From positions 2,356,001 through 2,420,000 of the forward strand of contig JASTWF010000031.1 in NCBI GenBank assembly GCA_030390025.1: a stretch of 64,000 bases of DNA, given 5' to 3'. The notes below the pieces were generated by a model, which worked only from the letters and a program-made list of their open reading frames with translations, had not been told where the DNA came from and did no database searches. Position numbers and translations under genes: made by a program. Shown here piece by piece: positions 1 through 64,000 of this stretch (its first letter is position 1; the number at the start of each line of letters is the position of its first letter). The DNA comes from Squalus acanthias. Its lineage: Eukaryota.

Positions 1-1689
1 TGCGGAATTCACGGGACGCAAGCTTAGTTTGGATGGTTAAATACAGAAGAACTCATTATCAGTGACATGCCACAATACTGTCTTCAAACTCAAAGCTGAA
101 AACGTTTCTGCACCAGCATTATTTTCTCCTCGGAAAAGTTTATTGTTTTCTCCCTTTGGAACAGAAAGATGTATTTGCATAGGTCAATTAAGTTCAGACA
201 CACAATACTAAAGGCTTCCATATTACATGCCGAAATCAACTCTACAAAACTGCATCCTGGGAAACGAAACTTCCATGAGAATTTTAGCCATTCCGTGATC
301 TATTGCACAGAGAATAAAAGAATGTTGGGTGAACACAACAAAGCAGGAACATAATCAAGGAGTTCTGCAAAGCTAAGTTTGAATCCCACATTCCGAAAAT
401 TGCCCTGAATTATTAAAAAGTGGAAATATAGTAGATCCAATGAGCTTGCCTAGTAATGTATGCATATTGTCTGAATTCACTTCCCTCCCCGCCAGTAATC
501 CCACTGAGTTTCACTGTGCTTCATATCATGTGAATAAACTGAATGCTCAGGATATTTACTGTCAGACACATTTCAAGTATTTAAAAAATAAACAGATTTA
601 CAAAATTTGCTAGTCATGGGGAGGGGGGGGGGGGGAGGGAAGAGGAGGGGTAGAGAAGGCCGGAGAACATATTCAAAGAAACACTTTGTTAGAGTTTATC
701 ATCAATCCAGTGCATGAATCACACTATGATGATGAGACAGTGTGCAATTAAAAATAAGTTCTTGAATTTCCCGGAGTGGATTTATAGCCCAGTATTAGTA
801 ATACGGTTTAGTTGTAGCCTTCATATTGCACCAGTATTGCATTATGTTCTTGTTTCACTTAATTCCCCTTGTGTTGTGTATACAGTAGCTTTTCAGTGTT
901 CATTCTGAATCCAAACACTGGCGATCCAACCCCCGAAGCCCATATGACTCAGTCCTACTTGCACACAATTTTGTTTTTTTGTTGGTTTGTCCTGTTCAAA
1001 TTAGATTGGTTCAATTTGAATTTTGTGGGCCCAGAGGTTTGGAAAGAGCTGTTCTTAGCACTGTTACCTCATTGGTGGATAATTCCCAAGTATCTGTTGA
1101 ACTTGAAATGCATGGAACTAAATGGGAACATGGTTTTGAACTTTATATGTGGCCCCCGGGATTCCAACGATGCTTCAATGCAGTCCACAAAGACAAAAAA
1201 TTAAGCCACCCTAAAATGCTCTCTTTGGATAGGCAGACGAGCAGATATCATGTTCAGTGTTTAGACATGCATGAGCTTTCCCAGTAATTTTTAAAACATA
1301 GACAGAGAATTCCCTCCTTCTGTTTATTATTGCCAGATGTTTTGAATGGCTAAGGTCCATATTATAAACATAGTTAAAAACAGCAGGAGAAAAGCCGAGG
1401 TAAATCAAGTAGTGCAGTTAGGTGACAAGAGATTGTAGGAAGAAGGAAAAACCTGAGGGACATCAGGCATAATTTTGTGGTCCTAAGAAAATTTGAGTTT
1501 GAGCAAGAGTCAGTAAGATGAGGAGTCTAGATTTCAACACTGCAGTTGCAGCAAAAAGCATGTGGTACGGCATATCTGGAGCTTGAGAGGGATCAGAAGA
1601 ACAATTAGCATAGTTCCAATCTGTTACCAAAGTAGCTTTCTTTCACCTCCACAATACTTCCCACCTCCATCGCTACCTGCTCCCCACAC

Positions 1690-2115
1690 TTCCACTAACA
1701 AAACACTAATTCATGCTTTGATCACCTCCTGGTTTGACTCCTCCAGTACTTTCCTTTGGAAGCTGTCGATCAACATGTCCAAGAATTGATTAGCCACTGT
1801 TCAGTTGCAGGCAATGAATCTTAATTAATCTGCTAAATTCCGGCCTCTTGTGCATCCCCGATTTATCGCTCCACCACTGGCAGCTGTACCTTCAGCTGCC
1901 TAGGCCCTAAGCTCTGGAATTCCCTCCCTAAACCTCCGCCTCTCTACCTCTCTCTTTCCTCCTTTAAGACGATCCTTAAAACCTACCTTTGTGACCAAGC
2001 TGTCCTAATATCTCCTTATTTGGCTCGGAGTCAAATTTTGTTTGATAACTCTCCTGGGACATGCCTTGGGTTGTTTTACCACATTAAAGCCGCTATATAA
2101 ATACAAGTTGTGGTT
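1690..2115 (+). mobile_element. L2-clade LINE 3' fragment
   Basis: 'ctaggccctaagctctggaattccctccctaaacc...ctatataaatacaagttg' tail recurs many times in the window. Confidence 0.7.
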
Positions 2116-2605
2116 GTAGTAAATGGAAGCAACCACAGTTTGGAGTAGGTGATCTTGACATCACATGTCAAAGGCTGCTAATCACTAGCTTTGGTACCAG
2201 TATTACATTATTTGTATGGTAGCACAAACTATTGAAGCGTTGTTTTCAGGTTAATGATTCTACTCCACCACGTGCTGTTGAAGACTAGACATGACTAATT
2301 GGATAAGCTGAACTCTGCTTTGCTTTGATAGTAAGGCTATATTGAACGTTGCTACCAAGGCAAAGTTCTTTCTTTCCAGTTGCTCTTTTCACATGAACAT
2401 CAAATTGCAAGATTCATTAAAAAAATGTTTTAATTCTCCTAATGGCAGCTAGTGGATTTGAACCATGGCAGCTCCTAGTGTGTTGGAGGTTGCCTGCAAA
2501 AGAAATCTCCAATTATGTCAATGAGTGTAATATTATGGAAATCCACAACTCTATCGATTCTTTGAGCTCGAGTGCTAATGGCACCGGATAACGTACTTAC
2601 CTATC

Positions 2606-3031
2606 ATAGAAACATAGAATCTAGGAGCAGGAGTAGGCCATTCGGCCCGTCGAGCCTGCTCCACCATTCAATACGATCATGGCTGATCATTCAAATCCAG
2701 TACCCTGTCCCTGCTTTAATCCCCACAGTACACAAATCCCACCCTACCCCCGTAACCCCACGTACTTAATTCCCCCTAACATATCCCATCCTATCCCCAT
2801 AACCCCACATATTTAATCCCCCCTAACACTAAGGGTCAATTTATCATAGCCAAATCAACCTAACCCGCACATTTTTGGACTGTGGGAGGAAACCGGAGCA
2901 CCCGGAGGAAACCCACGCAGACACAGGGAGAATGTGCAAACTCCACACAGACAGTCACCCAAGGTCAGATTCGAACCCGGGTCCCTGGCGCTGTGAGGCA
3001 CCAGTGCTAACCACTATGCCACCGTGTTGCC
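2606..3031 (-). mobile_element. HE1-like V-SINE (tRNA head, V-domain, CR1-derived tail)
   Basis: Minus strand: A box gtggcatagtgg, B box ggttcgaatc, V-domain 'ctgcgtgggtttcctccgggtgctccggtttcctcccacagtccaaa', CR1 tail; CCTATC target-site duplication at 2600-2605 and 3032-3037. Confidence 0.85.
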
Positions 3032-4259
3032 CCTATCCTGGTAGAATCTATCTCCCTGACCCAATAACTTAAGCAATGCCTGAAATATAGGGCTACTAAT
3101 GGCCACAGAGCAACTCCAAGTGTGGCTATGGAATTTGGAATCAAAATGGAGGCATGTGGTAAAACAATAGTAGAAGAAATCAATTTTACTGCTTCATGTT
3201 GAAGGTTTTGAAAAATGTGTAAAAAAAAATCTTTTGTTGCAAGGAAAGTGAATTTTCAAGAGGATGCCTGTACAAACATGACTGAAGATGAATGCTAATT
3301 TGCTAAATATTTGACACATTGGCAGGTCAATAAAGGTTTAACTTTACAATTTACTTGAATTTTGTAATTTTATTAGTTTATAAATTAAAAGGAATGTTTT
3401 TTCTTGCCACCTTGGCAGCACAACAAGTGGTAAGCTTTAAAAGAATGAGAACGTCTCAAAGGATTATCTGTGGTTCAAAAAGTATTGGCACAATCTAGCC
3501 AATCTTAAACTGAAGTAAAACATACCACATTGTTTAAAAATTAAATACCTATTTCAGGATTGCTACTGTACATGTCAATAAACTGAAAAGGCTATTTTTT
3601 GGCAAATGTGGATATAATGCAGTGCAATTGTAAATAGAATTCAAAGTACACGACATTATAATTCAAATTGCGGGCATCAGCCAGTAAAACCATGGAAGTA
3701 GCTGGTGCGAGTATGCCTTATAATAAAAGCATCCCGAGTTGTAAACAACTGATGCACCAGCTGTCAATCTCCACCTAAATGAACAGGATAGACATTGTAA
3801 GCATGGCTGATTAAGGATGGTGCAAAGGCACAGCAACTTGATGCACCGTGTTACAACAAGACAAGACATGATAGAACAGAGGCCTGTACCCCTGACTCCC
3901 TATGTCACTGTATTTGGGAGATACACCAAGTATACATCAGATTTTTTTTCTCCCACAGCAGAAACCTTTAGCAAGTCACCCCAGATTTGCTCACACTCAA
4001 GAGCACTAAAAAAGAGATCATCTGGCTAACTTTTGCGCCAGGAGAATAACCAGTCGTACAAAGAAAGCAAAAACAATTATTTTTAAAAAGAGGGGAAAAA
4101 AGGACAAAGTAATTTATTGCACTTATGATCTGAAATTCATAATCGTCCATAAAATTGTGAACTAATTAAAGAGCTGCTAAATTGCATTAATAGGGCTATT
4201 CAGAGGCAATACTGCATCTGGGAAAATATGGTGCACATTCTGAACAAGTTGCTCTCCCC

Positions 4260-4985
4260 TAGCTTTCCTCTTCACCATCAACTCCATCCCCTTCCTCGGC
4301 CACTGCCTCAGGCTGCACCAGACTGGGTCAACCTTCCTGTCCTATTTGACCATGAGCTGAACTCCTGACCCTATATCCTCTCCAGCACAAATCTTTCGCC
4401 CCTACCTCAGACCATCTGCAAATGAAACACTCATTCATATCTTAGTCACCTCCAGACATGACTATTCCACTGCTCTCCTGGCCAGCTTCCCATCCTCCAC
4501 CCTCAGTAAACTTCAACTCATCCAAAATTCTGCTGCCCACATCCGATCCTGCACCGTCTGACTCTCCCATCACTCCCGACCTTGATTTTCTCCTGGTCCC
4601 GCCAACAACTTAAATGTAAAATTCCAATAGTTTTATTTAATTACCTTCATGGTCCCACCCCTTCCTATTTCTGTAACCTTCTTCAGTGCTACAAACTCCC
4701 ACATCCAAAATCTCCAGTCCTCTCTCTCCAGCCACTTGTACATCCCTTCCTTCACTCTACTCATGCTGGCTGTGCCTTTGGCTGCCAAGGCTCCACACTC
4801 AGGAATTCCCTCCTTAAGCTCTTCCACTTCACTCTCATCCAAAATGCTTCATAAAACACCCCCTCTTTGACCAAACTTCTGGTCACTCCTCTTGAGTTCA
4901 GTGTTCATTTTTTCCCCTTTACACCTCTGGGAAGCATCATGGGACATGTTTCAGTGTTAAAGGCATTATATAAATGCAAGTTGTT
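4260..4985 (+). mobile_element. Degraded L2-clade LINE 3' region
   Basis: Similar to the 38210-39985 element; ends in tataaatgcaagttg. Confidence 0.7.
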
Positions 4986-5429
4986 ACTGGGTGATCACAA
5001 CTGGCCATCTCTATATCATACAGGATAAGTCTATGTGCTTATAATCAATACTAAAATACTAAATCTTTTGCAATAATACTCAGTGTCTCCATTCGCTATT
5101 TCATATCTTACTGCTCAAGCTGTTTTGCCTCCCCCTCCTCTACTAAAAAGTGATTCAGACTGGGATACAATCCCATGAGCATCAGCAATCCTTTTGGACT
5201 TTTCCCAAGTGGCCATCAGGTATACGCCTTGACAGCAAGTGTCAGACTATGCAATGTGGGATTATCACAAACAAGGCCAATGCTGCCCACACACACACAG
5301 AACCTGGTGGATTTTTTCCTCTCTCTTTCCCCACCTGAGATCAGCAAATTCAGCGCAGATCACAAATTGAACTTAAGACTTCCTGGTCGGTATGTTCCCT
5401 CAGAGTATCTCCAATTCCAGCCTCGTCAT

Positions 5430-5810
5430 CTCCGATTTCCTTTGGCCCTCCATTGGTGGCCATGCCTTCAGTTGTCTAGGCCCTAAACTCTGGAATTCCC
5501 TTCCTAAACATCTCTGCCTTTCTACCACTCTGTCCTCCTTTTAAGATGCTCCTTAAAACCTACCTCTTTCCTGTTCTAACAATAACAAAATTTGACACCT
5601 AGCCACATAGGAGATAGTAGGACATGTGATCAAAAGCTTGGTCAAAGGAGGTAGGTTTTAAGCAGCATCGTAAAGGAGGAGGAGAGGTGTGGAGAAGTTT
5701 AGGGAGGGAATTCCAGGGCTTAGGGCCTAGGCAGCTGAAACCAGAGCTGCCACTCGTGGAGCGATGAAAATCAGGGATGCGCAAGAGATCAGAGTTGGAG
5801 GAGCACATAG
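5430..5810. mobile_element. Two L2 3' fragments tail-to-tail (plus ~5430-5575, minus ~5580-5810)
   Basis: 'ctaggccctaaactctggaattccc' on plus and its reverse complement 'gggaattccagggcttagggcctag' about 240 bp later. Confidence 0.7.
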
Positions 5811-6596
5811 ACCAAATGTGACTGACTCAAAACATGCAGTGTACAATCTGCATATTAAAAAAAATTGTGCACAAACATACATCTCAATTTTATGTTTACT
5901 TAGAAACTGCATCTTGCTCATGACAGACAAACATAATCTGGGACAAGAAGTACATCAAGTGTGCATTATTTATCTCAAATTAACAAGATCAAACTTATCC
6001 AGTAACAGAGACTGGACCAACTATTACTTAAGGCTGTTGCTTGACTATTCTGCGCAGTCATGATGTCAGCTGAATACAGAGCAACCAAAATTCAACTGGA
6101 GCAAATAATTGTTCTCTGGTACCTGTTCAGGGAATGAGTCTGTTTTTCTACATTGTTTCTGCTCCTAAATGTGCCAGATTATGCAAGATGCCTAAAATTG
6201 AATTAGAACTTTGTCTTTTTTTTCTTGGAGCGACTAATTTTTGCTTCTTTCCTCCTCCCATTTAGAAAAGGAGGTTACTGCTGCTGCAATGGATTGGTAT
6301 TTATAATTATACTAATAAAGAACTTCATACTACAACATCAGTTGTGTGATGATTATATATTCATCCCTATGTGTAGCCTTGCAAAATGCTCTCCATGGTC
6401 ACATTGCTACTATGTATTTCAAAGCATAAACTGCAATGTTCAGCACTTATTCAGTCCACAGAAATCTCCATGAACGGGGCTCAGATCTCCAACTTGCAAG
6501 GTTAAATTTCTAGTGTTAAGGCCAGCAGGACACCTCCAACCACCCCATCCAGTAACAATCATAAATTAGCTATAATTATCAAAATCATGACAAGAA

Positions 6597-7410
6597 AAAA
6601 GAACTTGCATTTATTTAGCACTTTTCACTTCCTCAAGACATCCCTGGAGTGCGTCACAACCCATGAATCACTTTCGAAGTGTAGTCACTGTTACATAGGC
6701 AAACTTGTCAGCACATTTGAACGCAGCAAAGTCCCATGAACAGCAATGAAATAAATATGTTTAAGTGATGTGGGAGGAATGTTGGTCATGACTAGAAGAA
6801 CTTCCTTCCTTAGAATAGTACTATAGAACGTTTTACATCCTAGTGGTGGCTCAGTTGGTAGCACACTCGCCTCTGAGTCAGAAGGTTGTGGGTTCAAGTC
6901 TCACTCCAGAGACTGGAGCACAAAAATCTAGGCTGATACTCCAGTGCAGTACTGAGGGAGTGCTGCACTGTTGGAGGTGCCATCTTTCTGCCGAGACGTT
7001 AAACCGAGGCCCCGTCTGCTCTCTCAGGTGGCCGTAAAAGATTCCATGGCACTATTTCAAAGAGATGGGGAGTTATCCCTGGTGTCCTGGCCAATACTTA
7101 TCCCTCAATTATCACTAAAACAGATTGTGGGAGCTTGCTGTGCGCAAACTCACTGCTGAGTTTCCTACATTACAAAAGTGACGACACCTCAGGACGTTGA
7201 GGTCGAGAAAGTTGCTATATACTGTAAATGCAAGTCTTTTTTTTTCTTTTACATCAACTTGAACAGACAGACAGGGCTTCAGTTCAATATCTCCTCCAAT
7301 TATACAGCACTCCCTCAGCGCTACACTTTTGGCAAAATCACTGGAATGGGGGTTGAGCCCAGAGCCTACTGGTTCAGAGGTGAGGATGCTACCACAGAGC
7401 CAAGCTGATA
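6597..7410 (-). mobile_element. Older Deu-domain SINE split by the plus-strand copy
   Basis: Tail at 6600-6840 and head at 7250-7410 in minus orientation (tcagcttggctctgtggtagc...). Confidence 0.7.
6843..7246 (+). mobile_element. Full-length tRNA-derived Deu-domain SINE (SacSINE1/AmnSINE1-like)
   Basis: A box gtggctcagttgg, B box ggttcaagtc, Deu core 'gtgctgcactgttggaggtgcc...gttaaaccgaggccccgtctg', L2-like tail; TTTTACATC duplication at 6831-6839 and 7247-7255. Confidence 0.85.
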
Positions 7411-10400
7411 CTTAAGATAAAAGTAGTTAAGATCCCTGCAACACGGAAATGAGCCATTTGGCCCAACCAATCCATACTGGTGTTCATCCTCCACAGCAGC
7501 AGTAGTTCTCATCACACATGTCTCACAACCCTCTGTTTAAAATGTTTGTCCTGCTCTCGGTCATACATCTCTTGCATTTATTATTATATCTGTCCCACTA
7601 TTCCAGACGCCTCAACCACTGGAAACAGTCCGCTTCAATCCACTCTGCCCCATCCCTTCAAGTAAATACCTCTATCAAATCACTGTAATCTCTGTTTTCA
7701 CAACAAATGTCCCAACTTTTCATGTCTTTCTCTGTATTTCTAGCATTTCATTTGCTAGAAAATGACCGAGTTTAACTTGGGTGGTTTGCATCCAGCACAG
7801 ATTTACATTCTAAGTTTCAGTTTAAGACTGACATCCATTGCTATTGCCAATAAATGCTGGATGTTCCTTTATCTGTATCTAAGTTCATACTTTATTTTAT
7901 CACCTCAGAAACAGAAGAAAGAAAACGATCTCCAAGAGAGCTTCTGTATTTTCACAATGTAATACATATATCAGTGCCACTCTGGAAGTTGCACACATGA
8001 TCCATAGCAACAGGTATACATCTGTAAAGGACTCATTGTACAATCTAACCTGAAAAGTTACCAAAGTCTTGCAATGATTGGTATTATGCTCCCAGAATTT
8101 ACTCCATGTATTTTATTTCATTGGGATTATAGTCAGGACTTTGATTTAAGGGAGCTGTGTTCCTTATGGTGACATTAGCAACAGAATTGCTAAATACTAT
8201 GATTCTACCAGTAGTTTAAATTAATTTCAAGCAGAGTAGCACTCCTGCTACCTTGGCAAAGCTTCCATTTTCAAATTCAGCAAGGCTAACCTGACAACAG
8301 GTATTTCACAGCAACAGATATGGCAAACTGTCTTATTATCCCAACTTTTTCCATAGTGATCTGAAGCGAGCTAGGACCAGATGAGTGCGACCCTTTTGTT
8401 CCAGTTTGCTATAAGGCGAAGAGGGTATTTAAATAAACTTCACAGAAGCACACTAGTCCTTTAGTGGCTAGCAGGCGACCAAAAAGCTGGTGGAGTTACC
8501 AGTTTTACCAAGTTAGCATTGCAACTACCAGCAACTGCCAAATAAAAAAAGTTCAAACGGACTTTTCAGCACCTCTGGACTCAGTTCATCATTGGAATTG
8601 CTTGGGATAAAATTATTTTGTAAATTAAATTGAAATTTGTCAAAGTTAACTGTTGGTGAACAATTGCTGAATGTAACTAATTCAGAAGGCCATTCACATT
8701 TTTTTTTAAATAAAAAAGAGTGGGAAGGAAAATGTGTCAGTGATGGGTTAGTAAGGGAGCAACATAATTGAAAATACTCATAGCCTGAATCCTCTCAACC
8801 CAACAGCATGTGGAGCAGCAGAACACAAGTCAGCAATTTTCAGAGAGACCTTGCCAACAGATGGGAAGAAAAAAAATTAAACGTTACCCAGATCCACTCT
8901 TGTGCGCACCCTCGCGGCTAATACAAGAGTACATCAGCAGAGAGCCGGGAACGGCTCATAGCTCGTCTACCACAATACTGGGCAGAGAATGGTGCATGAC
9001 AAGCCTAAAGGAGGGAGACTGTTAATAGATACTGGACTTGAAGAGTCAGGTTTGAAAATTAGCAGGTAAATTGTGCGAACTCTTTTCATCAGATTAACCG
9101 TATGAAAATATAACGTGGCATAGGACCAGTATTACCTTATTCACCAGTTGCTAGAACCTAGTGATGCCTAGGTTCCTATTTCTATTTCCACAGGCTGCTT
9201 TTCTCAGTTGTTACAATTATTATACTTGGGGCTACATGTAAGGATTATTTTTGTCATGAAATATCAATTCGTTAAACAATTGAATGTTACTTTGGAGCCA
9301 GGGCTCTAAGCATGATGTCAGCATGTTATTGTTGCAATCTACTACATAGTCATATAGAAGTGATCCAAGCAACTTTCATCTTAGTCAGTGAACTTGGTAA
9401 TACATAAAATAAAAGCAACACACAAATTTGAGTGTTCATTTTAGAAAAGCAGTATCAGCCAACTTCAATCAAATATCTTAGAAGATGTGTCTGTACAGAG
9501 CACTACTGTGTCCATGCTGCCAATATGGCCATTAGTCAATTACTGTAAATGCCTCCAAACATTTGAGAATTAATCATACGTGATTACTCAGTACTGTTTT
9601 CCCTGTATTACAGCGCTATTGCACCAGTTTTCAAAACCCGTAAGTTTTTAAGCTCATTTTTAACATAAGGGGTGTTAATCCTTCACAAGTCATTATTTTA
9701 AATGACTATTACAAATATTAATTGAAAAGGGACATGATTAAAAAGTGGGGATATTTTTCTATGTTGCCGCAATCAATTCCTTCAGCAGCAGGCAGTATCA
9801 CAGCTATCATTTCATACAGGATATTAACATGTACTCGTTTCCTCAGATCTTCCATCATCAGGGCAGTAAATATTGTTTAGTTTACAAGTGTAGAAGTACC
9901 TTTGGCTGCCAAGTTTTTGCATCTTTCAGTTTACAATCAAACTAGACAAAACACAAAGCTAAAGTTGGCATATCAGAAATTATTCTGCAATTAAACGTTT
10001 GAATTGGTGCTGTCACTTAAATTCTTACAGCCGGTCAAGTTACTGAGATCTCAGTCAATCTTTCAAAGTAAATTACTTTGTCATTGTACTGCACTGTACA
10101 TTTTAGCATTGTTTCCTTCACTATTACCCGTTTATAAATATAGGTAAGCTGTATAAGCTTGTGTTTAAATCCCATCATGGTCTCATCCTCCCCTCTCTTT
10201 ATAACCTCTTCTAGCCCTACAAACCCCCCTCCCCCCTGTTCCTGACCCTGGCATTTCATGCTAGCCCTTACTTGTGCCTTCAAGCATCTAGGCCACATAC
10301 TCTGGGATTCCCCTCTGCCTCGCTACCTCAAAAATCCTCCTTAAAGTCATCCTCCCCCCCCCAATAGCATCTTTGTCTCAGTGTCCATTTCTGTCTAATT

Positions 10401-10459
10401 ACACCTCTGAAGTACCTTGGCACATTATTCTACACCAAAGTCGCTATACAAGTGAGATA

Positions 10460-11185
10460 GCAAAATACTGCGGATGCTGGAAATCCGAAATAACAGAAAA
10501 CGCTGGAAAAACTCAGCAGGCCAGGCAGCATCCGTGGAGAGAGAGGCACACCTCCGTTCAGTCCGTAAGGGGGACCCCGAGCTCCCGGTGGCCTGTAACT
10601 TTAATTCACCGCTCCATTCCCACTCAGACCTCACCGTCCTCGGCCTCTTGCATTGTTCCACGGAAGCTTAGCGTTAGCTCGAGGAACAGCACCTCATCTT
10701 TCAATTAGGCACTCTACAGCCCTCTGGACTCAACACAGAGTTCAACAATTTCAGATCATAACCCCGGCCCCTATCGCATATATATATATATTTTTATTTT
10801 ATTTATTTTTTATCCACACTTTTGTTTGGCCTTTTTTTCTTCCCTCCCACATGGCAGCTGTCCTTCATTCTGCCAGCGCAATTCACACTTCATCTAGAGC
10901 CATCCTTTGTTCCTTAACCTGTCCCATTACCATCTCCTCTTGCCTTGAATATCTCTTAATGTCTCTTACTCTCCTGCTTTCTATCCTATCACTGACCTTC
11001 CCTTTTGTTCTTTCATCCCTCCCCCTTTTCCCAGCCCTAAACTTGCTTTAAAATCTATTTCATTTCCTGCTTTTTTCCAGTTTTGACGAAAGGTCTTCGA
11101 CCTGAAACGTTAACTCCTGTTTCTCTCTCCACAGATGCTGCCTGGCCTGCTGAGTTTTTCCAGCATTTTCTGTTGTTATTTCGCT
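10460..11185 (+). mobile_element. Penelope-like element 3' remnant (GIY-YIG C-terminus) with inverted pseudo-LTR piece
   Basis: Translates DPELPVACNFNSPLHSHSDLTVLGLLHCSTEA*R*LEEQHLIFQLGTLQPSGLNTEF; 10485-10545 is the reverse complement of 11122-11182. Confidence 0.8.
11079..11115 (+). ncRNA. Degenerate minimal type I hammerhead ribozyme motif (Penelope-borne)
   Basis: AGTT-tTGACGA-A-AGGTC-ttc-GACCT-GAAA-CG-TT-AACT; C3 of the core replaced by T. Confidence 0.6.
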
Positions 11186-11197
11186 ATGTTCTTGTTG

Positions 11198-11372
11198 AAC
11201 AGAAAATGCTGGAAACACTCAGGCCAGTTGGCATCTGTGGAGAGAATAGATGAGTTAATGTTTCAGGTGTAGACTTGAAACGTTAATAAGGCTGTTCTCC
11301 TGACGTGCTGAGTGCTTCCAGCATTTTCAGCTTTTGTTTGAGAGAGTTCCAGCATCTGCAGATTTTTTTCTT
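11198..11372. mobile_element. Palindromic non-autonomous Penelope derivative
   Basis: gaaaatgctggaaacactcag ... ctgagtgcttccagcattttc inverted arms around a ttaatgtttcagg/cttgaaacgttaa centre. Confidence 0.65.
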
Positions 11373-11749
11373 TTGGTGTATATTATTGTTGTTGAATTCG
11401 TCTTGCTCTCAAGACTCATATGGCACCCCTCCCCTCTCTCCATATTTCGGTTACAACTACGAAACGCAGACTTAACAAAATGATCGGTGGCAAGATCAAG
11501 TGTGACAGGTGGAACCGAGACATTCCAACGGCCAGTCTCAGTCACCAGGTGCTGCTACCCGCAGGGAATTTACTGAGCAGGTTGATCAGAATCCTTCCTC
11601 CACCCACCAGAACACTGCAAACCGCCTCCAACAAACCCAGTCCGTGTAGAGAAGGTACAGAAGTACAATTTCTAAAAGGTTAGCAGCGACTAGGAGACTT
11701 TTGATTTATGGATTCCCTCTAGTTAAACTCTGACTTTCCAGCAGCCCCG

Positions 11750-12570
11750 TTTATAAATCTCTCTCTCTCTCTCTCTCCGCCCGGCTATTTCCTCGCTCTA
11801 TGGTAGTTTGAGTCTCTCTGGCCGATATCACACTTAGATTCCCCCCACCCCCCTCTCTCTCTCTCCAGCCCGCGTTTAAGGGCAGATTCAAGCAGCGGCC
11901 CCTCATACCTGGGGTTCCGATTTCCATTCATGGAGCCCCTTCCTACACACGCTCCTCAGCTTGGTTTCCAGCGGCCTCTGACGGACGGAACCAGCCGGCA
12001 CTCGGGTCTCGGAAACCGGTGGGTGAGCCCGGTTCGCTCTGTCCCGCCTCACTTGGATCCCGGCTGCTGGAGGAGCTGTCTCTCCCTCTCCGGCTGGCGC
12101 AGCTCTGGTGTCTGGGGGGCCGCAGCGCTCGCTCTCTCGCTCTCTCTCCTCCCGGCAAAGGATGAAATACCGGCGGGTGGTGGGGGGGCTCCTGCTTACT
12201 GGGCCGGAGACGATTCCCCCGAGCTAGGCAGGCGGTTTCGGCGGAGCAGAGTGCGCGGTGCCTCAGTGCCTCGATCACTCGCTCTCCTCTCGGGCCTCCC
12301 GCGCGCTCTCCGCTTGGTTTTATTTTCCGCCGCTTTCGTCTTTTTCTGCTCGGCTACGGCGTCTCCCCCAACCGGAACAACCGTCACCCAACCGCCGGAA
12401 ACGACGATTGGCGGCCTCGACTTAATTATTCATAAATTTCACGGGCGGCAGATTAGACGTCACCACGTATGTTAATTAATTAATCATGAACTGTGCGGTA
12501 CGTCTGACGTCACTGCGTTAGCCCCCCCTCCTCCGTAAATCGGTTTCTAAGGAGACGTGGCCTGCTTTCG
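11750..12570 (-). promoter_or_regulatory. CpG island: promoter and 5'UTR of the AGO3-like gene
   Basis: The only GC/CpG-rich kilobase in the window; CCGGAA ETS-type motifs near 12372 and 12395, CCAAT (minus) 12407-12411, CRE TGACGTCA 12505-12512, AGACGTCA 12455-12462. Confidence 0.85.
11909..11927 (-). CDS. AGO3: First coding exon of a second Argonaute, AGO3-like: ATG GAA ATC GGA ACC CCA G|gtatga (MEIGTP)
   Basis: 19-nt coding exon resembling the AGO3 start (MEIGSAG in human, recalled); AG|GTATGA donor; lies in a CpG island downstream of AGO1 on the same strand; exon 2 not found in the window. Confidence 0.85.
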
Positions 12571-13429
12571 GAGGATGATTTTTAAAGGTACAATTTTTGA
12601 AAGAATTGTTTCCCCCCACCCACAGTTTTCTTTTTTTTTTACTGACACCGCGGATTTATTCGGCTTGGGTTTCGTTACCAAATCCTATTGCTTAAAATAA
12701 GCACAGCTCCCGACTCAAGTTTGGCAATGTGATAAATTTTACTTCCAGCAAAGCCGCCGATCCTTCTTTCTCCTCAGGGCTGCTTCAGGCTTGAAATGGC
12801 TGTGTTGAAGGGGTCCGCTGTTACTTGTTTTATCATGTGTCTTCTTGCAGGGTTAGTAAAAGGAGAGCACAGGATTACAAATCAGAGTGCTGAACTCTCC
12901 GCCCTCCATGTGTAGAAGCTGCTGATGTGGTGGAAATGTTTCCTGATGGTCAACAATAAGTGGGTGACCCACATTTTTTTTGTGAGCAAGCAGTTCTCGT
13001 TGTTCAGCAACCTGCCCGAAATATCCCAAGTGAGTTGAGAAGATAACGTTTTAAATAAGGGGTAAGATCTCCACTCAAATAAAATAGAAACACCAGAAGT
13101 AGTTTAATCCTGTCAATAATTACTGACCACCATTCTTATTTATATCCCCGGCAATTGAGGTCGAGTAGGATTAATCAAATTACAAAGAAGGAAGGGGGGG
13201 TGTGGGGGATTCTCGGACCAGCTGGTGATTTTCTGAAGCATCTGCACATCTCAGGACGATAAGAAAGTCCTGAATTCTTGTCATGTGCATTCCTAGCCCT
13301 TCTAAAGTTCTTGGACCATGTACAATGGCGACAGCTTCTGTAGATTATTATTTCTATATTTAATTAGTATTGTAAAAAAAAACTCTAGATATGCTAAACA
13401 TATTTTGCTCTCTGCACCACCCACATGGT

Positions 13430-14032
13430 TAAGAAGACCCAGATGTTCTCCAGTGCCCCTCTGAAAACTGCCACTAGGTGGTGTGGAAGAATGCTCCGCT
13501 TTGACTCATCGGCCGATTTTCCTTGGCTTCTTCTTGGTACCTCACTATAGGTAAAATTAGAAACACAAGAGTATCGGGATTGTGAGTGGGAACCCACTGC
13601 AAAGTAATCCGTGACCGAGCACTTCGGTGCTACTGATACTGTGCTGGTGGCTTCTATTTTTAATTATTTTTATCAGATGTTTGTAGCAGTGGTACAGCTT
13701 TTTTGTTGCTGGTGATTCTGATATTCCCATTTACACCTCCTCTAGACCCATCTTTTATTTATTTACTTGTCCCATTACCATCGTCTTTTGCCTTGCACCA
13801 TCATCCCTTTTGTCATTTAATCTCTCCTGCCTTCCACCCTATCACAGATCTTCCCTTTTGTTCTTTCATCCCCTCCCCCTTTTTCCTGCCTCTGTACTTG
13901 CTTAAAACCTCTTGCATCTCTAACCTTTTCTAGTTCTGCCGAAAGATCATTGACCTGAAACGTTAACTGTTTGTCTCTCCACAGATGCTGCCTGACCTGC
14001 TGAGTATTTCCATCCTTTCTGTTTTTATTTTA
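13430..14032 (+). mobile_element. Second Penelope-like remnant
   Basis: 13720-14030 is similar to 10870-11180; the upstream part has degraded GIY-YIG-like coding (..PVTEHF). Confidence 0.65.
13932..13968 (+). ncRNA. Degenerate minimal hammerhead ribozyme motif, second copy
   Basis: AGTT-CTGcCGA-A-AGaTC-att-GACCT-GAAA-CG-TT-AACT; A6 of the core replaced by C. Confidence 0.55.
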
Positions 14033-14270
14033 GCTTTTTTGTTGCTAGTTTACTCCCTTCCTCTCCTGAAGTTATTGGCTTCTGTAGGCGCCTGACTCCT
14101 CAGGCACTGATTGCTCTTCAGTGTTTCACCCAAGTAGCCATTCTTCATGTGCAAGTGAAGAGAGTGACTGTTAGGCTATTCAGCTGTTGGGGAACAACAC
14201 AACTGAGCCCAATGCCCATACATATGCATTTGTAGCAGGTTAGCAGTTAGGAGCAGAAATCATGGCTGAT

Positions 14271-15389
14271 TGGGGATAATATACTGGCATGGATTGAAAA
14301 TTGGTTAACAGACAGGAAACAGAGAGTAGGAATAAATGGGTCTTTTTCAGGGTGGCAGGCGGTGACTAGTGGGGTACCACAGGGATTAGTGCTTGGGCCC
14401 AGCTATTCACAATATATATCAATGATTTGGATGAGGGAACCAAATATAATATTTCCAAGTTTGCTGACGACTCGAAACTAAGTGGAATTGTGAGTGGAGG
14501 AGGATGCAAAGAGGCTTCAAGGCGATTTAGACAAGTTGAGTGAGTGGGCAAATACATAGCAGATGCAGTATAACGTGGATAAATGTGAAGTTATCCACTT
14601 CGGTAGGAAAAACAGAAAGGCAGAGTATTATTTAAATGGTGATAGATTGGGAAATGTTGATGTACAGAGGGACATGGGTGTCCTTGTACACCAGTCACTG
14701 AAAGCAAACATGCAGGTGCAGCAAGCAGTTAGGAAGGCAAATGGTATATTGGCCTTCATTGCAAGAGGATTTGAGTATAGGAGCAAGGATGTCTTACTAC
14801 AGTTATACAGGGCCTTAGTGAGACCACACCTGGAGTACTGTGTGCAGTTTTGGTCTCCTTACCTAAGAAAGGATATACTTGCCATAGAGGGAGTGCAGCG
14901 AAGGTTCACCAGACTGATTCCTGGGATGGCAGGACTGTCGTATGAGGAGAGATTGGGTTGACTAGGCCTGTATTCACTAGAGTTTAGAAGAATGAGAGGG
15001 ATATCATTGAAACGTGTAAAATTCTGACAGGGTTAGACAGACTAGATGCAGGGAGGATGTTTCCCCTGGCTGGGGGGTCTAGAACAAGGGGTCTCAGGAT
15101 ACGGGGTAGGACATTTAGGACTGAGATGAGTAGAAATTTCTTCACTCAGAGGGTGGTGAACCTGTGGAATTCTCTACCACAGAAGGCTGTGGAGGCCAAG
15201 TCACTGAATATATTTAAGAAGGAGATAGATAGATTTCTAGACACAAAAGGCATCAAGGGGTATGGGGAGAGAGCGGGAATATGGTATTGAAGTAGAGGAT
15301 CAGCCATGATCATATTGAATGGTGGAGCAGGCTCGAAGGGCCGAATGGCCTACTCCTGCTCCTATTTTTCTATGTTCTATGTTTCTATG
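14271..15389 (+). mobile_element. 5'-truncated CR1 LINE (RT C-terminal region and 3' tail)
   Basis: GVPQG and FADD motifs; ORF 14563-14961 with LYRALVRPHLEYCVQFWSP; (TTCTATG)-type tail; interrupts a SINE (14055-14270 and 15390-15500). Confidence 0.92.
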
Positions 15390-17084
15390 ATTTTCCCCTT
15401 TGTAATCTAACTTCACTGAGACAAAATGTCATGCCTGACAGGCTGAAATGAGCTAACTCAGGACAGACTAAGAATTTCATCTGGACCTTCTGGTTCTGCT
15501 TTACCTTTACTTTGAGGAAGGATTTTTTTTTTCTAAATCACAATCTTAGAAAGGGAATTTCCTTTAAAACAAAACAATAAATGTATTAATTTTGTAGCAT
15601 TTCTTATGGAAGTTCAAGAGTGAATTCTCACAGCTTTTTCAAATGCTAACTATGCCTTGGAATCCGACACGTGAGGGAGTCTGAAGTTTAATTTTAAAAA
15701 CACAGTTTAGACAAAACTGTGCGTTATCTCCCATGGAGTGAGAGTTCTACTCTGAGATACTATTAATATAAAAGAAAAGTTTACGCTGCTTACAACGATC
15801 ATCTGATAGGGTTTACCATCCATCTGGTTTCTGGTTTTGGATTGGATATTCCAGTTTGAGTGGACTGTCCACAAATTGTTTATGATGCAGAGACATTGGT
15901 TATTAAGATTTTCAGGGATTTCTTTCAAAGAAAATATCAGAACTCAAGCCATGATCACACTTCCTAATCTGTCTCATCCTGCCCAAGGTGGCAACCTTAT
16001 TATTTGGTTACTCTGTTCTCTCCATTTATTTGCTGAGTTGATCCTCTCATTCTACTGGGCATGCTTGTTATAAAAATTTAATTTGTCCTTGTCTTTTCTG
16101 GTTTTTGACTAGTTTTTAAATAGCAGTTTTAAACACTTTCACAACAAACACCATTGTTTAAATGTGCAGCAGCCCTTTAAGAACTGCTGGTGTCCTCTTT
16201 CCCTGCTCTCTTTCAATAATCGCACTTATGAGAAACATGCAGGGAACACATGCTAATTATTTAAATGAGTTGACCTCACTGAACCTAGTGAGGTTAACTG
16301 ACCGCTCTCCCTGTGCGAGACAATATATGCTCATGCAGCGCTCCCAGCTCCACTTTTGCTGAGATTGTGGAATTAAACTAATGTAGAAATGCTTCAAGGC
16401 TGGATATACGAGACATATCCTTCTGAATGAATGTTTTCCAGTGGCACCCCTATGATATGTTTTACATTCGTGCACTTTGGATCGGTGTCCTCTCTAGATG
16501 TCTCATGAGGCACTGATATTTTTGAGATATATAATGAGATAGAGAAAAAATCATTGTACAGTTAATTACCATGAAACATGCAAATTAATTTAGTACATGA
16601 GTCACAAATCTGCTGCAGTACTTAGAAAAAATATAAAACTGAATAATGGCTGTACAGAAATATGCCAATTTCTAATGGATTGCTGTCCAGTTTTGTTATC
16701 AAAAATATTAAACTAACATGTAATACATTCATTTTTTTCTGAAATTCCGCAGTGTTTGGGTCTAGCAACATATGCCCCTGATTTAATTGAGAAATCCACA
16801 ATAGTGTTAAATGAGTGAAGAATACAGAAAAATTCCACATCAGCACTGATCCAGGCTCCATGTAGATTTAGGGAGAAAATCACTGCCACAGTAAATTGAA
16901 AATGTTTGCAGGCTTTAAACTGTCTGTACATCAATGCTTTTTTCTTAATGTTACATGGGGAGCTTTTATTTTTAACTGCTTAAGAGAATTATTAATTGCT
17001 TTTGCATTGCAGTTGTTCCATTTAAAATGGAGAATACATTATTTTTTCAGAAATGCAAAAGAAACCCTGGTTAAAAAGGTGAAA

Positions 17085-17365
17085 ATCAATTTGTTAATCT
17101 GTGAAGATCCTTGGGATGTTAAAGGTGCTCTATAAATGCAAGTTGTTGTTTCTTGTTCTTGAATTACTTTTAAAGTGTAGTCACTGTTGTCACATTGGTA
17201 AACATGGCAGTCAAATTGCACACAGCAAGGTCCTACAAATAGAAATGAGATAAATGACCAATTAATCTGTTTTTGGGGATGTTGGTTCAAGGTTAAATAT
17301 TAGTCAGGACACAGGGAGAACTCTCCAGCTCTTTATCAAATAGTGCCATAGGATATCATGTGGTC
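17085..17365. mobile_element. L2/Deu-SINE tail fragments
   Basis: ctataaatgcaagttg tail on plus, followed by a minus-strand Deu-SINE 3' half. Confidence 0.55.
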
Positions 17366-17369
17366 TACA

Positions 17370-17685
17370 GGGTGCAGTACAGCAACTCACCAAGGTATTG
17401 ACTGCATCTTCCTCCCCATGACCTCTACCACCAAGAATGACAGAGCAGCGATGTTGTGGGAACACCAATAGCTCCAAGCTCCCCTCCAAGTCACACACCA
17501 TCCTGACTTGGACATATATTGCTGTTCCTTCATAGTTATTGGGCCAGAATTCTGGAATTCCCTACCTAACACCATTGTCACAAGAACTGCAGCACTTCAA
17601 AGAGCAGGTTCATCACCACCTTCTCAGGGCACTTAGGGATTGGCTTTGCCAATGCTGCCCACATCGCGAGAACAAATATAAAAAA
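17370..17685 (+). mobile_element. 3' end of the LINE family seen at 19750-20965
   Basis: Shared 'ccaagtcacacaccatcctgacttg...ccaccttctcagggc...cccacatc'. Confidence 0.7.
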
Positions 17686-18449
17686 ATTGCTATTTTACAA
17701 TGCCTATAATAGTGAAGTCTGAACTCAATGCACCTCTAAGCTTTTCTTCCAGAAATAACTTGGTGACAGTGTGTGTTATATCAGTTAGCATTGCTGTCTG
17801 TAAGCTTACGTCATCCCCATCAGAGTACATGAACTGTCAAAACTGCCCATGATTTAAGAACAATGACACATAACTACAGTCACACCACGTGATAATAGAT
17901 TTTGTCTGAGACAGAATAGAATGGTAATGTCATCGGCAAATGCCCATAAATAATACCCTTTAAACTTTACTGGAATTGCCAGCTGTTCAGAAGGAACAGT
18001 ATATCTGACACACCAAGGACCAGTGATCTACTTTTACAAGGTATGGTGCAATGCTTTAAGACCTGAATCAGTAATCATATATTGTGCTCACTGTATGGAG
18101 CTCCTCTGTATTCAGTGTGATAAGAATTAGTGCTTAGCATTCAAAGCAACTACTTAGTGTTCAACTCTTACAAGATCACTGCTACTTTAGTAAAGGTGGT
18201 TGTTGGATTTGATAGGAAGTGAGCTCAGGGTAGCCCTGAAAACTGCCAGCATATTTATCCAAATAAGTACTCAAACTAACTTGAGAAAATAATATAACTA
18301 ATTAGATTATACAAGGTAGAAAGAGTGGACAATTGTTTTAGACACAATTTTTAAACATATTTTATTCCTCCCTATTGCCAGCATTCTTTTGCTGGGAGAA
18401 AGCTGAGCTTGGAGGTTCATGTGTAACTGTCAATACCACTTCATAATGA

Positions 18450-18685
18450 ACAGGCGGCAACTGGTTGTTATTAATGACAGTGTTTCTGCATGGAGATCGT
18501 TTATTAGTGGAGTCCTACAGGAATCGGTGTTAGGGCTGTTGCTCATCATCTTTCCTACAGTACAACAGTGACTACACTTCAAAAAGTACTTCATTGGCTG
18601 TAAAGCGCTTTGGGATGTCCTGAGGTCGCGAAAGGTTCTATATAAATGCAAGTCTTTTTTTAAAATCTTTTATCAATGATCTGAA
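18450..18685 (+). mobile_element. Old CR1 RT fragment interrupted by a Deu-SINE tail (18550-18660)
   Basis: RRQLVVINDSVSAWRSFISGVLQESVLGLLL then FINDL, split by a SINE 3' end. Confidence 0.6.
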
Positions 18686-19749
18686 CCAGGCATAAGGCCC
18701 ACTGTCAGCTTCTTGGGGCGCCAGTGGAAATATGCACCCCTTGGTTGTAACCAGAGGAAATTGAGGTGGGATGGTCAGGAATCCCCTCTTGTGCTTTATT
18801 ATCATGCTAGCACTGGACCTGCTCCTATTGTAGGTGCAGGCTCTGCCATGCTCCTTGGGGGATGCCCGGGGAATCCTGCAGCAATGTAAATGAGACAAAG
18901 ACCGGGTGTAATGGATCTCCACCCCCTTTTCCTGACCATTGTGCCCAGGGAACATACTCCGTGGAGAAAAGGCCAGGAAAATCAACCCCTAGATGTCAAA
19001 AATCAAAATGTCCCCATCCATATGAAAAATCTGCATGCACTTTCTGTGAGCATTTCCATTATAAATTCCTATGTCCACATTTACCAATGTAAACTTGTCA
19101 TGCTGTAAGTACACTCTCCTGCCAGTGGTGGCGATGTAGCACAGTTTGCATCTCCCAGCTCCTCAGCCCATACTGCAGAGAAACTCGTATGCTCCAACCA
19201 ACTCTACTTCTCTGCTTCCCAAATTGACCTAAATTTTGCCAGTTAACTATAAATATATAAAATCAAAGTATTATAAGGACAGAATGTATGACCTTAAATT
19301 AGGGTCTGAATTACTGCGCGCTCTGGTCAATTATCCCCACGCTCTAACCCCATTTCTCTTAAAGATGACACTTGGCTTCGACTCCCATGTGCAACACCAT
19401 GGAAGACTGACAAGTAGAAAATAATTCTTATGCCTTCAGATCCTCAATAATTTCTAAATCACCTATGCTGCTAACTACTTTGTGTACTTCAATAAGGTGA
19501 TGGAATGTTAGGTAGACTTGCAGCTTAAGTTATGACAAGCCCACATCCCACTGAACTCTCAATATAAATCAATGTCTTTACATGTTATTGTTTTATATTC
19601 AGAGCTGTTGGCTTTTGTGCGGTGATGTAACTTTTTTTTTAAAACTGTTCGTCAGCTTTTGTTGGATTTCTAGGTTGGCATGTATGGTATGGAAGGAATT
19701 GTCAACAGTGCTATTAAACAGTACTCACTCACCGATAACCTGCTCCTCA

Positions 19750-20965
19750 ATGATCAGGTGGGTTCTGCCAGGACTACTCATCTTCAGGATGCAATACTGC
19801 ATTGGTCAAAACATGGACACAAGAACTGAATTCCAAAGGTGGGGCGAGAGTGACTGCCCTTGACACCAAGGAGCCCTAGTAAAAATGAAGTAATTGGGGA
19901 TCAGGGAGGAAAACTCTTCAGTGGCTGGAGTCATATCTGGCACAAAGGAAGATGGTTGTTGGAGGCCAATTATCTCAGCCCCAGGATATTACTGCAGGAG
20001 TTCCTCAGGGCAGAATCCTAGGTCCAACTATCTTCAGCTGCTTCGTCAATGGCATTCCCTCCAACACAAGGTCAGAAGTGGGGCTGTTCGCTGATGAGTG
20101 CGCAGTGTTCTGCTTCATTCATAATTCTTCAGATAATGAAGCAGCCCATGCGCACGTGCAGCAAGATCTGGACAACATCCAGGCTTGGGCTGATAAGTGG
20201 CAAGTAAGATTTGCGGCACATAAGTGCCAAAAAATGACCATCTTCAACAGGAGAGCCTAACCACCTCCCCTTGACATGCAATGGTATTAGCATTGCCAAG
20301 TCCTCCACCATCAGTATCCTAGTTGGCGCGGGGGTGGGCGGTCACCATTGACCAGAAACTTACCTGGACCAGACACACAATTGCTGTGGCTGCTAGAGCA
20401 AGCTGGGTATTTTGCCGTGAGTGGCTCACCTTCCGACTCCCAAAGCCTCTCCACCACCTACAAGGCACATGTCAAGAGTGTGTTGGAATACTCTCTACTT
20501 GCCTGGATGGGTGAAGCTGCAACAACAGTCAAGAGGTTCAACACCATCCAGGACAAAGCAGTCTGCTTGATCGGCAGCTCATCCACGAGCCTAAAAATCA
20601 CCCTCTCCACCACCAGTGTACTGTGGCTGCAGCGTGTTTTGCAGCAACTCGCCAAAGCTTCTTCAGCAGCACCTCCCAAGCCCACGACCTCCACCACCTA
20701 GAAGGACAAAGGCAGCAAGTGTATGGGACCGCTATCATCTCCAAGTTCCTCTTTAAGTCACACACCATCCTGACTTGCACAGATATCACCATTCCTTCAT
20801 CATCGATTGGCCAAATCTTAGAACTCCATACCTAACAGAGCACCTTCACCACACGGACTGCAGCAGTTCAAGAGGAAAGCCTACCACAACCTTCTCAGGC
20901 CAACTAGGGATGGGCAATAAATGCCGCCCTTGCCAGCGACACCTACATCCCAAGAATAAATATAT
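19750..20965 (+). mobile_element. Degraded non-LTR retrotransposon (CR1/jockey-group RT)
   Basis: ORFs 19952-20260 (GVPQGRILGP, FADE) and 20348-20701 (YKAHVKSVLEYS). Confidence 0.85.
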
Positions 20966-20984
20966 ATTTTTAAAATACCCAAAT

Positions 20985-21965
20985 TACATAGCATTTACAA
21001 CACAAACAGGCCATTTGGCCCAACAGGTCCATGCCAGTGTTTATGCACCAGTCAAGCCTCCTCCCACCCCACCCTTCTTCATCTAACCCCATCAACATAT
21101 CCTTTTATTCCTTTCTCCCTCATGTATTTATCTAGCTTCCCCTTAAATGCATCTATGCTAGTCGCCTCAACTACTCTTTATGGTAGCAAGTTCCACATTC
21201 TAACCACTCTCTGGGTAAAGGAAGTTTCTCCGGAATTCCCTATTGGATTTATTAGTGGCTGTCTTATATTTATGGCCCCTGGTGCTGGTTTCCCCCGCAA
21301 GTGGAAACATCTCTATGTCTACCCCATCAAACTCTTTAATAATCTTAAAGACCTCTATCAGGTCACCCCCTCAGTCTTTTTTCTAGAGAAAAGAGCCCCA
21401 GCCTGTTAAATCTTTCCTGATAGTTATAACCTCTCAGTTCGGATATCATTCTAGTAAATCTCTTTTGCACCTGCTGCAGTTTTATAATATGAAGACCAGA
21501 ACAGTTCACAGTATTCCAAGTGTAGACCAACCAAGGTTCTATATATGTTTAACATAACTTCTCTGCTTTTCAATTCTATCCCTCTAGATATGAACCCCAG
21601 TGCTTTGTTAGCTTTTTTTTTTAATGGCCTGATTAACCTGTGCCACTTTTAGTGATTTGTGTATCTGTACCCCCGGATCCCTCTGCCCCATTTAGACACT
21701 TATTTCCCAAGGAGTACGTGGCCTCCTTATTCTTCCTACCAAAATGTACCACCTCACACTTATCTATATTGAAGTTCATTTGCCAATTACATGCCCATTC
21801 TACAAGTTTACTAATGTCTTCCTATATTTTGTCGCTACTTCCCCTCTAACTATCGCCCCCAATTTGGTGTCATCCGCAAATTTTGAAATTGTACTTCAGA
21901 TTCCCAAGTCCAAATTGCTTATGTAAATAGTGAACAAGAGTGATCCTTGTGGAAAACCACTTCTG
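20985..21965 (-). mobile_element. Degraded CR1 LINE 3' region
   Basis: Reverse complement has FADDTKL (tttgcggatgacaccaaattg) and a CR1 tail (gttgggccaaatggcctgttt). Confidence 0.8.
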
Positions 21966-24900
21966 AGCAACTACAACTTGTTAACTACGGTGATTGCCAC
22001 CGATTTAAAAATACACGGTGTAAATAGATTAACATGCAACCTGTGCTTGGAGTAAGCAGGCAACCTTATGCTGCTTTTATAATGCAGGTACCAGTTTGAT
22101 ATTATTAACTGCTTCAGAGCGATGTTAGTCAGTAATACCAAGTTATATTACCAGCTATGCATCGCTGTGTACTCAGGAAAAAGCAGGGCTCTACACATGT
22201 ATTAAAATGTATGAACAGAGCTCTGCAGCAGCCTCATAATAAGTTACATTTTTAATGTTAGGAACAGATGAATGTTTTGTCTATAATAACAGCAAAATAC
22301 AAAAGCAGTCCACATGGAATCAAAAAAAAAGTTTAAAAAGATACCTTAGCATCAATTTAGGCTATACTGCCGTTGGTGTGAAGCCCCAGGTGTGCCAGTC
22401 TACTTGCTAAAATTTTGAATGGCTTCAAACTCAAGTTTTGTATTTTTGTGTCGATGCATTGCAGCATCCTATCTCAACACAGAAATGGAAGTATAACTAG
22501 CCTATTCCAGGTAGTCATAATTACAATATGGAGAATTTTAAGATACAATTTTCGATTTAAGTTCAGCTATCAAATAGCCAGCCTGGTTAATTCCTTATAG
22601 TTCTTCCAGATAAAATCCCTCTCTGTCATTTGATCTAAATACTGTAGATTGCATACTTACATGATAGTACACAGATGTAATGTAATTGAATAGTTACAAA
22701 AAGCAGAGTTCTCCCAATGGTCTAATGAATAAAATCATTGCCCAGCAAAAATATTGCAATTGATAGATTCATCAGTTTCACTTATGTCATGCTGTGGTTG
22801 CTTTATACTTTTAAGTACGTGAAAGAGGTTACCCTCTAAAGCCTTAACCTCTGACTCCGTGGGTAAACGGCCAGACTTCTGGAGAAGAGAAATATAAGCA
22901 GACACTGCCATTTAATTGGTCTAGGTTTTCTGCTCATAATGCTGACAGTAATCCATTAAAATGAATGGATTACCATCAATGTTACAATTGAAAAAACAAG
23001 ACCATTAAGTGCATTTTTGGAGTCTTAGAGAAGCATTTTCACTGTGTAAATTTCACTGGGGAATGTCACAGCATAGCTCTGATAAGGGCACTCACATCTT
23101 TGCTACATATTGTATTCTGCATAAGGTTTGAAACTGCTGCAGGATTTTGGTAGGCATTTCTTAGTGGCGATATGATTTGAGCAGGAAATTTATGCCAATG
23201 ACATCCTGAATTATTTCATGTTGAGACACAAGCCACCTTTGACACATTCATCACAGTATATTTTAGATCAAGTGAGATTGTGTGGGTAGCCAAACTACTG
23301 AGAAAATCTCTCTTCAGTGCAGTTTATGAAAACTGGAAGATTTCAAAGCTTTAAATTGTTTCTCCAAGTTCTTATATAATTGGTTTTACAGATGGTTTTC
23401 AAGTTGCCCTTTTTCATTTGGGTGAGCTGATGCATCTCATTATAACTTCTAGTTCTGTCCTTTTCAGTGAAAATTGACAAAAGGAGGCGCTTACTCTGGG
23501 ATGCTTTGAATAAAATTACTTCGAGAAGTTGCTTCAAATCACTTTTTATTTCTTAAAAAAAACACTTGTGCAGCAAGGAAAAGGAACATAGAAAATTATA
23601 AATAGAGTTAACTTCAGTATATTGGTTCAGTGTAAGAAAATAAACCACTCTGCCTCAGTAAATACTTGAGCATAACTCTCAGCACCAAGACAATTGCCTT
23701 AGCTGACTACAATTTTTTTTTAAACAGGAATAGCCACAGACATGGCCTGGGGCTCAGCCTCTACTTTCACAGGAAGTAAAGTCAGATGGTAGGATTGATG
23801 AATTATCAGTTTACTGAGGGGTGACGATTTGATGTACTAATCAACTCATACCCTCTCAGCTGATACTGCCAAATTGTAGATGTTTCCAAGCTTCCTTTTG
23901 AATGTCAGTTAACTCCTGCCCAAAACAAGTGCGCAGATTATCTTTCACTCTCTCGTCAATTTTGTGCCCCTCCCCCTGAAGGCACTGACTTCAGTTCCAG
24001 TTCCACAAGCCCAAGTTCAGCCTTTAGGCTATTTGACTGTGAAGGGCATCCACAGCTAAGCTTCATCTTGTTGCCCACATCCCCACATTTCTAGCAAGGA
24101 TTGGTGGATAGTGACCAGAAGCAGAAATCCTGGCCAATTTTCCCCTCCCTAACTCAATGGCACTGACTTAATTATAGTACCCAATCAGGATTGGCTAACT
24201 CAACACAGACCAGGGACTGAATCTGGGATTCAGCTATTCACTGGATAAATTTGTTGAGTCATTAGCGATGCCCTGTCATGTTCAAATGACACAAAAGAGG
24301 GAAGAACCTCATTGTCTGAACCGGCTGAATAGCTAATCAGCCAGGATTAAGGAAGTGTCCAGCCAGTGACCCTTTGTAAAGTCTTGTTCATTAAGTCCCT
24401 TCTTGTTAGAATTCCACAATTTATGGCAGCAGGGAGAATAAATATTGTGCACTTTTAAAGTTAATTTGTTGCTTTTCGTTTTGCACATCATTCTTTAGCT
24501 GAGAGGGTAAACAGCGAGCAGCTCCCAGGCTTCTGCAAGTGCCAATCGCCAATAGATAACTGGGAAAAACACAACAGTAGCCCAGCCTGATTCTCTCCAA
24601 TTTTCACCTTCCTATGTGGCCAAGCTAAAATCAGGTAGGCACATAAAAACACCCCCTGTGACTCCAGCAGGCAATGCATTCCAGTAGCAACACATTGCAC
24701 CCGGGCCACCTTTTACATGTTACATTTTGTACAATTTACACAAAAATGGTTGTAAACAAACAGTTTACAGAATTATTATTTTTAAGCACATTAGACATCA
24801 TTGAGTGCTACAAAAACAGGCTTCCACTGCATCAGGAGGTTGATGATCTCTCTCTTCAATAATTTTCCTCTCAGGTTAAAACCCAAGTCCGTCCCAGATC

Positions 24901-26700
24901 AGTCTGGATAGCCCTTCTTCTGTTGGCTCACACTGTGACGAGTCAACTCTTAAGGGTATGTATTGACTGCCAACTAGTTCCTGCAGTACCAGAATGGACT
25001 GCGCTGGAGTTCATTAGTGGAAGATTTTGCTCAGTCTGGGAGCTGCCAAACAAAAGGTGGAGAAAACAGACACACTTTGGATAGCATGCAGAGTGGAGAT
25101 GTGAATGTCACTAATATATAGCTCTGTTATGTCCAGGTATAAAAGACAGAGACTGAGAGTGAGTTGAGGTGGTGTGGCTGCTGGTCTTCCTCCAGTGGAT
25201 GCCAATTTTATTCTTGCACCTATTTGTAAGACAAAACAGTTGGCAAAGGCAGCCTGTAACTGAACCATACAGACTGGACGATCCTATCTTCAATTTTTAG
25301 ATTGTGCTGAGTGACTGGATTTCAGCCAGGGCAGCAGTTGGAAGTGGCGGGTTTAAAGTTGACCTTGGCTAGATCAGCCAGGGTCTCGTTCTTAATTGCT
25401 ATGGAGTGACTTCTGCTGCAAAGTGAGTTTGTACATACTGAGTGAGGATGGGATCGGGCATGGCTCTCATGCCCCCAATATTTGAAGTTTGTCAACACTC
25501 ACTTTCTTCATTCAGATGTACACAAAGGCACCTTGCATGAGATACCAAAGGGCAGCCAGCAACTTTGGACCATATCCCAACAAGTCAGCACCTTAAGAGG
25601 GGGGGGGGGGTCAAAATTGATGGGGGAATGGGGGTGAAGTCAAAAAATTCGCAAACCAAGTAAAAATCTTGGGCTGTGAAATGCTCCTCAATGCCTTTCT
25701 AGTGGTTTCCTCCCGCTGATCACATTTGCATCATATTTTGATGACAGAAGTATTTACTCTGTCCATTTGTAGTTCTCCGGGTATTATTAACATGAAATTT
25801 AGTGTTATTTACTGGTTTTTAGGCTGGATTGTGCTTTGTTTTGGATTGTTTTGCTCCAGTGCAAACGGTGAATATAAAATTGTGGCCTAAATGCAGACTG
25901 AATCTTAAAGCAAGTATCTTGCCCAGGTATACAAACATCCCATTTTATTAAAATCTGTATCTCGGACTGGGTCGTGCAGCAAGTTAGAACATTACCCTTG
26001 TATTTCTGGGACCTGGGTTCACATTTGTCCAGCTGTAAGGGCACTACCTTAAGTAAGTTTGGACCAGTCTCAACAAAGTGCCAAGTGGATATGAGTCATA
26101 GCACAAAGCTGCCCACAATTCTATTTGGTGGTTTCACTGTGTGGTTGGTGTAAGAAATGGAAATGTAATACCTGTGGAGGAGGGGAACTCTTCTGAGGTT
26201 GAGGTTCATTCACACCATCAGGCAACAGTGCAGGAAGCTTTTACAGTGCATCTTTATGTGATTGCTGCCAGCCAGAGTGTTTTATGCTGACACTGGGTGG
26301 TTGCAAAAAATATCTGAAAAATCTTCAATTTACTAGCACTGAAATCTCTCATCTTGAGCACAAAGCCACCTTTTTTTCTTTTTAAAAAAAAGTAGTGGCT
26401 ATGCAAGAGGAAGTAAGGAGGCTACAAATCCAAATAAGGACTAAAATAAGACATTTAAAACAAACTATAACAAGCATAGCACTAGTTCAGTTTACAGAAA
26501 AATCAGATTTAAAATATCTCAATAGTAAATGCCCTTTAATAAGATTCAAACTAAGCTTTTTCTTCATCCACATCTATTTCCAAAATAATTAGCAGCTTCA
26601 GAAGGGAATTACAGTGGGAGTTCAGCTCGTGTGCAATTCTTTTGCTGGATAGTTAAAGATCATTCAAAGAACAGCAACTCTTAAAAGACCCCAGCTCTGC

Positions 26701-26706
26701 TTTATT
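26701..26706 (-). other. Candidate proximal polyadenylation signal of AGO1 (AATAAA); more distal candidates at 25944-25949, 25207-25212 and 23545-23550
   Basis: AATAAA about 920 nt after the stop, followed by a GT-rich tract on the minus strand; use not demonstrated. Confidence 0.35.
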
Positions 26707-27627
26707 CATTCAGCTGTCTGCTAAAACTGATAATCTATAATCTACTTGTTTCCTTGCTGCCATTTTCACCCCCTTCTGTATGGCGAGGGCTGAGCAGGAG
26801 TGGCTCACGATATCAGTAAAAATGAAGTGCAGCCATCACGACGTTTTAAGGTTCTTAACGCGACATTTTAAAAAAATAATTTACAAGAGATTCCATTTTT
26901 TATCTGCCTCAAGTCCAAGACTTACTACTTTTCCCATAAATTCATAATAACTTTCAAAGTCCAGACTTTGGAAAGTGACCACATGATAACATTAAGATTC
27001 CTTTAGATTGTGTAAATACAATGTTTCTGCACTTGTCAAAATGAAACTGAAAAGCACAATAAAGAATGACACATCACAAAGAACATAAACAGGTCAAAAA
27101 CTATTGATATGTTTTGGTGCCAACTTAGGCATATGTATGAAAAAAAATTCTGGCAAGTCTAACAGACTTAGAGATTCAAATAATCACAAGTCCAGGCACT
27201 AAATTGAGAAGCTCAGCTTTTGGACCGATGGGATTTTTCAACCCCTGAATGATGTCCTTGAAGTAGTTGCTTATTGACCATTTTCTTTTATCCATGTGTC
27301 TCTAAAAACTAACAGGAGTTTGGCAGTGGTGAACATTTGCATTTTACATTAAAAAGTTATCAATATATTGCATAAATACGTGTAAAAAATAAAACTTGAA
27401 TGTGAAACCTGTTTTCTTCATGGAGAAGTGTTTGATCTCTTTTCTATAATCTGTTTGGTCAGTCTTTCCCCGCCCATTAGTAGTTCATTGAAAGCTACTC
27501 CTTGTAAAATACATGTTGACCCCTTCCAACCTCCAAGACATATTCAGTGAAAGATGCTTGAATGTTCTTGTATGGCTGCTTTTGGTCCAGAAGGCTGGCA
27601 GGTTGAGGTGACTGAACTATCACGTAG

Positions 27628-27736
27628 TTAAGCGAAGTACATTGTGCGTAAGGTGTCCTGGTGAACCTGCACGGCTTTAGCAAGTGCCTGGGGATCCCGT
27701 CCATTACTCTGTCCAGAGATATGGCTGCCTTCTCCA
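27628..27736 (-). CDS. AGO1: AGO1 terminal coding exon (S)[35 protein letters not shown]
   Basis: End of ORF 27628-27969; ttacag acceptor; TAA stop at 27630-27628; C-terminus recognised as AGO1. Confidence 0.97.
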
Positions 27737-27999
27737 CTGTAAACAAAAGAAGAAAAATAAACAAAATTCTCCTTCCATTTGCCCACTAACAACTTGTTGC
27801 AGATTAGGATCTCAGCAAGTATTTCTTTACACAGAGGGTGATCGACAGCTGGAACAGGTTTAAAAAAAAGGCTAGTTGAGGCCAGGGCACTTGACTCATT
27901 TAAGAAATAGCTAGCTATATGCTGTAACAGGAAGATGGTATTTTGAAAGAATAAGATCAAATGGGCCAAAAGGCAGTCTTCAACAGAACCTATCTTATC

Positions 28000-28965
28000 A
28001 AGACCCCTGGAATATCTTCCCCCAAGATGCTTACCAGTGCACTCTTAACCTCCCAACTGCATAGCCTTTGGGCTCTATTTGCCACAATACCTCTGCAGCT
28101 GTTGATTGCTCAACTAGTCCCTCGTCAGCTTTGATGCCCTCAACCCCAGCAAAACCATCCCTGTTGTTCCCCCAAAACAGGTCCCCAACTTGGTTCCCTC
28201 CAGTCCAAAGGGCGCAAACTCAAGGAGGACCTAGCACACAACTAGCTTAGCTATCCATCGCCAGATCTGACTGGACCACAACTGGGCATCACTATCATGT
28301 CAAAATGACCCCACTGCTCCGGAGGGCAAAGATAACAACTTCCAGGTTCCTTTTCTCCACCACCAACTGCCTCCTTAAATCACTCTCCCCTGTCCCCTCC
28401 ACCCTCGCTTCTAACAAGAAGTGTGAGGACCTCATGGGATTTCTTCAACACCATTCCAGATACTATCTCTCTTTGCTGCTTCCTCCCCTTCCCACCATGC
28501 TAAACATTCCCCAAGGTAACCCGTACCCTAGCCCAATTCTCTCTCTGGTTTCACTCCCACCTAGCCCATGCCCTCTCCAAGCTCATCTTGTTTGAGACCC
28601 ACTTCCTGCTCTTTCAATCCCATTTCCGCTAAACTGCTGACTACCCAACTTCCCATCTGGCCCCCATGCTAGTTGACATGTAAATACTTCATCTCCTCAG
28701 GCACTGTCCCCATACCTTTCAAAACCACCATCACCAGCCACCTCTTCAAAAAATGCACCCTTGTCCCATCTGTCCTAGCAAACTACCGCCTCATTTCCAA
28801 CCTCCCTGTTCTTCCAACGTACTTGAATTGTCGGTGTCTCAGATCTGTTCTCATATTTCTCGCAATCCCCCATATGACTTCCTCCAATTAAGTTACTGCT
28901 CCTCCCTAGCACCGAATCAGCCTTAACCAAAGTCATGAACAATATTCTCTGTGACTGTGACACAG
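28000..28965 (+). mobile_element. Degraded L2-clade ORF2 fragment
   Basis: LANYRLISNLPVL (NYRPIS-like motif) and STESALTKVMNNILCD. Confidence 0.7.
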
Positions 28966-29950
28966 CAATATTTGGCTTATCTGAACAGCAAGAGATTTTT
29001 TTCTACCGTTAAATTTGTCATATTTACATTGATGTAGTAACTCAATGTAGTACTTCCTTTGTATTTTGACTTTCCGAAGCTGGAGAGCCTTGAGGCTTTA
29101 TAATGAATCTGTATACTCATTAAAAATCTATGAATTAGTGATGGAAGAGAAGAAATATCTCCAAAAGCTGATGGATTGAAGTAATGAATCAGTAGGCAAT
29201 GAAAATATGTTCAAAGAGAAAAGTTTAACAGCTTGGTAAGAAATATTTCTATATTCAATTGACATTTTTATAGGAAGCTGCAGATGACCATATGGATGTT
29301 GGAGAAGGCAGCTGTGTTTGTGTGTGGAGAAAGCTGAGTCATAGTTTACTGACAGGAGGAGAGTACAAACTCCCAAGATAGACAGAGAGTGACACAAACA
29401 ATTTCTGTGGAAATTGTTGCAGATCAACAATTCAAACCTGACAAGACAGCTGCAACACCCACAAATCCTCTCTCCTGTTGTTCTCTTCTGTTGAAATTTC
29501 ATATAATTTGCTTTAATTACTTTGATATTAGGAAAGATGACTCCCAATACCTGTTCCTATTAATAGGGGAGGGAAAGTAAAACTCAAACTGATCAATGCT
29601 ATAGACCATGAAATTGTAGCACATGCACTCATGACTCCACACATACTAAGCTGCTTATCTCAATGACATGCACTTCTCCACAAAAAGATAATATTTAACA
29701 AAAGTTTGCTTATAAAATCATCAGAGAAAGTCACCCATGGCCCACCTTCTTGCGAGACTGTGACCCATGCAGAGGCCTAAGATAATCATAAATATATCAC
29801 GGCACCTTCACCAACCAGTCCCAAGCTGGCTCTTAACAAAAGAGGCAACGCTGTAGCAGGAGGCATTAATTACACGTTTTTATATTATGCAGTAAATATA
29901 TGCAAACTGGTGAAGTAAATCTACAGCAATTATTCAGACCGTTTCCCTTA

Positions 29951-30172
<222 letters not shown>

Positions 30173-32915
30173 TTATGAATTTCAATTGAGAGAATAGCAC
30201 TGAAAAAGCATACTGAAATCTACCTCTTCACTGCTGTACTGTCTTTAATGTAAATATCTTTAGGGATCAATAAGCTTAATTTCAGAAGTCAGCTGCCTGT
30301 TTCATACCTACACTGACCAAAACCTTTTCAGACCGCCACATCCTAAGGAAACAAAAACTCAAACCTCTTGCCACAATTTGGAAAGGTTTTTACATGTCCG
30401 CTCTTCTCTTTCCTCCTACAAAGTAAATTATAAAATTGAAAACAACTTTCATTCCAACACCAGCACAGTACGTCAGACTAGTAGCATTCAAAGCAAGATA
30501 CTTCCTGATGGACAATGAACATGACAGATAAGGACAATGGTCCAAATAACTAGTATAAATCTACCTCACTAATACTTCCCACCGTCTGGGCTAACACATG
30601 AAGAATGACTGCTTAGATAAGATACTGGAGTCATGTGGCCTTGGTAGGATGATCTGTTAACATGACTCATCAGCTTCAGGAGTGGAGGGAAGGAAGGAAA
30701 ATAATGACCCTTTTCTCTTCCCAAAATTGGCAGATTACCATTTTGAAAACAGTTCTCAAACAGTATGCTTGCCCATTGTACATGCAGTACAGCACCATTC
30801 CACTTTAATTTAAAAGCTGAATGTTGGCTTGCCTAATGTCAGTGAGTAAATACAGTGGCCAATGTTGAACTGAGCCCTACAGTCCAGCAAAGTCCCAGGT
30901 CGAATCTTAGTCGACTGAGTGAATCTCAGGTCGCCACTGAATTCAATGATCACAGTCAGGTCAGCAGTATTCACGTTATAACGGGAGAGAAAACGACAAG
31001 TAAGAATGACTGTAGTAATAGGAAAGGTGCCTTAATATTTGTTTATGAAGCTAAATGCTGTAACTCAGGATGCACATCACTGAAGAAATAATTAGATTTC
31101 CAAGGCTATCTGTATCATATCAGTTAATAAACTGACTTTGATGTTCCATAAGTGAACGGAGATATTAAATTTACACTGCAATCTCCAAGATCACTGACTG
31201 AAACACCAAAATCAGGCAGGGAGAGATAACATCTTCAAAGTGTAATTACTTTTTCACAACATTCCACATCCCTGTTTCTTTAGCAATATCCTGAAGCCAA
31301 CCCTGCTGTGCAATTGCCATTCTTCTCTCTCTCTCTACCATTTTTCTTTGTTATGAAGTACTTAACCAAAATGTGTTGTTTTTCCAACTGGGGAAAGTCT
31401 CAATTTGTCAAAACAGCAGCAGGAGCAGTATTTTCATGTAGCATTCAAACTAGGAATCCTTCAGAGCAAGTCCTTAACTTGGCGTAAAGGGAAAGTGAGA
31501 AAGAGCAAAGGTATGAGAGTGTGAAATTAGTTGATGTTTAATTATATTGCTTATTGTTGGGGGGGGGGGGGTTGGGTGTGGTGAGGAAGAGAAAAAAGAG
31601 AGAAAGAATGATAAATGAGGCATAATGTACTGAAGCTTAAACACAGGAAGTGGCAAGTTGCAGAAAATAAATTACGAAGTGGTGCAAACTTCCTCAATAA
31701 TTTAACTCTCGATAAATCCCAAGTCTGCATGCTCTTCCATCTCTCTAGAGGCTCTTCTAATACCTCTCAGACTGAAGGACAGATATAAAACAAGGTTGTC
31801 ACCTGATTGACAATTCCCTCTCACCTCTCTCCCTGTTGTAATGTTTTGAGTCAATTTTCCCTCCCTGGTCTCTCTCTATGTTACTAACACCATTATGGTC
31901 AATACTCCTCCACTTTCATTCGTTAGTCCTCCAAAACTGCAAATGCACCATCCTACATGATCTTGCTGTTCCCTTAATCCTCACTGTGTTGACATCAAGT
32001 CTTGTTGTAGAACCTCTCAGACTCCAACTCCCTGTTCAAGAACCTCAAACTAGAATTTCTTACCCCCTCCCCTCCGCCGCCACCTTCCCTTCTTCCGACA
32101 ATTGTCAGGTTTGTAAAGCCACAACTCGTCCAAATCTAATCATTATTTCCGGTGTACCTTACCTTCTATTTTCAGCCTTGGTGTGGTTCTGCAATGTAGG
32201 CCTACGCCCAACACAAATTTCTCAATAAACAGACTGCACGTGGTGCTTCAAGTTATATCTGCCATATCACAAGCTCCATCCTTAGTAATTCACACCCACC
32301 TGTGTGTAGCCTATTTTTGCAGTGATAACTGGCACCATGACAGGATCTGAATGGGAAGAACAATGTAGGAAAGGAGGAAGCAACAAATAGAAATCAAGCA
32401 AGGTGGGAGAGGAATGGAGACTGTCAAGAGAGAAATTTGAGCACTGGTAGCCCAGGGGTGGGTAGATACATATGCATTTAGATTCAAAAAGTAGTTCTGG
32501 CAGTACCACCTGTGTCCTGGAAACTCCCCTCTTAGCTTGCTCGATTTCTATTTGTTGCTTCCTTTTTTCTTACATCCATCTAAAAAACAAAGGCAGCCAT
32601 TTCATGCTGAGGCTATTTACGTTAGTTTCTGTTGGTGATGGAAGTTTGCAAATTGACCTGGATCTGGCAATCTGCAAAACTTCCCATCAACATCAATTAA
32701 CCTGTACCTGACCTTAGAACCTATTTAGACCAGTTCTCCAGAGGATGTAGCTGGGCAGTTGCCTTAATGGGAAAAAAGAGTCAGGCTAGCAGCTAAACAT
32801 GCTCCAGACCCTAAACTACTTTTCAACACTGCCACAGGAGATCAGCTACTGTGTGTAAATTCCCCTCAGCTCTCCTATTCTGCAATGGTCACAAGTACAA
32901 AGGTACCCAACTAAC

Positions 32916-33017
32916 CTGAATCCCAGCATGGCTGCACAGGTAGAAATCAAACTCAAATGGGTGGGTGATATTGGTATCAACCGTTGTTCCTGCTGGTATG
33001 TTTCCACTTTTACCAAT
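32916..33017 (-). CDS. AGO1: AGO1 exon (~17; PIWI) [34 protein letters not shown]
   Basis: Polypyrimidine tract plus ggcag acceptor, gttagt donor, 102 nt. Confidence 0.97.
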
Positions 33018-33719
33018 CTGCCAAAAGAAAAAAACAAGTATTTAATACTTTTTGAACCGGAAAGAAGAACAAAAGGAACATTTTGCCATATTTAAAGATT
33101 GATCATTTCATATTGGCTCATATTGTGTATTAGTTCTAAGCGCATCTTCAGGTTTTGTGCATATGCAAACCAGACTATAAGTTCAGGTGATACTGGTACG
33201 CTTGAGAGTAGCACACCGTACAACTGCAACACTGGCACCTGGGTACCAGCAGAGGCACAGATCCAGTAGGTGTAGCACAGGTATTATCAGGTTTGAAATA
33301 TTATACCCTTAATATTAGCATGGGTGCAGATCCTTTACTTCTCACCTCAGCCCTAGCACAAGTCTCATAGTATTTATGAAAATGATCAGTAAAGTGTACA
33401 TAGGCTGATTTTAATACTAAGTCAGTGTTGACTATCAAATTATGATATACTTTGCAGTATTCTTTGAATAACGCTAAAATGTACCCTAATCTGATTATGC
33501 AGTGGAAGCCAATTTAGTGGACGCCCTGATGGAAATTTCACTTTAAGCAAAATCCATTAGTACTGGCTGAAGTACAATGGGTGAAAACTGCTGCCCCAGA
33601 AAAGTCTCCTATAAGGGACTTCCACCCCAATAGGTATTCCCATTAATGTGGGTCAAATTACTAATATTTTAATTTGGTTTGTTACAGATTTAAGGTTTTC
33701 TCTCAATAAAAGCACCCCT

Positions 33720-34078
33720 ATAGTGAGCCATACAGACCAAGAAGGCTCCATGTTCTATCAGTGAGCTTTCCTGAATTTAGCTGATCTTAGCCAGGCCAGG
33801 GCGGCAGTGGGAACAGAGAATCTCAATGTCACTCAGGGGGGAAAAATTCAGCTGGATTACTAATTCCGATAGCCATCCAGAAACTTCTGCTACACAGTTT
33901 GTGTCCATGGATGGGATCATTCCTGCCTTTGGCACCTCCATAGTCAAATATCCTGCTGGCATTCACTGTCTGAGCTTACACATGAAGCATAGCTACTTTA
34001 GCGAAGCACTGGAGGGTTGCAGCACTACCCATGGGATGTACTAAGCAAGAACCAGCGCCTTCAAGAGGGGAGAAAAGA
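33720..34078 (+). mobile_element. Ancient SINE-like repeat (AmnSINE2-like by recollection); further copies near 14055-15500(-), 23960-24245(-), 25260-25600(+), 30590-30700(+), 35380-35600(+), 44955-45195(+), 55915-56295(-)
   Basis: Copies share 'catacagacca.gaagg...ttagctgatct.agcc...ggaaaaa.tcagc...ctcacacatgaagaat...gccttca.gag'. Confidence 0.65.
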
Positions 34079-34161
34079 GGGAAAGAAAAAAAAACATACG
34101 AATGAAAAAATAACCTCAGCTTGCATCAATAGATTAACTGAAGTTATTTCACTACGCTTAC

Positions 34162-34296
34162 CCTCTCGCTCTTATCTGCACAGAAGAGTCGTGTGTGGTG
34201 CCGTTTCTGGACAACTATATAGGTAATTCCAGGCTGATAATCTTTTTCCAGTTTGATACATGCATCACGGATAGCCAGGAGCTCATAGTGTAAAAT
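34162..34296 (-). CDS. AGO1: AGO1 exon (~16; PIWI) [45 protein letters not shown]
   Basis: ttccag acceptor, gtaagc donor, 135 nt; [10 protein letters not shown] motif. Confidence 0.97.
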
Positions 34297-34937
34297 CTGG
34301 AAAAGAAGGTTTCAGGTGGTTTGTTAATTTAAATAAGCATTTAAAACAGTTTTGGTGAGGAGCAGAGGAGAAGGTTGCTGCAACAGAAGTTTGGCAGGAC
34401 TAGTAATGTAGCTGTTTATGAAATGTTGTCATCAGGAAATCTTTGGTTTTCAAGCCAAAGTAATACGAAACAATCTGATGTCAGATACAAGGACAAATAT
34501 ATCCCTTTAGAGGAGTGATTTTACCAATAGGATGGACAGAGCTATTTTAGGATGGATGTGAAAATCCTATTGAAACATTCTCTGCAGAGTGTAGAAGAAA
34601 GGTGTAGAGAATGGCTATTTTTCATTATCCAGGTTGTATTAAGTACAGCCTGCATTGTCCAAGTTACCACATTTCAACTAGGTTCATGACGACTGATCAT
34701 AATATAGCATTGATAACAGCCAGACTATCCTTCCTCCCACTGAGAGGAGGAAGTGATAAGCAAGATATCGAGGGTTGATACAAAAATGAAAATCTGGTTT
34801 AATTTTTTTGTTGATATTGTTCACTTCTGCCTCTATCGAAATCCATCAAGGTAACCCCTGCAAATCTGAACTCTACTTCAATTGACTTATACCATTTCAG
34901 GTGTTTACTTCAGTGAGTGAATGGAACTTTGAGCTAC

Positions 34938-35132
34938 CTGTGGCAATTGTCCCTCAGGGACACCGTCCCTATAGAAGATAATCCTTGTTGGCTTAAAGCG
35001 GGTCGATTTGTAAAACTGGATCAGAAGTTCTCGAACCATGTAGGAAAGGTCTTCAATTATCTCCTGACGGGGTCGCTGCACACGGACTGTGGCACAGTAA
35101 CGGCTTGGATGGGCATCCATGCTGCCAACCAC
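34938..35132 (-). CDS. AGO1: AGO1 exon (~15; PIWI) [65 protein letters not shown]
   Basis: ORF 34905-35132; ccag acceptor, gtagc donor, 195 nt; [11 protein letters not shown] is AGO1-type. Confidence 0.97.
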
Positions 35133-36149
35133 CTGGTATGAAAAAATAGAACTCTCTCAGGAGAACTAATGATATTGCATAAGCAACTGTAATGTCAAAA
35201 CTGAAATTTCTGAATGCGCTTGGGTAATCTGAATCCAGATTCTGCTGGGTAATAAACTGCCATAAAATCCCCCAGTATATAACACTGGCTTAGCAGTTGT
35301 ACTCAAGAGTGTAGAAAATGGAAGTGGCTCCTCCTGATGTCTCCGTCAGCACACTCTCTCCCCGCTCCTCTCCCAGTACTAAGTCATACAGACCAAGACG
35401 GTTCCAGGTTCAATCACTTGAATGTGTTGAGTTAACTGAGTTCATTTGAAGCCTTGGTGGGGCATTTCTAATGACCTCAGCAACCCTGGTCTAAAAGAAA
35501 AATGGAAAATTCCACCAGTGCTCTGCTCATTCTCAACATGGACTCCAGCTGGAAAATGTGTGTGTGCTCCTTCGTGAAGGTCCAGCCTGGCTGTGATATC
35601 CTCCCCCCATGCCCCCCCCTTCCGACCCCCAACAATAGTTGTACAGCTTACCAATCCTTTTACCTGCACCCTCGGCTCAGACAAAGTACACGGGCCTCTT
35701 AAGGAGTCATATAAAAGTTTAGGCACTTTTTCTCTGTCTCCTTACAATTCCCTGTTCCCTTCTTTGGATGTCTCTGCCAGGTACTCCACTTAAAAACTTG
35801 CTTTAATTGTGGCATGAAATAATACAGGAGCCCTCTCTGAATTATACCAGACAGTGAACTCAGTCTGGCCAAAAGTTTATGACTTACCTGCTGCTGCTGT
35901 AATCTTCAGCCATTCTTGGCTTTTTAAAGGCTGCTCTGCTAATTTCCAAGCTCCCCCAGTGCAATACTCTAATGCTACACAGGATTTGGGCAAATGAACA
36001 GCCAAAGGACATGCAACTGAGCTGACCCTGTAAATTGAGGTGGGGTTAGTGATAGACAACATCGACGGGCTGAGTCCTGGCTGAGGGACACAACACTGGC
36101 GTAAATGGCCCTGTGGAATTTCAGGGCCAGTGCTTTTAATGTGGAAAAA

Positions 36150-37315
36150 TATTCCAAGATGCTTTAAAAGTAAAAGAAAATAACTAAATAGATACTAAGC
36201 CATGGTGGGCGAGTTAGGAGGGATGGCCAAAAGAGTTGTCAAAAAGATGGATTTTCATAAGGCTTTTGAAAGTGGAAAAAGCGAGAGTTGGAGGAGCTTA
36301 GGAAGGGCGTTCCAGATAGGGAGGATGCACAGAAGAGCAGAGTTGAAAGATCAAAGAGTGCAGGATAAGACACAAAGCTGGAGGAGTAGAAATAGGTTGG
36401 TAGCAAGGCCATGGAGGAATCGGAAGATGAAGGAATGTACTAGGGGATTGGGAGCAAGTATAGATCAGTGAGGAGTTATGGGTAAGTGAAAGTCTGTGCA
36501 TGCAGAACATGAACTAAGCTTTGACTGGGTTTAAGTTTATAGATTAGGAAGACTGGGAGGCCAGCAAGGAGGATATTGGGAGAAATCAAGTCTAGGTGAC
36601 AAAAGCAGTAAGTGCTTTGGTTGCAGTGTGCAGTGGCGTGAAATAGAGTTGGAGGTTGGCAATGTTGCTAGCAGTCTTGGTGAGGATAGTGTGTGGGGGT
36701 TTGAAAATTGAGTTGAACAGGATACCAATGTTTTACATGTGACTTGATACAGTCTGAGTGAGTGGCTGGAGAGGGGGATGGTATTAGTGACAAGGGAGTG
36801 GCGTTTATGTTGGCGGCTGGAAATGATGGCTTTGCTCTTCCCAATGTTCAGTTGGAGGAAGTTTTCATTCATCATTGGACCTATACTCTATGGAGTTTAG
36901 AAGAATGAGAGATGATCTCATTGAAACATATAAGATTCTGACGGGTTGTTGCCCCTGGCTGGAGAGTCTAGAACTAGGAGGCATAGTCTAAGGATAAAGG
37001 GTCGGCCATTTAAAACTGCAATAAGGAAGAATTTCTTCACTCAGAGGGTTGTGAATCTTTAGAATTCTCTACCCCAAAGGATTGTGGATGCTGAATCATT
37101 GAGTATATTCAAGACTCAGATGGATAGATTTGTGGACTCTAGGTGAATCGAGGGATTTGGAGATCGGGTGGGAAAGTGGAGTTGAGGTCGAAGATCAACC
37201 ATGATCTTACTGAATGGCTCGAGGGGCCGCACAGCCTACTCCTGCTCCTAATTCTTATGTTCTTATCCATGACTTAATGTCAGTCTAGCAGTTTGAGAGC
37301 AGAGATCGTGGCATT
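36150..37315 (-). mobile_element. L2-clade LINE fragment interrupted by a CR1
   Basis: ORF 36537-36875 (NFLQLNIGKSKAI); resumes after 37266. Confidence 0.75.
36876..37266 (+). mobile_element. CR1 3' fragment
   Basis: Similar to 14960-15389; ttcttatgttcttat tail. Confidence 0.85.
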
Positions 37316-38209
37316 GCCATTTTCTGGTTTTGTGGTCTTTCGGGGATCTTTCCAAATCGATCACTATAATCAGATTCCACTGTACTTCAGTTTGGCAACT
37401 CAACCAAATTTAATAACATTACAAATATGGTATATGCATGAAAGAAAGTAAAATCAAGTTCTTTTTTAATTTTATTTTTAGTTAAAGACTATGGGCTGGA
37501 TATCCCTCTTTGTAAGTTTATCAGTAAGGGTGTGGCAGGACTGAAATTCTGCCTACCAGTGGGACATTTTCCTTAACTTAGTTCAGCTTAACTGTAAGAT
37601 TGTGGCCGAAATCCCAGGGTTATTTGCACTTTCTATTGGGAGCTCACCTCTGGGGTGATTGGTGGGGGGGGGGGGGGGACAGACATTCAGCACTACTGTA
37701 GCATTCAAGTGGCTGTAGCAGCTTCAAAGGGCAGGGTGCTATCATCCGGCTGCAAGAAATGGAAGAATGTGAGAAAGAGAAGGATGTCCAAGACTGCTAC
37801 ATAAGGGTAGAGAGCCCCCAAATTTTCTGACTCCTCTGTTGAGGTTTTGTTGGCCAAAGCAAAAGAGGCAGGCAATCTTTGGCACCAAGGAAACTGGGTC
37901 AAATAAAGGAATAGTGCAGGCCTAGTGGAAGGAGTCAACCTTGGCTGCAAGTGCCACCTCCAGCAAAGCCCACATGGCTACTCAGTGCAGGAAGAGGTTC
38001 AGTAACTTTGCCAGGTTAGCCAAGGTAACAGGACGCACACTTAAAATAAATACACTGTTTTAAATATTTCCACATTCACCCTCCTTACGTTGAACATCAT
38101 TTACTTGAAAATGTAGAAGAGGTACCAAAAGACTATACACACTCCCTTCCCCTGCAAGTGTTCCTTCACTTACATCTTAACCTAAAGGGAAGGAGTGAAG
38201 ACACAGCAA

Positions 38210-39985
38210 TCTTGCATTTATATAGTGCCTTTAACATAGTAAAACGTCCCAAGGCGCTTCACAGGAGCGTCATGAAACACAATTTGACACCAAACCACAT
38301 AAGGAGAGATTAGGAGAGGTGACAGTCAAAGAGGTAAGTATTAAAGAGCATCTTAAAGGAGGAGAGGTAGAGAATTCCAGAGCTTAAGGCCTAGGCAGCT
38401 TAAGGCCTAAGCAGCTGAAGGCATGGCTGCCAATGATGGAGCGCTGAAAATGAGGGATACGCAAGAGGCCAGAATTGGAGGAGCGCAGAGATCTCAGAGG
38501 TTTGTAGGGCTGGAAGTATTACTGAGATAGGGAGGAACGAGGCCATGGGGGGGGGGGTGGGATTTGAAAACAAGATTGAGAATTTTAAAATTGAGGTGTT
38601 GCCAGACTGGGAGCCAATGTAGGTCAGTGAGCAGAGGTGATGGGTGAACGGGACTTGGTGCAAGTTAAGATACAGGCAATAGAGTTTTGGATGAGCTCAA
38701 ATTTACGGAGGGTGCAAGGTGGGAGGCCAGCCAGGAGAGAATTGGATTAGTCGAGTCTAGAGGTAACAAAGGCATGGATGAGGGTATCAACAGCAGATGA
38801 GCTGAGGCAGGGTTGCAGTGTAAGATATAATTCGCTGTTCGTTGTGACTTGGCTGAATTTAATGTACCAGCATTCTTAGAGAGTTCTGCAAACAAACCTT
38901 TAAACAGATTTAGTTAACTTCTGTAACCCTTTCAGACATGGCATAAGCAGCCCATTGTCTACAGATTTAGTTAACTACTGCAACCTCATCAGACAGGACC
39001 TCGAGAGTTCTGCAAAACAAACCTTTAAGGTGACTGAACAATGAGAAACTTCTGCAACCCCTTCAGACATGGCGCAAGTAGCCTCGAGGCTCACTGACTA
39101 CAGATAAGAGATACCCATGATTGAACAATCGTCAACGTGGGCTGGGACGCGTACGCATTGGGAGGCCTGCCAAGTTTTGGGTATAAAGGAGTTAGGGAAT
39201 GCTTGGGACTGCTTCAGTGAGTCGGGCGACTTGACCGGTCGCACAGAAAGAAAAGCCTACTAGTCACCGGCGAACTGGTTACTCGCTGGTGTTAGTATGT
39301 ATGTGTGCTTATGCTTGCTCATTGAAGCTTATGCTTGCGTGTAAACTTGATTGATTTTAAGTAAAGAAGTAGCTACCCTGAAATCTTTGTCTCATTGTCT
39401 TCATTCTGGTTCGGGTCCGAACTCTAAGTAACTGTCAGATCGGGATACCGTAAAGGGCCTAGTCTTACAGCAGATGGGTGATGATATGTAGGTGGAAGTA
39501 GGCAGTCTTGGTGATGGAGAAGATATGGGGTCGGTAGCTCAGCTCAGGGTCAAATTGGATGCCAAGGTTGGAAACGGTCTGGTTCAGTCCCAGACAGTGG
39601 CCAGGGAAAGGGATGGAGTCAGTGGCTAGGGAACAGAGTTTGTGGCAGGGACCAAAGACAATGGCCTCGGTTTTCCCAATAGTTAATTGGAGGAAATTTC
39701 TGATCATCCAGTACTGGATGTCGGACAAGCAGTGCGACAAATCAGAGGCAGTGGAGGGGTTGAGAGAGGTGGTGGTGAGGTAGAGCTGGGTGTCGTCAGC
39801 GTACATGTGGAACCTGACATGTTTCGGATGATGTCGTCGAGGGGCAGCATGTAGATTAGAAATAGGAGGGGGCCAAGGATAGATGGTTGGGGGGACTCCA
39901 CAGGTAATGATGCGGGAGTGGGAAGAGAAGCCGTTGCATGTGATTCTCTGGCTGCGGCTGGATAGATAGGAATGGAACATATCAC
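38210..39985 (-). mobile_element. L2-clade LINE (RT and 3' tail) split by a solo LTR
   Basis: ORF 39465-40013 with FHMYADDTQLYL; ctatataaatgcaag tail near 38210. Confidence 0.88.
38819..39469 (+). mobile_element. Solo LTR, 651 bp (ERV or gypsy type)
   Basis: TGTAAGA...TCTTACA inverted termini; GCAG duplication at 38815-38818 and 39470-39473; TATAAA 39182-39187; AGTAAA 39360-39365; repeated U3 modules. Confidence 0.88.
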
Positions 39986-40034
39986 ATGATATGTATTTGC
40001 TTGTTTCCTGCACCTGTTCTAAACCTCCATTAAG

Positions 40035-40438
40035 AAATGCTCAACTCACACTGGGGTTGCATCCCAAAGGCTTTCAAACTCTCTACTTTCTTCTTGAAGA
40101 AGTTGATAGCCCAAAATATAAAAGGCTGAGATCTGCCACAGGTGGTGAAACCACAAGCCTCCAGCCTCTTATTCCTTGCAAGGAGGAAGCTCTGGCAGGC
40201 ATACTTGGAAATCAGGAAATGGGAAATGAGGTGTTGGCTCGAGGTTGGTAATCATTTCATGACTCTGAATGTATACAGCAGAAACTGAAATAGGTCATCA
40301 CAATGCTTAATGCAATGTGAATGCTTAACTCACACTGGGGTTGCATCCTAAAGGCTTTCAAACTCTCTGCCTTTTATATTTTGGCCTTCCAACTTCTTCA
40401 AGAAGTAGAGATCTGCCACAGGTGGTGAAACCACAAGC
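40035..40438. repeat. ~120-bp direct duplication (40035-40158 and 40320-40438) with an inverted core
   Basis: Flanks align directly while the central ~40 bp are reverse complements. Confidence 0.9.
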
Positions 40439-41739
40439 TCATAGTTCTGAAAGTACAATGCCCATTGTGCAGCTCATCTATCCATGCTAACCTCTTTTTC
40501 TGTTCTCCTAGGTGTGCCATAGCAACCAAGGAAGCGCTTCCAGAGGATCCTGACCCCTGTGCTTCTGGACCACTTCACCCATGCCACCACCCATAGATAA
40601 TTATTCAAGTGAGTGGTTATGCACAGATTGATGTGCGGAGCACAAATATCCAGGAGGAGTTAGAGGTGGAAGATGAGGAGGCAATCTTTGCTGGGCAGAA
40701 GGTCAGGAAATGTCATCCCCTTTTTGAGGACCCAGATCTCAGGGGTCCAGTATTTAAAAAGATTCTGAGACAGCATCACACTATGTGGCATTATGATGGA
40801 TGTGCCTAAACCATGCAGTCAACCATGGAGATGAGACAGCTCCAAAATGATTTGCAATTCCCCAAGGACCGTCTTGGCTTCTGGCATGGTAGCTACAACT
40901 GCTGCCATAGATACCTTGGGAGACACAGTGGAGTGGAGTGGGCTCTCTATTCCAGTCTCCAAACATGTAGGACTGGAATGCAAACAAGTGTCTTTGGGCG
41001 TCTGTGACCTGATGGGTACCATTTAGTCTGATTTCCCACTAATCAGTGCCTAAGCAGAGCCAGAGCCCAGGACTATTGTCCTGGCAAGTGTGCACATGCA
41101 TGAAGATGCTGTCTCAGGACAGTATCATGTATGCCCTTCTGCCAGCCCTCTCAGATGTCTGCCCACGTGGCCATAGTAGCCAGGACCAGATTGCCCTTCA
41201 GTTACAGTCAAGATCCAGCTTGAAGCAGGTCTCTCTGGAGCCTCATCTGTCAAACACAAGGGTCACACCAGGTCCCAATGGCTTCTGCTGCTGAGCACTC
41301 CATTATCCTTCTCGAGCGATCTGAGTGATGAGGTTCAGATATGACCACCTCGGTCTGTATGCACAGAGACATGGGTACCAGATCAGCATGGCCTCCCTGC
41401 GTAGCTCCTCCTGATCCTTCTCCTCTTCTTTCTCTTCATAGCAGAGGAAAAGGAGAATCCATAAGGTAAACATCATTGTCTCCTGTGGTGAAACAGTAAC
41501 GGTGGGGGGGGAGAGAATAAAGGATCACAGCATTAGGAGCAATGCTGGACCTATTAATAAGGGTGAGATGGCAAAAACAAGAGAAAAATGAGTCTTCAGC
41601 ACAAAACAAACTTCTGAAGATGACCTTTAACGCCACTTCTGTCTGTCAGCAGCTGCCTAGCAATCACCAAGCCTCTTTTATACAGGCATTTATCTCAGGA
41701 AGTGAACCATGGGTGGCCAGGGATTGAAATTCAACACCT

Positions 41740-42060
41740 TAGTGTTCTGGTTAATGGACTAGCAACCCAGAGGTCATGAGTTCAAATCCCACCATGGCAA
41801 GTTGTGAAACTAAATTCAATAAATCTAATAGGCTGGCATCAGGAAAACTGATGATTATTGTAAAAACCCAGCTGGTTCATTAAGGTCTGCCCTACATTAT
41901 ACAGTTGACTCTTAATGCCTTCTGAAGTGGCTTATCAAGCCTATTGCTATGGAACAGCAGCAGCAGCTCAAGGAGAACACCCACCACTACCTTCACAGGG
42001 CAACTAGCGACAGGCAATAAGTGCCAGTGTTGCCACATCCCCAGATCAAACAATAAAAAA
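41740..42060 (+). mobile_element. tRNA-derived SINE sharing its 3' tail with the 19750-20965 LINE
   Basis: B box gagttcaaatccc; tail 'ggcaactag...ggcaataa...ccacatccc'. Confidence 0.65.
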
Positions 42061-44299
42061 GTTCCTTCCAAATCTCACTTGCATGTGGCAGTCAATATTT
42101 AGCTGCAGGATGCCCACACTCCCAGGAGAATAGTGACGGAATATATTTTCACCCAGATCCCTCATCCAGCCACCCCAACTTCACCCAGAAATGGGTGGTA
42201 AACATGAGGAAAATCTTGGCCTATTCATCATTTCTCACTTGGGGTTGTGCAGAAGGCTTCATTGTATTGCTCCATTTACTTTGTTCTTTTGGAAACTAAC
42301 CATCTGCGCACTACATAGGTATATAATTTATATATACACACACAGATTTTTAAAGTCTGATAAGAAACTGCAAGCCAACAACAAACAAAAAGCCATCATT
42401 TGTTAGAGAGCTTCCATAAAAAGGGTTTTGTTTAAATCAAGTCGCAGTTCCACTGATGGAAAGAGTGACATCACTTTGTATTGGTCTATGAGTCAGCTGG
42501 CAGTTGCTGTTACCAGGCAACAGCTCTGTTAGCGTGAGTTAACTGGCAACTCACAAAGATACTGCTTTGAAAGCAAATGTGTGCAGTGAGAAAGCGTGGT
42601 ACAATGTGTAGGACTTCAACACATCAGACATGGATCTGATACAGTATCGTTGTGAAGCACATGTGTTCAGAAAGCTAAGCCATGTCTGGCTCCTTAAGAG
42701 AATCCTTAGGGGAAATCTTAAATTATCAAATGTCCCAAACATGTAGTGCCCCTGACTCTTCATTATTATCTTAGGTTGAACCATAACACACACAATTTTA
42801 AAAAAAATAAAGCCAAGGTAGCAAATTATATTCTCACATCAGGATATCTTTGGTGACCAGAGATGAACATGTGCACATTCTGGCAAGCACACACCAATTC
42901 TCCACATTCAGAATTTACAGACATACTGTGAGAAAGTGTTGCTCACTCGTGCTGCAATCAGGACTCAGTTCAATACTGAGGGGGACTGGATTGTCTCATT
43001 GACTCAATTAGTTCCTAACAATGGGGAACATTATGCATACAGATTGAACTCGGAACAAACTAGTTCTAACCCGTGCAGACTGGAAATGGAATTCAAAAGT
43101 TTATCTAAAAATAGTTTTTCTAAAATGGAATCACATGCCTGTTGATCAAGAAAGTCTGCTGTAGACCTGGCATAGTGGTCCAATATTCTGTGCCATTGAG
43201 TGACAGGACAAGGATCTGTGGCTGGCAAGTACCAAAACGCACTCAATCTACAGGTCATCAAAAACTGTAAATCAGGTGCTTCCTCCACAGGAAAATACTC
43301 ATCACAGTCTGCTCTAGACTACTGCCTGGTGGCTAAATTAGGAATTGCAAAAGCAGTGACCTGGGAACAGAACAGGTTTTCTGCTTGCGCTCGTGTGTGA
43401 AGGTGGTGATGGGACAGTTAAAGTTTAAATCCCAGCAAAACTGACGCCCAGTCTCATCTGTGCTTGTTGGACACGTTTTGTTTTTTGCAAAAAAAAAGTT
43501 GAATTCCGATAGCTGTCAATCTCAGCGAGTGTTAAAACAAAGGCAAGAACTCTCCTACACAGTGGTGCACTTTTGTCTGATCATGCAGGAAAAAAAATTA
43601 CTCCTCTAAACTCAGAGATAAGAACCAGATTGCAACACATTGGCTGGCCTCCCAGAATTCTCTAGAAGAATGGAATTACCAAATCAAATAACTGAATATA
43701 AATTCAAAACACATACATTGATACACAAATACTACTCAATGTAATTGAATGCTAGTGCCAAGTGAGTTTGGTACACACTAAACTAATAGTACTGTTTCGT
43801 CATTCTATTCTGTGTGGAGTCGTCATAAACCATCTTGTGATCTGGAATAGAATCCCATAGATTAATCAGCAGTTCCTGCATACAAAACTATTTCCACTCT
43901 TCAATACTGGCATGAATTGTAAGGGAAACAGCTGAACTGCAGGTTTTGCTTAGCATGTGACCTGTATTTACTCATATATAATATCTTACATATCAAGCAA
44001 TTCCTTCGATTCATATGCAAAGCCTTTATTTAATTCCTGCACAGGATTGGATTTGGATTCTGTCAACTAAGAGTTTCATTCAAAGCAAGCAGCTGGAGAA
44101 TTTCTTTTTTCTTGAGAATGTTGATAAAAGTTCAATGTTATTGCTTCCTGTTTTCAGAAAAATGTGCTATTTGTAAGTCCTCCAAGTCAGATTTCCTACT
44201 GGCTCTTCAAAATTAAACAAAATGTCAAACTCCAAACACAGAATCTGTATATCACAATTTAAGAAGGTACAGATTTTGAACTTTCCTTGATGAATCAAT

Positions 44300-44945
44300 G
44301 AGTTTATCCAGCAAGTAGGTCCCAGGCACTTTCTCTGGCCTATGCTGGGCTTGTTGTGGACGAGCTGCAGCTGTCCTAACATTGGCCACAGTGCATGTTA
44401 GCAAAGCAAAGATGCAATCAACAAAACCAATAGAATGTTGAACTACATAGCCAAAACAAGTCAAAGGAATTTGTGATCAAACTGTACAGCAGTCTGGTAA
44501 GACACACCCGGATTACTGTGGCCAGTTCTGGTCACAGAGAAACGAAAGAGAGAGTCAAGTGCTGGAGACAGTGGAGAGAAGAGCCATAATACTGACCCTA
44601 GTGTCAGGTGGAGGTGCCAGAGAGGTGATTTTACAGAGTTATGTAAGATGGTAAATGGTATAGAAAAGGTTAATCTTGAGTATTACTTTAAACTAAACTG
44701 TGGCAGTCGGGCAAGGGGGACACAGGTTCAAATTAGTATACGGTGATTTTGGGACTGATATCGGGAAGCTTTTCTTCATAGAGTGATCAACACTTGGCAT
44801 GGACTTCTGGGCAGAGTGGTGAAAGTGAAAACCCTGGAACCATTTAAGAAATAATAAGATGCAGCAATAGGGGAAAGTGTAGGCATATTCTAGACAGATG
44901 AATTTAGGTGGGCCAAATGGCCTTCCTCATCTGTAAATATCTTTG
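44300..44945 (+). mobile_element. Old CR1 fragment
   Basis: Degraded LYSSLVRHT.DYCGQFWS coding and a gggccaaatggcct tail. Confidence 0.7.
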
Positions 44946-46325
44946 AGCTTGTGAGGGGAAAAGAATCAGCCAAGCTCCCACTCTTGATTGTTAGCTCGCG
45001 ACCCCTGTAGGAAACGAGCATGTGCATGTATGGAGGGCAGGAAGACAGCTTTGGGCTTGGCTGCGATGCATCCATGTCAAGTTGCCTACCAGTACTCCCT
45101 GTCTAAGCTCACACTTCAACAGCCACGAGGAGCGCTTTCAATACGTGCAAAACTGTACTCCAACAAGGAGTCAATGCCTTCAGAAGATGGAGGGTGAAAA
45201 TATTGGGGGAGAAAATTGGTTAGAAAAATCATTTAAATTCAAAAATAGATTTAGCTTTCAAGGTTTGCAAACATATCCCAGGTAGTAGTCTGTCATTAAT
45301 CTGGTGACAGCAGTACATAGATGCTCCCTGCTGGTAAAAGCTAGAGTAGTTATACATAACAAATACCTGGTAGTCGTTTCCTCTTCTGTTTCAGATGCAA
45401 TTAAGTGGTTTTAATAGAGTTGACCTTGGGACTCGTTGCATTTATTGTTGCTCCCCCAAGACTTTTTTTTACATTATATCAGTGCTGCTGATGGAAGAAC
45501 ACTTGGCTGCACTCCATAGTGTAACCAAGCATGGCTCCTCTATTCTGACAACATCGTAGACTCATTAAAATATTATGAACCCATTAACTTGGGCGAAGAA
45601 AGAAAGAACTTGTATTTATATAGCGCCTTTCACAACCTCAGGACGTCCCAAAGGGAGCTGGGTGTTGCAATGCATGGACACCACCCTACTGTAGCCCGAA
45701 CTAAAGATGCACCAAATATAAAAGTGCCTTTAAATAAGCAGCTACTGAAGGGAAAACAGCTGCGCATGTGCCAACATGCTGACATTTGGTTAGGACTTCT
45801 TTTAAAAACAAAACCCTCATTTGAGCTGCACTGAATGCAGTGGAGGTCCACGTCCTGTTGAAACTGTATTCAGAAAGGGAAGAAATGACTGCGGCCACTT
45901 TAATCACTTCCATAAATTTGGCCGTGGAGCCCACTGCTGTTTATACTGACGTAAACTCCTGTTTTATTTATTCCAAATGTTCGGACTTTACTACATTCAT
46001 AGAGAAAAATACACAGCCAAACCATTGTTTTTTTTTGTTGATTCAGCTCCTGCTTGCCACTTGAAACAAAATTATTAGTTTCTGACACTGTACATTTAGA
46101 AGAGGGGAAAGAAAATACTTTAAAAAATCATAATTTGGGCCTGTCGGATCCAATTATCAACAGCAAACATTTCTATAGCACTCGTGAGCAGGAAGATGTC
46201 TCAAAGTGTCCTATTGGTTGGAGGAAAAAAGTTGACACTAAACAGGAGCAAAAAGGAAAACGAAAATAATTAGGAATTGGAGCTGAAAGGACAGTTATCG
46301 AGTGACTCTTGCAGGAGGAGAATAT

Positions 46326-46328
<3 letters not shown>

Positions 46329-46359
<31 letters not shown>
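46329..46359. repeat. (GT)n microsatellite
   Basis: About 15 GT units, read directly. Confidence 0.95.
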
Positions 46360-46362
<3 letters not shown>

Positions 46363-46561
46363 CATGTGCGTGGGTGGGTGGTGGTTGGAAGATAGGAATG
46401 GGCTTGACTATGATACCTCCGTGATCAAATTGCCTGCCAGCACTTGCTGTCAAGACTCACACATCAACAGCCAGCAGAGGGCTTCAAGAAATTGATGAGA
46501 AAAAAAAGGATTTTAGAAGGCAAACTTCAGTGGAACTACTTGATGCCATATACTGGAATAT

Positions 46562-47045
46562 TGGGTTGAATTTTGCTAATAGTTGTTAATGCAATGCCAA
46601 TCAACCTCTCCAGCCCAGAAAGGGAACAATTTAAACTGTTCAATCTCATTCCTACATGTAGTAAACTGTTGTTAAAGATTTTATTAAAATGTCCAATTTA
46701 ATTTTTTTAACTTTTCCTTTATCTCTTTTTTCACTCTCTCTTAGTCCGATCATTCTTTCCCTCTCTTTATTTCTCTTTCTTTACCAGATTTTACTCTAAT
46801 TCACCCTCCTTCTCAGACGTTTCGGTTTCTTTCTTAATCTTTAAATCTCATTGGTTAAGGAGATGCACTGTTGGTCCCGCCGGTCACTAAAGTCCCAAAT
46901 GCCCCGTTGCCCTTGCTATGCCCTCATCAGCTCACACTTCCAGCAAGTTATGGCGCAAACATTTTTTTGAGCTGAACGGTGCAGGAAAAAGTCTAACTAA
47001 TGGGGTGCACCACGAAATGCTCCGCTGCAGCAAGATCTGGCCCAT
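46562..47045. mobile_element. Possible non-autonomous DNA transposon
   Basis: Imperfect termini gggttgaattttgct and agcaagatctggccc. Confidence 0.4.
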
Positions 47046-47854
47046 TGTGAGGCACCAAAGTACAGCAAACTGCTCAAGACTTCCTCCAAGCTCACCAGCA
47101 TGATCGAACCTTGACAAGAGTCACACAGCCAGACTGACACTACCTCCACCCTCTCAGCATCAGCAGCTTTCATCACTGGAACTCCATTATTCATCCATTT
47201 TTATTAAACAAAGATATTAAATACAAACTGCAATATAAACATTTTTCCCAATAAGACAACTAGTTTTGAGCACCAAAACCAAAGTTAAAAATAAACTTCT
47301 CATTTTTCTTTGGCACCTAATCACGTTGCCAAAACATTTTAAAATGCTTCGCATTAAATTACTTTTGAAATGTAGTCACTGTTGTTATGTAGGCAAATGT
47401 GGCCGCCATTCTGTGCCAGTATTGTCACACAAGCAGCAAGGAGATGAATGACCAGTTAATCTGGTATCGGTTGAGGGAGAAATATTGCCCAGAAGAACAA
47501 AAGAACTGCTGCTGTTCTTTAACAAAGTACCCTGGTTCTTTAACGTCCACCTAAACAGGTAGAAAGATAATTATAAAATATTATTCTCTTGTTTGTATTA
47601 TTGCTCGCCAACAAAATATCAGTACAAGTTTCTGATTAATATGTAGGGTTATCAAATATTACATAGTGTGTATACATAAAAATGAATGTACTAAAAACTG
47701 TACAGAGTACTGTACATAGATGTCACACTTTGTTGCAGATACAAAGCAATATTAAAATTCTTCTCGCTCTAAGCTATTAAGTAAAACTGACAAGCGCATT
47801 CCAATCTGCAAAATTCCCTGGCCAAGCAACAATTAAACTGAGTGACCTCAAGCT

Positions 47855-48031
47855 GGGGGTAAAATTCAACTTCGGGGCGGGAGCACAAAATGGGTGGTAG
47901 CGGATCGACCGGCCATTATACACACTGCCGGATTTTTCTTTCCATTGCGGAAAGGATAATTGGGTGGGTGTGTAACAGACAGCCGATCCGTTAACGCCCG
48001 TTTTGCCCCACAGAAGTTGAATTTCACCCCC
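47855..48031. mobile_element. Palindromic MITE
   Basis: ggggtaaaattcaacttc / gaagttgaatttcacccc termini; the arms stay complementary inward (gcggatcg/cgatccgt, tatacac/gtgtaac). Confidence 0.8.
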
Positions 48032-48289
48032 GGTGTTTACTTATAGTAATTAAACTTTGTGGTCTTAAAGGGGTAGGCCATTTAAACATAGCCCCACCAT
48101 AGCAGCAGAATAATACATTGTGAATTACATGTTATAATTACTCCAGTCATAATAAGCCAGGCCATTTAATTTGCCATAAATATATGAACACAAAAATCAC
48201 ACACAAGCACACAGCCCAGGGCTCATAAGGGATTTCGCTCACTATTAGAGGAAAGTCCTTCAATTATGTTTCACTGCCAACAATTGTTA

Positions 48290-48577
<288 letters not shown>

Positions 48578-51500
48578 CTAAATTCCAAACGCAGACAAAA
48601 TTCAGGATTTCTAAACTGCACAGGTCATGCTAATTACTCAATACGGCCATTTAGATTTCCAGACAGAAGACTAATAAATGATTCAGTCACTATTTCAAAT
48701 AATTTTATATCAAAAGTTTGAATGGCATACTTTTGTCAAATCATCGTCTACTGTATTTTGCACAGAAATCAAAACTCTTACTGTTGACACAGATAGGTGG
48801 GAGATCCTGGTTTTGATCTGCTTTTCAGGATTTCACCATCCCCAACAGCAAGTTCGCTGCTGGAGACAACTCTCCAGTGTAAACATAGTGGAGAGATTTT
48901 TAGTTGGTGTCAACAAATACAAACAACCCACTCGATTGCTATTTCTGGCCTGTAGAGACCGTACCCCAGCATCACCCTGATGAAATTGGGCTCACAACGC
49001 AAGAACAACTGCAAGTTGTTTGTTGTTGCTGAATTGACCCAAGTATAAATGAGCATATATAAATGGAAGAATTCAGTGATATAAATGGAGGATTAAACAC
49101 GAAGTCATGGCATGCCCAACTTATTCAAAACTTAAATTTCAGAATTTACTTCTCCACTGCTGCAAATTGGTCTGTAACTTAGCACAGAAATGTGAAGAGC
49201 TATTATGCAGTTTTGCAGTTAATGGATTTAAGTTGTAAATCTGATTTCATTTGTAAATTTGGTTGTACCCTTGTAAAACAAAGCAACTTGCACCCTGAGC
49301 CTGCATTTTGGGAAACCCTAATCTTTCCTCCAACACAATCATCTGATGTTTTACATTTTTTAAATTTTTTATAAAAGTTTCATATAGCTCAATGGCAGAC
49401 CAGAAAGGATGTGAAAGGGGTTATCCTTTGCAATAAAGCACCAATCGATCGGTCTACATCTGGGATAGGGGGAGGCAGAGAGGAGCAAGTGAAGGTGAGA
49501 GGCAATTCCCCAGTAGGGGGGGAAGGGAAACATCGGAGGGCAAGCCTACCTGTAGCACTTTCTGCTAGCCAATTTGAGTGGCATTTGAAGACTTGCAGAA
49601 ATGGTACATGGCACAGATCACTAAAAAGATTTAGGTACAGAGAATAGAATGCTCTTGTGGAATTGCTATATTACAAATGCGATGGGCAGCTGATTTATTA
49701 AACTGACTTATGCCATTTTTATTTGGTATGATTCTAGGATGTTTACCTGTGTTTTGTGAATCAAATTCTGGGAGACTTTGCTACAAAAACTGTGAATCAG
49801 TTGTCTTCACTATGGATCATTCAATTGATTCTCCTCAGGTACTATCCCGTTCCCTTTCAAATCTGCCGCCATCACCCCCTCCTCAAAAAACCCAACCTTG
49901 ACCCTGTGTCCTTGCAATCTAGCCCCCCACTCCACCATCTCAAACCTCCCATTCCTCTCCAAAGTCCTTGAAAGTGTTAATTGCCTCTGAAATTTTCGTA
50001 CATTAAATGTGCTATATAAATACAAGTTGTTATTGCGGATTCCTTATGCAGGGTATAGCAGTACTGCAATTTTAGATAACCCAAGTGAGATATCCTAATC
50101 TTAACAGGGGCTTAGTGTGACAGAAATTATCAAAAATTCTTGTATATGGAACACACTAGGTCACAAGTTGAACTTGCTATTTATCAGATTTGCCATGCAG
50201 TGGAGTAGCCTGTATTAAAAAAGCTGCAATAGTGACTGTATATAATGAGGCCCATCTCTGTAGCCCTTTCCTCGCCCAGCTCTGTTCAATGATGTACAGT
50301 CCTGGGCCAACGGACCAACACCTTAATGGAACACCTCAGATGCTATTTCTGAGCATGAAATATTTTTTGTTTACTTGGGGTCAATTTTCACATCAATTTT
50401 TATTTAATCTTTGAGTTATTTGAAACTATCACTGACACGTAAGGCAGGGTAGCTTAGTTATGATTCTCCTCACACTCGTCCAGCAGAAGTCCCTTTTGAG
50501 CAATCTCATTGGTATAGTGATCATGTGACTTTTCAGATGTTCGTGACACATCTCATTGGCCATTAATAATCATGTGATCATTCTGTTGGTGACATTTAAT
50601 AGAAATCGGAGGGCTGGTATGTATGTGACCAACCTGATTGTTCCATGTTCCACTGAAAGGGCTCTGGACTGGCGCCAGTAAAGGAAGGCCAGATGGGGGT
50701 TCATCATATATTATTGCTCCAAGGTAGCCACAGTTCACAGACAAATATATTTACTAGTGTATATTATATATTGTATTAAAAATAGTATTATATATGGCCA
50801 TACTACATCTCTCATTAATTTAAAATAAATTTATATTAAATTTGGTACATGGGGCAAGCATTACATTGTAAATTCCTCTGTAAACTACCTCAGATGAAAA
50901 ATCCTGTTATAAAAGTGTACATGTTTTGCAATTACCTGCGATGCTTGTAGGATTTTTAGGTGTCACACCTTGCTTGTCACCTCACACTTACTATTTTTAT
51001 TTATCTAGATTACTGACATATAGCTGCCATATTGCCTAGCCTCTGCTGAAAATACTCTTATTGCTATCAAGGTCTCCCTTTCCAGCCTCTGCTTTACCTC
51101 ACTCTCCATAATACCACCCAGGAGCTGTGCAAACATTCCCATTTTCTTTCTACTGTATGTTGATACAGGTTTTAAAATCTTACTTTTTCCTTGGAAAAAA
51201 ACCTCCCCCCATCAGATCCCCTCTACCGCTGCCGATGTTGGCCCCACGTGAGTCTACTCCTTCTCGAGCTTCAAATCTCATGGCATGGTGGAGCTTTGGG
51301 GAAACAATTTTCCATAGCCTCTAAGTATGAAATATATTGCCCTACCTTTTATTTCCAAGATTAATTCTCGTGTCAGGTCTGCCACTCCCGCTGTGTTTTG
51401 GTACAGCCGTCAGCCCCACGTGCACTCGACCCTGCTCAGTCTCCCAGTTTCTTCAATCTACACTTCTGATTAAATTTCCACAACCCCCCCTCCTGATAAT

Positions 51501-54500
51501 TTAAAAGTTTTCTTCCACTAAACTCATTTTTAATGATTGTTGTCAGTCATTCCCACTCGCACCATTCTCAGAAAACTCCTGCCGTAAACGTTAGTTTGAG
51601 TAATTCTCCCACACACCCTTCTGAGAAGGTCCCAGCTTAAAAAGTTAAGTTACAGTAAACCCTTCTGCTCATTCATCACACTGCCAAAGTGTTTAGTACT
51701 TTTACCGAGCTTTTTAAAAATAACACCTATTTGTTTTCCCTAGCTGGTATCTTTCCTTTAAAAGTAATGTGAAAGGTCCCAGGTGGGGAAGACAGAGAGA
51801 GATAACAATTAGTGTCATAAAATCCTCCGGTTCACTGTGAGCAATGCCACGCGGCATTTTGCAACAGGAAGAAAATGTTGATTTATATTTTATAATATAA
51901 AATTTATATGCGAAAACCTCCTAATTTATATTCAATTTATGACTTTGGCAACACATTTTATTGCGGCCCAAAATAGATCAGTTGAAATTAATGTGATATC
52001 TTATGTCATCGATTACCAGGGACAATAAGTAGCAGTTACCAGACATCAATCACCGACGAGGGTTTTGAGTCACACAGTTTCGACAGACCAATTGTGATGC
52101 TCAAAACAACAAAACAGCAGCGTCCTCACAAACAATCATGTTGCCAGGGACCAATAAGCCATTACTGTATAAAGAGAACCTTCCTTAATCTCCATCCCCA
52201 TCTGCCCTGCCTGTCACAGAATTCTCAATCAAACAGGCCAGTCAAGTGATTATTACATTTAATGAGATTGCCAGAAAATAACATGAAATAGAAATGTCAC
52301 ATGATCAATATTGGCAACAAGATTGCTTAAAAGTGTCACCAAGATTTTAATGGGCAAATAAATCACTGCTGGTAATTACTGTTCAAACAGGACACCAACT
52401 TTTTTTTTAAATGCAGAATAAAATATACATAATATATTATATATATTTTTGTCCATAAGCAGCATCAATTAATCTTTTAAAAACAAATCATATACTGCAC
52501 TATCTGTGCTACATTAAGGCAATAAACTATTTCTTGTGTGAACATTTGATTCCCAAAAACATTTAAGAAAGCAAGGCTAAAAAATAAAAACATCAAATCT
52601 AATTGTATGGGTTTTCAGTCAGTGAGAGGTGACCAACAATCATAACTGGACAAACGGTTTCAGAAGATAACTCCACTGTAGGGGAAAACTAACATGCTCT
52701 CAAAATTCGGACCTGCTCTTTTGGACCCTGGAATACCTTAGTGGAACATTAGTTAGCATTCTTGCATAACCAAAGGTTTAAGGCATAAACCCAAGAGCAC
52801 AAAGAAAATTCTGCCACTTAAAATAACCAGAGCTTGAGGACGACAAGAAAACACCATCATTCCCCAGTATTACCTTTTCAGGACTACCAACACTCCTATT
52901 GCTTTTCTGACTTTCTTGCTTCTTAATTATTAAATTACTCTACTTGTCGGAAAAAACCCACATCACACAGCTCTTTATAATGCATTATATGATATACTCG
53001 ATAGGTGAAAATCAGTATTCTGTGCCTATTGATATGCATCTTAGCAACACAACAAACTTCTTTCACAAACCTGTTGTCAGTCCTCAATGAGAATGTCACT
53101 GACACGGAGGGTAAATTATTTCATCCAGATATTTTTGCATTAAAACTATTTCACTGTACTAAATTTCATGACAAAAGGTTAAGTTGACTGAAATAATTAT
53201 TCTTTTATAATGATTACGATGGAACCCTCCTTCATGATTTCATACATATTTTACAGATGGTGCTGAACTTGTACTCAGGCTGCTGGATAGTGAGAAGCAA
53301 ATTAATTTCCCTATACAGTGTGGGCTCTGGAGCTTACAACCGAATCATTTTTCCTTCTTGATTTGATGTACGTTTAATGGCTAAACAAGCATAATAAACT
53401 CCATGTCACATTAGCATGACATTCTCCTAAATTTGAAGAGTTGATTGAAAACAAATTCAGTGAGTTTAGTTCCAAAACATTTGTTTGTGTTCTAGGCCAC
53501 TTGGGTCCTTCCGGTCAGACTGTCAAGTTGGAGTCATTACCTTGGTGCTCTTGCTTCTATTTCAGAAATGTTCTAACCAATCAAATTATGTAAGATTATA
53601 AAATACAACAATGTTTGACACCAAATTGATTTTTATGCTAAACATGAAATACTGTATAAAAAAAATACGCTTCCCATACAACCTTTAATTAATTGGAGGA
53701 AGTCTCTCATTGTCAATTTGGTTGAATTGAATGGGAGAAATGATGTGGATTCTAGACATCTCCACAACTAGAACTAGCACCAAGAGGTGTTCTTACAGGT
53801 GAGGAAAATGTCCCATTGGTTTTCCTTCTCCCCCTCCTTCCCAAAAGAATCTCATGAAATCAAAGGCAATTTCCATACAATTTCCAACTGGAGAATGAAA
53901 AAGCAATGGCAGTTATACCATGCTTCCTGAAAGCCAGATAAATGCATGATTGTCGCTATTAACGGCTAAATAAAATCTGCTTTTTTGTGAGCTCCCAAAA
54001 GTCAGTAAGAGATAACTCGCTTTTGAATTTGCTGTGCCACCAATATACATAGCCATTGCCGGCTGCATGGTGTCCTATTCCTCGTCATATCAGACACATG
54101 CAGTTTGGAAAAAACAAACTGTTATTCCATAAGTGCTGGTGCAATCATGTTCTCCATCTGCCACTTTGTTTCCGGCTGGTGAAATTGCCCCACACAATCC
54201 CCAGGGAGCTTGGAAGAACAATGAGCGGATCTTTCCAAGGCTCCGTGCTATCAATGGGAGCTTGGACACACCAAGAGGTTTATCGGAAAATCGCAGGTGT
54301 ATTGGTCACAATTTTTGTCCATAATGTTAATGGACAGAAAATCACAGGCAAAGCACCCATGACTTTCTGTTAAGTTGCCCGGTGCCATCAGAGGTAGGGC
54401 CTTGGAAAGTTCCTCTCAATAATTTAAAGCAGCTTTTGTACCACAACTGCAGTCTTGGAGGCACATGCTCTCTGATACCACCTAATCCAACCCTTATTTA

Positions 54501-54522
54501 TTTATATGAAATATGGTTCTTA

Positions 54523-54750
<228 letters not shown>

Positions 54751-54959
54751 TTAAGTTAAAAGGGCAATCTGCCCAATCTGTTTTATGAAAATTAAAGTTC
54801 CAAGATTTTTGATAATTATATTTTTGTTCAAAACTGTGAATGCCAAAGTCCTTATTGTACAAACTGGCTCAGCTATCGAGCCTGAGAGTCTAAAAGAACA
54901 CACTTAACATCAGTGGACTGCCATTTTAACCCACGATGCTTCAGTGATATATACGCCTC

Positions 54960-55572
54960 TATAAATAGAGGCAGAGAGTACAAAAGCCAGGAAGTTATGC
55001 TAAACCTATGAAAAACACTAGTTCAGCCCTAACTGGAGTAATATGTCCAATTCTGGGCACCACACTTTAGGAAGGACATGAAGGCTTTGGGAGGGTACAG
55101 AAGAGATTTACTAGAATGGTTCCAGGGATTGCAGTTATGTGGCTAGACTGGAGAAGTTGGGGTTGTTCTCCTTAGAGCAGAGAAGGCTAAGAGGAGTTTT
55201 AATAGAGGTGTTTAAAATCATGAAGGGTTTAGATAGAGTAAATAAAGAGAAACGGTTTCCAATGGCTGGAAGGGTCAAAAACCAGAGGGCACAGATTTAA
55301 GGTGATTGGCAAAAGAACCAGAGGCGACATGAGGAAAAACGTTTTTACACGAGTGGTTAGGATCTGGAATGCACTGCCCGATAGGGTGGTGGAAACAGAT
55401 TCAATAGTAGCCTTCAAAAGGGAATTGGATAAATACTTGAAGGAGATAAAATTGCAGTGATATGGGGAAAGAACGGGGAGTGGAACTAACTGGATTGCTC
55501 TTCGAAAGAGCCGGCGCGGACTTGATGGGCTGAATGGCCTCCTCCTGTGCTGTATTATTCTATGATTCTATA
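54960..55572 (+). mobile_element. CR1 3' fragment (second subfamily)
   Basis: Near-identical to 57003-57365 plus 58550-58650; ttctatgattctat tail. Confidence 0.88.
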
Positions 55573-56382
55573 TGTTAATTTGTTTGGATGTTGAAGTTAA
55601 CCATAATTCTAAATAAGGGTTTCACTGTTCTAATATGTTAGTGAGCATCTCTTTCATAAAGATAAGGATTAATAAGCTCTATACAAACCACTTGTTATAG
55701 GAGTTCAATGTTCAATAAAGGAATATTTCTCCCCGACACTAAAGTAACTCAATCACCAGAGTTTTTTTATTCTCAAGCAAAATGTCACACTCAAATCCCA
55801 TCCTTACCCAGTATGCACATTCAGCTGCCTACCAAGAAATAGTCTTAGTAATTTTCAATAAATGGAAGACCGTGCAACAGCACAGCTTGGAAATATTATT
55901 CCTGCTTACTTTCTTCCATCTCTTCCACTCCTTAAAGCATCAAATCCGTGTCAGGGGATGGCTTCACAGGCAACAGTCCTCCTGCGGTACTTTGCCCAAA
56001 TGGCCCCCCTTAATGTGTAAGCCTCGACAGTGAGCATTGCCAAATTATCTGACTGCGAGGGAGAATCAGAACTGAGCCCGATCCTGTCCTCAGCCAGTGT
56101 CTACATATGCATTTCCAGCAGGCATCACTGGATGGTGATTAGGAACGGGAACCCTACCCAATGTTCCTCTCCCTAACCCATAGCTTTGTGTTCAATTGTA
56201 GTACCACTATTGCTTCCTCTGGTGAGATCCGCTAACTCAGCAACGACCAGGGGCTGAACTTTAGACCTTCCTGGTCTGTAGGGCTTAGCTATTCACTGAG
56301 GCTGCACTAGTGTAGAATTAACTGAACACTTTTTTAGAATCAGGCCCGTGGAACATAATTGCTGGGGGAACAGATATCAGTT

Positions 56383-56385
<3 letters not shown>

Positions 56386-56415
<30 letters not shown>
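56386..56415. repeat. (GA)n microsatellite
   Basis: About 15 GA units, read directly. Confidence 0.95.
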
Positions 56416-56419
<4 letters not shown>

Positions 56420-56432
56420 AATACTTGGTGTT

Positions 56433-56451
56433 TGCCACCAGGTGGTGCCAG
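56433..56451 (+). promoter_or_regulatory. CTCF-like motif TGCCACCAGGTGGTGCCAG
   Basis: Close match to the CCACCAGGTGGCGC core; binding not shown. Confidence 0.5.
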
Positions 56452-56489
56452 AGTGCTTCAGAACCAAACTAATCTTCGACAAATCTTAC

Positions 56490-56674
56490 CGTAGACAGGT
56501 GTTTTCCCAGGTAGAATGACTATGACAAGCTGGAGTCCTGAATAGGTGTTCTTCAGATGCCTGAACATCGGTTCCACACTGTCAGCTCCTTGTGCATATT
56601 TACAGAAACATGGCTGGCCCTGGATAGGCATCCCTGCGTCCTTAGATATCTTCCGCAGCTGGTCGGTGAAACTC
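56490..56674 (-). CDS. AGO1: AGO1 exon (~12; MID) [61 protein letters not shown]
   Basis: tacag acceptor, gtaag donor, 185 nt; contains the PGKTP nucleotide-specificity loop. Confidence 0.97.
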
Positions 56675-57365
56675 CTGTATAATTGAAAGCCAGAACTTTC
56701 AATGCTGTTTTGAACAGTACAATTTTCAAGAAAACCTGCTATGTAAAAATAATTTGATTGCCTGGAACATTAAGCTGAAATATAGAGCTTCATGGGCAAT
56801 CATATCTGTTGTGCGTTCTGAAAACAATTGAGTGCTCTTTTGGGATTTGCCATGCAAGCAGGAAAGTCAGCTACACACATGGACTATGCTGCTGCCCTGC
56901 TCTTAGGAGTTATACTTTCCTCCTTACATTTATGGCTTACTGCGTGGAAACCAGAAAAAAAGTTAAATAAAGATTATCACTAGAAACAAGTACTCCTAAC
57001 TGTATGGCCTTGGATAGGGTGCAGAAGAGATTGACTAGAATGGTACCAGGGATGAAGGGCTTCAGTTATATGGAGAGACTGGAGAAGCTGGGGTTGTTCT
57101 CTTTAGAGCAGAGAAGGTTAAGAGGAGATTTGATAAAGATGTCCAAAATCATGAATGGTTTTGACCGAGTAAATAAGCAGAATCTGTCTCGAGTGGCAGA
57201 AGGGTCAGTAACCAGAGGACACAGATTTAAGGTGATTGACAAAAGAACCAGAGGCGACATGAGGAAAGATTTTTTTTACACAGCGAGTTGTGATCTGGAA
57301 TGAGCTGCCTGAAAGGGTGGTGGAAGCAGATTCAATAGTAACTTTCAAAAGAGAATTGGATAAAT

Positions 57366-58549
57366 AAGAACATAAGAAAGATACAGAGAGGATGTTTCCC
57401 CTTGTGTTTCAGAATAAAGTGTCGCCCTTTTAGAACCGAGATGAGGAGGAATTTCTTCTCTCAGAGGAGATCTGTGGAATTCTCTGCCCCAGAGAGCCGT
57501 GGAGGCTGGGTCATTAAATACATTTAAGGTGGAGATGGACAGATTTTTGCAAGATAAGGGAGTGAAGGGTTATGGGGAGCGGGCAGGGAAGTGGCTTTGA
57601 GCCCAAGATCAGCCATGATCTTATTGAATGGTGGAGCAGGCTCGAGGGGCCAAGTGGCCTATTCCTGCTCCTATTTCTTATGTTCTTATGTAAATAGGAG
57701 CAGGAGTAGACCATTTGGCCCCTTGAGCCTGCTCCACCATTCAATAAGATCATGGCTGATCTTCGACCACAACTCCACTTTCCTGCATTATCCCCATATC
57801 CCTTGATTCCCTTAATATCCAAAAATCTATCGATCTCTGTCTTGAATATACTCAACAACTGAGCATCCACAGCCCTCTGGGGTAGAGAATTCCAAAGATT
57901 CACCACCCTCTGAGAGAAGAAATTCCTCCTCAGCTCCGTCCTAAATGGCCGACCCCTTATTCTGAGACTGTGACCCCTGGTTCTAGACTCCCCAGCCAGG
58001 GGAAACATCCTCTCTGCATCTACCCTGTCAAGCCCTGTAAGAATTTTGTATGTTTCAATGAGATCACCTCTCATTCTTCTACACTCTAGAGAATATTGGC
58101 ATAGTCTACTCAATCTCTCATAGGACAATCCCCCTATCCCAGGAAACAGTCTGGTGAACCTTTGTTGCACTCCCTCTATGGCAAGTATATCCTTCCTTAG
58201 ATAAGGAGACCAAAACTGTACACAATACTCCAGGTGTGGTCTCACCATTGCCCTATATAATTGCAGTAAGACGTCTTTACTCTTATACTCAAATCCTCTT
58301 GTAATAAAGGCCAACATACCATTTGCTTTCCTAATTGCTTGCTGTACCTGCATGTTAACTTTCAGTGATTCGTGTACAAGGACACCCAGGTCCCTTTGAA
58401 CACCAACATTCCCCAATCTCTCACCATTCAAAACATACTCTGCTTTTCTATTTTTCCTGCCAAAGTGGATAACTTCACATTTCTCCACATTATATTCCAT
58501 TTACCATGTTCTTGTATATATTACATTTGGTCCCCTCATCCAAATCATT
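57366..58549 (-). mobile_element. Young CR1 3' region, middle layer of the nest
   Basis: ORF 57514-58500 (VEKCEVIHFGRKN...VRPHLEYCVQFWSP); the last tail bases are displaced to 57366-57378. Confidence 0.92.
57379..57690 (+). mobile_element. Inner CR1 3' fragment inserted in the tail of the minus-strand CR1
   Basis: Same family tail 'gatcagccatgatcttattgaatggtggagcaggctcgagggg...ttcttatgttcttatg'. Confidence 0.85.
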
Positions 58550-58669
58550 AATACTTAAAGGGTAAAAATTTACAGGGCTATGGAGAAAGAGCAGGCACAG
58601 GCACGATGGGCCAAATGGCCGCCTTCTGTGCTGTATCATTCTATGATTCTACGATACTTTGGTACATTA

Positions 58670-58965
58670 CTAATGCTGCATTGTTGGAGGTGCTGTCTTT
58701 TGGATGGGATGTTAAATCAATCTGCTTACTCAGATGGATGTAAAAGATCCCATGGCACTTTTCAAGAGGAGCAGGGGACGTCTCTCAGTGTCCTGGCCAA
58801 CATTCATTCCTCAACCAGCATCACCAAAAACAGATTAACTGGTTACTTATCTCATTGTTATTAGTGGGACATTGCCTACATAACAAGTGACTACATTTAA
58901 AAAGTACCGTGAAGTGCTTTGGGATGTCCCTAGGATGTTAAAGGCGCTATATAAATGCAAGTTTT
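58670..58965 (+). mobile_element. Deu-domain SINE, 5'-truncated
   Basis: Similar to 6960-7240. Confidence 0.8.
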
Positions 58966-59007
58966 TTTATATATATACACACACACACAGGATGAAAACC
59001 ACCATAC

Positions 59008-59141
59008 TTCAGCACCTCCTCCCGGCATTGCTTCTGTGGTGCAAAGCAGGCGATGGCCCAGACTTTGATCTCAATCCCATTGTAGAACTGTTTGCCACGC
59101 ATATCCCACACTCCCTGATTGGGAGTAGCAATTGCTCGGTT
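59008..59141 (-). CDS. AGO1: AGO1 exon (~11) [44 protein letters not shown](K)
   Basis: cacag acceptor, gtatgg donor, 134 nt, phase compatible with neighbouring exons. Confidence 0.96.
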
Positions 59142-59775
59142 CTGTGAAACACAAAGAAAAGAAACAATTTAAGAGGAACGTTTGTAGATTTGTATCTTAA
59201 TTGCAAGGCCACTGCTATATTTTGATGGACAGCACCATCCTGAGAGGTCATTGTAATGTTTATAGGCAGCTACAAAAAGTTTCAGTCTCTTTGCTCTTCC
59301 ATAGTAGTCCATGGACTGGTTTAGCAGGTGTGATGCAGAGTGGAGGCAGCTAATTATTCAACAATTCACTTTGAATTGACTGCTAAATTGGCTTAATCAT
59401 TAGGCAGTACTTCAGCTATCACTCTCCCACCTTCAATTTTCTCTCCTGGCTACTTGCTCGCTGGCCAAACACCACGTGCAGCCCAGTGAAGACTCCAAAT
59501 CCAGTTTCCTCTGGTCGTGGCTCAGTACCTCTCCACCCCACTATTCCGTGATGCTGTGCTTGGTGCTCCGATGTGTTGCACTATGTTACTCCAACACATG
59601 CTGTGTGCTTGTACATTTGAGCTTAATAAATACTTTAATATTTCACCATGGTGAAAGGAAATGGATGACTACCTACAGCAAAAAAGCTATTTAATATTAA
59701 ACTACCAGATGTAAAGTACATTTTTCTTCAAAAACAGCTCTCCATATACTACTGTCATGAGAAATAGCACATCCT

Positions 59776-60912
59776 TATTCCCTTCTTAGGCAGTCCCTCG
59801 GAACCGAGGATGACTTGCTTCCACATTAAAAATGAGTTCTCAGGTGACTGATGAGCCCAGTGCGGGACCTACAGTCTGTGTCACAGGTGGAGCAGACGGT
59901 GGTTGAAGGTGCAGGTGGGTGGGGTGCTTGGGTTGACGTGCGCTCCTTGCGCTGCCTGCGCTTGGCTTCCGCTTGCTCCCGGCGAAGAGACTTGAGGTGT
60001 TTGGCGCCTTCCCGGATGCTTCTCCTCCACTTTATGCGGTCTTGGGCCAGGGATTCCCAGGTGTCGGTGGGGATGTTACACTTTTTCAAGGAGGCTTTGA
60101 GGGTGTCCTTGAAGCGTTTCCTCTGCCCACCTGGGGCTCTCTTGCCGTGCCGGAGCTCCGAGTAGAGCGCTTGTTTTGGGAGTCTCGTATCGGGCATGCG
60201 GACAATGTGACCCATCCATCGGAGCTGATCGAGCATGGTCAAAGCTTCGATGCTGGGGATGTTGGCCTGAGCGAGAACACTGACGTTGGTGCGCCTATCC
60301 TGCCAATGGATTTGCAGGATCTTGCGGAGGCAGCATTAGTGGTACCTCTCCAGTGCTTTGAGGTGCCTGCTGTACATGGTCCATGTCTCTGAGGCATACA
60401 GCAGGGCGGGTATCACTGCTGCTCTGTAGACTATGAGCTTAGTGCCGGGTTTGAGGTGCTGGTCTTCAAACACTCTCTTCCTCAGGCGACCGAAGGCTGC
60501 ACTGGCACACTGAAGGCGGTGTTGGACTTCGTCGTCTGCCCTTGTTGACAGTAGGCTCCCAAGGTATGGAAAGTGGTCCACGTTGTCCAAGGCCTTGTCG
60601 TGGATTTTGATAATCGGGGGGCAGTACTGTGTGGCGGGGGCAGGTTGGTAGAGGACCTTTGTCTTACGGATGTTTAGTGTAAGGCCCATGCTCTCGTACG
60701 CTTCGGTGAAGGTGTTGATGGTTTGGAGTTCGACCTCCGAGTGAGCGCAGACGCAAGCGTCGTCTGCGTACTGTAATTCGACGACAGAGGATGGGACGAC
60801 CTTGGATCTGGACTGGCGGCGACGGAGGTTGAACAGTTTCCCGTTTGTTCTGTAAATTAGTTCCACTCCAGCAGGGAGCTTACTGAGGGTGAGATGGAGC
60901 ATTGCAGCAAGG
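59776..60912 (-). mobile_element. 5'-truncated RTE-clade LINE with a 32-bp target-site duplication
   Basis: ORFs 60336-60902 (LQYADD, FPYLGS) and 59826-60242 (QLRWMGHIVRMPDTRLPK, C-terminal CxxC...HLRTH) share one frame split by a single TAA; duplication at 59744-59775 and 60913-60944. Confidence 0.92.
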
Positions 60913-61864
60913 ATATACTACTGTCATTAGAAATAGCACATCCTCATATTGGCCTCTTGGTAGTCAGCCAGAACTGTATTTGTGATGGCCCCTCAAAAGA
61001 GGGTGGTGCATGGCCTCAGAAATGCATCAAGTGAGGGAAAAAGAACAGCAAAAAAACAAAGGAGTTTGCCCAGGCACTGAATACACGCAATGAAATAATG
61101 CTGTGTTATGGATAGCTCTGAACCACACAGACTACACATAAGCACTGTGAGCTCTGTGCATATTAGATTCAGTGACCCAGAGAATGACATGTCATAACAA
61201 GGTCACAACATGCTTCAATGTATTTTCTTTCAATGACAAAATCCTTTAATCAGTTTTAGTCTACTTCAGTGAAAGGAGAGGGAGGAGTGATCAGCTGACA
61301 TAAGGTGTGCTTATAGTGGGGTAAACTAGCTGGGACACTTTCCCCCCCTCGCTATATCCAAAATGAGCCTCGACACCACAGTGAGGTCTGGACATCCATT
61401 TAGCACTGAACCAGTGAAGCCCAGCATTGAGCACCCATGGGATGCAAATACATGGCCATCTCAGTCAGAGGCATGCACTCCACGTGCCTATATTGACTAG
61501 CTTAGCTCTCTGATGCCCTCCCCTCTGCAAGCCCAGCTGTTATATTTACAGGTTTTTTCCCCCCTCTGAATTCTCCCCTACTGGGCTTTTGGCTCCATCG
61601 TGTTTTCAATTTGAGCACACCAGCCATTAACATTAACATAAGCAGGAAATGGGTTTGCTGTGAGATGAAATTGTCTGTGTACATTTTTCTGAGATGATCC
61701 AGTCCCAATGGGGGTCCCATTTAGCAACTTGTAGAGGGACTGATGCCGCAAATCACAATTTTGTCCGACATCCTAGAATGTTTGGACAGTACCAGACCCA
61801 TATGCAACCAAAGAACGCAAAACAGACTTTTGGAGGCAACTCCTGCCCACAGTGCAGCAGCATC

Positions 61865-62260
61865 AACAATTTGCATTTATATAACACTCTTCACACATAG
61901 GGAAAAAGTCTTGAGTGTTTTACAATAAAAATGAAATGGATACAATGGACACCAAGCATGGAGAAAGGCGAGAAGAATAGAGAGGCTAGGATGGGGAAAC
62001 CGAAAACAGGGGTGAAGAGGACGTTTTTCAAAGCAGGGAGGGAGGTGGCAAGGCAGAGGGATCGGATAGAGAACTGCAGAGGGCAGTGAGTGAAGGAGTG
62101 GGCTTCGTGGGGCAGAGGGAGCGACAAGTTAAGAGTAGCAAGGGTGCGGCAGAGATGTAAGGCAGGAGATCTTTTGAGTTAGTGTGGAGCAAAGGCTATG
62201 TTGAGATGCAAAAACAAGGATCAGAATTTTGAAATTCATATGCTGGGGCATGAGGAGCCA
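61865..62260 (-). mobile_element. Degraded L2 3' fragment
   Basis: Reverse-complement tail (ttgcatttatata) and a purine-rich L2 body. Confidence 0.55.
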
Positions 62261-62574
62261 GATTAGCCCAGATTTATTTAAAAGAAAGAAAAGAGATGCA
62301 TTCTCTCGGAGGCCTTTCCTAAAGTCCATTTAAAATTAAATTTTCTCATTTTGGCACATATGGATGGGATTGTCAATATAACCTCGCATCTCCCTTATTG
62401 AAAAATACTGCATGAAGATAGATCAGGAAAATAATCAATGTTTTTCTCCCGTGAATTCCCTGACGTGGAAGTGATGATGGGAAAACCGTGAACATCACTA
62501 AACTCACAATTCTATCTTCTCCCATCCGGGTAGACGTGTGCTGACTTTCTTACGCAGGTGGCTATTTTTCATTA

Positions 62575-62768
62575 AAACAGAAACAAACTGCTGCAGAGGA
62601 TGGAAATCTGAGCCAGCCACAGAAAATGCTGGAAACACTCAGCGGGTCAAGCTGCACCTCTGGAGCGAGGAACAGCTCCAGAACCTGCGCTGTCCTGTCT
62701 GTTCTCTCTGCTGCCCGAATGTTTCCAGTATTTTTGTTTTTTTCTCCAAGATTTCCAGTACCTGCTTG
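62575..62768. mobile_element. Palindromic Penelope derivative
   Basis: cagaaaatgctggaaacactcagc ... gaatgtttccagtattttt, similar to 11198-11372. Confidence 0.6.
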
Positions 62769-63316
62769 CCGTGGCCTTCCTGGTCTGTGTTGCTCAGTTC
62801 CACACTGGGCAGTGCATTTACAACTGAGCCATGGGGAGAGTTAATGCACCCGCCACCAATATTCCCTTGAAGCTGCATGGCCGCATAGCGCTCTGGAGGT
62901 CCCGCGCAGCTGGCTCACCGGCTTTTAAATGGCAAAACCGTGCATGCGCGGAATTTTTTTTTTTTTTTTTACAGGGAACATTGCCTGCCACCCCATTACT
63001 AATCTCTTGCGTGAAAATCTTAAACTTTGGTGGCTGTATGTTTGGAAAAAAAGAAGAGGCCCACCATTTATTATGATGTCTGCCCTATGTAAGGTGAGGG
63101 CTGCACTGGGGCAGAGAATACTTACCCATAGCATTAAGCATGGGCTCTGTTCACGGATCAGAACGCTACTGAACTCCTCCGCACATTACTCTCGACAGTG
63201 CACCACAAACAACCTTTCATGAGCTGGAGCTCAATTACTGTATTTTTATTGTGCTGCTCTCTGAGCCACGCACCTATCTACCTTTACATGAAGAGCTGGG
63301 CACAGTTGTTACTTAC

Positions 63317-63439
63317 CCGGCCACCATATTGCAAAATTGGTGCTGGCAAAACTCGGCCTGTAACCTCAGTCATGTCGTCTTTCACCTTTATCCCAAATTC
63401 CTGAATGTAAGGATCAAGGTTGTAGCTGGCGTTCTTCAT
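63317..63439 (-). CDS. AGO1: Argonaute-1 coding exon (~exon 10; L2 region) [41 protein letters not shown]
   Basis: Manual minus-strand translation; tgcag acceptor, gtaagt donor, 123 nt, phase 0/0; peptide recognised as AGO1. Confidence 0.96.
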
Positions 63440-63539
63440 CTGCAGATAAAAATGCCATTAGCATAAAGGCGCATGTCTGCAAAAAATGAGATTTTTAAGC
63501 TCTACTTTCAATTTGTTTTCTTATTTTCTCTGCGGAAAG

Positions 63540-64000
63540 ATGCTTTATAAAAAGAAGCTGGACACTTAGCAGGAGTTTGAGGGGAGGGTTAGGGAAGTTG
63601 ACGGAAGCCATAGTTGGAAAGAAGTGGAAGCTTTTGAAAATGGGAAGAGTTGTGGTGAGGGAGTTTCAGAATGCTAGGTCATAATGATTAAAGGCTCCGT
63701 CACCAATAACGGAGTGGAAGGTCCCACAGTAAGCCAGAGTGGAGAGTGTTAGCTAGAGGCTGGAGAGGGTAGGGCGGGGCAAGGTCATGGAGTGATAGAC
63801 AAAGACAGGAATTTTGAACATCAATATGCTGGGAGATGGAGACCCAGTGGAGGTTGGCGAGGGCAGGAGTAAAACGTGAGCAGAACAGGATGCAGTGTGT
63901 GGAGTTCTGGATAAATTAGAATTTCTGTCGGGTGATACTTTGGGAAGCCGGCAAGGAAATCAATAAAGGTGTTGAGCCCGGAGATGACAAAGAAGTGGAT
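63540..64000 (-). mobile_element. Degraded L2 fragment, runs off the window
   Basis: Similar to the plus-strand reading of 38350-38780. Confidence 0.55.

Follow-up and report, generated by a model that had tools for sequence, protein, structure and literature searches.

Does the AGO1 gene at this locus carry, behind its stop codon, an ancestral form of the readthrough extension described in mammals, or has the DNA there been kept for another reason? In mammalian AGO1x the extension reads RQNAVTSL..., the inter-stop region measures 99 nt, and a let-7a site follows 10 nt past the stop (Singh et al. 2019, PMC6694283). Whether AGO1x reaches useful levels is a matter of open dispute, in which sequence conservation serves as one of the arguments in favour. 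A first-pass annotation of this DNA, whose account of the RQNAVTSL extension and of a let-7 site just past the stop matches that paper, had proposed that the post-stop element is ancestral or that readthrough in this lineage uses a different cue. Judged from the alignments described below, the post-stop element very likely predates mammals. We consider it probable that the ribosome terminates at the TAA and that the conserved islands behind it act as RNA, as a conserved 3'UTR element.

The AGO1 stop codon and the open frame behind it

The gene in the window (the whole stretch of DNA that was analysed, 64,000 nt) is AGO1: the last exon matches human AGO1 chains of the PDB at 35/35 positions, with AGO3, AGO2 and AGO4 chains scoring lower, and the window has ten more AGO1 exon matches upstream of it. 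AGO1 is placed between AGO4-type and AGO3-type paralogs on contig C2339, and an AGO2-type paralog on contig C8 completes the four Argonaute ends of this genome. For comparison with this cluster, we take the human gene order to be AGO4-AGO1-AGO3.

The last coding exon, read on the minus strand, terminates in ...TAC TTC GCT, followed by TAA and CTA CGT. The sequence bears out what the first-pass annotation had read here: 27 open codons up to a TGA at 27546-27544, with VTS in frame as GTC ACC TCA in the zero frame at +16..+24 after the stop. The 27 sense codons translate to LRDSSVTSTCQPSGPKAAIQEHSSIFH. The features around the stop are as follows.

27631..27736, minus strand: coding portion of AGO1's last exon, which opens with the final base of a split Ser codon and continues GEGSH...TMYFA, assigned by identity to human AGO1, with the acceptor and the normal join checked
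27628..27630, minus strand: AGO1 stop codon TAA, from the sequence; TGA in L005, L006 and human
27624..27627, minus strand: CTAC directly behind the stop, which agrees in part with the CUAG readthrough motif (as defined in PMC4132726) and is not kept in other AGO1 ends
27547..27627, minus strand: 27 open codons, likely a chance open frame in the 3'UTR, given that 23% of window stops have as much and that peptide likeness is lacking
27544..27546, minus strand: second in-frame stop codon TGA, from the sequence

An assembly error is unlikely in this region, since all 53 sampled words of 27100-27640 were present in sequencing run X1 of another study, a run guessed to be RNA and not marked as a source of this DNA. 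In runs of six other organisms, 30-72% of the sampled words were present. Contigs from four of these runs (organisms B-E) were aligned to 27100-27640; three runs gave nothing and X9 gave two pieces outside the post-stop part, an outcome that weighs neither for nor against conservation there.

As the first-pass annotation had cautioned, an open stretch of this length is not rare. In the six frames of the window, 1531 of 6552 stops (23%) are followed by at least 27 open codons, as are 28% of base shuffles of the 84 nt behind the AGO1 stop; the length of the frame therefore carries no weight. The stops of the paralogs in this genome are followed by 9, 26 and 18 open codons, the 26 belonging to AGO2. 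What lies within the frame is less common. CTA follows only 82 of the 6552 stops (1.3%), and GTNACCTCA occurs within 30 nt at 110 of 127,940 positions (0.09%), a rarity which argues that the motif behind the AGO1 stop is not due to chance.

A longer open frame of 96 codons, in the +1 phase (27495-27785, minus strand), spans the last exon and the post-stop part and exceeds the zero-frame extension. Used as a protein query, it matched no database protein and yielded no candidate in relatives. An Rfam search of 24000-32000 at E values up to 1 gave no match.

Programmed readthrough at UGA-CUAG occurs in AQP4, MAPK10, OPRK1 and OPRL1 (Loughran et al. 2014, PMC4132726; 10.64898/2026.07.14.738498). 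According to PMC4132726, UGA-CUA is conserved throughout vertebrates in the validated CUAG genes, the four bases after the stop are critical for CUAG readthrough, a bare UGA-CUA is read through at 1.5%, and UAA in place of UGA cuts OPRL1 readthrough ~6-fold, to about one sixth of 31%. Singh et al. likewise report that TAA in place of TGA lowers AGO1 readthrough (PMC6694283). The AGO1 stop resembles these genes in having CUA directly behind it and in an open frame close to their 28-residue tails, but it is UAA-CUAC rather than UGA-CUAG and it lacks a conserved tail. Whereas CUA is vertebrate-wide in the UGA-CUAG genes, it is absent from all 11 other AGO1 ends that could be compared (nine extended protein records, L006 and human) and from the teleost locus L005; Leu is the first codon after the stop in none of the nine records, nor in L005, L006 or human. 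The idea of a different conserved cue, namely CUA, thus gains no support, because other AGO1 ends are without it.

This leaves the possibility of a cue private to this lineage, in which UAA-CUA was gained on its own account and opens a predicted functional tail of 27 residues. The scarcity of CTA behind window stops speaks for such a gain, as does the residual leak of the UAA version of OPRL1 (PMC4132726). Here, however, CUAC and not CUAG stands behind the tightest of the stops, and the OPRL1 level relies on further 5' and 3' signals. A stimulatory stem was considered and rejected, as no stable fold follows the stop in the window (z -0.5) or in L006 (z +0.1). Nor was a tail similar to the 27 residues present among the listed proteins (0/62, 0/61, and 0 in the 120 listed of 406). 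We regard a lineage-specific leak as very unlikely. If the ribosome instead terminates at the TAA as we propose, any leak at UAA-CUAC would be at a basal level, far below the 1.5% of bare UGA-CUA, and the tail would be unselected.

Islands after the stop and their reading frames

Metagenome contigs scanned with the Argonaute end pattern contained four vertebrate loci; genome contigs and viral contigs contained none. In L006, an AGO1 exon is followed by TGA, 13 nt and then GTTACCTCA. The first 81 nt behind the stops of the window and L006 align with a score of 48 (z 3.4, p 0.002, 2000 dinucleotide shuffles), with 34 of 68 positions identical at offset -2 and a GTyACCTCA block common to both. 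Past the second stop the likeness is weak (+85..+300; z 1.9, p 0.05). The window showed no likeness to the six other Argonaute ends compared (L002-L005, L007 and L008; p 0.23-0.88). Three islands are defined by alignment in the post-stop stretch.

27604..27612, minus strand: island 1, GTCACCTCA, +16..+24, homologous to the let-7 site of mammals and matching let-7 only as a 6mer-A1 (ACCTCA, 27609-27604)
27590..27596, minus strand: island 2, AGCCTTC, +32..+38; AGCTTTC in L006 and, by eye, in human
27568..27577, minus strand: island 3, AGCCATACAA, +51..+60; identical in L006, in another phase

The islands start at +16, +32 and +51 in the window and at +14, +31 and +49 in L006, which places them in phases 0/1/2 and 1/0/0, respectively, with agreement at none of the three. 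The zero frame of L006 reads KPNFCYLTQ, VTS occurs only in its +1 frame, and none of its three frames resembles the 27 residues (p 0.54-0.94). The frame shift of L006 sits in a run of four T, where an error in a single contig is conceivable. Three protein records, P0066, P0119 and P0120, in which the gene caller had read the TGA as Trp, nevertheless all begin KPNFCYLTQESFQ, as does frame 0 of L006; with three independent records starting in this way, the shift is not one contig's error. P0120 has a second frame change after ~30 codons, and two of the three records carry a 3-nt insertion relative to L006. Together with L006 they are close relatives and were counted as about one lineage. This lineage probably lies outside the placental mammals, given the report that mammalian alignments preserve the frame (Ghosh et al. 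2020, PMC7507497).

A block that is kept exactly, yet off-frame, separates conservation of the RNA from conservation of the peptide. The sequence comparison establishes homology to L006 and an off-frame let-7 block in four records, with neither CUA nor a peptide conserved. The let-7 block is thus probably far older than mammals, and at least one non-human lineage keeps it exactly and out of frame. Of the ancestral element that had been proposed, the antiquity of the DNA stands, on the L006 homology and the GTyACCTCA block, while an in-frame extension is unsupported as the frames differ. The frameshifting indels in related species that the first-pass annotation had named as refuting its proposal do occur, the block of L006 lying 13 nt past its stop.

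A control pair indicated how far such a pattern is peculiar to AGO1. The AGO2 ends of this genome (L003) and of the assembly that holds L006 (L008) are similarly alike (z 2.9, p 0.01), with open stretches of 26 and 30 codons, so that proximal UTR conservation with an open frame is ordinary for Argonautes. Sequence past the stop is conserved in all Argonautes, according to a remark in PMC7507497. Conserved proximal UTRs also fit the high load of conserved miRNA sites in AGO1-3, whose mRNAs belong to the 14 that carry the most such sites in human (PMC7229836).

Protein records extended the comparison to further AGO1 ends. The Argonaute end was present in 221 of 223 stored proteins, and 36 of these continue past it, all through a Trp marking a TGA read by the gene caller; extended records thus reveal only TGA stops with long frames. 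Nine are of AGO1 type: P0066, P0119, P0120 and six teleost records, the class of the six having been fixed by named ago1 proteins. None of the nine contains VTS or resembles the 27 residues (p 0.16-0.87). No mammalian AGO1x record appeared among the matches listed (120 of 406), probably because clusters hide it.

L005, a teleost AGO1 locus, has no alignable block at the place of island 1 (z -1.1). We had considered L005 as AGO3 and rejected this on the likeness of its UTR to teleost AGO1; its exon begins with Ala, so it was counted apart. Records of the GEGSHV...IHHD type were likewise rejected as AGO3, as named proteins show them to be teleost AGO1; L007 was classed as AGO3-like. The exon in the window is itself of a non-teleost type, which, along with a UTR more distant from human than that of L006, suggests a cartilaginous fish. 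A block conserved among teleosts is read TTSSPSLIP in some records and HHLIPIPYSQ in P0069, which repeats the pattern of nucleotide conservation across frames.

Two further observations concern the teleost ends. A segment of 15-16 codons, from the stop to a second TGA/TGG, is present in five of the six teleost records (the set being P0065, P0068, P0124, P0125, P0126 and P0069, with P0069 frameshifted) and in L005 (+1..+51). It is unrelated in sequence to the window and may reflect ACC-triplet slippage or a teleost-specific tail. L005 also has CACCTCA, the same let-7 6mer-A1 form as in the window, at +34 and +75, the second copy opening the block kept among teleosts; alignment of these copies with the window island gave z -1.1.

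The human AGO1x sequence and the let-7 site

We compared the window with human AGO1 by eye and with hand-placed gaps, using the human sequence as printed in PMC12263837. The two share an orthologous gene and position, a homologous block 12-15 nt past the stop, V-T-S in frame and open frames of similar length (27 codons here, 33 in mammalian AGO1x). They differ in the stop (TAA here, TGA there), in the seed match (6mer-A1 here, 7mer-A1 there) and in frame, which is lost against human after ~15 codons and against L006 from the first island. The spacers from stop to island 1, from island 1 to 2 and from island 2 to 3 measure 15, 7 and 12 nt in the window, 12, 13 and 11 nt in human (by eye) and 13, 8 and 11 nt in L006. 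Two of the eight non-zero pairwise spacer differences are multiples of three, as expected without a frame constraint, and both (3 and 6 nt) are between window and human. These two therefore have a common frame for ~15 codons (chance ~1 in 9), up to a 1-nt shift that leaves island 3 out of frame. Over these codons R, V, T, S, S and P are identical (6/15, by eye), and the changed codons comprise 4 synonymous and 9 non-synonymous ones. The let-7 seed is broken at the third base of the Val codon, a synonymous change that fits a peptide more readily than a let-7 site.

This shared stretch of ~15 codons is the best evidence for an ancestral peptide. On that account the jawed-vertebrate ancestor had an R-x-x-x-V-T-S readthrough peptide, which this lineage and mammals retained and which teleosts and the L006 lineage lost. 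Four of the six identical residues are encoded through synonymous differences (by eye, with hand-placed gaps), and the frame is kept in mammalian alignments (PMC7507497). The account nonetheless requires two independent losses, and L006, whose frame is lost, keeps the islands in part better than human does, its island 3 being that of the window. The 9 non-synonymous of 13 changed codons are near the neutral share; the frame common to window and human ends short of island 3; neither the stop codon nor the +4..+7 context is the same; and Singh et al. describe the conservation of AGO1x as within mammals (PMC6694283). An ancestral peptide is, on balance, quite improbable. The in-frame VTS follows from nucleotide conservation and a one-in-three chance of phase, and islands that lie in different frames among vertebrates suggest that selection acted on the RNA and not on a peptide. 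A literature search that covered few subscription papers found nothing on a post-stop AGO1 element outside mammals.

The let-7 match itself was examined against the let-7 complement of this genome, which has ten hairpins over the Rfam cut-off (L009-L018) and five distinct mature 5p forms. Against all five forms, island 1 pairs with let-7 positions 2-6 plus A1 only, which confirms the earlier reading of a seed match broken at position 7. Island 1 has no canonical 6mer, 7mer or 8mer seed match, and L006 has a 7mer-A1. Pairing of island 1 with the let-7 3' part reached -13.3 kcal/mol, with 857 of 1000 shuffles as good; with this pairing at shuffle level, a let-7 function of island 1 here is weakly founded. 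Repression by miRNAs is poor close to a stop codon, and island 1 is both weak by definition and close to the stop. It does resemble marginal 6mer-A1 sites, ACCTCA being a perfect match to let-7 positions 2-6 followed by A; this site type is described as marginal, with weak but specific binding (McGeary et al., 10.1101/414763). Pairing of island 3 with the let-7 3' half was rejected, because the island sits to the wrong side of the seed and duplex energies reach only -6 to -13 kcal/mol.

Canonical let-7 seed matches were present in the 3'UTRs of the paralogs, at +297 in AGO3 (L002), +279 in AGO4 (L004) and +1135 and +1405 in AGO2 (L003); the 12 kb after this AGO1 stop contain none. The AGO3 and AGO4 sites, both 7mer-A1, recall the miRNA feedback on Argonaute 3'UTRs described in PMC7229836. 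Alignment of these two sites was not above chance, with 88 of 1000 shuffles as good.

A marginal let-7 match with 3' pairing at chance, and a modest homology of ~50% identity, are what one would see if the islands had no function and were slowly decaying remnants of a shared ancestral UTR. Exact islands of 9-10 nt would, however, be unlikely in such distant vertebrates without selection, neutral sequence presumably being saturated, and the paralog pairs show no likeness. Absence of function is the least probable of the readings considered here.

Readthrough could also be blind to the sequence of the tail. On this prediction an element beside the stop, in the form of let-7-loaded RISC or of a protein bound to islands 1-3, would have impeded termination from early jawed vertebrates onwards; since the C-terminal end of AGO1 would be disabled whatever the tail, frame and peptide could drift freely. 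In window, L006 and human alike the block does follow the stop at 12-15 nt, the open frames of all three are long (27, 58 and 33 codons), and reporter readthrough fell when the human site was moved 18 nt away (PMC6694283). Against this, long open frames are common in the window, TAA is read through less (Singh et al., PMC6694283), the window seed is broken with 3' pairing at shuffle level, and the teleost L005 is without an alignable block. In insulated reporters, moreover, human AGO1 readthrough was <0.1% (Suresh et al. 2025, PMC12263837), a result contested in a reply by Singh et al. (PMC12264181); the level of AGO1 readthrough is thus disputed even in mammals, as the first-pass annotation had warned. 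We consider sequence-blind readthrough unlikely. Its fuller form is distinctly unlikely: that a cis element next to the AGO1 stop has favoured readthrough ever since the ancestor of jawed vertebrates, irrespective of the peptide, that the tail turns AGO1 into a non-silencing competitor, and that a perfect seed was traded for UAA-CUA here.

We therefore return to normal termination with conserved RNA islands. The ~80 bases past the AGO1 stop would be old 3'UTR, in which short islands are read in different frames across vertebrates; ribosomes would stop normally at the TAA and selection would act on the RNA. Island 1 would be a docking site for the let-7 family, as a 7mer-A1 in L006 and human and a marginal 6mer-A1 here, and may be one of many miRNA- or protein-binding sites by which the silencing pathway feeds back on the mRNAs of its own Argonautes. 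The case for the locus as a new readthrough isoform is weak. It does offer natural reporter controls: L006 combines TGA and a perfect seed with the wrong frame, and the window combines TAA-CUA and a broken seed with the right one.

An inverted copy of the last AGO1 splice donor

The same gene contains a second element that may outweigh the readthrough question. In the intron before the penultimate coding exon (30151-29952), the segment 30450-30569 (plus strand) is an inverted copy of 29910-30029 (minus strand). The copied part takes in the splice donor of the penultimate exon, with the last 78 nt of that exon on one side and 42 nt of the last intron on the other. At the search sensitivity used, the inverted copy is unique in the genome, and such a partner arm is absent within 1.5 kb in AGO2, AGO3 and AGO4.

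The 661-nt hairpin region folds at -256.5 kcal/mol (z -12.9, 20 shuffles), and 91 of the 120 positions of the duplex are Watson-Crick pairs. The arms differ by 23 transitions, of which 20 preserve pairing as G-U and 3 abolish it (binomial p 0.0002). In five other inverted repeats in 26000-64000, G-U-keeping and breaking transitions number 14 and 19 (Fisher p 0.0007 against the AGO1 hairpin). This G-U bias points to selection for the duplex; the transition test was picked after the alignment had been seen, and strand-biased mutation could contribute to its result.

Retention of the last intron is predicted to give a protein ending in ...DKEHDR, with the last 36 residues replaced by one, and skipping of the penultimate exon to shift the frame into a 10-residue end. 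The hairpin may be an editing-complementary or donor-masking element from which an AGO1 without its last 35 residues could arise, and its significance may lie in possible control of that form. The paired part also covers an Arg codon of AGO1 where AGO2 and AGO3 have His, a residue that we assume to have a catalytic role. A literature search covering few subscription papers found nothing on an AGO1 donor hairpin.

The AGO1 introns contain other repeated sequence. Reverse-transcriptase-like LINE fragments, judged by eye from their translations, lie at 59829-60917, 57517-58500 and 39468-40040 (minus strand). Nested inverted repeats without G-U bias (I1, I3 and I4; arms of 62-130 nt, 75-94% complementary) occupy 57406-57968 in an AGO1 intron, where they adjoin LINE-like reading frames.
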